Shown: positions 1-28,425 of the stretch, in pieces
Layout: every line of letters starts with the position of its first letter
Numbering within the stretch: position 1 is the first letter of the stretch
Program-made: the position numbers and the translations under genes
From: an uncultured Anaerolineaceae bacterium
Lineage (GTDB): Bacteria > Chloroflexota > Anaerolineae > Anaerolineales > Villigracilaceae
Assembly: GCA_964392495.1 (NCBI GenBank)
Contig: CAYMQX010000001.1
Span: forward strand, 1 to 28,425
Length of the DNA stretch: 28,425 bases
Reading direction: 5' to 3'
Notes under the pieces: generated by a model
Databases searched by the model: none
The model's input: only the letters and a program-made list of their open reading frames with translations
Told to the model about the DNA's origin: nothing

Positions 1-390
1 GCGATCTCACCCGATGCCAGCGTGCTCGAGGCTCTTAAGTTGATGGCTGAGCACAACAGCGGCGCCTTATTGGTCCTTCGGGACGAAGAGGTGGAGGGGA
101 TCGTCTCCGAGCGGGACTGTGTGCGAAAGGTGGAACTGACGGGCCGTACCTCGGCAGGCACAACCGTCCAGGAGATCATGACGAGCAAGGTCGTTTATAT
201 AGAGGCCAGCCAGCCCCTCGAGGAGTGCATGGCCTTGATGCTTGAAAAGAGCATCCGGCATCTGCCGGTCTACGATAACAAGCAGCTCATGGGCCTGGTA
301 TCAATCCGGGATGTGCTGAACGAAGTGGTGGATGTCCAGAAGTTCATGATCTCGCAGCTGGAGCATTACATCACAGGGGGAGGGCGCTGA
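1..390 (+). CDS. CBS-pair domain protein, 5' end probably outside the window
   Basis: Frame 1 is open from base 1 (AISPDASVLEALKLMAEHNSGALLV...). It has two CBS repeats (GIVSERD; IRHLPV...GLVSIRD) and no other domain. Stop TGA at 388-390. Confidence 0.85.
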   Translation, partial: AISPDASVLEALKLMAEHNSGALLVLRDEEVEGIVSERDCVRKVELTGRTSAGTTVQEIMTSKVVYIEASQPLEECMALMLEKSIRHLPVYDNKQLMGLVSIRDVLNEVVDVQKFMISQLEHYITGGGR

Positions 391-415
391 GCCTTTTCTC
401 CTGCCTTCAAGCGAG

Positions 416-1921
416 GTGTATGTGCAGGAATTGAGCATCTCCAGGATCCAATCCAGGATGCGGTCCGGCGGGTTGACGGCGCGTCAACTCGCCGAATTTT
501 TTCTGGAGCGCATCGAAACCCTGGACCGGAATGGCCCAAGGGTCAACTCGATCATCGAAATCAACCCCGATGTTTACAAGCTGGCAGACATGCTTGACGA
601 GGAACGGAAGTCGGGCCGGGAACGCGGGCTGCTTCATGGGGTCCCGATCCTGCTTAAGGATAATATCGATACCGCCGATCGGATGCAGACAACCGCAGGG
701 TCATTGGCATTGGAGGGGAATTTCGCGAGTTACGATGCGGGATTGGTGGAAAAGCTGCGCGCAGCAGGGGCGCTGATCCTGGGGAAAACCAATTTGAGCG
801 AGTGGGCGAATTTTCGCGGCCTCCGCTCTACGAGCGGGTGGTCAAGCCGGGGGGGGCTGACGCGAAATCCTCATGTGCTGGATAGAACGGCATGCGGTTC
901 TTCCTCCGGATCGGGGGCCGCGGTGGCGGCCGATTTTTGCACAGCGGCAGTAGGAACGGAGACCGATGGATCCATCATCTGTCCGGCTCAAACGAACGGG
1001 ATCGTGGGAATCAAGCCGACCCTGGGGCTGATCAGCCGGAGCGGGATCATCCCGATCGCGCACAGCCAGGATACGGCAGGGCCGATGGCCCGAACGGTGG
1101 CCGATGCAGCCATACTCTTGGGCGTGATGGCTGGTCCGGATCCGCGCGACCCGGCGACCAGGTCGCGTGCCCGGCATGGAAGCACTGATTTCACTTCATT
1201 CCTGGACGCGGAGGCGCTCAGGGGCGCGCGGTTGGGAGTTGCGCGATCACTTTTCGGTACCGATCCGCGCGTGCTTGCACTCATGGATTCATGCCTGGAA
1301 GTCATGAAAAAAGCAGGAGCGCGGTTGGTGGATGTTGAGCTAAAATCCAGCGACCTCTTTGGAAAATCGGAACTGGAAGTGCTGCTCCATGAATTCAAGG
1401 CGGATCTGAACGATTATCTGAAGCGAAGTTCGCAGGAGCGGGTTCGTTCGATGGCGGATGTGATCCGGTTCAATGAGGAGAACCAGGGGCGCGTGCTTCA
1501 GTATTTTGGGCAGGAGCGGATGGAGGAAGCCCAGGCCAGAGGACCTCTGACGAGCAAAAAATACCGGAATGCCCTGGCGAAGAATCGCAGGCTGGCCAGG
1601 GAAGAGGGAATCGATGCGGTAATGAAGCAGCACAGGCTGAAAGCCATCGTACTGCCCTCGGGAGGGCCTGCATGGTTAATCGACCTGGTCAATGGAGACG
1701 GCGGACGGACTTGGGATATGGACAGCACTTCCTACCCGGCAGTGGCTGGAACCCCGCATATTACGGTGCCGGCGGGTCGAGTAGCCGGCCTGCCTGTGGG
1801 GCTTTCCTTTATCGGTCGCGCCTGGCAGGATGGGGTACTGATCGGGCTGGCTTATGCTTTCGAGCAATTGACCAGGGCGCGGAAGGCGCCGGAGTTCCTG
1901 CCGACCGTTCCGCTTAAGTGA
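416..1921 (+). CDS. Amidase-signature family amidase
   Basis: 501 aa with LLKDNIDT (catalytic Lys), GKTNLSEWAN, GSSSGSGAAV and GTETDGSI, i.e. the Ser-cisSer-Lys triad motifs. GTG start preceded by GAGG. Confidence 0.93.
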   Translation: MYVQELSISRIQSRMRSGGLTARQLAEFFLERIETLDRNGPRVNSIIEINPDVYKLADMLDEERKSGRERGLLHGVPILLKDNIDTADRMQTTAGSLALEGNFASYDAGLVEKLRAAGALILGKTNLSEWANFRGLRSTSGWSSRGGLTRNPHVLDRTACGSSSGSGAAVAADFCTAAVGTETDGSIICPAQTNGIVGIKPTLGLISRSGIIPIAHSQDTAGPMARTVADAAILLGVMAGPDPRDPATRSRARHGSTDFTSFLDAEALRGARLGVARSLFGTDPRVLALMDSCLEVMKKAGARLVDVELKSSDLFGKSELEVLLHEFKADLNDYLKRSSQERVRSMADVIRFNEENQGRVLQYFGQERMEEAQARGPLTSKKYRNALAKNRRLAREEGIDAVMKQHRLKAIVLPSGGPAWLIDLVNGDGGRTWDMDSTSYPAVAGTPHITVPAGRVAGLPVGLSFIGRAWQDGVLIGLAYAFEQLTRARKAPEFLPTVPLK

Positions 1922-1950
1922 TCCCTGATGCATGCAGTTCTTCAATAGAA

Positions 1951-1978
1951 AAAACTCCCGCCAAAAGACGGGAGTTTT
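1951..1978. terminator. Bidirectional intrinsic terminator
   Basis: Perfect inverted repeat aaaactcccg (1951-1960) / cgggagtttt (1969-1978) with an 8-nt loop. It has A/T tracts on both sides and lies between convergent genes. Confidence 0.85.
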
Positions 1979-2016
1979 ACGATCAAGGCTTTTCTGAGAA
2001 GCACCCCGGAAGCTTG

Positions 2017-3417
2017 TCAGGGTTGGCTGGTCAGGGCGGCTTCCGTGGCCAATGATTCAAAGCTTGGAATGGTCGGCACCACGGATTTCCAAAGGTCGAA
2101 GGTCTCCACCTTATAGGTATCGCGAAGTGAGGTGAGGAAATCATTGAAGACCTTGTCGGTGGCGGACTTATAGGCAGAGGCATCCAGAGGCCGCTCTTCG
2201 CGGGCAATCACCTGGATCACATGCCAGCCAAAATCGCTTTTCACCGGCTGGCTGATCTCACCGACCTTGAGAGAGAAGGCGGCCTCCTCAAAGGGGGCCA
2301 CCATGGCTCCCCTGCCGAACCAGCCCAGGTCGCCGCCCTGGGCGGCGGTGCCGGTATCCTGCGAGCGCTTTGCTGCAATCTCACCAAAATCCTCCCCATG
2401 CTTCAGGGATTCGATGATGTTCAGGGCCTCGACTTCATCGGCCACCAGGATGTGCCGTGCGCGGACCTGCTCCTCGACCCGGGGAACATCCTTCGTGACC
2501 TGGTCATAAAGCTTCTGGCGGAGCAAATCGGTGCGGAAGAGCTCGCGATATTGGGCTTCGGTCAGCCCATATTTTGCGAAGTGCTTCAATTTGTCGGCAT
2601 ACTGCTGCTGAAACCCTTCCAGGGTATAAGCGGTGGCCGTAGGTGAAGGCGTGGGGCTTCCACTCAGTGTGGGTGTGGGCGGGAAGGTGGCCGTTGCGGT
2701 GGCAGTCGGCTCCAGGGTCGCCGTTGGGGTGGCGGTGGAGGCCGGAGGGGTCCCGCTGAGATCCTGCACGGAAGCTGTGGTGGATGGAACCGGGGAGGCT
2801 GCCGCAGTGGAGGTGGGTGTTGAGGATGGTACGGCTGTGAATTCCGAGGTGGCCGTGATGTACTTCAGGATGTCAGGGGAATCCGTTGGCAGGGTAACAG
2901 GCGTGGGGGTGATGGTGGGAGTGGGAGTGCCATTCGGAAAATAGTTCTCGGCGGATTGAATGGCATCCTCGACCTCTTGATCGCTTACGGTAATCCCGCG
3001 CTTGGCGCTTTCCTGGCGGATTAATTCCTCGTTGACCATGGCGTCAATGACGCTCTGACCGAGGGCCTGGGCGTTGTCCAATTGGCTTTGGATCTGCTGA
3101 AGTTGGGTGCTTACATCGATGCCATACTGCTGGTAGATGTAATATTGTTGGTAAGTATTTAACAATCCTTCACGTTGGACCTTGGCGCGGGTCTGGAATT
3201 CCGCGGAGGTGATTTCCACGTTCCCGACCCTGGCAACCGGTTTCTGAAGCTGGAAGTAATTAACGTCCAACCAGCCATAAACCAGTAAACCCGCCGAAAC
3301 AACGAGGATTCCGACAAAGCTGATAAGGATCAGGCGGGTCTGGCGGCGTTCGCGTTCGAGGCGGGCGAGGTGCTTGCGGGTATGGACTACAGGTTTTGGA
3401 GCCCTGTTGTCGGCCAT
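2017..3417 (-). CDS. Membrane-anchored PrsA/SurA-like foldase (SurA N-domain plus PpiC/parvulin PPIase) with Thr/Pro-rich insert
   Basis: Basic N-terminus, then one TM helix (LILISFVGILVVSAGLLVYGWL) and VARVGNVEIT. Parvulin motifs are VRARHILV, FGEIAAKRSQD, GGDLGWF, FEEAAFSL and GWHVIQV. SD AGGAG at 3425-3429. Confidence 0.9.
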   Translation of the reverse strand: MADNRAPKPVVHTRKHLARLERERRQTRLILISFVGILVVSAGLLVYGWLDVNYFQLQKPVARVGNVEITSAEFQTRAKVQREGLLNTYQQYYIYQQYGIDVSTQLQQIQSQLDNAQALGQSVIDAMVNEELIRQESAKRGITVSDQEVEDAIQSAENYFPNGTPTPTITPTPVTLPTDSPDILKYITATSEFTAVPSSTPTSTAAASPVPSTTASVQDLSGTPPASTATPTATLEPTATATATFPPTPTLSGSPTPSPTATAYTLEGFQQQYADKLKHFAKYGLTEAQYRELFRTDLLRQKLYDQVTKDVPRVEEQVRARHILVADEVEALNIIESLKHGEDFGEIAAKRSQDTGTAAQGGDLGWFGRGAMVAPFEEAAFSLKVGEISQPVKSDFGWHVIQVIAREERPLDASAYKSATDKVFNDFLTSLRDTYKVETFDLWKSVVPTIPSFESLATEAALTSQP

Positions 3418-3505
3418 ATTCGTTCTCCTACTGCTTCCTGTATGCGATCAAATGGGGGCAGGCGCGCAAAAACAATGCGGACTGCCCCGGTTGGCAAGCG
3501 GCGGG

Positions 3506-3784
3506 TCAGCCGCGCGTATCGTCCCAGAAACGACCGGTATAAGGAAGCAGCGCGATATGGCGGGCTTTCCTTATGGCGGCAGCCACCACACGCTGGTGAC
3601 GGGCGCAGGCGCCGGTCTGGCGCCGCGGGCGGATCTTGCCCTCGTCCGTGATATAGCGCTTCAGCAGATCAACCTTTTTATAGTCGATCAGTAACTGTTT
3701 GTCTGCACAGAATTGGCAGGTTTTGGGTTTTGCAAAGAAACGGCGTTCGCCGCCTTCGCCCCCCATGGTTTGTTCTTCAGCCAT
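3506..3784 (-). CDS. rpsR: 30S ribosomal protein bS18, zinc-binding (C+) type
   Basis: CQFC...[33 protein letters not shown]...ARHIALLPY, in canonical rpsF-ssb-rpsR order. Confidence 0.98.
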
Positions 3785-3821
3785 GTTTTACTCCAACTTA
3801 CCTTGTCCGTCCTGCCGGAGG

Positions 3822-4238
3822 CTAGAACGGGAATTCATCTTCGGAAGCCGCCGAATCCTCGGCGGGGGCGGCCTCGCCATCCTGCCCGTGACTGGCGACG
3901 TCCCGACGGTCGCCCAACATCATCATCTCGTTGGCAACGATCTCGACGCTGGTGTGTTTCGAGCCTTCCTTGTCATCCCAGCGTCGGGTCTGAAGGCGAC
4001 CCTCGATAAAGACCTGCTGGCCTTTGACGAGATACTGCTTGCAGATCTCAGCGAGGTTTCCCCAGGCAACGATATTGAACCATTCCGTCTCGCTGTGGCG
4101 TTCGCCGTCCGCACTGTTCCATGACCGGCTGACAGCCACAGTGAAGGTGGTTACCGGGCGACCGGAGGGGGTGTAGCGCATTTCGGGGTCGCGCCCCAGA
4201 TGGCCAATGATCATGACTTTATTAAGGCCTCGGCTCAT
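3822..4238 (-). CDS. ssb: Single-stranded DNA-binding protein
   Basis: OB fold (LNKVMIIGHLGRDPEMRYT...EGRLQTRRW) with acidic C-terminal tip SEDEFPF. Confidence 0.98.
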   Translation of the reverse strand: MSRGLNKVMIIGHLGRDPEMRYTPSGRPVTTFTVAVSRSWNSADGERHSETEWFNIVAWGNLAEICKQYLVKGQQVFIEGRLQTRRWDDKEGSKHTSVEIVANEMMMLGDRRDVASHGQDGEAAPAEDSAASEDEFPF

Positions 4239-4282
4239 CTCAATCTCCTTGTACTCAACCGGGCAGATCTATCTCCGAAACA

Positions 4283-4567
4283 TTACCCAACGAGCGTCAG
4301 CATATGGCGGATAACCGTTTCCTGGAACCGGATATTGCGCTCGAGTTCAGCGGTGGATGCAGGGTTGAGCGAGAGGTTCAGCAGAACGTACTGGCCCTCA
4401 CGCTGCTTGCGGATGGGGAATGCCAGCCTGCGACGGCCCCAAACATCCACCTTGTCCACGCTTCCACCGGTCTCGGATACCCAGCCTTTGACGCGGTCGA
4501 GAACGCCATTAAAGGCGGTTTCGTCCAGATCGGGCTGGACAATGCAAACCAATTCGTAGTTGCGCAT
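4283..4567 (-). CDS. rpsF: 30S ribosomal protein bS6
   Basis: MRNYELVCIVQPDL...WGRRRLAFPIRKQREGQY...IRHML. Start moved to the ATG at 4567, which has SD AGGAGG, rather than the ORF-track start at 4597. Confidence 0.97.
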   Translation of the reverse strand: MRNYELVCIVQPDLDETAFNGVLDRVKGWVSETGGSVDKVDVWGRRRLAFPIRKQREGQYVLLNLSLNPASTAELERNIRFQETVIRHMLTLVG

Positions 4568-4634
4568 GGGAATGCCTCCTTTCCATGGGATTGCCACCGT
4601 TCAAGCCGAGGGCGAGCCGGCAGCGGAAAGGCAC
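4568..4634 (-). promoter_or_regulatory. S6:S18-binding ribosomal protein leader (cis-regulatory RNA)
   Basis: On the mRNA strand, CCUUUCC (4631-4625) pairs with GGAAAGG (4584-4578, overlapping the SD). An inner stem GCUGCCG/CGGUGGC (4624-4618 / 4599-4593) follows, with an unpaired CCC (4589-4587) between the stems. This is the known architecture of the S6:S18 leader. Confidence 0.8.
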
Positions 4635-4667
4635 GTTAAGGATACGTACCTGGGTCGAACGGGCGTG

Positions 4668-4695
4668 ATTTTACCACAGAACCCGGGAAATGCAG
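4668..4695 (-). promoter_or_regulatory. Putative sigma70-type promoter of the rpsF operon (extended -10)
   Basis: Minus strand TG-G-TAAAAT (4676-4668), with a weak -35 CTGCAT (4695-4690) at 16 bp spacing. It lies just upstream of the leader RNA. Confidence 0.55.
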
Positions 4696-4696
4696 T

Positions 4697-5758
4697 TCAT
4701 ACCACATGGATCGGGTTGCTGAAGATCCAGCCCCGGCGGGCTCCCAGGTAGTTCCGATAGGCTTCGATGCGGTAGACGCCGGGTGCGGTGGTAATGTGCG
4801 TGAGGGCCTGCTGGCTCTTCCATGCTTTCAGCACTGCGCCGTCCTTTATAAGGCGGAGTTCGGCAGCGCGCGGCAGGACGGCCTGCAGGGTAACACCTCC
4901 ACTGGCAGAGACTTCGCCGCCCATGATCACATTCCGTTCCCGGCCCTGGGCAGTGAAACGAAAGCCGCGCGTGGGGGCGGGGAGGTCATAGCCCACAAAG
5001 CAATTCCCGGCGGAAAGTGCCTCGTACACCATTTGCCTGTCGGTTTTGAACTCGCCCGTGAAGGACCGAGGCAGGATTACATGCGTGTTGATCGTTCTAA
5101 AGTGGAATTCGTAGGGAAAAATGATACGGCGGATGGGCCCTAAATGCCTGTGAAGGGCGTGTGCATCCGAACCGCCGATTGCCACAATGCGGCGCCCCTC
5201 ATTGAGCAAGTCGTCCCATTTATCGAGGGTGGCGACTTCAGGCCCATGTGCGATAAATTGGGGGAAAAAGGCGTGAAACATGGCGTGAAATCGGGTCGGG
5301 ATGACGGTTTTTAGCTCACTAAGCCCATTCCAGAGCTCGAGGCCGGTAAAATTCCGGACCGACCAATCCTCCCAAGTGATGGCGGTCTCATGGAACAGCG
5401 GGGCTTCGGTCTCATGAGGATGGGCCAGAAAACTCAGGCCGCCGGCCTCGCAGACAGAATCGATCAGTCTCTGAGGATCATCTGCAAGGGTAGCCAGTTC
5501 GCGCTGTGCGCCGAACACCAGCAAATGGTTCTTCTGAGGATCCCGGTCCTGGTCGTGGATCTCCTCACCGATCAGCATCAAGAGCCGGCGGTTTTTTTCC
5601 CGGTAATAGCCTTCCAGACCATCAACCAGCACATTGTGGTCGGTGACAATGAGGGCGTCGAGACCGGCGCGGATTCCGGCACGGGCGATATCCCTGTGGC
5701 TTCCGGAACCGTCTGAGTAGCGCGTGTGCATGTGAAGGTTCAGTATGATTTCGTGCAT
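4697..5758 (-). CDS. PHP-domain metallohydrolase (CehA/McbA-like)
   Basis: PHP metal ligands: LHMHTRYSDG, VTDHN, GEE, AHP and GGSDAH. The probable start is MHEIIL at 5758, because the ORF-track extension to 5833 overlaps the secG promoter and start. Confidence 0.85.
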   Translation of the reverse strand: MHEIILNLHMHTRYSDGSGSHRDIARAGIRAGLDALIVTDHNVLVDGLEGYYREKNRRLLMLIGEEIHDQDRDPQKNHLLVFGAQRELATLADDPQRLIDSVCEAGGLSFLAHPHETEAPLFHETAITWEDWSVRNFTGLELWNGLSELKTVIPTRFHAMFHAFFPQFIAHGPEVATLDKWDDLLNEGRRIVAIGGSDAHALHRHLGPIRRIIFPYEFHFRTINTHVILPRSFTGEFKTDRQMVYEALSAGNCFVGYDLPAPTRGFRFTAQGRERNVIMGGEVSASGGVTLQAVLPRAAELRLIKDGAVLKAWKSQQALTHITTAPGVYRIEAYRNYLGARRGWIFSNPIHVV

Positions 5759-5767
5759 AATGGTGAA

Positions 5768-5797
5768 TTGACGATTTCCCTTTGGAACAGGTATAAT
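5768..5797 (+). promoter_or_regulatory. sigma70-type promoter for secG
   Basis: TTGACG (5768-5773), 18 bp spacer, TATAAT (5792-5797). SD AGGAGG precedes the ATG at 5827. Confidence 0.75.
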
Positions 5798-5826
5798 GTG
5801 CCCGCTATTTTCTAGGAGGCACACGC

Positions 5827-6051
5827 ATGACAAACTTTCTGAATATCGCGCTGATTATAATCTCGGTCGGACTGATCATCAGCGTCATCCTGCAGAGTAA
5901 GGGAGCCGGACTGGGCAACCTGACAGGAGCCGACATGGGAGGGGTTTTCACGGCCCGGCGCGGTATCGAGCGCGTCCTGTTTTGGGTTACCATTGCGCTG
6001 AGCGTGGTATTCTTCGCATTGGTGCTGTTTGTAATCGTATTCGCAATCTGA
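5827..6051 (+). CDS. secG: Preprotein translocase subunit SecG
   Basis: 74 aa with two hydrophobic segments flanking LQSKGAGLG...GG....RRGIERVLFWVT. Strong SD. Confidence 0.95.
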   Translation: MTNFLNIALIIISVGLIISVILQSKGAGLGNLTGADMGGVFTARRGIERVLFWVTIALSVVFFALVLFVIVFAI

Positions 6052-6067
6052 ACCGGAAACTCCGCGC

Positions 6068-6135
6068 GAAAGGCCGCCGCTCGCCTGCCCGTATGGATCG
6101 TCGCGGGCCGGTACGACATGCGGCCTTTCTTTTTT
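6068..6135 (+). terminator. Terminator-like long hairpin between secG and the SBP gene
   Basis: gaaaggccgc (6068-6077) pairs with gcggcctttc (6120-6129), followed by six T (6130-6135). It encloses 42 nt that can form inner stems, so it is not a compact canonical terminator. Confidence 0.45.
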
Positions 6136-6145
6136 GTCTCTCCAC

Positions 6146-7837
6146 ATGAAAAGACTTCGCTGGCAGATACTGGTTATACTCATTACGCTGATCATTGTTG
6201 CCGTCCTGCTGGTAGGACAGCAGCCGGTCGGCAACCTCCCCCTGCTTCCACAGCCTACGAGCGGCGGTGTCTACACTGAAGCCCTGGTGGGATCCATGGG
6301 ACGGCTGAACCCACTGCTGGATTGGAACAACCCAGCCGACCGGGATATCAACCGCCTTATCTTCAGCGGTCTGATCAAGTTCGATTCCCATGGGCTGCCA
6401 CAGCCTGACCTGGCGGAATCGTGGGGCACCTCAGCGGACGGCACGATCTATAATTTCACGCTGCGGCCAAATGCCCTCTGGCAGGATGGTGAGCCGGTCA
6501 CGAGCGATGATATTGTATTCACGATCAACTTGATCATGAGCAGCGGATCACTGTTCCCGCAGGATATCAAGGACCTGTGGTCTGAGATCGAAATCAAGCA
6601 GCTGGATGAGAAGAATCTGAAATTCACACTCCCGGAGCCCTATGCTCCTTTTCTGGATTATGTGACCTTTGGGGTGCTGCCGAAACACCTGTTGGAGTCG
6701 ATCACCCCCGAGCAGCTTTCCAGCGCGGAGTTCAACCTAAAACCGATCGGCACGGGACCGTACAAGTTTGACCACCTGATCGTGGAAGACGGTCAGATCC
6801 GCGGCGTTGTACTTACCCTGAATGAACAGTATTATCTCAACAAACCCTTCATTCCCCAGGTCGTTTTCAGGTATTATGCGGATTCAGCGGGCGCCTTGGA
6901 TGCCTATGAACAGGGGGAGGTCCTTGGGGTCAGTCAAATCGGGAACAAGGTGTTGGAGAAGGCGTTGGCCGATCCTACCCTTTCGATCTATACCAGCCGC
7001 CTGCCGCAGCTAAGCATGGTATTCCTGAATCTCAAGAATCCCGCCACGCCATTCCTGCAGGATGCGAAGGTGCGCCGGGCTCTCATGATGGGTCTGAATC
7101 GCAAGGCCATCGTGGCGAATTTCCTGGGTGGCCAGGCGATCATTGCAGATGGCCCCATCCTGCCGGGTTCCTGGGCTTACTACGATGGGATCGAGCATAT
7201 CGAGTACGATCCCGAGGCGGCGGCCAATCTGCTTAAGACCGAGGGGTATGTGCTTCCGGCTTCGGGCGGCGATGTACGCGAAAAGGAGGGCCAACCACTG
7301 GCTCTCACGCTGGTCCATCCCGATGACGAACTGCATACCCAGATCGCCGAAATGATTCAAAACAATTGGGGGCAGATCGGTGTGCGGGTTGATCTGCAGC
7401 CTGCAAGCTATGAGATGTTGGTCCGGGACTATCTTGCACCGCGCAGTTATCAAACGGCTCTGGTGGACCTGACCATGGCGCGAACGCCCGATCCCGATCC
7501 TTATCCCTTCTGGCATCAGGCCGAAGCCACAGGTGGCCAGAACTACTCACAGTGGGATGACCGTACGGCCAGCGAATACCTGGAGACTGCGCGGACCTCG
7601 ACTGATTTTACCGACCGCACGCGCTTATATCGGAATTTCCAGGTCATCTTCTCCAAAGAACTGCCGTCATTGCCGCTCTATTATCCGGTTTATTCTTATG
7701 GGGTGGATTCACAGGTGCAGGGTGTCCAGGTGGCACCGTTGTATGATACCAGCGACCGCCTGGCATTCATTCAGGAATGGTATCTGATTACGCGGAGAAC
7801 GCTGGAAGAAACCCCTGCCGCCACAGTCGCACCATAG
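6146..7837 (+). CDS. Peptide/nickel ABC transporter substrate-binding protein (family 5, OppA/DppA-like)
   Basis: LNPLL...LIFSGLIKFD..G...PDLAESW, YNFTLRPNALWQDGEPVTSDDIVFT, PIGTGPYKF and VRRAL. N-terminal basic plus hydrophobic anchor with no lipobox Cys. ATG at 6146 preferred over TTG at 6134. Confidence 0.92.
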   Translation: MKRLRWQILVILITLIIVAVLLVGQQPVGNLPLLPQPTSGGVYTEALVGSMGRLNPLLDWNNPADRDINRLIFSGLIKFDSHGLPQPDLAESWGTSADGTIYNFTLRPNALWQDGEPVTSDDIVFTINLIMSSGSLFPQDIKDLWSEIEIKQLDEKNLKFTLPEPYAPFLDYVTFGVLPKHLLESITPEQLSSAEFNLKPIGTGPYKFDHLIVEDGQIRGVVLTLNEQYYLNKPFIPQVVFRYYADSAGALDAYEQGEVLGVSQIGNKVLEKALADPTLSIYTSRLPQLSMVFLNLKNPATPFLQDAKVRRALMMGLNRKAIVANFLGGQAIIADGPILPGSWAYYDGIEHIEYDPEAAANLLKTEGYVLPASGGDVREKEGQPLALTLVHPDDELHTQIAEMIQNNWGQIGVRVDLQPASYEMLVRDYLAPRSYQTALVDLTMARTPDPDPYPFWHQAEATGGQNYSQWDDRTASEYLETARTSTDFTDRTRLYRNFQVIFSKELPSLPLYYPVYSYGVDSQVQGVQVAPLYDTSDRLAFIQEWYLITRRTLEETPAATVAP

Positions 7838-7849
7838 AAAAGAGGAATA

Positions 7850-9217
7850 ATGTCACATTTGAATGAGGCGCTCGCATATGGCCGTCAGAACAACGCAAGG
7901 TTCCGGCAGGATTTGGAAGAACTGGTGACCATCCCTTCGATTTCCACGAGCCCGGAATACAAATCCGAGGTCAGGAGGGCAGCGGAGTGGCTTGCTGCCC
8001 GGCTCAATTTGATGGGCATGGAAAATGTGCAGATACTCCCGACCGGGGGGCATCCGGTGGTATATGCCGAGCTTTTGAAGGCGGGAGCTGACAGGCCTAC
8101 GGTACTGGTGTATGGGCACTATGATGTTCAGCCGGTGGACCCGATCGAACTATGGAGTGGTGCCCCCTTCGAACCCCGGCAGGACGGTGATCTGCTCTTT
8201 GGCCGGGGCACCTCGGATATGAAAGGCCAGGTCATTGCATCGTTATCGGCGGTCGAATCCATCCTCAAGACGGGCGAATTTCCGGTGAACCTGAAGTGGT
8301 TGATCGAGGGCGAGGAGGAGATCGGTTCAGAGCACCTCGATGCATTCATCCAGGCTCATAAGGAATTGTTGAGTTGTGATGTTTGTCTGAATCCAGATGC
8401 CGGGATGATCGCGGCTGACCTGCCAACGATCACCTACGGACTGCGAGGCTTGATGTACGCGGAGGTCCGTGTGTACGGACCGGATCGCGACCTGCATTCG
8501 GGGCTGTTCGGCGGCACTGTCCATAACCCTGCCCAGGCATTGATTGAACTGGTGGCCGGAATGCACGACAAGGATGGCCGCGTCACCCTGCCCGGCTTCT
8601 ACGACAAGGTGCGTGCCATCAGTCCGGAGGAGCACGAGGATTTTGGGCGGCTGCCGGTTACAGCCGGGACATTCCTGGAACTGACCAAGGTGCCTGCCTT
8701 GTGGGGGGAGCCCGAGTACCTGCCTTCCGAGCGTACGGGCGCACGTCCCACGTTGGAGGTGAACGGGTTTCTTTCAGGGTTCACGGGAGCAGGGAGCAAG
8801 ACGGTGCTGCCTGCCCATGCCATGGCAAAAATCTCCTGCCGGCTCGTGCCGGACCAGACACCGGAGGAGACCTTTCAGCAGTTGGTCAAGTATATGGAGA
8901 TGAATGCCCCCAAGACGATTCGATGGGAGGTGCTCAGTCTGCACAATGCAGGCGCTGCGATCACCGATCGCAACAATCCGGGCGTGAAGGCCATGGCCTC
9001 GGCGCTCGAGACCGTTTGGGGATCAAAGCCGTTGTTCCGGCGGGAAGGCGGTTCGATCGGTGTGGTGGTCCAACTGCAGCAGCGCATCGGTGCGGAATCC
9101 ATATTGACGGGCTTTGGGCTCCCTGAAGATAATGTCCACTCGCCCAATGAGCGCCTGCACTTGCCAACATGGCGCAAGGGTATCGAGGCGTTGATCCATT
9201 TCTTTTTTAACTTTTAG
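7850..9217 (+). CDS. M20 family dipeptidase
   Basis: YGHYDVQP, GRGTSDMKG, EGEEEIGS and NVHSPNE metal-binding motifs. SD AGAGGA. Confidence 0.93.
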   Translation: MSHLNEALAYGRQNNARFRQDLEELVTIPSISTSPEYKSEVRRAAEWLAARLNLMGMENVQILPTGGHPVVYAELLKAGADRPTVLVYGHYDVQPVDPIELWSGAPFEPRQDGDLLFGRGTSDMKGQVIASLSAVESILKTGEFPVNLKWLIEGEEEIGSEHLDAFIQAHKELLSCDVCLNPDAGMIAADLPTITYGLRGLMYAEVRVYGPDRDLHSGLFGGTVHNPAQALIELVAGMHDKDGRVTLPGFYDKVRAISPEEHEDFGRLPVTAGTFLELTKVPALWGEPEYLPSERTGARPTLEVNGFLSGFTGAGSKTVLPAHAMAKISCRLVPDQTPEETFQQLVKYMEMNAPKTIRWEVLSLHNAGAAITDRNNPGVKAMASALETVWGSKPLFRREGGSIGVVVQLQQRIGAESILTGFGLPEDNVHSPNERLHLPTWRKGIEALIHFFFNF

Positions 9218-9244
9218 CACGGACGTTTGCTGGCTGGAGAGCAG

Positions 9245-10177
9245 ATGGAAGATCGAATTATTACCTACGGTGGACAGGCTGTAATCGAGGGCGTGATGAT
9301 GCGCGGTCAGAAGACATTCGCCATCGGAATGCGCGCTCCGGATGGAAACATCGTTGTTCATACAGAACAGCTTGCGGCCGTCTACCGTTCCAAAATTACA
9401 GGTATCCCGTTTCTTCGTGGGGTGATCCTTCTTTGGGATGCGCTGGGGCTGGGCATGCGTGCCTTGACCATCTCGGCAAATAACCAGACAGGTGAAGATG
9501 AGAAGCTGGAAGGGCCGACCCTTTACCTGACCCTGGCAGTCTCGTTAGGGCTGGGTATCGGGCTGTTCTTTCTGCTTCCAGCGTTGATTGGAGGATGGGT
9601 GGAGCATGTCATGGCACGGGGGGCCGGAGCGGTGGGAGTATCGTCTGCTGCAATCGCTCCCGGGTTGTGGGTCGGCAACCTTCTGGAGGGGTTTCTCAGG
9701 CTTGTTTTGCTGGTCGGGTATATTTGGGCGATCGGATTCATGCCGGATGTACGGCGCTTGTTCGGATATCACGGTGCCGAACACAAGACCATCAATGCTT
9801 TTGAGGCTGGCGCAGAGCTTACGCCGGAATCGGTGGCAGGGTTCTCTGTGGAGCACCCGCGCTGTGGGACGGCCTTCATGCTTACCCTGGTACTGATCTC
9901 CATCCTGGTATTCACAGCGCTTGGACCGCTGCCCCTGCTCTGGCGGTTGGCGAGCCGGGTACTGCTGATCCCTGTACTGGCGGGCCTGGCCGTGGAATAT
10001 ATCCGCTGGACCGCCAACCACCTCAAAAACCCACTGGTCCGGTGGCTGATCAAGCCCAGCCTGGCGCTGCAGCACCTGACGACCCGTGAACCGGACCTAT
10101 CCATGCTGGAGGTGGCAATCGCTTCCTTCAAGAATATGCGTAAGGCAGAGGATGGGCAGGTCCCACTCCCGGTTTAG
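9245..10177 (+). CDS. DUF1385 (YqhQ-like) membrane protein
   Basis: YGGQAVIEGVMMRG, FGYHGAEHKTIN, HPRCGTAF, LQHLTTREPD and multiple TM helices. ATG at 9245 follows GGAG. Confidence 0.9.
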   Translation: MEDRIITYGGQAVIEGVMMRGQKTFAIGMRAPDGNIVVHTEQLAAVYRSKITGIPFLRGVILLWDALGLGMRALTISANNQTGEDEKLEGPTLYLTLAVSLGLGIGLFFLLPALIGGWVEHVMARGAGAVGVSSAAIAPGLWVGNLLEGFLRLVLLVGYIWAIGFMPDVRRLFGYHGAEHKTINAFEAGAELTPESVAGFSVEHPRCGTAFMLTLVLISILVFTALGPLPLLWRLASRVLLIPVLAGLAVEYIRWTANHLKNPLVRWLIKPSLALQHLTTREPDLSMLEVAIASFKNMRKAEDGQVPLPV

Positions 10178-10224
10178 CTCACGATTCATCCTTTGCTTAA
10201 CCGAAACCCCTATAATCCGATGGC

Positions 10225-11109
10225 ATGAAGCTTTTCAGGCCGGGCAAGGTATTATGGATCGTTTTAATATTGGCGGGCTTTCTGGCATTGGGGGTGACTT
10301 ATCATTTCTATGATCGCGGGCGGCCGGCACCCATACCCATCAAAAAGAAGCTATATACCGGCGTGACCTATCGCCGGATGGTGCGCTACGCTCCTCATTT
10401 CAGAATCGCACATGTCTTGACGATCGACCGCCGGACACCGGGCTTGCAGCTTTTTGTCACCCCTGCGGATCAGGCAGAAGAAGAACCGCTTCTGGCGCGG
10501 ACCACTTCTGAATTCACGGAGGAATTCGATGTCCAGATCGCGGTGAATGGGGATGGTTTCTTTCCCTGGTGGTCACGCAGCCTGGCGGATTACTATCCTC
10601 ATTCCGGTGATCCGGTGACGCCCAACGGCCTGGCTGCATCGGAAGGCTTTATTTATTCGCGGGGTGAGAGGCTGCCTCCTGAGCCGACCCTGTTCATCAG
10701 CAGGAGAGGCGAACTGACCTTCAACCGGATACCCAATCGGGTGCAATCTGCCATATCAGGCGACCGGATGATCGTCCTCAAGGGTGAACCGGTGCCCGGC
10801 CTTGATCCGAATGAACTGGATCCCCGCACGGCGGTGGGTCTCAGCAAGAACGGTCGCTGGCTGTATCTTGTCGTGATCGACGGACGCCAGCCTTTTTACA
10901 GCGTGGGGGCATCATTTTCCGAACTGGCAGATTTGATGGTCGAGGTGGGAGCTTATACAGCCATGAATCTGGATGGAGGCGGTTCATCCACCATGGTGAT
11001 CGAGGATGCCGACGGTCAGGTACAGGTGGTTAACTCACCGATCGACAGTTATATTCCAGGTCGTGAAAGACCGGTAGCCAATCACCTGGGGATCTACCTG
11101 CGAAAATGA
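10225..11109 (+). CDS. Phosphodiester glycosidase (NAGPA-like) family exported protein
   Basis: N-terminal basic plus hydrophobic segment, AVNGDGF, PRTAVG, LVVIDGRQ, AMNLDGGGSSTM and ERPVAN. Confidence 0.88.
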   Translation: MKLFRPGKVLWIVLILAGFLALGVTYHFYDRGRPAPIPIKKKLYTGVTYRRMVRYAPHFRIAHVLTIDRRTPGLQLFVTPADQAEEEPLLARTTSEFTEEFDVQIAVNGDGFFPWWSRSLADYYPHSGDPVTPNGLAASEGFIYSRGERLPPEPTLFISRRGELTFNRIPNRVQSAISGDRMIVLKGEPVPGLDPNELDPRTAVGLSKNGRWLYLVVIDGRQPFYSVGASFSELADLMVEVGAYTAMNLDGGGSSTMVIEDADGQVQVVNSPIDSYIPGRERPVANHLGIYLRK

Positions 11110-11122
11110 ACCTCTCTTGCGG

Positions 11123-11938
11123 CTAGAAGGCAATCTCACCGATCTGCTCGAAATCCAGATCGTTTTCAGCCTGCAGCCCCCACTCCGCATCGCGATCAGA
11201 TTCCGCTGCGGCGGCCTGGCCCCTTTCACAATATGAACGATAGGTGCAGTAACTGCATTTGGACACATCATCAGTTTTGAGAAAATCCCGGATGGTGAGA
11301 ATCTCTGCGGAGATCGCTTCGATCGCATCCCAGTCGCGCTGGAATTTGGCGGGGCTATATTCAAAGACCTCAGACCTATCTGGAAATTCAGGGAACCAGT
11401 ATTGCATTTTGATGTTCTGCGGCGGAACTGTCTCTCTGCCCACCAGGAAGCCTCCGGAGCGTACCAGCAGGGCGGGATAAACGCGGGTCTGCCAGCGCGA
11501 CTCAAGCCAATCCCTGCGCGGCTGATGGGTATATGTCTTCCAGTCGTAGATCAGGAGATTTTCACCGCGGATGGCGATCAGGTCATATTTGGCCGTGATG
11601 CGCACCGAACCGGCGTGGGCGGACAAAGAATATTCAGGAAACAAGGCGCTGTCATGGGTTATGGGACTATGTTCGAGGAAATTCAGCCACCAACGACTCA
11701 GGTTGGGCGTGGCGGCCATACGACCCAATTTCTCCCCATCCATTCCCAGGAGCATCTGTTGAACCAGGCGATGGAATAGCTGGCCCTCCTGCTGCTTTTT
11801 TTCATTCTCCAGTCCCGGCTCGGATTCCAGCGCAGGATAGGTCAGATGGTCCAGGTAATGCAGTTTGAAGCGCCTGGGACAATCTGCGTAATCCTGGATC
11901 GAGGATTGTGAAAGCATGATCTGGGAACGTTCAGTCAT
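11123..11938 (-). CDS. Stand-alone PD-(D/E)XK nuclease, RecB/AddB/Cas4-like, with predicted 4Fe-4S staple
   Basis: LSQSSIQDYADCPRRF, GQLFH, AKYDLI, IYDWKT and WQTRVY (QxxxY), plus C-terminal CSYCTYRSYC. That gives one N-terminal and three C-terminal Cys. Confidence 0.88.
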   Translation of the reverse strand: MTERSQIMLSQSSIQDYADCPRRFKLHYLDHLTYPALESEPGLENEKKQQEGQLFHRLVQQMLLGMDGEKLGRMAATPNLSRWWLNFLEHSPITHDSALFPEYSLSAHAGSVRITAKYDLIAIRGENLLIYDWKTYTHQPRRDWLESRWQTRVYPALLVRSGGFLVGRETVPPQNIKMQYWFPEFPDRSEVFEYSPAKFQRDWDAIEAISAEILTIRDFLKTDDVSKCSYCTYRSYCERGQAAAAESDRDAEWGLQAENDLDFEQIGEIAF

Positions 11939-11966
11939 GGGGTGCCTTTCAGGAAAGGATTTTACC

Positions 11967-12902
11967 TCAGGCCGACTGTTTCGACTTGAGATCCTCCCGG
12001 GAGGCTGTCCTTATTCGGGTGATCTGTACGAGTAGAACGCCCACACCCACCAGAACCAAGCCCAGAATCTCCTTGAGAGTGAGATTCTCTTTCAGGAACA
12101 ACCAGGCCAGCACGGCGATTTGCGGCATCATCAGGCTGTTGATCACGCTGGCTTCGATGGCGGTAAGACTTTGCAGCGTGTTGTTCCAAACCGTGAATGC
12201 AAAAGCGGTATTGATCACTGCCAGCCAGAGGACGATCAGCCAATCCACGGCCGCTATTTTTCCCATTCCCTGTGTTAGGATTCCGATCAGGAGCATGGGA
12301 AACGAACCGGCTGCCATGCTGACGAAGGTAACCATCAGAGGGGAGTAGATGCGGCTGCGGTTGATGTGGCGTCCCAGTAGCGAGCCGAGGACGTTACAGA
12401 TCATGCAGAGCAGCGCAAGGGTAATACCGATCCATTGAGAACCGGAAATGGCAATTGGAAGAAAATACAGCCCCACCCCCAGGATGGTGATGACGGTCCC
12501 TGCCTGCTGCAAGGGGGAAGGGATTTCCCGCAGGACGAAGATACCGGCGATGCCCACCAGAAGGGAACTCAGGTTAAGAACCAGGCTCGTCATGGCCGCA
12601 GGAAGATAGGCGAGAGCCGCGTACTGCAAAGCCTGGGTCAGGCCGACGATCAGGACTCCGAGCAGAATTAAAATTCTCCAGTCCCTGGTTTTCAGGGATC
12701 GAAGCTCGCGGCGATAAGCGGGGTTCAGCAGGACAAATGGCGCCAGGCAGAAGAAAGCCAGGGTGTAACGGAGACCCGCAAAGGTGACGGGTGAAAGGTC
12801 GGATCGCAATCCTATTTTGATAAGGATCCACGATGTTGACCATAGGAAGGTTACGAAAACGGCCTGCAGCCTTGCTGCCAAATGAGAGGGGACGCGGGGC
12901 AT
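11967..12902 (-). CDS. EamA/DMT family transporter
   Basis: About 10 hydrophobic segments in two EamA repeats (FLWSTSWILIK, FAGLRY, AFAFTVWN, WLFLKENL). Confidence 0.9.
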   Translation of the reverse strand: MPRVPSHLAARLQAVFVTFLWSTSWILIKIGLRSDLSPVTFAGLRYTLAFFCLAPFVLLNPAYRRELRSLKTRDWRILILLGVLIVGLTQALQYAALAYLPAAMTSLVLNLSSLLVGIAGIFVLREIPSPLQQAGTVITILGVGLYFLPIAISGSQWIGITLALLCMICNVLGSLLGRHINRSRIYSPLMVTFVSMAAGSFPMLLIGILTQGMGKIAAVDWLIVLWLAVINTAFAFTVWNNTLQSLTAIEASVINSLMMPQIAVLAWLFLKENLTLKEILGLVLVGVGVLLVQITRIRTASREDLKSKQSA

Positions 12903-12908
12903 GGATCG

Positions 12909-12967
12909 ATTATGCCAGAGAATCAGAGCGCGCTGATGCGGAAGATAACAGACAAATCAGATATAAT
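12909..12967. promoter_or_regulatory. Back-to-back -10 elements for EamA (minus) and the ABC-F leader (plus), both apparently leaderless
   Basis: Minus: TG-G-CATAAT (12917-12909), 6 nt before the ATG at 12902. Plus: TATAAT (12962-12967), 7 nt before the ATG at 12975. Neither ATG has an SD, and no convincing -35 was found. Confidence 0.55.
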
Positions 12968-12974
12968 AGCCGGT

Positions 12975-13070
12975 ATGATCCTGGTGAATGAACGCGGTCG
13001 AGCGGCGATCTTCAGAGGTGTACGGGGCTTTATTTTCGGGTGGCCTCCTCGAATCGCGCCTGCCCGCTGA
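12975..13070 (+). CDS. Putative 31-aa leader peptide MILVNERGRAAIFRGVRGFIFGWPPRIAPAR (uORF of the ABC-F attenuator)
   Basis: The ATG lies 7 nt after a perfect TATAAT. The stop lies 25 nt before a strong terminator, and the 3' codons overlap the antiterminator arm. Confidence 0.55.
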   Translation: MILVNERGRAAIFRGVRGFIFGWPPRIAPAR

Positions 13071-13094
13071 GACAACCGGATTGTTGATCTCTAC

Positions 13095-13122
13095 AACCGC
13101 AGGCATTCCTGCGGTTTTTTTT
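13095..13122 (+). terminator. Intrinsic terminator (attenuator) in the ABC-F 5' leader
   Basis: aaccgcagg (13095-13103), CATT loop, cctgcggtt (13108-13116) and an 8-T tract (13115-13122). It ends 45 nt upstream of the ABC-F start, and no full-length plus-strand gene ends here. Confidence 0.85.
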
Positions 13123-13167
13123 GTTTATGTTCCACATTTTTTCTTGTTACATGGGTCGAGGAAATCA

Positions 13168-14796
13168 ATGATACAGATCCAACTTTCCAATGTAACCTTG
13201 GTGCTTGGCGCCAAAAGAATTTTTGACAGCCTGAACTGGGAGATCCAGGCGGGGCAGAAAGTCGGTCTGATCGGAGTGAACGGGGCGGGAAAATCATCCC
13301 TTTTCCGCCTTATTCTGGGAGAGTACTCTTCGGAGTTGGGAGGTGCGGTCACGCGGGGACGCCATGTGACCGTGGGCTGTCTATCGCAAGACCCGGAACT
13401 GGACCCTGCCCAGACCGCCCTGGATGCGGCCTTGCTGGGCAATCCCAGGATCGCCGAACTGGAAACCCAACTCCAGCAGGTGGAATCCAGTTTGGGCGAT
13501 CCATCCGTGTACCAGGATGAACGGAAACTGCAGAATGCATTGGAAAGGCAGCATAAACTGAATGAAGAATATCACAGGTTGGGCGGTGAGTCCTATGCCG
13601 GGCGCGTGCGAGAAGTTTTGAGGGGACTGGGCCTCGAGGTGACGGATTTTAACAGGCCAGTGGCGACGCTGAGTGGCGGTCAAAAGAAGCTGGTGGGCCT
13701 GGCTCGCCTGCTGCTGGTCCGCCCGGATGTGCTGCTGTTGGATGAACCCGACAACCATCTTGACCTGCCGGGAAAGGCCTTCCTGGAGAAGCTGATCCGT
13801 GATTATGAAGGCACAGTCGTATTGATCTCACACGATCGCTATCTGCTGGATGCAGTTGTTACACACATTGCAGAACTGGAGAACAACAAACTGCAGATCT
13901 ATCAAGGCGATTACTCCTCGTATGCAGCGGAGAAAGAAATCCGGTTGGCGAGGCAGGAGGAATTGTTCAAAGCGCAGAGTCAGGAGATCACACGTCTCGA
14001 GAGCGCCATCAAGCGTTTTGCCATCTGGGGCAAGGTGTACGATAACGAAAAATTCGCAGCCAAGGCCAAGAGCATGCAAAAGCGGCTTGATAAGATGGAC
14101 AGGATCGAGAAACCATTATCGAACCGGCGCCGAATGGAGCTGGATCTGGGTGGATGGCGCGGCTCCAACAAGGTGCTGGAACTGAAGCATGTGCAGAAGA
14201 GGTTCGGAGACCGGTGTATCTTTACGGACCTCCATGAGACGATCCGGCATGGGGAACGCGTGGGGTTGATCGGACCGAACGGTGCAGGGAAATCCGTACT
14301 GATGCGCATGGTCCTGGGAATGGAAAAGACCGATGCAGGTGAGATAAAGATCGGTCCCAGCGTGCGGATCGGATGGTATTCACAAGAGCATGAATCACTC
14401 GATCCCGACAAGACTCTGATCGAGCAGGTCCGCTATGCGGGCGGGATGAGCGAAACGCGGGCGACCGCCTTTCTGCTCCGATATCTTTTCACTTACAAAC
14501 AGGCTTCCCAGAGGATCCGGGAACTCTCGGGTGGTGAGCGCAGCCGCTTGCAGCTTGCATTGGTGGTGCTATCGGGGGCCAACCTCCTGCTGCTGGATGA
14601 GCCGACCAATAACCTGGATATCAGCTCAGCGGAGACGCTGGAGGCCGCCCTGGAAGAATTTGAGGGCACGGTGCTGGTAATCTCTCATGACCGTTATTTC
14701 CTTGATCGGACCGTCCAACGATTGCTGGCGATCGAGGGAAATGATCTGGTCTCTTATACAGGCGGTTACAGCGAATATCTTTCCCGAAGGAGCTGA
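13168..14796 (+). CDS. ABC-F family ribosome-associated ATPase
   Basis: Two NBDs (GVNGAGKS / LSGGQKK / LLLDEPDNHLD and GPNGAGKS / LSGGERSR / LLLDEPTNNLD) joined by a helical linker, with no TM segments. Start MIQIQLS at 13168 follows GAGGA. The ORF-track extension to 12988 runs through the terminator. Confidence 0.94.
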   Translation: MIQIQLSNVTLVLGAKRIFDSLNWEIQAGQKVGLIGVNGAGKSSLFRLILGEYSSELGGAVTRGRHVTVGCLSQDPELDPAQTALDAALLGNPRIAELETQLQQVESSLGDPSVYQDERKLQNALERQHKLNEEYHRLGGESYAGRVREVLRGLGLEVTDFNRPVATLSGGQKKLVGLARLLLVRPDVLLLDEPDNHLDLPGKAFLEKLIRDYEGTVVLISHDRYLLDAVVTHIAELENNKLQIYQGDYSSYAAEKEIRLARQEELFKAQSQEITRLESAIKRFAIWGKVYDNEKFAAKAKSMQKRLDKMDRIEKPLSNRRRMELDLGGWRGSNKVLELKHVQKRFGDRCIFTDLHETIRHGERVGLIGPNGAGKSVLMRMVLGMEKTDAGEIKIGPSVRIGWYSQEHESLDPDKTLIEQVRYAGGMSETRATAFLLRYLFTYKQASQRIRELSGGERSRLQLALVVLSGANLLLLDEPTNNLDISSAETLEAALEEFEGTVLVISHDRYFLDRTVQRLLAIEGNDLVSYTGGYSEYLSRRS

Positions 14797-14885
14797 GCGG
14801 ATATCAGCCAGGGCGCTGCATCTTGCATTCCGGATGAAGAAAATCGTCTTATAATTTGCTCATATTTGATTTGAGGAGATACGAC

Positions 14886-16085
14886 ATGGCTGTAAAAAAG
14901 CCAGGTGTAATTGCCATCCTGACCGGCGGCGGTGATGTACCGGGTCTCAATCCCGCCATTCGCGCGGTCACCATCCGCGCCCTGAGGGAGGGATGCAAGG
15001 TGATCGGGATCCGGCGCGGATGGGCGGGGCTGACAGAAATTATCCGGGAAAAAGATGCTGATAACAGCGGGAATTTTACAAACCTGACGGAAGAAATCGT
15101 AAATCGCGCCGGGCGCACCGGCGGAACCTTTCTGCATACCTCGCGCACCAACCCCGCGCGCATGCGGAAATCGGATGTTCCCGAGATTCTGCGCGACAAA
15201 TATATGGACGATAAAAACGATGTTACCCAGGAGGTGCTTAAGAACCTTGACTTCCTTGGGGTGGATACCATCATCCCCATCGGTGGGGACGATACACTTT
15301 CTTATGCGGTCCGGCTCTATCAGGAAGGGGTCAAGATCGTCGCGATCCCCAAGACCATGGACAATGATGTGCCGGGCACGGATTATTGCATCGGCTTCAG
15401 CACCTGTGTCACCCGAACGATCGCGCTGGCCAACAGTCTGCGTACCATTGCCGGTTCGCATGAGCGCTTCCTGGTATTGGAAGTTTTTGGACGCTATGCG
15501 GGGTTCACCGCCATGCTGCCCACCATGGCCGGAGCCGCCAACCGCTGTGTGATTCCGGAGTACCGGTTCGATGTTGACCACCTGACCAGCCTGATGAGCA
15601 AGGACCGAATGCAGAACCCCAGCCGATACTCAATCCTGCTGGTATCTGAAGGTGCCATGTTCGAAGGCGGAGAAATGGTGTTTGAGAAGATGGAGACCGA
15701 CGCCTATGGCCATTCAAAGCTTGGCGGGGTCGGAGATCTGGTCTCGGCCGCCATGCGCGGAATTTCGCCAAAATACAATAACGGGCACACCGTGGAGGCC
15801 GTAACCCAGAAACTGGGCTATATGGTGCGAGGCGGGGACCCCGACGCGATCGACTCGGTAGTGCCGATGGCATTTGGGAACCTGGCCCTGGACTTGATTC
15901 TGAAGGGGATCCACGGCCGGCTGGTGGTACTGAAGAACGGCCGCTATGATAACGTCCCCCTGGATGTGATCACATCCACCAAGAAGCTGGTCAATGTGAA
16001 CCAGTTCTATGATATGGAACGCTACCGTCCCAAGTACGAGAATTTTGAACTTAAGCCACTGTTCATCATGACAAGTGAGCTTTAA
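14886..16085 (+). CDS. pfkA: PfkA-family 6-phosphofructokinase, probably PPi-dependent
   Basis: TGGGDVPGLN, GGTFLHTSR, IGGDDT, PKTMDND and LGYMVRGG. SD GAGGAG precedes the ATG at 14886. Confidence 0.92.
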   Translation: MAVKKPGVIAILTGGGDVPGLNPAIRAVTIRALREGCKVIGIRRGWAGLTEIIREKDADNSGNFTNLTEEIVNRAGRTGGTFLHTSRTNPARMRKSDVPEILRDKYMDDKNDVTQEVLKNLDFLGVDTIIPIGGDDTLSYAVRLYQEGVKIVAIPKTMDNDVPGTDYCIGFSTCVTRTIALANSLRTIAGSHERFLVLEVFGRYAGFTAMLPTMAGAANRCVIPEYRFDVDHLTSLMSKDRMQNPSRYSILLVSEGAMFEGGEMVFEKMETDAYGHSKLGGVGDLVSAAMRGISPKYNNGHTVEAVTQKLGYMVRGGDPDAIDSVVPMAFGNLALDLILKGIHGRLVVLKNGRYDNVPLDVITSTKKLVNVNQFYDMERYRPKYENFELKPLFIMTSEL

Positions 16086-16103
16086 TCCCCGATGGAAGGA
16101 TAT

Positions 16104-16134
16104 AAAGAACCCCGCCTGAAAGGCGGGGCTCTTT
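16104..16134. terminator. Intrinsic terminator between convergent pfk and emfourin genes
   Basis: ccccgcc (16110-16116) / ggcgggg (16122-16128), extended by aaaga/tcttt. On the minus strand it reads aaagagccccgcc-tttca-ggcggggttcttt. Confidence 0.8.
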
Positions 16135-16141
16135 GCGTATT

Positions 16142-16444
16142 CTATTTGGAGCGGGCGCGTGTACGCTTGGAAAGTTCCTGGATCAGCGGGCGCAGATTTG
16201 AAGGCACACTGGTGTCATTGACGCGGACCGTATGTTCAAAATTCTCGGTCTCCACGGTAATCCGGTAACTATAAGTATCACGCGCGGGGCGCGGGGCGAG
16301 ATCCTGGTCCAGATCCAGGAAGTGCGCCTCCTGCAGAAGCTCCCGTATCATGCTGACCTGTTCCGGCGGAAGATCGTCCAGGTCCAGGACGAGGTTTACC
16401 GTGCGGCCCATAAAACCGCCGCTCTGTTCAAAGACGATGCGCAT
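16142..16444 (-). CDS. Emfourin-like protealysin inhibitor
   Basis: 100 aa, MRIVFEQSGGFMG...D.YSYRITVE....HTVRVND...P..LRPLI. It lies directly after an M4 protease with a TGATG stop/start overlap and SD GGAGGA. Confidence 0.88.
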   Translation of the reverse strand: MRIVFEQSGGFMGRTVNLVLDLDDLPPEQVSMIRELLQEAHFLDLDQDLAPRPARDTYSYRITVETENFEHTVRVNDTSVPSNLRPLIQELSKRTRARSK

Positions 16445-17610
16445 CAGCGTTCCTCCTGTTTGGGACCCAGCAAGCCCAGGGAGCGCAATGCGCCGGTCAG
16501 GCATCCGTCGCCGCCGGGAGGTGGGACAGGACCACCAGCGGTGAGGCCGACCTCGGCCCAACCTTTCTGGACGGCCTGCTGTTCGAGGCTGCCGCCTCCA
16601 TAGAGTTCGGCGGCTGCGACGAAGGTCAGGTTTGCGGCGTCTGCAAAGTTGGAATCGGAGACCAGTTTTTGAGTCAGAGCCCGATACCAGATGGCTCCAG
16701 CCTTCTCCCAGGCGTTGCCACCGAGCTCGATCGAGGTCACATAGAAGGCGTGATTGGGGATACCGGAGTTGATATGCACTCCACCATTGTCGTTGAGCGT
16801 GCTGACGTAATCCTTCATATGGGCAGGCTGCGGGTCTTTTCCAAGCACAGGGTCATCATAGGCGGTTCCGGGAGCTTTCATCGAACGGATCCCCACACCA
16901 TTGACTTTGGCAGTGAACAGGCCTTCACCGATAATCCAGTCGGCGTCCGCGGCGGCTTGGTGCAGGTTGTACTGTTTGACCAAGGAGCCGAAAACGTCCG
17001 AGAAGGATTCATTCAGTGCACCGGACTGCGACAGATACCGGAGATTGGCCTCGTACTGGGTAACGCCATGGGTTAATTCATGGCCAATCACGTCGATGGC
17101 AATGGTAAAACGGTTAAAGAGCCGGTCAGCGGGGGGCTGATCCTCGTCGCCGTCGCCATACACCATCTGTTTGCCGTTCCAAAAGGCGTTGTCGTAGCCC
17201 TTCTGATAATGCACTGTGGAATCCAACTTCAGCCCACTGCCATCAATGGAATCCCGGCCGTACACGGCCTTATAGATATCGTAGGTTGCACCGCTGCCAT
17301 CATAGGCTTCGTTGACCCCCGGGTCTGTCGTGGCGGGATCGCCCTCACCGCGCACCTTGGTGCCAGGCAGGGTTGAGCCGTTTTTTGCATCGTAAATGGT
17401 GCGCTGTTTTCCGGCACTCACGCTGCTGCCCATGGAGCCCATGGCAGCACGGGCCTTGCGATCCGTCATCACATTGCGATGACTGCGCAGCCGGTCAGAG
17501 GCGGCAATCGTCCTAAATGCGAAGGCTTGCTGCTGCGGGGTGCCGTTCCGTATGATCTCATCAAGCATGTGGGGGGGAATGATACAAAGGACGGGATCAA
17601 AGCCGTGCAT
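16444..17610 (-). CDS. Protealysin-like M4 metalloprotease
   Basis: Short propeptide with CIIPPHML, YDNAFWNG, HELTH (HExxH), NESFSD and GGVHINSGIPN. No signal peptide. SD AAAGGAG. Confidence 0.95.
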   Translation of the reverse strand: MHGFDPVLCIIPPHMLDEIIRNGTPQQQAFAFRTIAASDRLRSHRNVMTDRKARAAMGSMGSSVSAGKQRTIYDAKNGSTLPGTKVRGEGDPATTDPGVNEAYDGSGATYDIYKAVYGRDSIDGSGLKLDSTVHYQKGYDNAFWNGKQMVYGDGDEDQPPADRLFNRFTIAIDVIGHELTHGVTQYEANLRYLSQSGALNESFSDVFGSLVKQYNLHQAAADADWIIGEGLFTAKVNGVGIRSMKAPGTAYDDPVLGKDPQPAHMKDYVSTLNDNGGVHINSGIPNHAFYVTSIELGGNAWEKAGAIWYRALTQKLVSDSNFADAANLTFVAAAELYGGGSLEQQAVQKGWAEVGLTAGGPVPPPGGDGCLTGALRSLGLLGPKQEER

Positions 17611-17646
17611 ACTCTCTCTCCTTTTTGTAAAGCATCCGGTAGCAAC

Positions 17647-17675
17647 AGTATACGGCGGGGCGATTTTCTTTACAA
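17647..17675 (-). promoter_or_regulatory. sigma70-type promoter of the protealysin-emfourin operon
   Basis: Minus strand TTGTAA (17675-17670), 17 bp spacer, TATACT (17652-17647). Confidence 0.7.
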
Positions 17676-17677
17676 TC

Positions 17678-17699
17678 CCCGAAATCCGGAAATTTCGGG
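17678..17699. repeat. 8-bp inverted repeat, candidate operator
   Basis: cccgaaat (17678-17685), ccggaa spacer, atttcggg (17692-17699), lying between two divergent promoters. Confidence 0.5.
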
Positions 17700-17737
17700 T
17701 GTTTTTTCCGGCATGGGCGACTGTATCAAACGGTGGG

Positions 17738-17766
17738 TTGCATCCACCCCTGGAATATCCTATACT
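17738..17766 (+). promoter_or_regulatory. sigma70-type promoter of the small membrane protein gene
   Basis: TTGCAT (17738-17743), 17 bp spacer, TATACT (17761-17766). SD GGAGG at 17792-17796. Confidence 0.7.
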
Positions 17767-17800
17767 TTAGTCATAAGCTCAGGCAGTCTTTGGAGGTTTT

Positions 17801-18034
17801 ATGCAGACCATTGTGGCCTATCTATTGATTCTGATCGGTATCGGGATGGAGATTATCTCAGTGCTGGCGTGGCTGGGGGTCCTCAAGCCTGCAGGTGAGG
17901 CAAGGGCCTTGCGATCTGTCTCTTTCTGGGATGTGCTCCTGGAACTGCTAAAGCGTGCTCCCTGGCCGGCCGCGGTTGGACTGTTAATGATCTATGCAGG
18001 GCTTAAGCTCCTCGGAGTGGATCTCCCGTTCTGA
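17801..18034 (+). CDS. Small (77 aa) two-TM membrane protein of unknown function
   Basis: It has its own promoter and strong SD, two hydrophobic helices flanking an amphipathic segment, and fills the gap between oppositely oriented genes. Confidence 0.75.
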   Translation: MQTIVAYLLILIGIGMEIISVLAWLGVLKPAGEARALRSVSFWDVLLELLKRAPWPAAVGLLMIYAGLKLLGVDLPF

Positions 18035-18085
18035 ACTGTTCCTGAAAAAACAAGGGTCCGGGCAAGCCGGTTGGGGATCCAAGAT

Positions 18086-20428
18086 CTATTGTGATTGCTT
18101 TTCCTGGAAGCCGATCAACGCCTGGAGGGGTACAGCCAGGAGGGCATCTCCCTGACGTCCGGTATTCCAGGTGATTATCAGGTCGCGGCGCGCCCGGGTG
18201 ATGCCCACATACAGGAGTCGCAAGCGTTCTCTCACGTAATCGAGACGGGCGTGGAGGGTGGGGACACCTTCCTCATACCAGTCATATGCACCCATGGAGA
18301 GTGCCGAATTGAGTTGGTCCAGGGCTTCGGACTCAAGGTTCAGATTGCCGCGGATAAACCATTTTTCTGATATATAACGGTCCGCCGCCTGCAGGGAGGG
18401 GAAGTCGTAGTTATTGACGGACATCAAGTACACGCGGTCCCATTCCAAGCCCTTGGCCTTGTGCATGGTAGTAACAACCACCCGGCCGCGATGGCGATCG
18501 GGATCGAAACCGGAATCATCGGGCGAGAAGCCAATGAAGCGGCGCTCGTTGCGGGCGATAACCGTCAGTTCAGCGGTCAACTCCGGCAGCCTGTATTCAG
18601 GGTGATCCAACGCGGCGCGCCGAAGGACTGAGGCAAGCTTCTGGGCGAGGGCGAGATCTGCAACGCTGGTAAAGATATCCTGTGCCAGGGTTAATAGGAG
18701 TTGGTCGATCGGCAGGGTGACTGCATCCAGCCAGCGTCGGACATGCTCGCGGAACGTTTCAAGCTCGTGGGCCAATTCCTGTGAGGCATGGAGGCCGGCC
18801 AGCCAGTCGTTTTCCGGATTCGGCGCGATGAAGGATTCCACTGCGCTTAGTCGCCGGAGCAATGCGGTGGCGGTGGCGAGCAGCTTTTTTCGACTGGAAT
18901 TGATCTGCGCAGAGTCGGCATCTTCCCCGGGAGTATCTTCATCCTGTGGAGCCCGATCAACACCGAGTGCCTCGTGAGCAGATGTCACGGTGGCGGGGGT
19001 TTCTCCAACCTGAGGGTTGATGGTGTCTTCACGCCAATCACGCCGCCAGACCTGGTATGCCTTGGAAAGCTTTGAAGCAGACTGGGGGTCTGCAAGATAA
19101 CCAATGAGGAGGCCGAGAGCGCCCGCTGCTGCACGCGTGTTGGATGTGCTGGCAAGGAACTCAAGATAATCAATGCCGCGCTGCTTGAGGACATTGATCA
19201 GGTCTACACCGCGCAGGTTGCGCGGGACCAGCACGGCTACGGTGGATTCTGGATGATCCGGGAGCCAGCGCGCCAGGGATGCAGCTACTGCATTGACCTC
19301 CTCATCCGGGGTCATGCGCCTGGCCACCAGGTGGATGGCGCCGGGATCCGCTGGAGGGTTGGGCTGGGGATCGCCGATCGGGGCGGGATGGATGTGAGGA
19401 AGGCCGAGCGCAGATCGGACCTCGGGGACCGGATGGTCGGAAGTGACCCAATCTACGAGATGGTTGGCCAGATCGAGAATGGCAGGCTGAGAACGACCGG
19501 ATTCTGGCATGTCCACACTGGGATTTTCGCGTATGAAAACGCGCAGGAGTTCAGGCGAGGCGGTGGTGAAGGTCTCGAAAATAGCCTGGTTGGGATCTCC
19601 CACGCGCACCCAGTTGCCTCCGGGGCCAGAGAGCAGCTCAAGGATATTCTGCTGCAGGCGGCTCGAATCCTGGGCTTCATCTTCCAAAACAAAGGGGAAA
19701 CGATGACGCAATCGTAGCAGGTACTCGGGATCCAGTTCAAGTAGGTCAAGTGCAAGCCGGATCAGGTCGTCGAAATCCACGGCGGCGCGATAGGTGAGGG
19801 CGCGTTGATAATCAGAGTAGATGGACAAACCCATCTCGGCCAGGGGCAGCGGGCCGGGGGCGCGGTCTAAAAGAAGCCTGAGCTTGTCGGGGGTAAGCCG
19901 GCGATCCTTCGCCGAGCGGATGAAAGCCAGGGCTACATCAGAGATGAGCTCGGGGAGCGGCTGGCGGCGGACCCAGTCGCGGCGGGAATCCTCCAGTTGT
20001 GGATCCAGCAGGTCATCCAGAAGGTGGGCATTGGCCGCCAGCCAGGCATTGACGGCTTCACGGCGAATGAACTCGGCCTCGCGGTCGTCAATAATCCCGA
20101 ACTGGTTTTCCAATCCCACACGTGAGGGCTTTTCGCGGACGATATCATGCGCCAGTCCATGCAGGGTGCGGACCCGGTATCTGTAAAGAGCATGGAGTGG
20201 ATTATCAAAGAATTGCTTGATACGGCGCTCGAAATTATCGACCGCGGAGTTGACAAGGGTGACGATCAGAATCTCCTGCCCATCGCCAAGCTGGCCTCGC
20301 TGGATGATATCAGCGGCGAGTTTGGAGAGTATCTGGGTCTTGCCGGCGCCGGGAACAGCGGCAATGCCCAGACGGCCACTCCGGTAGCGGAGAATTTGAG
20401 ATTGGGAGGGACGGGGCTGGAAAGGCAT
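18086..20428 (-). CDS. SF1A (UvrD/PcrA/AddA-like) ATP-dependent helicase without a nuclease domain
   Basis: Motif I AVPGAGKT, Ib RTLHGLA, DFDDLI, II DEAQD, III VGDPNQAIF, V TMHKAKGLEWD and VI ERLRLLYVGITRAR. The protein ends about 35 aa after motif VI. Confidence 0.92.
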   Translation of the reverse strand: MPFQPRPSQSQILRYRSGRLGIAAVPGAGKTQILSKLAADIIQRGQLGDGQEILIVTLVNSAVDNFERRIKQFFDNPLHALYRYRVRTLHGLAHDIVREKPSRVGLENQFGIIDDREAEFIRREAVNAWLAANAHLLDDLLDPQLEDSRRDWVRRQPLPELISDVALAFIRSAKDRRLTPDKLRLLLDRAPGPLPLAEMGLSIYSDYQRALTYRAAVDFDDLIRLALDLLELDPEYLLRLRHRFPFVLEDEAQDSSRLQQNILELLSGPGGNWVRVGDPNQAIFETFTTASPELLRVFIRENPSVDMPESGRSQPAILDLANHLVDWVTSDHPVPEVRSALGLPHIHPAPIGDPQPNPPADPGAIHLVARRMTPDEEVNAVAASLARWLPDHPESTVAVLVPRNLRGVDLINVLKQRGIDYLEFLASTSNTRAAAGALGLLIGYLADPQSASKLSKAYQVWRRDWREDTINPQVGETPATVTSAHEALGVDRAPQDEDTPGEDADSAQINSSRKKLLATATALLRRLSAVESFIAPNPENDWLAGLHASQELAHELETFREHVRRWLDAVTLPIDQLLLTLAQDIFTSVADLALAQKLASVLRRAALDHPEYRLPELTAELTVIARNERRFIGFSPDDSGFDPDRHRGRVVVTTMHKAKGLEWDRVYLMSVNNYDFPSLQAADRYISEKWFIRGNLNLESEALDQLNSALSMGAYDWYEEGVPTLHARLDYVRERLRLLYVGITRARRDLIITWNTGRQGDALLAVPLQALIGFQEKQSQ

Positions 20429-20528
20429 TCTGTATCCTATTGAGTGGAGGCGCTTTCAGTTGGCGATCCGGATAGACGATGAAAAGCGTGTCGGCCTCGG
20501 CCGTCGCTTTGCCGCATGTATTTTTCGT

Positions 20529-22607
20529 CTAGCCGGGTGCGGGCGGGTTAAGCAGGCGTTGGAAGATCCTGAGCAGATCCCCACGCTGCTCGAAGCCGGC
20601 TTCCCCCAATTCCGACAGGCACAGGTAAACACGTTCGCGGCAGCGGTGGAGCAATCCGATGACGAGCCGGTGAAGCGATTCGCGCGCGGCCCAGACCTCG
20701 TCCGTGTCGCTCCAGAGGCGTCCGGCAGGCCACTCGCGGGAGAGCACATACGGATGGGTGACCGGCTGCGCAAGCCGCTCATACCACTGTGCTGAACCTA
20801 CGTCCAGCCAGAACTGTACGGCAGCGGGACGATTCATCATCAGGAAGGTGTAGGCAGGTGCGACCAACACGGCATCCTTGTCATTGGATTGCCAACCCTC
20901 CAGATGCTGTGCGGCAATGACGCCCTCCTGAAGCATCGCGTAATATTCTGTCCCGACCTGGCGGGAATCAACCAGCACAGACTCGGTTACCTGTCGGAAA
21001 CCACGTACTGAATCCACAAGGTTGGATGCGACCCGGATCGAATCCAGTCGATCATGGAAGCGGAAGCCGGTCTGGGAAAGCACCTCGCCAAAGAGCTTGC
21101 GGAGGAAATGATCCAGATATAGCGGCTCCATGTTGCGATAGGCCAGCAGCCATTCGCGCAGTGCGGCATAGCGTAGACCAACCGAGAAAGTGATCCGCTC
21201 CTGGGTTTCCGGCCGGATTCCTTCAAAAGGGGCAAGGGAAAGGTCGCGAGGTCGATAAACAATATCGGTCAGCAATTGGGCACGGACCAGATCAAGACCT
21301 TCCAGTGATTCCATCAGGGCGTAAGCGATATCGAATTTGGGAGGGTGAACATCCCAGCCTGGATGTGCAAGGGCGGCCAAGGTCAGCAGTGTATGCGTGG
21401 CCGGCTCATCCTTGAGCGAGCGGGATGGACGATGAGTTCGCCAGGGAACTCCCAGCCTTTCCAACCGGTTCACCAGGGAAAAGCGTAGCGCATCTGAAAG
21501 ATAGGGTCCCAGGATCGCAATTTCCGAGGGCGGCAGTCCCGCCTCGATCAACGCATGGACTTCGTTGGAAACGCCATCCAGGAGCTCCGGAAAGAAATGG
21601 GAGTGGATGACTGATAGCGCTTCGGTTTCCAATGGTCTGGAAGGATCCGGTGCGGGAGGTGAGATGGCCGCGGACAGGCTGGCGCTCAGGCCTTCGATCG
21701 CCGGGGACATGACAAAGGAATCTGTCAGAACGATATGCTGCCCGCACAGGTCGCGCAGCTCCCAGGCAGTGGCAGGGTCCGCGCCCAGAAAAAGCCGAAA
21801 ACCGCCTCCCTCATCAAAGACAAACAGCGCGGACTGCAGCCCTGGCAGCAGAGCGCGTACGAAATCGTGAGCGCGCGGGGCGTCCTCTTCCACATTGTCG
21901 TAAACAAGGTGGCGATAGGTGCGGGTAAGATAAGCGTTCACTATTTCCTGCGGAAAAAGAATGTCGGCAAAGATCTCCAACTGCAGGGAAAAGTCCAGTA
22001 GATTGTTCTCAAGACAGTACTGCCGAAAACGATTGACACAATCCTGAACATTGGCATAAATGTTCCGCTGCGCTGGGTCTCCGAGATAGGCTGCCTCCAG
22101 CCGGGAGGCGATCCCGGTGTGGGGAAAACCGATCAGTGCAGCCTTGTTCAGATTGTCGAGAAGCTGCTGATAGAGCCGATTGCGGTCGATTGTGATGGAC
22201 TCGAAATAACCCTGATCCAGAAGCGGACGCACGATGTGGGACATGTGGTACTGAGCCGTCTCCAAATCAAGGAAGGTGGGGGGATAGTCGGGATGGGAAA
22301 AGCCAGCCGCCTCCGCAGCGAGAGGCCAGAACAACCCGGTCATGCGCCTGGCCAGGCCGCCGATAGTGGCGGAGGTGAGTATCCCTCCGGCGTAAGGTTT
22401 TTGTTCAAAGCTGGCCAGGTAGGGCTCCTGGAGGAAGCGTTGGGGGGTCATCAGGAGAATGGAATCTACAGGGACGCCCTGCTCGATCAGGAAATGCAAA
22501 CGCTCCACGGCGGAGGCGGTCTTTCCGGTCCCGGCCGGGCCAGAAAGAAAGGCCCGGCTGTCGAGAGGAAGGTGTACGATCTGTTGTTGCGCCGGAGTCA
22601 GTTCCAT
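20529..22607 (-). CDS. Degenerate SF1 helicase-fold protein (AddB/AdnA/RecC-like scaffold), no nuclease domain
   Basis: LTPAQQQIV and Walker A GPAGTGKT are intact. Later motifs are recognisable but decayed (YDNVEED for DExQD; FDEGGGFRLFLGAD; LLHRCRERVYL). Confidence 0.75.
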   Translation of the reverse strand: MELTPAQQQIVHLPLDSRAFLSGPAGTGKTASAVERLHFLIEQGVPVDSILLMTPQRFLQEPYLASFEQKPYAGGILTSATIGGLARRMTGLFWPLAAEAAGFSHPDYPPTFLDLETAQYHMSHIVRPLLDQGYFESITIDRNRLYQQLLDNLNKAALIGFPHTGIASRLEAAYLGDPAQRNIYANVQDCVNRFRQYCLENNLLDFSLQLEIFADILFPQEIVNAYLTRTYRHLVYDNVEEDAPRAHDFVRALLPGLQSALFVFDEGGGFRLFLGADPATAWELRDLCGQHIVLTDSFVMSPAIEGLSASLSAAISPPAPDPSRPLETEALSVIHSHFFPELLDGVSNEVHALIEAGLPPSEIAILGPYLSDALRFSLVNRLERLGVPWRTHRPSRSLKDEPATHTLLTLAALAHPGWDVHPPKFDIAYALMESLEGLDLVRAQLLTDIVYRPRDLSLAPFEGIRPETQERITFSVGLRYAALREWLLAYRNMEPLYLDHFLRKLFGEVLSQTGFRFHDRLDSIRVASNLVDSVRGFRQVTESVLVDSRQVGTEYYAMLQEGVIAAQHLEGWQSNDKDAVLVAPAYTFLMMNRPAAVQFWLDVGSAQWYERLAQPVTHPYVLSREWPAGRLWSDTDEVWAARESLHRLVIGLLHRCRERVYLCLSELGEAGFEQRGDLLRIFQRLLNPPAPG

Positions 22608-22651
22608 GTTTCCATTCTGTCTGTCAAGCTGGACAGGAAACCCGTCTGCTG

Positions 22652-23323
22652 CTAGGCCAGATGCAGAGCGAGGAATTTCGTTAAACGATCCCAGGCATCC
22701 TTTGCGGCTTCGGGCTTGTATGCACCGGGATCGCTATCGCGGAAGAAGGCATGGCCCGAATCCGGATAAACAATGATCTGATGGTCAATTCCCAGCCTGG
22801 ACAGTAGATCGTCAAACTCCTGGACTGTCCCGGCCGGGATGGAGACATCCTTATCGCCGAAGAGGCCCAGGACAGCCGCGGCTTTAAAGCTCTCCATCCT
22901 GTCAAACAGCTGCTGCATCCCCCCGCCATAAAAGGTTATAACTGCATTCAATGGGCGGGTAAGCCCCAGGGTAAGAGACATGCGGCCTCCGAAGCAGAAA
23001 CCCACGGAGCCGATCCTGCCGGTGCAATCGGAAGCGATTTTTAGAGAATCAAAGATCCTTTCCAACTTGGCGGGTGCAGCCGTCGCATACTTCCCCCTCA
23101 GAAGGGCGGCTTGATCAGAATCCCCCAAGGGCGCCAGTTCTCCGTCGTACAGGTCTGGAGCCACAGACATGTAGCCTCTGCCGGCCAGGCGGTCGGCAAT
23201 GGAGCGGGTCTGATGGTCCAGTCCCCACCATTCATGGATCACAATCAGGCCTGGCCAAGGGCCGAGACCTTCCGGCTTGGCGAGGTAAGCGGAGATCGAA
23301 TCAATCTGGACCATGCTGCTCAT
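22652..23323 (-). CDS. Dienelactone hydrolase family protein
   Basis: LIVIHEWWGL, APDLY, GFCFGG (nucleophile Cys), GDKDVSI and GHAF. Start MSSMVQ at 23323 follows GGAG. Confidence 0.92.
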   Translation of the reverse strand: MSSMVQIDSISAYLAKPEGLGPWPGLIVIHEWWGLDHQTRSIADRLAGRGYMSVAPDLYDGELAPLGDSDQAALLRGKYATAAPAKLERIFDSLKIASDCTGRIGSVGFCFGGRMSLTLGLTRPLNAVITFYGGGMQQLFDRMESFKAAAVLGLFGDKDVSIPAGTVQEFDDLLSRLGIDHQIIVYPDSGHAFFRDSDPGAYKPEAAKDAWDRLTKFLALHLA

Positions 23324-23454
23324 GCTGTTCTCTCCTGGGATGATCTGGCGGAACAGTATGATTGTATTACAGAGTGAGGGTAATTCCAATTACGGGAGCC
23401 TGATGAACGGAGCAGGGTTCAGGCCTGGCCAGCCCAAGGATAATCTTCTAGTCC

Positions 23455-23586
23455 TATGGTTTTTCCAAAGTCGCTTGACAAGAATTAAGACCTGCGGCGT
23501 CATCTCAACAAATTTGGCATAAATGGCAATTTGTTGACTTCTATACGAAGTCAAGCCACAAAATTCCTGACTTTGGAAAAACCCTG
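23455..23586. mobile_element. 132-bp non-autonomous MITE-like element with 18-bp TIRs and a 10-bp target-site duplication
   Basis: The left end TATGGTTTTTCCAAAGTC (23455-23472) matches the reverse complement of the right end, CAGGGTTTTTCCAAAGTC (23569-23586), at 16/18 positions with a perfect 15-bp core. cttctagtcc is exactly duplicated on both sides (23445-23454 and 23587-23596). No transposase ORF. Confidence 0.72.
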
Positions 23587-23605
23587 CTTCTAGTCCCGTT
23601 TAAGG

Positions 23606-23634
23606 TTGACACAATCCGGAGCCGAATGTATAAT
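23606..23634 (+). promoter_or_regulatory. Consensus sigma70 promoter of the rplU-rpmA-rpmE operon
   Basis: TTGACA (23606-23611), 17 bp spacer, TATAAT (23629-23634). Confidence 0.9.
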
Positions 23635-23640
23635 ATCGAC

Positions 23641-23789
23641 CGCTTCTGCCCCGGCAGTCGGTTTGCTGGGGCGAGCGCTTGTATAACCCAGCTTCCCCGT
23701 ACGCAGGCGCAGGTGCGGCCCGTCTGAACCCAGGGCTGGCACGAGACCCGCAGGCATCACGGCGAAGTGAATGACTGGAGAATAAAAAA
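23641..23789 (+). promoter_or_regulatory. Structured ~150-nt 5' UTR of rplU, candidate ribosomal protein leader
   Basis: A long GC-rich UTR between the promoter and ATG, with a 10-bp hairpin gccccggcag/ttgctggggc near the 5' end. It occupies the position of known L21 leaders. The family match was not verified. Confidence 0.45.
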
Positions 23790-24296
23790 ATGAAATATGC
23801 GATCATTGAAAGCGGCGGGAAGCAATATCGCGCCGTCGAAGGCGGGACCTTGGATGTGGACCGCCTGTCAGTTGAACCGGGTAAGAAACTCGATCTTGAG
23901 AACATCCTGTTGATGGCAGATGGGGAGGATGTGAAAGTCGGGACTCCGGTTGTGAACGGGATCCTGGTCAGGGCGGTAGTGCTTGCCCATGTCAAAGGTC
24001 CCAAGGTCGTCACCTTCAAGTATCGCCCCAAGAAACGCATCCGTGTTAAGAGCGGGCACCGCCACCAATATACCCGCCTGATGGTCGAATTCATTGGAAG
24101 TCCGGACGAGGAAGGCAAGCCCGCCCGGATGGCGAAACCGGCGGAGGTTGAGGAAGCAGCGGTTGAAACCGCTCCCAAGACCAAGGTCGAGAAAAGCGTC
24201 AAGGCTCCCAAAGCGACTGCCAAGCCTGCGGCCAAAAAGACCACCAAGCCGGCGTCGCCCGCCAAAAAAACGACGACCAAAAAGACCACGAAGTAA
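23790..24296 (+). CDS. rplU: 50S ribosomal protein bL21 with ~65-aa Lys/Ala/Thr/Pro-rich C-terminal tail
   Basis: MKYAIIESGGKQYRAVEG...KVVTFKYRPKKRIRVKSGHRHQYT, followed by a low-complexity tail. Confidence 0.97.
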   Translation: MKYAIIESGGKQYRAVEGGTLDVDRLSVEPGKKLDLENILLMADGEDVKVGTPVVNGILVRAVVLAHVKGPKVVTFKYRPKKRIRVKSGHRHQYTRLMVEFIGSPDEEGKPARMAKPAEVEEAAVETAPKTKVEKSVKAPKATAKPAAKKTTKPASPAKKTTTKKTTK

Positions 24297-24308
24297 TTTG
24301 AGGTAAAA

Positions 24309-24572
24309 ATGGCACACAAAAAAGGCGGCGGTTCCAGCCGCAACGGACGGGACAGTAATTCCCAGCGTCTGGGTGTGAAGCGCTATGCCGGCCAGTTCGT
24401 TCTGGCGGGCAATATCCTCGTACGCCAGCGCGGGACCAAGATCAAGCCTGGGCTGAATGTACTGGCAGGCAAGGACGATACGCTCTTTTCCATCATCGAC
24501 GGGGTCGTGATGTTCGACATCGTACATGGACGGAAACGCGTGAACGTCCTGCCTGAGGCTGAGAGCAAGTAA
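24309..24572 (+). CDS. rpmA: 50S ribosomal protein bL27
   Basis: [25 protein letters not shown]...[11 protein letters not shown]...GKDDTLF. Confidence 0.98.
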
Positions 24573-24580
24573 AGGAAGTC

Positions 24581-25054
24581 ATGAAACCTGAAATCCATCC
24601 CACTTACTATCCGGATGCCAAGGTCACTTGTGCATCCTGCGGAAAGACCTGGACGACCGGTTCGACCCGGAAGGAATTGCGAGTGGATATCTGCTCCAAT
24701 TGCCACCCGTTCTTTTCCGGCGAGGCGGCCCGTATAATCGATATTGAAGGTCAAGTGGACCGCTTCTACAAAAAACTGCAGGCCCGTCAGACACATGTCC
24801 AGGCCAAGGAGGCCCGCGAGGCTGCCAAGAGTTCGCCTGAACGGCTGATCGAAGAACTCGGCCTCTCTACCCGGGCTACGGAGGCTCTCAAGAAGGGCGG
24901 GATCGAAAAGATCGGCCAGCTTTTGACCAAACTTGCCGAGGGCGACAAGTCGGTGCTGACTATCGCAGGTTTTGGGCAGTCTTCGCTTACAACCGCCAAG
25001 AAGAAGCTGCGCAGCATGGGATACGAGCTCCCTGAAGCGCAGGCTGCAGCGTAG
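24581..25054 (+). CDS. rpmE: 50S ribosomal protein bL31 (Zn type) fused to an RNA polymerase alpha-CTD-like domain
   Basis: Residues 1-66 are bL31 ([29 protein letters not shown]). Residues 90-150 follow the alpha-CTD pattern ([26 protein letters not shown]...GFGQSSL...KKKL..MG). Confidence 0.93.
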
Positions 25055-25072
25055 AACGAAGCAGTGATTTTC

Positions 25073-25104
25073 AAACAGGCAGACGCGAGATCGTCTGCCT
25101 GTTT
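25073..25104 (+). terminator. Intrinsic terminator after rpmE
   Basis: 13-bp perfect inverted repeat aaacaggcagacg (25073-25085) / cgtctgcctgttt (25092-25104) with a 6-nt loop and a short T tail. Confidence 0.75.
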
Positions 25105-25112
25105 GCTATAAT
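25104..25112 (+). promoter_or_regulatory. Extended -10 promoter for tdk-hpt, overlapping the rpmE terminator
   Basis: TG-C-TATAAT at 25104-25112, 48 nt upstream of the tdk ATG. Confidence 0.6.
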
Positions 25113-25160
25113 GGGACAAAAGCACGGCAACCTGACTACGCTCAAGGATATTCATCGCAA

Positions 25161-25730
25161 ATGAAACATACGCACGGGTTGGTTGAAGTGATCTGCGGTT
25201 CGATGTTCAGCGGCAAAACGGACGAGTTGATCCGGCGACTGGTACGGGCCACCATTGCCAGGCAGAAAGTGCAGGTTTTCAAGCCTGCCATTGACGTGCG
25301 CTATACGGTCAGCAAGGTGACTTCGCATGCCGGTTCGAACTTTGATGCGCTGCCTATTCAGAGCGCAGCCGATATCCTCGCGAAACTGGAACCGGATACC
25401 ACGGTGGTAGGGATCGATGAGGCCCAGTTCCTGGATGATGGGGTTGTGAAGGTCGCGCAAGAATTGGCTGCACGGGGACTTCGGGTGCTTGTCGCGGGCC
25501 TGGATACTGACTTTCGAGGCGAACCCTTCGGCTCCATGCCGGCCCTGATGTGCATTGCCGAGCGGGTGGACAAGCTCCATGCCATCTGCATGGTATGCGG
25601 AGACGAAGCCTCACGGACGCAACGGCTTGTCAATGAAAAGCCGGCTCATTATGACGATCCGGTCGTTATTGTAGGGGCCTCCGAGTTATATGAAGCCCGC
25701 TGTCGACTGCACCATGAAGTTCCACAGTAA
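25161..25730 (+). CDS. tdk: Thymidine kinase (TK1-like)
   Basis: [34 protein letters not shown] and YEARCRLH. Confidence 0.97.
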
Positions 25731-25737
25731 GGTGTGA

Positions 25738-26304
25738 ATGCAGGAATATAAGGAAGTCCTTGCGGAAGTATTAATCGATGAAACGGCTCTCCAGAAGCGT
25801 GTGGCCGAAATGGGCCAGGAGATCAGCCGGGAGTATGCCAAGAGCAACCTGCTCTTGATATGCATCCTGCGTGGCGGAGTGCCTTTCCTGGTGGACCTGA
25901 GCCGCCATATCAGTGTGCCCCACATGGTGGATTTCATGGCAGTTTCCTCCTATGGGCTCGGAAAACGTCAGTCATCCGGTTTTGCGCGTGTGACGCTTGA
26001 TCTGCAGACCGATATCAGGGGAAAGGATGTATTGCTTGTCGAGGATATTGTGGACAGCGGCCATACAATATCCTCGGTGTTGGAATTGCTTAGTACACGG
26101 CAGCCCGCATCGCTAAAGGTCTGCACACTACTGGATAAACCCGAGCGGCGGGAGGCGTATGTGCCGATCGCTTACAAAGGCTTTGAGATCCCGAACAAAT
26201 TCGTGTTTGGGTATGGCCTGGACCTGGACGAGTATTACCGCAACCTCCGATTTGTGGGGGTCGTGGACCTGGAAAAGTACAAGCCGCCCTCCCAGCAAGG
26301 ATAA
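25738..26304 (+). CDS. hpt: Hypoxanthine phosphoribosyltransferase
   Basis: ICILRGG, DFMAVSSYG, PRPP loop VLLVEDIVDSGHT, LLDKPERR and FVFGYGLD. Confidence 0.96.
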   Translation: MQEYKEVLAEVLIDETALQKRVAEMGQEISREYAKSNLLLICILRGGVPFLVDLSRHISVPHMVDFMAVSSYGLGKRQSSGFARVTLDLQTDIRGKDVLLVEDIVDSGHTISSVLELLSTRQPASLKVCTLLDKPERREAYVPIAYKGFEIPNKFVFGYGLDLDEYYRNLRFVGVVDLEKYKPPSQQG

Positions 26305-26318
26305 GGCCCACGGAGTGA

Positions 26319-28022
26319 ATGATGCACTCTCCCCAAGAATTGGATGACAGGGGTGATGCGAGCGCCTCCGGCTATACAGGCCGGTGGGTGGCCCGACTGC
26401 GCGGGCGTATCATTGCCCAGGGAGGGACGCCAGCCCAGGCGCTGCGGGCGGCTCAATCCAGCCGTTATAAAGAGACTCCTGAGATTGATTACGTGCCTTT
26501 AAATCTGCCTGTTTCGCCAATGGTTGAAAAGATCCGCGGCCTTTTACCGGACCACGAACTTTACCTGGTTGGGGGAGCGGTCCGCGATATGCTTTTAGGG
26601 CGCAGTTCGCACGACCTGGATTTTGCCGTGCCTTCGGCGGGTATTGACATGGCGAGACGCGTGGCCGGCAGCCTGAAAGGAGACTTCCAGGTATTGGATG
26701 GTGAGCGGGATACGGGAAGGGTTATCCTGCATGAAGCCGATGGGGCGCGTATCTTCCTTGATTTTGCGGCGTATCGGGGAGAGGGGGATCACTACCCCGG
26801 GCCGGATCTTGAGACCGATCTGCGCTGCCGGGATTTCACCATTAATGCCATTGCCTACGATGTCCGAACGGGAGTTCTGCTTGATCCGATGGATGGAGGC
26901 GCCGACCTGCGCGCGAAGCGCATTCATGCCTGCACAGATCGCTCCATGCAAGATGATCCGGTGCGTGTATTGCGAGGAGTGCGGCTGGCTGCCAGGCTGG
27001 ATTTCAAGATCGAACCTGGGACCCGCAGACAGATGAAAGAAGCTGCAGCAGGGTTGAAGCAGGCCAGCGTGGAGCGGCAGAGGGATGAGTTGTTCAAGAT
27101 CTTCGACGGTCCCAAACTGGAAGCCGCCATACGGGCGCTGGACCTATTGGGCGCTTTGAAAGATCTCTTGCCAGAACTGGACGCGCTCAAGCGAGTGGAG
27201 CAATCCGCCCCACATGTTTACGATGTCTGGAATCATACACTGGCGGTCCTTCAGAATCTGGAATCGATCCTTGCAGCGCTGCGGGTGGATTCTCATGAGG
27301 AGGAAACCGATGACCTCTTTACGGAGTCTCTGGCGATGCACCTGGGGCGCTTCCGGGAGCAACTGGCATCTCATTTGAAAACCGAGTTGAACGCCGATCG
27401 AAGTTATAGAGCGCTGCTGTTTCTTACGGCGCTTTATCATGATATTTGCAAACCATCGACGCGGACGGTGGAACCGGACGGCCGGATCCGTTTCCTGGGG
27501 CACGACCAGCAGGGAGCAGAGGTCGCAGCGGAGCGCGCCGGTGCCCTGCGCCTCAGCAATGATGAGATTGATCGCTTGCGTGTAATCATTAAAGAGCATA
27601 TGAGGTTTCATTACATCACCAGCCGGATGGAGAAAGAAGGACGCGGACCTTCGCGTAAGACGATCTACCGCTTTTTTCGCGATAGCGGCCCGGCCGGTCC
27701 GGACCTTGTGCTTTTCGGCCTGGCGGACTTACGGGGAACCCGGGCGGGCGGTCTTAATCAAGAAACCTGGATGGCTGCGCTGGATGTGGCCCGGATCCTG
27801 CTGGAAAACTTCTGGGAAAAGCCTGAGGAATCGGTCTCGCCGCCGAGGCTGCTGGATGGGAAAGAACTTATCAAGGAATTGGGTATTGAACCAGGCCCCC
27901 GGCTTGGCCAGTTAATCGATGCGTTGCGCGAGGCTCAGGCTACGGGAAAGGTTTCCACGCGTGAAGATGCCGTTAAGTATGCCCGTTCCTGGCTGATGGG
28001 CAGCCAGGGAGCCGGGCAATAA
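26319..28022 (+). CDS. Class II tRNA nucleotidyltransferase with HD domain and N-terminal DUF5678-like domain
   Basis: YLVGGAVRDMLL...HDLDF, RDFTINAIA and DDPVRVLR, with HD region HVYDVWNHT...LYHDICKP. The N-terminal 60 aa include YTGRWVARLRGRIIAQG. Confidence 0.9.
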   Translation: MMHSPQELDDRGDASASGYTGRWVARLRGRIIAQGGTPAQALRAAQSSRYKETPEIDYVPLNLPVSPMVEKIRGLLPDHELYLVGGAVRDMLLGRSSHDLDFAVPSAGIDMARRVAGSLKGDFQVLDGERDTGRVILHEADGARIFLDFAAYRGEGDHYPGPDLETDLRCRDFTINAIAYDVRTGVLLDPMDGGADLRAKRIHACTDRSMQDDPVRVLRGVRLAARLDFKIEPGTRRQMKEAAAGLKQASVERQRDELFKIFDGPKLEAAIRALDLLGALKDLLPELDALKRVEQSAPHVYDVWNHTLAVLQNLESILAALRVDSHEEETDDLFTESLAMHLGRFREQLASHLKTELNADRSYRALLFLTALYHDICKPSTRTVEPDGRIRFLGHDQQGAEVAAERAGALRLSNDEIDRLRVIIKEHMRFHYITSRMEKEGRGPSRKTIYRFFRDSGPAGPDLVLFGLADLRGTRAGGLNQETWMAALDVARILLENFWEKPEESVSPPRLLDGKELIKELGIEPGPRLGQLIDALREAQATGKVSTREDAVKYARSWLMGSQGAGQ

Positions 28023-28033
28023 TTCCAGCCTGC

Positions 28034-28054
28034 CGGGGTTATGTCCCCGTTTTT
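28034..28054 (+). terminator. Possible weak intrinsic terminator
   Basis: cgggg / ccccg 5-bp stem with a ttatgt loop, followed by five T. Confidence 0.4.
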
Positions 28055-28083
28055 GGTATTCTGAAGAAGGAGGAAAGGTAGAT

Positions 28084-28425
28084 ATGGACCGGGTGGCTGT
28101 AAATGGCACTGAGCTTGCCTATGTGCGCCAGGGCGAAGGCACACCTTTGATCCTGATCCACGGTTATCCGCTCGACCATTCAATCTGGGAAAAGATAATC
28201 CCGTTGTTGGCGGATTCCTTTGACGTTATTGCCCCCGATTTGCGCGGCTTTGGGGAGAGCAATGGCACAGAGGGGGAGTATGGGATGGAAACCTATGCGG
28301 AGGACCTCGCAGGGCTGCTGGATGCACTCGATATCCGGCAGGCTGTGATCGCAGGGCACTCCATGGGTGGGTATGTGGCCCTTGCGTTTGCTCGGGCGCA
28401 CCCTGTTCGGATCCGCGGGCTGGGC
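28084..28425 (+). CDS. Alpha/beta hydrolase, 3' truncated by the window end (not in the ORF track)
   Basis: My translation is MDRVAVNGTELAYVRQGEGTPLILIHGYPLDHSIW...APDLRGFGES...GHSMGGYVA, with the HG oxyanion motif and GxSxG elbow. AAGGAGG lies upstream. Confidence 0.92.
   Translation, partial: MDRVAVNGTELAYVRQGEGTPLILIHGYPLDHSIWEKIIPLLADSFDVIAPDLRGFGESNGTEGEYGMETYAEDLAGLLDALDIRQAVIAGHSMGGYVALAFARAHPVRIRGLG

Follow-up and report, generated by a model that had tools for sequence, protein, structure and literature searches.

The ABC-F gene carried by an uncultured Anaerolineaceae bacterium (assembly GCA_964392495.1, contig CAYMQX010000001.1, forward strand, positions 1–28,425; this whole stretch of 28,425 nucleotides is referred to as the window) is probably preceded by a ribosome-dependent transcription attenuator of the trp type, which would sense the position of a ribosome on an upstream open reading frame (uORF) and set the fraction of transcripts begun at its one promoter that extend into the ABC-F gene. 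The gene would most likely be switched on when ribosomes are slowed. The features of the locus are given below in their order along the window, the promoter, the terminator and the Shine-Dalgarno-like motif being putative assignments made from the sequence.

12962–12967, + strand: −10 promoter hexamer TATAAT, read in the sequence, with the ATG of the uORF 7 nt downstream
12975–13070, + strand: uORF of 31 codons plus UGA, encoding MILVNERGRAAIFRGVRGFIFGWPPRIAPAR*, with six arginines
12975–13034, + strand: codons 1–20 of the uORF, apparently under amino-acid-level selection; proposed nascent-chain sensor
13017–13028, + strand: segment 1, GGTGTACGGGGC, codons 15–18; candidate anti-antiterminator with its partner at 13058–13068
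13042–13063, + strand: nucleotide-conserved block GGCCTCCTCGAATCGCGCCTGC, codons 23–30
13051–13063, + strand: predicted antiterminator strand (segment 2), GAATCGC followed by GCCTGC
13069–13091, + strand: predicted hairpin in the spacer, inside the antiterminator; the final base of the stop codon is the first of its 5′ strand
13095–13122, + strand: putative intrinsic terminator, AACCGCAGG, loop CATT, CCTGCGGTT and a T run (segments 3 and 4)
13158–13162, + strand: Shine-Dalgarno-like GAGGA, read directly, 5 nt before the ABC-F start
13168–14796, + strand: gene of the ABC-F ATPase (542 aa), controlled by the attenuator in the proposed model

The positions given in the preliminary description for the TATAAT, the ATG, the uORF, gaat, gcctgc, gcaggcattc, the hairpin and the terminator all match the sequence, with one small correction, the ABC-F ATG lying at 13168 and not at 13169. 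As the hexamer lies 7 nt before the uORF ATG (spacer agccggt, 12968–12974), the transcript is probably leaderless or nearly so. A −10-like hexamer also precedes two further ORFs in the window, at distances of 6 and 8 nt, and leaderless starts thus seem to be usual for this organism. Single-sequence statistics support the layout weakly, the arrangement TATAAT-N7-ATG occurring once in the window against 0.11 expected and the 12-mer with at most one mismatch once against 0.32 expected. That the layout goes beyond chance follows from the comparative evidence, as promoter, ATG, uORF, terminator and ABC-F gene recur in all 14 loci retrieved with the ABC-F protein and in 9 metagenome loci found with a DNA pattern (GAATCGCGCCTG..CCGCAG), giving 23 leaders, 21 of which were aligned. 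The pattern scan returned 120 stretches, and those other than the 9 real leaders were rejected as chance matches in GC-rich DNA. A scan of genome contigs with the single ABC-F protein yielded two close orthologues only, the others being ABC-Fs of at most 53% identity.

The protein-retrieved loci span one clade with 72–81% identity of the ABC-F and another with about 60%. TATAAT and the ATG are invariant in 23/23 leaders, the spacer between them measures 6–10 nt (mostly 7 nt), and an ORF of 31–36 codons occupies the same position in every one of them, so that the uORF is conserved upstream of the orthologues; no −35 element is conserved among the leaders. SD-like purine runs precede the ABC-F ATG at other loci too. 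The genes neighbouring the leader/ABC-F unit vary from locus to locus (EamA, PD-(D/E)XK, NYN, HlyIII, GTPase). In four loci (L001, L110, L128 and L211) only about 15–25 nt separate the terminator from the ABC-F ATG, which argues that the uORF promoter must serve the ABC-F gene and that the terminator must be read through.

The variability of codons 1–20 is 0.58 at the third position against 0.32 and 0.24 at the first and second, the corresponding values for the nine best-conserved residues are 0.57, 0.18 and 0.04, and 418 synonymous codon-pair differences were counted in codons 2–20. This pattern indicates that codons 1–20 are conserved as amino acids while free to change synonymously, and that the uORF is under coding selection. 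The consensus of residues 1–20 is MIYxFxxGKxPLFIGVRGFI, of which GVRGFI is degraded in the divergent leader L185 (GRRGSD); in L165 it is out of frame with the conserved RNA block described below, which that leader reads in a different frame. The arginine richness stressed in the preliminary description is peculiar to the window, unlike the conservation of residues 1–20. The leader peptides were compared with Pfam and NCBIfam (E up to 10) without a match, and the window peptide found none at E ≤ 0.001 among 1.84 billion representative proteins, a search in which its shortness probably prevents any scoring; among known arrest motifs and protein families it has no counterpart.

The amino-acid conservation of 20 residues would also be expected if the uORF were an independent small-protein gene with its own terminator, whose product acts in trans while the ABC-F gene lives on constitutive leakage, and one gene caller does call a 34-aa ORF here in L210. 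This explanation is given very little weight, as the 3′ end of the uORF is under constraint at the RNA level and shows complementarity with the downstream terminator, the unit always accompanies the ABC-F gene while the other neighbours change, several loci leave no room for a separate ABC-F promoter, and the peptide has no relative in Pfam, NCBIfam or the large protein library.

Codons 24–29 contain no synonymous codon-pair difference against 99 non-synonymous ones, and their third-position variability is 0.03, which points to constraint on the nucleotides. The 13-nt strand within the last uORF codons, GAAUCGC followed by GCCUGC, is reported invariant and is complementary both to GCAGGC (13099–13104, the upper 5′ arm of the terminator) and to GCGGUUU (13111–13117, the lower 3′ arm and the first U's), and the core of the antiterminator proposed in the preliminary description is thus conserved. 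This pairing is kept in the 21 aligned leaders, the core helix at 97.6% and UCGC:GCGG in 20–21 of 21, against 22–58% for slid controls. Its conserved form is GCCUGY:GCAGGC plus UCGC:GCGG, lengthened to GAAUCGC:GCGGUUU in the subgroup of the window; the AAU:UUU portion of this extension occurs in only about a third of the leaders, and the gaat:attc extension formerly described is present in the window alone. The antiterminator is mutually exclusive with the terminator and overlaps the uORF. In minimum free energy (MFE) folds of transcripts ending before the 3′ arm of the terminator it appears in 15/21 leaders, and in all 21 when the 5′ 70 nt are also removed; in the window itself, the MFE structure of the transcript cut at this point includes the gcctgc:gcaggc helix around the spacer hairpin, as had been predicted. 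The covariation that the preliminary description had proposed to look for is absent from the antiterminator and most of the terminator, which are invariant, while complementarity is conserved; as the antiterminator columns never vary, the support consists of this complementarity only. Leaderless uORF, terminator and antiterminator, with the 5′ strand of the latter in the last uORF codons, are nonetheless conserved together before the same ABC-F orthologue group.

Upstream, an RNAalifold consensus helix pairs segment 1 (codons 15–18) with codons 29–32, with 88.6% of the cells paired and three pairs changed on both sides. Tested jointly with the terminator, the observed values were reached by 7/500 and 11/500 shuffles, and covariation supports the segment 1 helix weakly. 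The upstream partner of the antiterminator strand in untranslated RNA varies, being codons 7–9 in some sequences and codons 15–18 in others. Three other pairings were considered and rejected. That of GAAUCGC with the codons of R17-G18-F19 (GNGGYUU) is recurrent, yet the third base of codon 18 is C in 8/12 loci, leaving a central C.A mismatch; that of the 5′-terminal AUGAU with GAAUC has 4–5 bp only and is broken by the common AUC codon; and sequestration of the ABC-F Shine-Dalgarno motif by CCUCC-like codons 24–25 is good in the window (CCUCGA:UCGAGG) and inconsistent across loci.

The GG and the third-position U's of codons 23–25 are also invariant, and no pairing found explains either. Such positions, together with a GAAU that has no explanatory partner in many leaders, and the fact that the most invariant element of the leader (13042–13063) is RNA, would fit a translation-independent switch, in which the invariant block is bound by a small ligand or by a protein, such as a ribosomal protein or the ABC-F, and the bound factor selects terminator or antiterminator, the ORF being incidental. 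Such a switch is improbable, since codons 2–20 display clear coding periodicity and synonymous drift, an invariant ATG stands 6–10 nt past an invariant TATAAT, the ORF length is held at 31–36 codons, and Rfam offers no match even at permissive thresholds. Rfam 15 at gathering thresholds gave no match in the window, and permissive thresholds over 12900–13200 gave chance-level matches alone (E 0.86–8.8).

A terminator with a GC-rich stem of 7–11 bp and a U run lies between the uORF and the ABC-F gene in 23/23 leaders. That of the window has a 9-bp stem (13095–13116, 6 GC) with the loop CATT and a T run to 13122. Among the leaders its arms, CCGCAGG/CCUGCGG, hardly change whereas the loop sequences differ, a pattern that two pairing partners for each arm would produce; covariation is seen at the bottom base pair (GC 14, GU 4, AU 3). 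The spacer hairpin, with arms at 13069–13076 and 13083–13091 in the window, is predicted in most leaders from differing sequences, and the idea that it is a strongly selected structure was rejected, its stability being barely above that of dinucleotide shuffles (mean z −0.6). The single-sequence fold of the window contains both the terminator and the spacer hairpin at an ordinary energy (z = −1.0). Antiterminated and terminated states lie within about 3 kcal/mol of each other in 11/21 leaders (−23.5 vs −24.3 in the window), and in the full-length leader RNA at equilibrium the terminator is favoured in nearly every sequence and at nearly every ribosome position. Thermodynamics alone was thus rejected as the switch, since equilibrium folds of full-length leaders do not reproduce one, and read-through would have to be kinetic.

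A ribosome-footprint scan allows the antiterminator for P-site positions up to about codon 23 and rules it out from codon 25 onwards. The preliminary description had placed the stall at or before about W23-P24. In the footprint model a P site up to about codon 23 does leave the antiterminator strand free, whereas P24 in the P site overlaps it, the leading edge then lying at about nt 82–85 of the uORF. It had also considered, beside a drug, a diprolyl/Arg-rich stall, which at W23-P24-P25 would be a polyproline-type stall rescued by the ABC-F. The window does have WPP, and relief of polyproline stalls is a known activity of Uup-type ABC-Fs in E. coli (PMC11162784); nevertheless, Pro-Pro at 24–25 is found in just 6/21 aligned leaders and missing from the other 15, and positions 23–24 are the least conserved in the peptide (W/G/R/E and P/L/H/Q), which, together with the overlap at P24, makes WPP a highly improbable sensor.

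Farther downstream, the peptide could be arrested at its C-terminal R-I-A-P or at the UGA stop, in which case the parked ribosome would mask the antiterminator, the terminator would stay on, and expression would rise when the site is not reached or held. RIAP occurs in 17/21 aligned leaders with an R-x-x-P spacing resembling the RAGP and RAPP motifs (PMC12992588, PMC11162784), the stop is UGA in 12/12 loci of the clade of the window, and the invariant block at 13042–13063 is about the stretch that a ribosome would cover with codon 27–28 in its P site. Against this, codons 26–29 lack any synonymous change, which places the constraint on the RNA and makes it impossible to demonstrate selection on the amino acids at these codons; three leaders have G in place of R and one has N in place of I, the block is in another frame in L165, and the stop codon lies 2 to 7 codons past P29 depending on the leader. 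Such an arrest would at best loosely explain the conservation of residues 1–20, and a stall at that site cannot by itself induce the gene. Arrest at RIAP or the stop therefore seems unlikely.

In the preferred reading, that of a position-sensing attenuator, the uORF would be translated from the leaderless 5′ end, and the first ribosome reaching its end would cover the antiterminator strand, so that the terminator forms and transcription stops; in longer uORF variants, a ribosome at the end would instead melt the enclosed spacer hairpin, again with termination. A ribosome whose P site is kept at about codon 22 or upstream of it would cover segment 1 and leave the antiterminator strand free to capture first the emerging 5′ arm of the terminator and next the base of its 3′ arm, so that the polymerase would read into the ABC-F gene. 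The hold is most likely a programmed arrest of the conserved 20-residue nascent chain in the exit tunnel, because residues 1–20 are conserved as amino acids and the RNA block starts just where the front of a ribosome pausing over codons 19–21 would be. Candidate triggers are a ribosome-targeting compound, or an intrinsic arrest that is relieved by the ABC-F itself and would give negative feedback. The feedback sensor put forward in the preliminary description is plausible by analogy. A more specific proposal, tentative and rather doubtful, sees in the uORF product a new intrinsic arrest peptide, from whose stall ribosomes are freed specifically by the EttA-like ABC-F encoded downstream, and in the two together a homeostat; too little ABC-F would then lead to a stall at about codon 20, read-through and more ABC-F.

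No paper describing such a leader was found in the literature on ABCF, uORF and Chloroflexi, and the leader is new in Rfam and the literature searched, yet of a known regulatory type. Leader-peptide attenuation and self-repression have been described for msrD (PMC10314930), and Streptomyces ARE5 ABC-F genes are a further precedent for leader attenuation (PMC12421871). The attenuators of ARE ABC-F genes (msrD/MsrDL; vmlR; vga(A); Streptomyces tiaA/are5sc) likewise place a uORF, a Rho-independent terminator and a competing structure before an ABC-F gene; there, a stalled ribosome blocks the terminator, and induction can be dampened by the ABC-F that it yields (PMC10314930, PMC12421871). The present leader may behave likewise. 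It differs from them in that its uORF is leaderless and long (31–36 codons), its conserved 20-residue peptide is unrelated to MsrDL or other leaders, and its ABC-F is EttA-like in architecture and fails the named ARE models. With the attenuators of amino-acid operons (trp, his, pheST type) it shares four segments, a uORF over segments 1 and 2, a 2:3 antiterminator and a 3:4 terminator, and the predicted dependence of the outcome on ribosome position. In contrast to those, the uORF contains no run of codons for one regulatory amino acid, the whole N-terminal peptide being conserved instead, and the antiterminator strand pairs with both terminator arms.

Leaderless uORF attenuators are known from mycobacteria, where polycysteine uORFs lie at the 5′ end of the transcript directly past the −10 box and exert downstream control by ribosome stalling (bioRxiv 10.1101/834739), as is proposed here. 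The mycobacterial uORFs respond to the supply of cysteine by way of their Cys codons and regulate operons related to cysteine, whereas the present uORF has no amino-acid bias and would control a translation factor. As with SecM, MifM, the RAPP/RGPP peptides and TnaC, a conserved nascent chain of tunnel length is encoded upstream of the regulated gene. R-I-A-P shares the R-x-x-P spacing of RAGP/RAPP (PMC12992588), the C-terminal motif being R-I-A-P-(A/V) and not RAPP, RGPP or RAGP. There is otherwise no sequence similarity to these peptides, the RIAP codons are constrained as RNA, the arrest is putative, and the output would be transcription read-through and not SD exposure. E. coli ABC-Fs relieve specific nascent-chain stalls, YheS releasing the SecM arrest (PMC11162784). 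EttA, a housekeeping ABC-F, acts on the MgtL leader and alters the outcome of this attenuator by assisting the ribosome over an initial stretch that is hard to translate (PMC11282234). There the regulated gene encodes a Mg2+ transporter and termination is Rho-dependent, whereas the attenuator described here would control the ABC-F gene itself through an intrinsic terminator.

The ABC-F protein contains two ABC_tran domains and ABC_tran_Xtn (Pfam), and the only NCBIfam model it passes is the generic ABC-F model NF000355 (447.6 bits vs a cut-off of 380). It scores below every NCBIfam cut-off for the recognised resistance subfamilies (Vga, Msr, Lsa, Sal, OptrA, CplR and producer type), the best ARE-specific models giving 215–321 bits against cut-offs of 680–1450, and below the EttA thresholds (NF008775, 408 vs 599; TIGR03719, 404 vs 807), so that none of the named ARE and EttA/Uup models is passed. 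It is collinear with EttA over query residues 16–538, arm region included, while VmlR2 aligns in pieces only, without the arm. The inter-domain linker is about 7 residues longer than that of EttA, as estimated from the alignment, and the ARE hallmark of an extended linker/ARD, typically with no arm, is absent. With only the generic NCBIfam model passed and an end-to-end EttA alignment, it cannot be called a resistance (ARE) factor; these comparisons indicate that it is EttA-like in architecture and not an EttA orthologue. It looks like a core gene of Anaerolineales, occurring at 72–81% identity across many MAGs.

ABC-F ATPases are widespread ribosome factors, and outside some cases from E. coli, Bacillus and antibiotic resistance the natural substrates of most are, to our knowledge, not known. 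What a factor deals with is normally reported by a conserved sensor ahead of its gene, and the proposed sensor here is a nascent chain of 20 residues whose conservation extends through an order of Chloroflexota. The leader provides a clean, well-delimited candidate for a leaderless leader-peptide attenuator outside Actinobacteria and Proteobacteria, with an antiterminator strand predicted to hold both arms of its own terminator, and the about 23 sequences may serve to define an RNA and peptide family for the annotation of Anaerolineales genomes. If the homeostat reading were true, this would be the first non-resistance core ABC-F translation factor that gauges its own activity on a dedicated nascent-chain substrate, the equivalent among ABC-Fs of SecM-SecA or MifM-YidC, and it would show on what this clade naturally acts.

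The leader of the ABC-F ATPase gene (12962-13167) is probably a ribosome-position-dependent transcription attenuator of the trp type, as judged from its sequence and that of its orthologues. All leader elements listed in the preliminary description, including an upstream ORF (uORF) that apparently lacks an untranslated leader, were located at their positions on reading 12700-13400, while the ABC-F start (ATG at 13168) is one base before the position implied there.

Features of the leader region (window coordinates)
11967-12902, minus strand: EamA transporter gene, divergent, upstream of the leader
12962-12967, plus strand: TATAAT (-10 hexamer), followed by seven bases and ATG 12975
12975-13070, plus strand: uORF, product MILVNERGRAAIFRGVRGFIFGWPPRIAPAR, TGA at 13068-13070 (direct reading)
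13069-13076/13083-13091, plus strand: spacer hairpin (direct reading)
13095-13116, T run to 13122, plus strand: predicted terminator AACCGCAGG-CATT-CCTGCGGTT, also found by a consensus scan
13168 (ATG), plus strand: ABC-F ATPase gene (542 aa), next gene after the terminator

As the EamA gene is divergent, the ABC-F promoter must lie in the 265-bp intergenic region. In the window alone, the predicted fold of the leader is no more stable than those of shuffled sequences (z = -1.0, single-sequence test) and single-copy motif counts are unremarkable, thus the case rests on comparison.

Orthologous loci were gathered in two independent ways. The protein route (one scan of genome contigs with the ABC-F plus eleven look-ups of exact proteins) yielded 11 distinct loci in the window's clade and two in a second clade, whose ABC-F is ~60% identical, making 14 protein-derived loci with the window; the DNA route (one metagenome scan for the pattern GAATCGCGCCTG..CCGCAG) returned 120 matches, mostly due to chance, of which 9 are true leaders. 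Conservation of the uORF upstream of orthologues, a check suggested in the preliminary description, is seen in 23/23 leaders, all of which contain TATAAT, 6-10 nt (7 in most) and ATG, a uORF 31-36 codons long, a spacer that varies, a terminator whose arms are CCGCAGG/CCUGCGG, a U run, and a downstream ABC-F starting MI[QSA][IV]QLSN or similar. The flanking genes differ between loci (EamA, PD-(D/E)XK nuclease, NYN, HlyIII, translational GTPase), thus the leader moves together with the ABC-F. In four loci (L001, L110, L128 and L211) the ABC-F ATG is only ~15-25 nt past the terminator, which is thus on the sole route into the gene. The leader is absent upstream of ABC-F paralogues of ~50% identity (L003, L004, L007). 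More distant Chloroflexota paralogues (35-46% identity) have strong terminator-like hairpins of unrelated sequence, ~100 nt upstream of the start at 2501 in the Kouleothrix locus L005 and shortly upstream of the gene in the Ktedonobacterales locus L015, which may represent further ABC-F attenuators. In the second clade the leader is flanked by a divergent translational GTPase gene (L212, 1-446), whose copy on the contig of the second-clade protein P0122 matches BipA_C (BipA/TypA type), thus a second ribosome-associated factor adjoins the second-clade ABC-F.

Constraint within the uORF was determined in the window's clade, from its 12 protein-derived loci, an unbiased set. Codons 2-20 carry the signature of translated sequence, with pairwise differences of 0.32/0.24/0.58 at positions 1/2/3 and 418 synonymous codon-pair differences; the nine best-conserved residues (G8, P11, L12, G15, V16, R17, G18, F19, I20) give 0.18/0.04/0.57, and R17 is encoded by CGU, CGC, CGG or AGG. 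This periodicity, together with the fixed TATAAT-ATG arrangement, is left unaccounted for by a translation-independent RNA switch, which is very unlikely. Codons 24-29 show 0.08/0.19/0.03, with 0 synonymous and 99 non-synonymous codon-pair differences (synonymous change is never seen in CCU, CGA, AUC, GCG, CCU), thus defining an RNA-level block at uORF nt ~68-89 (window 13042-13063). This block, its complementarity to the terminator and the missing ABC-F promoter all go unexplained if the uORF encodes an independent small protein, a still less probable reading. The peptide has the consensus M-I-Y-x-F-x-x-G-K-x-P-L-F-I-G-V-R-G-F-I-x-x-x-x-P-R-I-A-P-[AV]-x. Arrest at R-I-A-P, whose R-x-x-P spacing matches RAGP/RAPP peptides (PMC12992588), or at the stop codon would fit the footprint-sized invariant block; however, the constraint on these codons is at the RNA level, their residues can be replaced and a stall there would only enforce termination, making such arrest unlikely. 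The stop codon varies in position, 2-7 codons past the block. The diprolyl trigger W23-P24 of the preliminary description falls on the most variable positions (Pro-Pro at 24-25 in 6/21 aligned leaders) and, not being conserved, is extremely improbable.

Codons 23-25 (window 13042-13050) vary in all leaders as G/W/R/E, P/L/H/Q and P/H/Y/S, but GG and a U at the third position are kept (GG C.U ..U), which often yields CCUCC, the anti-Shine-Dalgarno sequence. No convincing pairing partner was found for these invariant bases, nor for GAAU in leaders where CG, not U, comes after the terminator. In the window, CCUCGA (13047-13052) perfectly complements UCGAGG (13156-13161) in the ribosome-binding site of the ABC-F gene, a match that does not hold consistently across loci. 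In locus L165 (ABC-F gene 3930-5558), one additional base after the GF codons and before the block puts GAATCGCGCCTG out of frame (…VNGFSSASTVSNRACTPERP); this one-base length difference, which leaves the block intact in another frame, is either a real change tolerated by the RNA element or an assembly error. In L210, the uORF is covered by a 34-aa ORF (989-1093) that a public gene caller had annotated from an upstream in-frame start, thus some leader peptides are already in databases as anonymous hypothetical proteins.

The RNAalifold consensus of the 21-leader alignment contains the terminator and a helix of codons 15-18 (GGNGUGCGNGGC) with GCCUGYNNGYU at the uORF end. With the RNA cut immediately before the terminator 3' arm, the antiterminator core GCCUGY:GCAGGC around the spacer hairpin, as initially proposed, is in the MFE structure of 15/21 leaders, and of 21/21 once the first ~70 nt are removed, mimicking a paused ribosome. 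The accompanying gaat:attc pairing proved window-specific; with the whole terminator present, the antiterminator is extended, as the invariant GAAUCGC beside GCCUGY pairs with GCGGUUU, the 3' arm foot and first U's (13051-13057 with 13111-13117), bulging out the terminator loop and CCU. The 13-nt strand (13051-13063) thus holds both terminator arms. The antiterminated and terminated states are less than ~3 kcal/mol apart in 11/21 leaders (-23.5 vs -24.3 in the window). The core helix has 97.6% of cells paired and UCGC:GCGG is paired in 20-21/21 leaders, against 22-58% for slid controls, while AAU:UUU holds in only 7-10. Covariation, another check suggested in the preliminary description, is weak for the codon 15-18 helix, which when tested together with the terminator has three pairs changing on both sides (values as high as those observed arise in 7/500 and 11/500 shuffles), and is lacking in the antiterminator, as its columns are invariant. 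The spacer hairpin recurs with differing sequences, often from the stop codon onward, and its stability exceeds that of shuffles by a small margin only. In untranslated RNA, sequences differ in which upstream segment pairs with the antiterminator strand.

When a 28-nt ribosome footprint is masked at each P-site position, the core remains available up to ~codon 23 and is ruled out from codon 25 onward, and the full strand is free as far as ~codon 22; codons 15-18 (13017-13028) are masked too when the ribosome is at codons 16-20. Amino-acid conservation stops at I20, and RNA conservation begins where the front of a ribosome pausing at codons 19-21 would lie. At equilibrium the terminator is preferred by the complete RNA under every mask, so the decision must be kinetic, as in other attenuators. 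In the attenuator model, transcription would begin at or beside the AUG from a single promoter, and a 70S ribosome would initiate on the leaderless 5' end. A ribosome reaching the uORF end would cover the antiterminator strand (or, in 34-36-codon variants, unwind the enclosed hairpin), so that full translation would let the terminator form and leave the ABC-F gene untranscribed. A ribosome held within about the first 22 codons would let the strand pair with GCAGGC and then GCGG(UUU), permitting read-through. As residues 1-20 are conserved, the hold would be a programmed arrest of the nascent chain and not simply slow translation.

Other starts nearby look leaderless. The EamA gene has CATAAT (12914-12909, minus), 6 nt and ATG (12902-12900), and the stretch CGATTATGCCAGA there (12900-12914, minus) is conserved in several orthologous loci (L001, L002, L081, L206, L209). 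The NAGPA-type phosphodiester glycosidase gene (10225-11109), with TATAAT, 8 nt and ATG (10211-10227), is the third such start within 3 kb, which suggests that leaderless mRNAs are common in the source organism. For the phosphofructokinase ORF the listed start is TTG 14856, immediately 3' of TATAAT (14850-14855), but the true one is more likely ATG 14886 (MAVKKPG...), preceded by GAAGG, in which case the gene would have its own promoter directly past the ABC-F stop codon.

The ABC-F protein contains two ABC_tran domains and an ABC_tran_Xtn linker. Its relatives number in the thousands, and the top 120 are 71-81% identical, with named sources among these being Anaerolineales/Chloroflexota MAGs. 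Among NCBIfam models it passes only the generic NF000355 'ribosomal protection-like ABC-F' (447.6 bits vs cut-off 380), scoring below threshold for EttA (408 vs 599) and failing Uup and the named resistance models (Vga, Msr, Sal, Lsa, OptrA, CplR, producer type). In alignments to solved structures, residues 16-538 are collinear with E. coli EttA, arm insertion included, with a linker estimated to be ~7 residues longer, while the resistance factor VmlR2 aligns in pieces only. By these scores and alignments, the protein belongs to its own clade of EttA-like architecture and is no recognisable antibiotic-resistance ABC-F (ARE).

The leader shares its logic with trp-type attenuators, its leaderless start with mycobacterial polycysteine uORFs (bioRxiv 10.1101/834739), and is closest in context to leaders of resistance ABC-F genes, yet lies outside every described leader, RNA or peptide family; a literature search found no paper connecting ABC-F uORFs and Chloroflexi. 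Its distinctive features, as predicted here, are the leaderless start, the 20-residue conserved nascent chain, the two-armed antiterminator strand and a target that is a non-ARE and apparently core ABC-F. By analogy, the arrest may be either triggered by a drug or intrinsic and relieved by the ABC-F in negative feedback. Precedents exist for both: MsrD acts as a repressor of its own induction through MsrDL (PMC10314930), ARE5 factors of Streptomyces tune the attenuators that control them (PMC12421871), EttA has a modulating effect on the MgtL leader (PMC11282234) and individual E. coli ABC-Fs relieve particular nascent-chain stalls (PMC11162784).

Follow-up and report, generated by a model that had tools for sequence, protein, structure and literature searches.

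A putative split helicase-nuclease module for DNA-end processing in Anaerolineae (Chloroflexota)

Two adjoining helicase-like genes and a free nuclease gene several kilobases away raise the question of whether their three products, here termed H2, H1 and NUC, work together as a single machine. A sequence-only reading of this locus had proposed a three-piece AddAB/AdnAB machine with the nuclease acting in trans. We have analysed the whole 28,425-nt stretch of DNA from an uncultured Anaerolineaceae bacterium (contig CAYMQX010000001.1), referred to as the window, together with related loci, and the features discussed are collected in Table 1. We consider it fairly probable that H2, H1 and NUC constitute one DNA-end-processing helicase-nuclease module, ancestral to and conserved across Anaerolineae (Chloroflexota); most likely it is a machine in split form, not described before, that trims the ends of broken DNA.

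Table 1. Positions of the three genes, their motifs and the intervening genes in the window
Feature	Position	Strand	Description	Basis
H2	20529..22607	minus	692 aa, SF1A helicase-like paralogue	
H2 Walker A	22518..22541	minus	GPAGTGKT, residues 23-30	coordinates verified
H2 motif II variant	21882..21899	minus	DNVEED, residues 237-242	coordinates verified
H2 motif VI-like	20637..20657	minus	GLLHRCR, residues 651-657	coordinates verified
H1	18086-20428	minus	780 aa, UvrD/PcrA-type SF1A helicase	
H1 Walker A	20336..20359	minus	AVPGAGKT	coordinates verified; motif alignment of 19 orthologues
H1 motif II	19667..19684	minus	EDEAQD (canonical DE)	coordinates verified; motif alignment of 19 orthologues
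H1-NUC gap	11939..18085		6.1 kb, five genes	Pfam
M4 peptidase	16444-17610	minus	in H1-NUC gap	Pfam
emfourin	16142-16561	minus	in H1-NUC gap	Pfam
PFK	14856-16085	plus	in H1-NUC gap	Pfam
ABC-F	12988-14796	plus	in H1-NUC gap	Pfam
EamA	11967-12902	minus	in H1-NUC gap	Pfam
NUC	11123-11938	minus	271 aa, stand-alone Cas4/AdnA-type PD-(D/E)XK nuclease, 4-Cys (Fe-S) cluster	
NUC fourth Cys ligand	11879-11881	minus	C20	invariant in alignments A3, A4
NUC catalytic (D/E)xK motif	11537..11545	minus	D132-W-K134	invariant
NUC C-terminal Cys triad	11228..11257	minus	CSYCTYRSYC (C228, C231, C237)	coordinates verified
NUC disordered acidic tail	11126..11194	minus	ends LDFEQIGEIAF	pLDDT and conserved motif

H1 is a complete UvrD/PcrA-type SF1A helicase, matching the Pfam models UvrD-helicase (1.2e-39) and UvrD_C (5e-20), with motifs Q, I, Ia, II, III, IV, V and VI invariant across 19 orthologues. 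The earlier description of a gene with all helicase motifs, in tandem and co-oriented with H2 (spacing 100 nt), is thereby confirmed. The H1 sequence is nearer to PcrA (8e-46) and UvrD (8e-45) than to AdnB (4e-31), AddA (3e-27) or RecB (1e-13), and it falls under every curated PcrA, UvrD, Rep, RecB and AddA cut-off, scoring 66 bits against TIGR02785 (AddA, cut-off 707.65) and 70 bits against TIGR00609 (RecB, cut-off 696). H1 is presumed to be a 3'-to-5' motor and, as its nearest relatives are PcrA and UvrD, the H1-H2 pair could be a UvrD-like accessory helicase.

In H2, the Pfam UvrD-helicase model covers just residues 3-54 (1e-6), and the AlphaFold (AF2) model (pLDDT 90) adopts the SF1A fold end to end, its structural matches being UvrD (E 3e-22), AdnB (TM 0.67), AdnA (TM 0.64) and AddB (TM 0.60-0.62). 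Profile alignment with H1 (hhalign probability 97.4%, E 1e-11) identifies H2 as a remote, diverged paralogue of it; the match between AddB and the H2 profile (E 0.036) is limited to the P-loop region. Neither helicase gene encodes a C-terminal nuclease, as had been claimed: Pfam detects none in H1 or H2, and the H2 model is wholly SF1A. Residue conservation was counted over 110 representatives of 50%-identity clusters. The Walker A pattern G-x-x-G-x-G-K-T is near-invariant (G23, G26, G28, K29, T30) and motif II follows the family pattern h-h-h-h-D-N-h-E-E, with D237 present in 98, N238 in 100, E240 in 107 and E241 in 109 of the 110. In a profile alignment with UvrD, this D-N coincides with the D-E of Walker B (VDEFQD), so that H2 carries Asn in place of the catalytic Glu (DNxEE). 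A motif III remnant, D..GG[YF]RxFLGAD, is also kept across the representatives, as is the motif VI-like G-L-x-x-R-C-R (G651 99/110, L652 109/110, R655 96/110, C656 98/110). Motifs II and VI, previously called decayed, are therefore altered, but the alignment indicates fixed variants and not random decay. The H2 family comprises 1048 clusters at 50% identity, all of about 700 aa, and the members of atypical length that were checked contain no nuclease domain. H2 probably binds ATP while being catalytically impaired and, like AddB and AdnA, is probably an ATP-binding, non-motor SF1A paralogue, serving as a scaffold or ssDNA-conduit subunit.

NUC is encoded on the H1 strand, 6147 nt further downstream, and matches PDDEXK_1 (1.5e-27). 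Alignments A3 and A4 show no variation at residues C20, C228, C231, C237, D119, D132-W-K134 and Q150-xxx-Y154, which upholds the four-Cys staple read from the sequence alone, and NUC is predicted to be active, all catalytic and Fe-S residues being kept. Foldseek comparison of the AF2 model (pLDDT 81.8) ranks the AdnA nuclease domain first (E 1.4e-7, TM 0.62-0.64, rmsd 3.9-4.8), ahead of ACE1, Exo5 and Cas4, and the modelled structure can thus be described as AdnA-like. Residues 249-271 have pLDDT <50 and end in the motif [FL]D[FIVL][DNQ][FL][EN]Q[IV]xE[IV][AE][FY]-COOH, found in 18/18 orthologues examined with conservative substitutions only. A disordered tail with a conserved end in all orthologues examined is what one would expect if NUC were a subunit tethered in trans, and the motif is a probable docking peptide. 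The four-Cys PD-(D/E)XK architecture, with a weak match to TIGR00372 (Cas4), would also suit a Cas4 of CRISPR adaptation, working with Cas1/Cas2 encoded elsewhere. This we find hardly credible, as the TIGR00372 score is 20.2 bits where the cut-off is 65, the 271-aa protein bears a family-specific tail, and cas genes and repeat arrays are absent both from the window and from beside NUC in roughly 30 NUC-bearing loci.

The five genes separating NUC from the helicase genes in the window could be taken as a sign that the proximity is meaningless. H2 would then have arisen by duplication of a UvrD paralogue and now be decaying, and NUC would be an unrelated solo-Cas4; solo-Cas4 genes are common in Chloroflexi and monophyletic in many of them (Hudaiberdiev et al. 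2017, PMC5704561). Gene order in relatives argues otherwise. Of 65 loci from genomes of close relatives, each with ≥3 kb of downstream sequence, 49 have H1 after H2 in the same orientation and 16 have no H1 inside a 10-kb distance of H2; NUC, again in that orientation, is found still further along in 16/44 loci. Within the taxonomic order of the window, and in many close relatives, NUC is often >10 kb away from the helicase genes (L002, L003, L167, L168), which, like the 16 loci without a nearby H1, counts against a single module. Deeper-branching relatives (30-53% identity) contain a tight H2-H1-NUC operon, which is the outcome of the synteny check that the sequence-only reading had named. 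NUC directly follows H1 in these operons, and each stop codon overlaps, or all but abuts, the next start codon (L080, L079, L085, L087, L169, L170 and the P0492 locus, 30-49% identical to the H2 of the window), the two junctions being -4/-4 nt in L080 and 3/24 nt in L079. In relatives in which H1 and NUC adjoin, the whole 6.1-kb stretch is missing. Thus EamA, ABC-F, PFK, emfourin and the M4 peptidase are unrelated insertions into a former operon and lie outside the machine, the 6-kb separation of H1 and NUC is what is left of this operon after its disruption, and in the window lineage H2, H1 and NUC all remain intact and under selection despite the split. Occurrence of full-length H2, which has a confidently predicted fold and dozens of positions that never vary, throughout its 1048 clusters, and of the tight three-gene operon in several deep clades, largely refutes meaningless proximity, which we regard as highly improbable.

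The most recurrent extra neighbour of the module is recJ, located ≤0.5 kb after NUC in 6/11 tight-operon loci (overlapping it by 4 nt in L169) and after H2 in eight loci of a further clade. In the distant clade G2, the neighbours of H2 are recJ and a gene for an FHA-domain protein, with neither H1 nor NUC within 6 kb of H2, an arrangement that speaks against the module. The ancestral form of the module would be an H2-H1-NUC operon, frequently followed by recJ, and the operon is translationally coupled in relatives.

The recJ association also suits a shared pathway without a complex. UvrD-RecJ and RecQ-RecJ resection operates in RecFOR-type repair, for example in Deinococcus ESDSA; it combines a UvrD-family helicase with RecJ acting on 5' strands, and recJ is the recurrent fourth gene of the present cluster. 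H1, with or without H2, could be UvrD-like and cooperate loosely with RecJ and NUC, the latter being a stand-alone 5'-3' exonuclease recruited not by the helicases but through its tail, which resembles that of the local SSB (...EQIGEIAF and ...SEDEFPF, both acidic with a C-terminal x-F). The similarity of H1 to PcrA/UvrD and the frequent distance of NUC from the helicase genes are consistent with this. However, the stop/start overlaps suggest stoichiometric co-production, a conserved impaired paralogue is typical of obligate heterodimers (AddB, AdnA, RecC), and the AdnA nuclease domain, to which NUC is nearest, belongs to an integrated machine. UvrD-RecJ and RecQ-RecJ systems are not known to include a dedicated inactive helicase paralogue or an Fe-S nuclease, nor to be encoded in a single operon. 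We therefore judge loose cooperation to be rather unlikely, though deserving of consideration.

A helicase-nuclease degrading phage or plasmid DNA, Gabija-like or of the UvrD-Cas4 type, is suggested by matches of H1 to GajB models (1.7e-38), by weak matches of NUC to Cas4 and Argonaute-associated Cas4-like models, and by UvrD-Cas4-like fusions known mostly from RM/defence contexts (PMC5704561). The PADLOC matches, however, reflect generic UvrD and Cas4 similarity, no GajA, pAgo or RM partner is present, and the neighbours are recJ and ruvX rather than defence islands. The module families are large, single-copy in the loci seen and, among matches bearing organism names, restricted to Chloroflexota. 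With housekeeping synteny conserved across a whole class, the module is core and vertically inherited rather than a defence system, a role we consider very unlikely.

In the single-module reading that we prefer, H1 would be the sole ATP-driven motor, moving 3'-to-5' on one strand as do UvrD, PcrA, AdnB and AddA. H2, still binding ATP but having lost the catalytic glutamate, would pair with H1 as a non-motor subunit, holding the fork or guiding single strands in the manner of AddB, AdnA or RecC. NUC, the single nuclease, would be held in trans via its flexible acidic tail and C-terminal peptide and, at the fork, cleave the 5' strand that has been displaced, like the Fe-S nuclease domain of AdnA and 5'-3' exonucleases of the Cas4 type. 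RecJ would then extend 5' resection, yielding a 3' tail for RecA loading and placing the module in recombinational repair. LexA boxes were looked for and showed no enrichment, which counts against this reading.

Synteny and the AdnA-like NUC thus favour the trans-acting nuclease of the original proposal. Its AddAB/AdnAB identity does not stand, since no curated AddA, AddB or RecB model is matched at threshold. H1 is nearer to PcrA/UvrD, and the module has one nuclease, not two. As H2, H1 and NUC reach none of the AddA/AddB, RecB/RecC, PcrA/UvrD or Cas4 family thresholds, the module, predicted to work in an AdnAB/AddAB-like manner, is not a member.

The mycobacterial helicase-nuclease AdnAB, found in Actinobacteria only (PMC6452273), similarly pairs AdnB, an active SF1A motor, with its paralogue AdnA, a subunit that binds ATP without evidence of hydrolysis or motor activity, and its Fe-S PD-(D/E)XK nuclease, with the AdnA Fe-S subdomain at the fork, cuts the 5' strand (PMC13000450). 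In both systems the gene for the inactive subunit precedes that for the motor, AdnB and AdnA give the top TM-scores of H2, and the AdnA nuclease domain is the best match of NUC. In contrast, both Adn subunits have fused C-terminal nucleases whereas here a single one is encoded separately, downstream of the motor gene, the ATPase motifs of AdnA are intact whereas Walker B of H2 shows E-to-N, and H1 scores higher against PcrA/UvrD than against AdnB. The UvrD-Cas4-like systems, which include fusions and, in Clostridiales, an unfused uvrD plus cas4-like operon for which a repair role was suggested, likewise link a UvrD-like SF1 helicase with a pfam12705 Cas4-like nuclease, but the report describes no second impaired helicase paralogue, recJ link or C-terminal tail motif (PMC5704561).

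AddAB of the Bacillus type shares a single UvrD-like motor, AddA, and a degenerate helicase-like subunit, AddB, which keeps Walker A and carries an Fe-S RecB-type nuclease. Since addB lies upstream of addA, its order parallels H2 before H1; AddA and AddB, however, each have a fused nuclease, H1 lies far below the AddA cut-off and H2 matches no curated AddB model. RecBCD offers an inactivated SF1 paralogue (RecC), an SF1A motor (RecB) and a single nuclease on a flexible tether, but its nuclease is fused to RecB and lacks an Fe-S cluster, a RecD-type second motor is absent here, H1 falls well short of the RecB cut-off and H2 shows no RecC similarity. RecBCD is also collinear with H2-H1-NUC, since recC precedes recB and the nuclease comes last. 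Had an H2-nuclease fusion of the AddB/AdnA kind simply been split, a different order from H2-H1-NUC would be expected, which speaks against the preferred reading.

H2 (a catalytically impaired SF1A helicase-like gene), H1 (a complete UvrD/PcrA-type SF1A helicase) and NUC (a stand-alone Cas4/AdnA-like PD-(D/E)XK nuclease with four cysteines) are probably best explained as a single DNA-end-processing module. Coordinates, strand, motifs, the lack of a fused nuclease and the ∼6 kb spacing are as recorded in a sequence-only reading, in which the three genes were proposed to encode a split AddAB/AdnAB-like machine. H2, H1 and NUC each belong to a large, vertically inherited family; there are >4900 matches to H2, with 1048 clusters at 50% identity, all of ∼700 aa, and 2881 matches to NUC. 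Housekeeping genes dominate the window, which belongs to a Chloroflexota chromosome of Anaerolineales type and has a GC content of 54–60%, the named homologues all being from Anaerolineales, Anaerolineae or Chloroflexi. Repeat, tRNA and Rfam scans detected no CRISPR or tandem repeats, tRNAs or Rfam families in the window, and no LexA box (Cheo-type GAAC-N4-GTTC; 15 matches compared with 9.6 expected) was found upstream of H2, H1 or NUC.

Gene order was followed in a genome scan with H2, which returned 80 Anaerolineae loci. Of the 65 loci having at least 3 kb of sequence downstream of H2, 49 have H1 downstream in the same orientation and 16 have no H1 within 10 kb of H2; the H2-H1 gaps vary from overlapping codons up to inserted genes spanning 6.5 kb. 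In 16 of 44 loci NUC follows H1 downstream in the same orientation, and four loci centred on NUC, from the taxonomic order to which the window belongs, contain no helicase within 10 kb. In the window, the H1-NUC interval holds genes for an M4 peptidase, emfourin, phosphofructokinase, an ABC-F ATPase and an EamA transporter. The closest long-contig relative (71% identity) retains the order DLH, H2, H1, M4, emfourin, PFK, ABC-F, EamA, NUC, the sole change being an additional membrane-protein gene between H2 and H1. Gene spacing shrinks as evolutionary distance from the window grows (see the table), and this tight spacing in the deeper relatives indicates that the ancestral arrangement was a translationally coupled H2-H1-NUC operon. 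The window itself represents a late stage of operon break-up in which order and strand are still retained. Synteny supports both the three-piece linkage and the repair role suggested by the sequence-only reading.

Among 150 H2 representatives, the length outliers P0367, P0369, P0387, P0314 and P0316 revealed no helicase-nuclease fusion, being without a nuclease domain; P0369 resembles a gene-calling chimera with FtsX. Further helicase or nuclease paralogues were not found in 1.9 Mb of relatives' loci, a sample too small to bear on canonical AddAB/RecBCD. In loci L005-L084, unrelated genes inserted between H1 and NUC and, over 0 to 6.5 kb, between H2 and H1 are eroding the operon, with order and strand retained. 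In locus L001, on a 2.3-Mb contig, a frameshift divides H1 into two called genes, either through an assembly error or because the gene has recently become a pseudogene.

Positions and spacing of the genes and features discussed, in the window and in related loci (L numbers, P0492)
Feature	Locus	Coordinates	Strand	Remarks
H2	window	20529-22607	minus	692 aa
H1	window	18086-20428	minus	780 aa; 100 nt downstream of H2
NUC	window	11123-11938	minus	271 aa; 6147 nt further downstream of H1
NUC C-terminal tail	window	11126-11194	minus	…LDFEQIGEIAF; from disorder and conservation
SSB	window	3822-4238		C-terminal end …SEDEFPF
M4 peptidase	window	16444-17610	minus	thermolysin-type
Emfourin	window	16142-16561	minus	inhibitor-type
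SurA/PpiC-type isomerase	window	2017-3417
H2-H1-NUC	L080 (Longilinea)			H2 49% identical to window; H2-H1 / H1-NUC -4 / -4 nt
H2-H1-NUC	L079			H2 50% identical; 3 / 24 nt
H2-H1-NUC	L085			H2 33% identical; junctions overlapping
H2-H1-NUC	L087			H2 30% identical; junctions overlapping
H2-H1-NUC	L169, L170, P0492 locus			H2 40-41% identical; junctions overlapping or nearly touching
recJ after operon	L169	12141-14456
recJ after operon	L170	10790-13087
recJ after operon	L080	15176-17470
recJ after operon	L077	11650-13944
recJ after operon	L087	7828-8571
recJ directly after H2	L124	8409-10130		other clade
FHA-protein gene	L124	4035-5981		clade G2
FHA-protein gene	L089	3871-5964		clade G2
FHA-protein gene	L094	2447-4318		clade G2
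RNase T/DnaQ-like exonuclease	L085	9457-10059		200 aa; overlaps H2 start
RNase T/DnaQ-like exonuclease	L080	8048-8566		∼1.4 kb upstream of H2
Membrane protein	L001	12070-13251		393 aa, multi-pass; between H2 and H1
H1, frameshifted	L001	13261-15613		222 + 559 aa

H1 is assigned by its motifs to the SF1A superfamily (UvrD/PcrA/Rep-like), defined by a four-subdomain 1A/1B/2A/2B fold with motifs Q, I, Ia and II-VI. It matches the Pfam families UvrD-helicase (1.2e-39) and UvrD_C (5e-20), motifs Q, I, Ia, II (DEAQD), III, IV, V and VI are invariant across 19 orthologues, and Pfam detects no nuclease domain. Compared with solved structures, the family profile matches PcrA (8e-46) and UvrD (8e-45), followed by AdnB (4e-31), AddA (3e-27) and RecB (1e-13). 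Orthology to PcrA, UvrD or Rep was taken as a score exceeding the curated NCBIfam equivalog cut-off, and H1 stays below it throughout, with 131 bits on the PcrA model (cut-off 911), 126 bits (cut-off 951) and 110 bits on the UvrD model (cut-off 1144). AddA is likewise rejected, H1 having no nuclease domain and scoring 66 and 52 bits on TIGR02785/TIGR02784 (cut-offs 708 and 861), as is RecB, at 70 bits on TIGR00609 (cut-off 696). By these scores, H1 is an orthologue of no curated helicase.

The Pfam match in H2 is confined to the first 54 residues. Its AlphaFold model, obtained with a 67-sequence alignment as input (pLDDT 90, pTM 0.86), displays the full four-subdomain SF1A fold, by which H2 is assigned to this superfamily. 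UvrD gives the best Foldseek E-value (3e-22) and the best TM-scores are to AdnB (0.67), AdnA (0.64; rmsd 6.7, 18% identity) and AddB (0.60–0.62); since all structural matches are SF1A (TM 0.52–0.67), the fold alone cannot place H2 with AddB/AdnA over UvrD. Single-sequence PDB searches with H2 and NUC yielded nothing useful and their profile searches gave just weak UvrD, AdnA, AddB and ACE1 matches. H2 and H1 are remote paralogues (hhalign probability 97.4%, E 1e-11, 19% identity over 494 columns). H2 has a near-invariant Walker A (GxxGxGKT) and a motif II of the form hhhhD-N-h-E-E, with N238 present in 100 of 110 representatives; a remnant of motif III and a GLxxRCR resembling motif VI are conserved too. 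In the profile alignment the D-N falls on the UvrD Walker B D-E, the catalytic Glu being replaced by Asn while Walker A is kept, and H2 should therefore bind ATP with little or no hydrolysis, as has been described for AddB and, in functional terms, for AdnA (PMC13000450). Motifs II and VI, initially read as decayed, are indeed altered, Asn replacing the catalytic Glu in motif II, but they are fixed rather than eroded. A Trp-rich, almost invariant C-terminal segment of H2 (residues ∼595–633; QFWLD.GS.GW…QPLTHPYVLSR.W..G..W), modelled with high confidence and without regular secondary structure, is a candidate partner-binding surface.

NUC matches PDDEXK_1 of Pfam (1.5e-27) and its invariant residues include the four cysteines of the proposed stand-alone Fe-S nuclease (C20, C228, C231 and C237) together with E102, K117, D119, D132-W-K134 and Q150-xxx-Y154. 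On sequence grounds it carries the Cas4 hallmark, a PD-(D/E)XK core with a four-Cys cluster, DxK and QxxxY. A Cas4 of CRISPR adaptation is expected to exceed the TIGR00372 cut-off and to be linked to cas1/cas2 or a CRISPR array; NUC attains 20.2 bits where 65 are required, and no cas genes adjoin it in any locus examined. Among defence systems, the similarity to GajB of Gabija is generic, the window is of housekeeping context and encodes no GajA (OLD-family nuclease), and PADLOC returned generic matches only. CRISPR adaptation, defence or a coincidental association are all unlikely, because H2, H1 and NUC are core, housekeeping and vertically inherited genes and the partner genes are absent.

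The NUC model (pLDDT 81.8) has the AdnA Fe-S nuclease domain as its best Foldseek match (E 1.4e-7, TM 0.62–0.64, rmsd 3.9–4.8), at a sequence identity of 16–18%. The Argonaute-associated Cas4-like ACE1, Exo5 and Cas4 SSO0001 come close behind, then RecE; AddB is found just at 4e-4. Residues 249–271 are disordered in the model and consist of an acidic linker followed by a conserved C-terminal motif, [FL]D[FIVL][DNQ][FL][EN]Q[IV]xE[IV][AE][FY]-COOH, kept in 18 of 18 orthologues examined. The NUC and SSB tails are alike, both being acidic with hydrophobic-x-Phe-COOH at the end, and the NUC tail might for this reason engage pockets that receive SSB tails, such as one on RecJ. Alternatively, the tail may be a peptide dedicated to docking on H1/H2. 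The likeness (EQIGEIAF in NUC, SEDEFPF in the window SSB) is in line with the chief alternative to the module, a looser UvrD-RecJ-type pathway lacking a stable complex, to which NUC would be recruited through its SSB-like tail, a reading that we regard as rather doubtful.

The module resembles AdnAB, AddAB and RecBCD in design: a motor is combined with a dead paralogue and with a nuclease of the RecB family, and the gene order is collinear. AdnAB comprises two paralogous subunits, each an SF1A domain with a C-terminal RecB-type nuclease, whereas H1 and H2 are both without a nuclease by Pfam and a single nuclease gene is present. In AddAB, AddA carries a fused C-terminal RecB-type nuclease on its SF1A motor and AddB is a degenerate helicase with Walker A and a fused Fe-S nuclease of RecB type; H2 has Walker A in a degenerate helicase but no fused nuclease, no AddB model matched, and the Fe-S nuclease is a separate gene. 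H1 is also closer to PcrA/UvrD than it is to AdnB or AddA. RecBCD is rejected by the RecB score of H1, the lack of a RecC match to H2 and the lack of a RecD-like gene in the window. None of the membership tests run for the three enzymes thus places the module among them as judged by sequence, and membership of AddAB/AdnAB is not supported, there being no fused nucleases, one nuclease rather than two, and curated scores far below threshold. A literature search found no paper describing the H2-H1-NUC module or tying a helicase-nuclease to Chloroflexota/Anaerolineae. The nearest published observation, a monophyletic solo-Cas4 in many Chloroflexi and, in Clostridiales, an operon of unfused uvrD and a cas4-like gene possibly involved in repair, is without the inactive paralogue, recJ link or tail motif (Hudaiberdiev et al. 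2017, PMC5704561).

recJ follows NUC within 0.5 kb in six of 11 tight-operon loci (L077, L080, L087, L169, L170 and the P0492 locus), overlapping NUC by 4 nt in L169. A divergent ruvX-yceG pair is located upstream of the operon in four lineages (L080, L085/L086, L169 and L170). In clade G2, a distant H2 clade (∼33% identity) sampled from metagenomes with a narrower clade alignment (L088-L166), neither H1 nor NUC is within 6 kb of H2, recJ is just downstream of H2 in eight loci and a gene for an FHA-domain protein is directly upstream in 42. The recJ link is therefore broader than the H1/NUC link, and H2 may have a role independent of adjoining H1 and NUC. Operon-linked RecJ is 765–771 aa compared with 573 aa in clade G2. 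The clade G2 FHA protein is 620–790 aa with a C-terminal FHA domain, and its N-terminal 500–600 residues matched no Pfam family. An RNase T/DnaQ-like 3'-5' exonuclease, encoded beside H2 in L085 with a homologue in L080, may be a further accessory nuclease.

In the module that we favour, H1 would be the motor, forming a heterodimer with H2 as its ATP-binding, non-motor paralogue. NUC, the sole nuclease, would dock through its tail and act in trans on the displaced 5' strand, and RecJ would lengthen resection, presumably in recombinational repair. Sludge, sediments and soils are rich in Anaerolineae, whose DNA repair is, to our knowledge, essentially unstudied. We tentatively raise the possibility that in Anaerolineae a heterotrimer of the H1 motor, an ATP-binding, hydrolysis-dead H2 and the free Fe-S NUC, docked via its SSB-tail-like C-terminal peptide and coupled genetically and functionally to RecJ, replaces the canonical enzymes as a fourth bacterial class of DSB resection beside RecBCD, AddAB and AdnAB, with H2 possibly regulatory or sequence-scanning. 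If the module is indeed the resection enzyme of Anaerolineae, the design of motor, inactive paralogue and Fe-S nuclease works with a separate, tethered nuclease and with just one; AddAB-like machines would be linked to RecJ-dependent resection, and the scaffold, motor and nuclease roles of a naturally split system would be separable biochemically. Names would also become available for three large protein families whose current annotations read 'hypothetical', 'UvrD-helicase domain-containing' or 'PD-(D/E)XK nuclease family'. Approximately 12% of bacterial genomes are without recognisable RecBCD, AddAB or AdnAB (PMC6452273).

Two further features of the window are recorded. The M4 peptidase gene adjoins that of its inhibitor-type partner emfourin; since the two ORFs as listed overlap by ∼118 nt, the emfourin start is probably further downstream. 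In the SurA/PpiC-type peptidyl-prolyl isomerase, a Pro/Thr/Ser/Ala-rich low-complexity linker of ∼100 residues separates SurA-N from the rotamase domain.

What the first reader, a model, noticed from the sequence alone, without database searches (positions are those of the whole stretch)
24581..25054. Ribosomal protein bL31 fused to an RNA polymerase alpha-CTD-like domain
Seen: one uninterrupted 157-aa ORF containing a full Zn-type bL31 (aa 1-66), a charged helical linker (aa 67-89) and a domain at aa 90-150 (about 24848-25030). That domain aligns by eye with the RpoA C-terminal domain (E. coli pattern [25 protein letters not shown]...PNLGKKSL.EIK..L..RG). The Arg265 equivalent (STR), Gly296 and Ser299 are kept. 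Asn268 becomes Glu, Asn294 becomes Gly and Lys298 becomes Ser, and there is a short insert (LAEGDKSV). Established: bL31 bridges the 50S central protuberance and the 30S head, with its C-terminus on the head. Alpha-CTD binds UP-element DNA, activators and NusA. Inference: the ribosome may carry a tethered alpha-CTD mimic with weakened DNA binding. It could recruit NusA/RNAP for transcription-translation coupling, or free protein could act as a decoy or sensor linking ribosome status to transcription. I do not know of a characterised example.
Basis: partly seen in the sequence, partly recalled or inferred. Interest (0 to 1): 0.88.

Follow-up and report, generated by a model that had tools for sequence, protein, structure and literature searches.

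The report
Ribosomal L31 fused to polymerase domain
In Anaerolineae bacteria the small ribosomal protein bL31 really does end in a copy of the flexible C-terminal domain of RNA polymerase's alpha subunit, a module these bacteria also attach to the transcription factor NusA, which hints at, but does not prove, a physical link between ribosome and transcription machinery.

Summary
Window 24581-25054 (+) is one 157-aa ORF. It holds a Zn-type bL31 (aa 1-66), a charged helical linker (67-89) and a true RNA polymerase alpha-CTD domain (Pfam PF03118, 36.6 bits against a cut-off of 23.8). Apart from bL31, the only solved structures it matches are alpha-CTDs. It is not a generic HhH domain and not an assembly artefact. 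The fusion is found across the class Anaerolineae: all 120 nearest protein clusters and all 80 genome loci returned. It sits in a conserved rplU-rpmA-rpmE-tdk-hpt arrangement and is under purifying selection (dN/dS about 0.1).

New context: most Anaerolineae NusA proteins also carry one or two alpha-CTD-type domains. In one sublineage the bL31 tail is 76-80% identical to the NusA repeats on the same contig. bL31, NusA and Chloroflexota RpoA copies share a 3-residue insertion absent from solved alpha-CTDs. The bL31 copies keep R265 and G296 but nearly always replace the DNA-contact residues N268, C269 and N294.

The function is inferred, not shown. The most likely role is a tethered docking module on the 30S head for NusA or RNAP. 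A role in nucleic-acid binding is almost as likely. I found no paper that describes the fusion.

The parts
23606..23634 (+). Promoter-like site TTGACA-17-TATAAT upstream of rplU. It is the likely promoter of the rplU-rpmA-rpmE operon.
   Evidence: 12 of 12 consensus matches. Function is not shown.
23790..24296 (+). rplU (bL21), 168 aa, with a Lys/Ala/Pro/Thr-rich C-terminal tail of about 65 aa.
   Evidence: Pfam Ribosomal_L21p covers aa 3-101 at 106 bits.
24309..24572 (+). rpmA (bL27), 87 aa.
   Evidence: Pfam Ribosomal_L27, 120.7 bits.
24573..24578 (+). Shine-Dalgarno-like AGGAAG between the rpmA stop codon and the rpmE start codon.
   Evidence: Read directly from the sequence.
24581..25054 (+). 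rpmE fusion gene: bL31 + linker + alpha-CTD-type domain. 157 aa plus stop.
24581..24778 (+). bL31 domain proper (aa 1-66). It is Zn-type (C17, C20, C38, C41) and includes the conserved C-terminal [11 protein letters not shown] segment.
   Evidence: Pfam and NCBIfam hits lie above their cut-offs. It aligns end to end with solved bL31 chains. dN/dS is 0.044.
24779..24847 (+). Charged, helix-prone linker (aa 67-89).
   Evidence: AF2 predicts a helix 43-83. Mean pairwise identity is 0.46 and dN/dS is 0.107.
24848..25033 (+). Alpha-CTD-type domain (aa 90-151) with helices 90-93, 97-105, 111-119, 122-126 and 133-145. R98 (codon 24872-24874) is equivalent to E. coli R265.
   Evidence: PF03118 at 36.6 bits. 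RpoA is the only PDB match. Foldseek TM 0.72-0.88 to alpha-CTDs. Column statistics are. dN/dS is 0.109.
25034..25051 (+). Short Ala-rich C-terminal tail (aa 152-157), predicted to be disordered.
   Evidence: pLDDT below 50 for residues 153-157. Variable across relatives.
25072..25105 (+). Perfect 14-bp hairpin with a 6-nt loop just after the stop codon. It has no U-tract and may be an operon end or an RNA-stability element.
   Evidence: -23.8 kcal/mol, z = -3.6. The simple terminator scan does not call it.

Best explanation
SHOWN
- The gene encodes a genuine bL31. A roughly 23-residue charged linker and a folded paralogue of the RNA polymerase alpha C-terminal domain have been added to its C-terminus.
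- The fusion is old and class-wide in Anaerolineae. It is expressed from the rplU-rpmA-rpmE ribosomal operon and kept under purifying selection.
- It belongs to a lineage-specific spread of one alpha-CTD subtype, marked by a shared 3-residue insertion. The subtype sits on RpoA (sometimes twice), on NusA (once or twice) and on bL31.
- Domain exchange between NusA and bL31 has occurred at least once.

INFERRED FROM ESTABLISHED KNOWLEDGE
- bL31 anchors its N-domain on the 50S central protuberance and its C-terminal part on uS13 of the 30S head (bridge B1b).
- The extra domain should therefore be displayed on a flexible tether at the top of the 30S head of every 70S ribosome.

INFERRED, NOT SHOWN
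- The domain most likely acts as a protein-docking module for the transcription machinery: NusA (its universal N-terminal domain, or its own alpha-CTD-type or C-terminal region) and/or RNAP.
- It would not act as a UP-element-type DNA binder, because the DNA-contact residues N268, C269 and N294 are systematically replaced (N268 mostly by Asp or Glu) while R265 and G296 are invariant.
- That would give these bacteria a ribosome-side handle for keeping the lead ribosome, NusA and RNAP together.

MY ODDS
- Identity and architecture: about 0.97.
- Displayed on the ribosome: about 0.8.
- Partner is NusA or RNAP: about 0.4.
For: Identity: Pfam, NCBIfam, PDB and Foldseek results.

Reality and breadth:
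- 119 of the 120 nearest 90% clusters carry both Pfam domains.
- All 80 best genome loci are Anaerolineae or Thermofontia MAGs with full-length matches at 47-93% identity.
- Gene order is conserved: rplU lies upstream in 70 of 72 loci, and tdk lies downstream in all 66 loci with enough flank.
- dN/dS is about 0.11 for the linker and the CTD.

Lineage origin:
- The best RpoA hit among 1.84 billion representatives is a Chloroflexota RpoA (P0131/P0275, E 2e-16).
- bL31, NusA and Chloroflexota RpoA copies share the KLxxGxxx insertion, which is absent from all solved alpha-CTDs.

Link to NusA:
- 108 of the 120 nearest NusA clusters carry PF03118, scoring about 34-61 bits per domain with no HHH_5 hit.
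- On contig L081, nusA (two such repeats) lies divergent from rplU-rpmA-rpmE. The bL31 tail there is 76-80% identical to those repeats and nests inside the NusA clade in an NJ tree.

Altered DNA determinant:
- N268 is E or D in 52 of 73 sequences.
- C269 is A in 52 of 73.
- N294 is G in 71 of 73.
- All three residues are invariant in 112 Chloroflexota RpoA sequences.
- The P0253 cluster shows the same N268D and N294G changes relative to its near-identical NusA donor.

Established knowledge:
- In E. coli, alpha-CTD binds NusA-AR2 and NusA-NTD (PMC5842316).
- The bL31 C-part binds uS13 on the 30S head (PMC10931766).
Against: - No binding partner was tested. Everything about function is inference.
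- In E. coli, AR2 is reported to bind the UP-element face of alpha-CTD (my own knowledge: Schweimer et al. 2011, not read here). That is the face altered in the bL31 copies.
- From my memory of E. coli expressome structures, the bL31 C-terminus lies on the interface side of the head. That is tens of angstroms from uS10 and uS3, and further from uS2 and uS5 where NusA sits, so the tether may be too short without NusA's own flexible tail.
- L082 keeps N268 and N294, so the substitutions are not obligatory.
- L083 has an in-frame stop that separates L31 from the tail, so the tail may be dispensable or may work as a free protein.
- bL21 in the same operon has gained basic tails or a generic HhH domain in relatives. 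This fits a general trend towards nucleic-acid-binding appendages rather than a specific coupling device.
- The basic ridge K304/K305/R308, invariant in the main family, suggests contact with a polyanion.
Confidence: 0.4

Rival explanations
1. Nucleic-acid-binding appendage. The tethered HhH domain binds a polyanion non-specifically through backbone contacts. Candidates are 16S rRNA of the head, incoming mRNA, tRNA, or chromosomal DNA. It could stabilise the ribosome, capture mRNA by 'fly-casting', or hold ribosomes on the nucleoid.
For: - R265 and G296 are invariant. K298 is kept in 50 of 73 sequences and S299 in 58 of 73.
- A main-family-specific invariant basic ridge (K304, K305, R308) is present, with net charge about +1.
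- bL21 in the same operon has gained Lys/Ala/Pro tails or a generic HhH domain in relatives.
- The alpha-CTD fold is a DNA-binding (HhH)2 fold (established knowledge).
- Tethered alpha-CTDs are reported to accelerate RNAP-DNA association (bioRxiv 10.64898/2026.07.21.739884, abstract seen).
Against: - N268, C269 and N294 are invariant in the lineage's RpoA but are replaced. Residue 268 becomes Asp or Glu, which should repel phosphate.
- The basic ridge is absent from the NusA-derived bL31 tails (LKEKLQAEG), so it is not a universal requirement.
- The NusA-type copy, which is net acidic (-1.3), can substitute for the tail.
Confidence: 0.3
2. Intraribosomal role. The extra domain docks back on the ribosome (head or central protuberance). 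There it could tune bridge B1b or head swivel and subunit association. Alternatively it pairs with the same domain on another ribosome to form hibernating dimers.
For: - bL31 is the B1b bridge protein, and its linker length matters for subunit dynamics (PMC10931766).
- The L31 C-terminal head-binding segment is fully conserved.
- Many lineage-specific ribosomal-protein extensions are structural (general knowledge).
Against: - Recruiting a folded transcription-factor domain, and being able to swap it for the NusA copy, is hard to reconcile with a precisely fitted structural contact.
- The linker is poorly conserved (0.46 identity), as expected for a flexible tether.
Confidence: 0.12
3. Extraribosomal role. 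Free bL31-CTD could be released under Zn limitation or made in excess. It would act as a decoy for partners of the RpoA CTD, or as an autoregulator of its operon, tying transcription to ribosome or zinc status.
For: - In E. coli, bL31 is an autogenous repressor and is displaced by its paralogue under Zn limitation (PMC10931766).
- L083 carries the tail as a separate ORF.
Against: - No second L31 paralogue or operator was found in the window or in the loci. This was not searched exhaustively.
- Rfam finds no leader RNA in the window.
- The L31 part is the most conserved part (dN/dS 0.044), as expected for a working ribosomal protein.
- L083 is a single MAG and may contain a sequencing error.
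Confidence: 0.1
4. Artefact or decaying remnant: an assembly chimera, a lost stop codon, or a neutral fusion with no function.
For: None beyond the a priori possibility. One MAG (L083) has an in-frame stop.
Against: - There are hundreds of independent assemblies from NCBI, ENA, JGI and Logan.
- The full length is conserved down to 47% identity.
- dN/dS is about 0.1 and several CTD residues are invariant.
Confidence: 0.01

Closest known systems
RNA polymerase alpha subunit C-terminal domain (alpha-CTD, Pfam PF03118)
   Same: The sequence family (36.6 bits) and the fold (TM up to 0.88) are the same. The domain hangs on a flexible linker. R265, G296 and S299 are kept. It shares the 3-residue insertion found in Chloroflexota RpoA CTDs.
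   Different: It is attached to bL31, not to the alpha N-terminal domain. N268, C269 and N294 are replaced, although they are invariant in 112 Chloroflexota RpoA sequences. R293 is also lost. New invariant residues K304, K305 and R308 appear in the main family.
Canonical Zn-type bL31 (RpmE, bL31A)
   Same: The full L31 domain with four Cys, above the equivalog cut-offs. The C-terminal head-binding segment is conserved. The gene lies in a ribosomal operon.
   Different: It is about 90 residues longer than the 63-80-residue bacterial bL31 chains in the PDB. The extension is a folded domain borrowed from the transcription apparatus.
Alpha-CTD-type domains at the C-terminus of Anaerolineae NusA (seen here; I found no description in the literature)
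   Same: The same domain subtype with the same insertion, in the same organisms. In the L081 lineage it is 76-80% identical to the bL31 tail.
   Different: The NusA copies usually keep N268 and N294, and are followed by an acidic stretch and a conserved basic tail.
E. coli NusA AR1/AR2 acidic (HhH)2 repeats and their binding to alpha-CTD
   Same: HhH-type modules are added after the KH domains of NusA and interact with alpha-CTD. This is a precedent that alpha-CTD and NusA are partners (PMC5842316).
   Different: The Anaerolineae NusA modules score as PF03118, not as HHH_5. Nothing in E. coli puts such a module on the ribosome.
uS10 (NusE) binding the NusG KOW domain: the known ribosomal-protein handle for transcription-translation coupling
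   Same: A protein of the 30S head region provides a docking point for a transcription factor (established knowledge; expressome papers listed).
   Different: uS10 uses its own surface. Here a dedicated, tethered polymerase-type domain is added to a 50S protein that reaches the head. A role in coupling is only hypothesised.

Membership tests
bL31 (Ribosomal_L31, Zn-binding type A) | The profile match lies above the curated cut-offs. | tested here: met
   PF01197 at 85.5 bits (cut-off 27). NF000612 at 83.9 bits (cut-off 70). TIGR00105 at 80.2 bits (cut-off 38.35).
bL31 (Ribosomal_L31, Zn-binding type A) | Two cysteine pairs that ligate Zn. | tested here: met
   C17, C20, C38 and C41 are in the translation. 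Columns C17, C20, C38 and C41 are invariant in the family.
bL31 (Ribosomal_L31, Zn-binding type A) | The C-terminal segment that contacts the 30S head is retained. | tested here: met
   It aligns with solved bL31 chains through residues 66-71. [11 protein letters not shown] is invariant or nearly so.
bL31 (Ribosomal_L31, Zn-binding type A) | Physically incorporated in the 50S/70S ribosome. | not testable with these tools
   Only context supports it: a conserved rplU-rpmA-rpmE operon.
RNA polymerase alpha-CTD (PF03118) | The profile match lies above the gathering score and is better than for any other HhH family. | tested here: met
   36.6 bits against 23.8. No HHH_5, DUF4332 or HHH hit at E<=10. 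As a contrast, the bL21 tail of L004 hits HHH_5 and DUF4332.
RNA polymerase alpha-CTD (PF03118) | The compact alpha-CTD helical fold with two HhH-like motifs. | tested here: met
   The AF2 model has helices 90-93, 97-105, 111-119, 122-126 and 133-145. Foldseek TM 0.72-0.88 and rmsd 1.0-2.4 to alpha-CTD chains. No other fold family apart from bL31 appears in the 50 best-ranked matches shown.
RNA polymerase alpha-CTD (PF03118) | Located at the C-terminus of RpoA, after the dimerisation and insert domains. | tested here: not met
   The N-terminal partner is Ribosomal_L31. This is a paralogous domain, not an RNAP subunit.
RNA polymerase alpha-CTD (PF03118) | An intact '265 determinant' for UP-element DNA binding (R265, N268, C269, G296, K298, S299, plus N294). 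| tested here: not met
   The window has R, E, A, G, S, S and G294. In the family, R265 and G296 are invariant, but N268 is kept in only 5 of 73 sequences, C269 in 0 of 73 and N294 in 2 of 73.
RNA polymerase alpha-CTD (PF03118) | Binds AT-rich DNA, activators, sigma region 4 or NusA. | not testable with these tools
   No binding assay or complex prediction was available.
NusA AR1/AR2-type acidic (HhH)2 repeat / generic HhH (HHH_5, DUF4332) | Profile match to HHH_5, HHH or DUF4332. | tested here: not met
   No such hit for the window protein.

The most novel reading that the evidence does not exclude
Anaerolineae may run a modular, lineage-specific expressome. RNA polymerase alpha, NusA and ribosomal protein bL31 would each display interchangeable alpha-CTD modules on flexible tethers. 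These modules would physically couple the lead ribosome to the transcribing polymerase through bL31, either by binding a shared partner such as the NusA N-terminal domain or by binding each other. This coupling route would be independent of, or additional to, the NusG-uS10 bridge.
Probability: 0.25. Interest if true: 0.9.

Novelty: new variant of a known kind. Interest (0 to 1): 0.72.

Why it matters
Transcription-translation coupling has been worked out mainly in E. coli and Mycoplasma. How other phyla hold ribosome and polymerase together is an open question.

Here a whole bacterial class has hard-wired a polymerase domain onto the ribosome and the same domain onto NusA, and the two have exchanged copies. 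That gives a concrete, testable handle.
- The domain is small and soluble.
- Cultured Anaerolineae exist (my own knowledge, not checked here).
- One cryo-EM data set or one pull-down would show whether the ribosome itself recruits the transcription machinery.

Even if the answer is "it binds RNA or DNA", this would be a clear case of a folded transcription-apparatus domain co-opted as a ribosomal-protein extension. It also shows that the alpha-CTD is a mobile module and not just a part of RpoA.

Tried and rejected
Explanations considered and rejected:
- Generic HhH domain. Only PF03118 hits, and the only PDB sequence and fold matches are RpoA.
- Assembly chimera or lost stop codon. The fusion is class-wide.
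- Basic ridge K304/K305/R308 as a universal hallmark of the bL31 tails. The NusA-derived tails lack it.
- N268/N294 loss as obligatory. L082 keeps both residues.
- Stand-alone alpha-CTD proteins of 80-125 aa in the representative search. Most of those I read are fragments or mis-called starts of the fusion (they begin in ..DRFYKKL.. or MKKLQAR..), and a few are fragments of RpoA (e.g. P0191, P0203). L083 is the exception and has a real in-frame TAA.

Searches that led nowhere or were limited:
- NusA is not within 6 kb of rpmE in the 80 genome loci; only L081 has it. I therefore could not show the NusA architecture for the window's own genome.
- Rfam finds nothing in the window.
- The hairpin after the gene is not a canonical terminator.
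- Nine literature searches found no description of the fusion or of NusA alpha-CTD domains.
- The NJ tree has no bootstrap support, and 62 columns cannot decide whether the main bL31 tails derive from RpoA or from NusA (0.42 against 0.39 mean identity).
- I could not tell whether the L081-type tail is a replacement or an independent fusion.

Full report
**1. The observation**

Window 24581-25054 (+) is a single open reading frame of 157 codons plus a stop. It starts 8 nt after the rpmA stop codon and has an AGGAAG Shine-Dalgarno-like motif.

Pfam finds Ribosomal_L31 over aa 1-66 (85.5 bits) and RNA_pol_A_CTD over aa 80-144 (36.6 bits; gathering score 23.8). No other helix-hairpin-helix family is listed even at E<=10. 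NCBIfam gives the L31 equivalogs, plus the C-terminal ends of eight rpoA models.

Against PDB sequences, aa 1-66/71 match bL31 chains. Aa 72-152 match only RpoA chains, with Thermus best at E 4e-6.

An AlphaFold2 model (pLDDT 79) shows the L31 beta domain, a long helix 43-83 and a five-helix C-terminal domain. Foldseek returns bL31 chains and then exclusively alpha-CTDs: 1doq TM 0.72, 8y5t_A2 TM 0.83 at rmsd 1.1, 9dvt_A TM 0.88.

I recalled the E. coli alpha 249-329 sequence from memory and verified it as identical to 1lb2_B and 10ma_G.

**2. It is real and old**

- Of the 120 nearest 90%-identity clusters, 119 carry both Pfam domains. They are 153-165 aa long and come from NCBI, ENA, JGI and Logan. 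Where named, they are called simply "50S ribosomal protein L31" of Anaerolineales or Chloroflexi.
- A scan of one genome per GTDB species found at least 536 relatives. The best 80 are all Anaerolineae-type MAGs (Anaerolineaceae, Villigracilis, Leptolinea, Longilinea, Pelolinea, Phototrophicaceae/Thermofontia), with full-length matches at 47-93% identity.
- Gene order rplU-rpmA-rpmE-tdk-hpt is conserved. rplU lies upstream in 70 of 72 loci, and tdk lies downstream in all 66 loci with enough flank.
- A perfect TTGACA-17-TATAAT lies upstream of rplU in the window.
- Median dN/dS is 0.044 for the L31 domain, 0.107 for the linker and 0.109 for the tail. dS is saturated, so these values are rough.
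- R98, L103, G121, G132 and K140 are invariant in the tail.

Chimera, lost stop codon and neutral remnant are excluded.

**3. Where the domain came from**

I searched aa 67-157 against 1.84 billion representative proteins. This gave 414 hits at E<=0.001. These were:
- bL31 fusions and their fragments;
- RpoA proteins with two tandem CTDs (P0131/P0275, the best RpoA hit, E 2e-16);
- NusA fragments;
- proteins with up to 11 alpha-CTD repeats, some combined with sigma-70 region 4 and HARE-HTH.

The nearest RpoA relatives are Chloroflexota or Anaerolineae proteins. Most are 328-345 aa with one CTD, and 17 of 112 have two.

The bL31 tails, these RpoA CTDs and the NusA copies share a KLxxGxxx insertion. 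Every solved alpha-CTD lacks it: each is 2-4 residues shorter over the aligned stretch. So the tail is a paralogue born inside this lineage.

**4. The NusA connection (not in the finding)**

On contig L081, a 667-aa nusA lies divergent from rplU-rpmA-rpmE(fusion)-tdk-hpt. Its architecture is NusA_N, S1, two KH domains and then two RNA_pol_A_CTD domains.

I searched with only the NusA core. Of the 120 nearest clusters (Anaerolineae, Anaerolineales, Chloroflexota), 108 carry PF03118. The domains score about 34-61 bits each with no HHH_5 hit. They are followed by an acidic stretch and a conserved basic tail.

In the L081 lineage (cluster P0253/P0402, 154 aa) the bL31 tail is 76-80% identical to the NusA repeats of the same contig. 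By contrast, the four separately analysed fusions, which include this lineage's two, are about 45% identical on average to the tails of the main bL31 family. The L081-type tail nests inside the NusA clade in a neighbour-joining tree, whereas all other bL31 tails form one clade. So the NusA and bL31 modules have been exchanged at least once. Alternatively, bL31 acquired the module twice; cannot decide between the two.

**5. What distinguishes the bL31 copies**

I compared 73 bL31 tails with 112 Chloroflexota RpoA CTDs.

| Position (E. coli numbering) | bL31 tails | RpoA CTDs |
|---|---|---|
| R265, G296 | invariant | invariant |
| N268 | E or D in 52 of 73 | invariant |
| C269 | A in 52 of 73 | invariant |
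| N294 | G in 71 of 73 | invariant |
| R293 | lost | invariant |
| K298 | kept in 50 of 73 | invariant |
| S299 | kept in 58 of 73 | invariant |

The main family also has an invariant basic ridge at K304, K305 and R308.

The NusA-derived tails of cluster P0253 differ from their donor at the same two positions, N268D and N294G. Their relative in L082 still has N268 and N294. That pattern looks like directional change after transfer. They lack the basic ridge.

By my own knowledge (Gaal 1996, Benoff 2002; not read here), these Asn residues contact UP-element DNA in E. coli. An acidic residue at 268 argues against UP-type DNA binding. Thermus RpoA naturally has H268 and G294, so the inference is not absolute.

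**6. Mechanism**

Established knowledge: the bL31 N-domain binds uL5 on the central protuberance, and its C-terminal part binds uS13 on the 30S head, forming bridge B1b (PMC10931766). E. coli alpha-CTDs bind NusA-AR2 and NusA-NTD (PMC5842316).

Inference: the tail is displayed on a flexible tether of about 23 residues at the top of the 30S head.

I rank the possible roles as follows:

| Role | Odds |
|---|---|
| Docking module for NusA or RNAP | about 0.4 |
| Non-specific nucleic-acid-binding appendage | about 0.3 |
| Intraribosomal or bridge role | about 0.12 |
| Extraribosomal regulator | about 0.1 |
| Artefact | about 0.01 |

The arguments for the first role are the domain's origin, its presence on NusA, its interchangeability with the NusA copy, and the loss of DNA-contact residues.

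The arguments against are these:
- there is no direct test;
- the altered face is the one AR2 uses in E. coli;
- the geometry is uncertain;
- the main family has a basic ridge;
- bL21 of the same operon has also gained basic tails or a generic HhH domain in relatives;
- one MAG has the tail split off by an in-frame stop.

**7. Comparison and novelty**

The protein is a member of bL31: all testable features are met. Its tail belongs to the PF03118 domain family by sequence and fold. It is not an RNAP subunit, and it fails the intact-265-determinant test. It is not a generic HhH or AR-type repeat.

The two-domain architecture is visible in the precomputed Pfam annotations, and the proteins are named plain L31. 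Nine literature searches found no paper that describes the fusion, or the alpha-CTD-type domains on NusA. I rate it a new variant of a known kind, with interest 0.72. The reading that it is part of a lineage-specific coupling system has a probability of about 0.25 and would be of high interest.

Noticed in passing
window 23790-24296 (tail about 24095-24293); L004, L015, L017, L029 upstream of rpmE: The window's bL21 is 168 aa, with a Lys/Ala/Pro/Thr-rich C-terminal tail of about 65 aa. In several relatives bL21 instead carries a generic HhH domain (HHH_5 at 42.6 bits, DUF4332) plus a basic tail. 24 of 56 loci have a bL21 of about 100-109 aa with no extension.
   Followed up: partly
L081 4936-6939 (-); proteins P0417-P0536, P0179, P0140: Anaerolineae NusA carries one or two alpha-CTD-type (PF03118) domains after KH2, then a long acidic stretch and a conserved basic tail (..LVYDEELGKxVAKRxRKPGRxRxxWED..). 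108 of the 120 nearest clusters have the domain.
   Followed up: partly
proteins P0275, P0276, P0280, P0284 and others: A subset of Chloroflexota RpoA proteins (17 of 112, 382-424 aa) has two tandem alpha-CTDs. The second copy is acidic, with mean net charge -5.7.
   Followed up: partly
proteins P0123, P0137, P0132, P0141, P0144: Some proteins consist of 4-11 tandem alpha-CTD repeats. Some combine these with sigma-70 region 4 and a HARE-HTH domain (a member of the P0141 cluster is named as from an Anaerolineales MAG).
   Followed up: no
L083 2791-3276: An in-frame TAA after ..EGQVDRFY splits the gene into a 62-aa L31 ORF and a 91-aa ORF holding the tail. This could be a real split, a pseudogene or a sequencing error in one MAG.
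   Followed up: partly
L082 2820-3312: A protein annotated as a 103-aa 'RNA polymerase alpha CTD domain-containing protein' is a mis-called start inside an intact 163-aa bL31 fusion. This copy keeps N268 and N294.
   Followed up: yes
window 23606-23634: A perfect consensus sigma-70-type promoter (TTGACA, 17 nt, TATAAT) lies about 155 nt upstream of rplU.
   Followed up: no
window 25072-25105: A perfect 14-bp hairpin directly follows the rpmE stop codon, without a U-tract. A TATAAT (25107-25112) follows it, ahead of tdk.
   Followed up: partly
window 18086-22607 (-): Two adjacent UvrD-like helicase genes (780 aa and 692 aa). The second matches only weakly and may be a degenerate AddB/RecB-like partner.
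   Followed up: no
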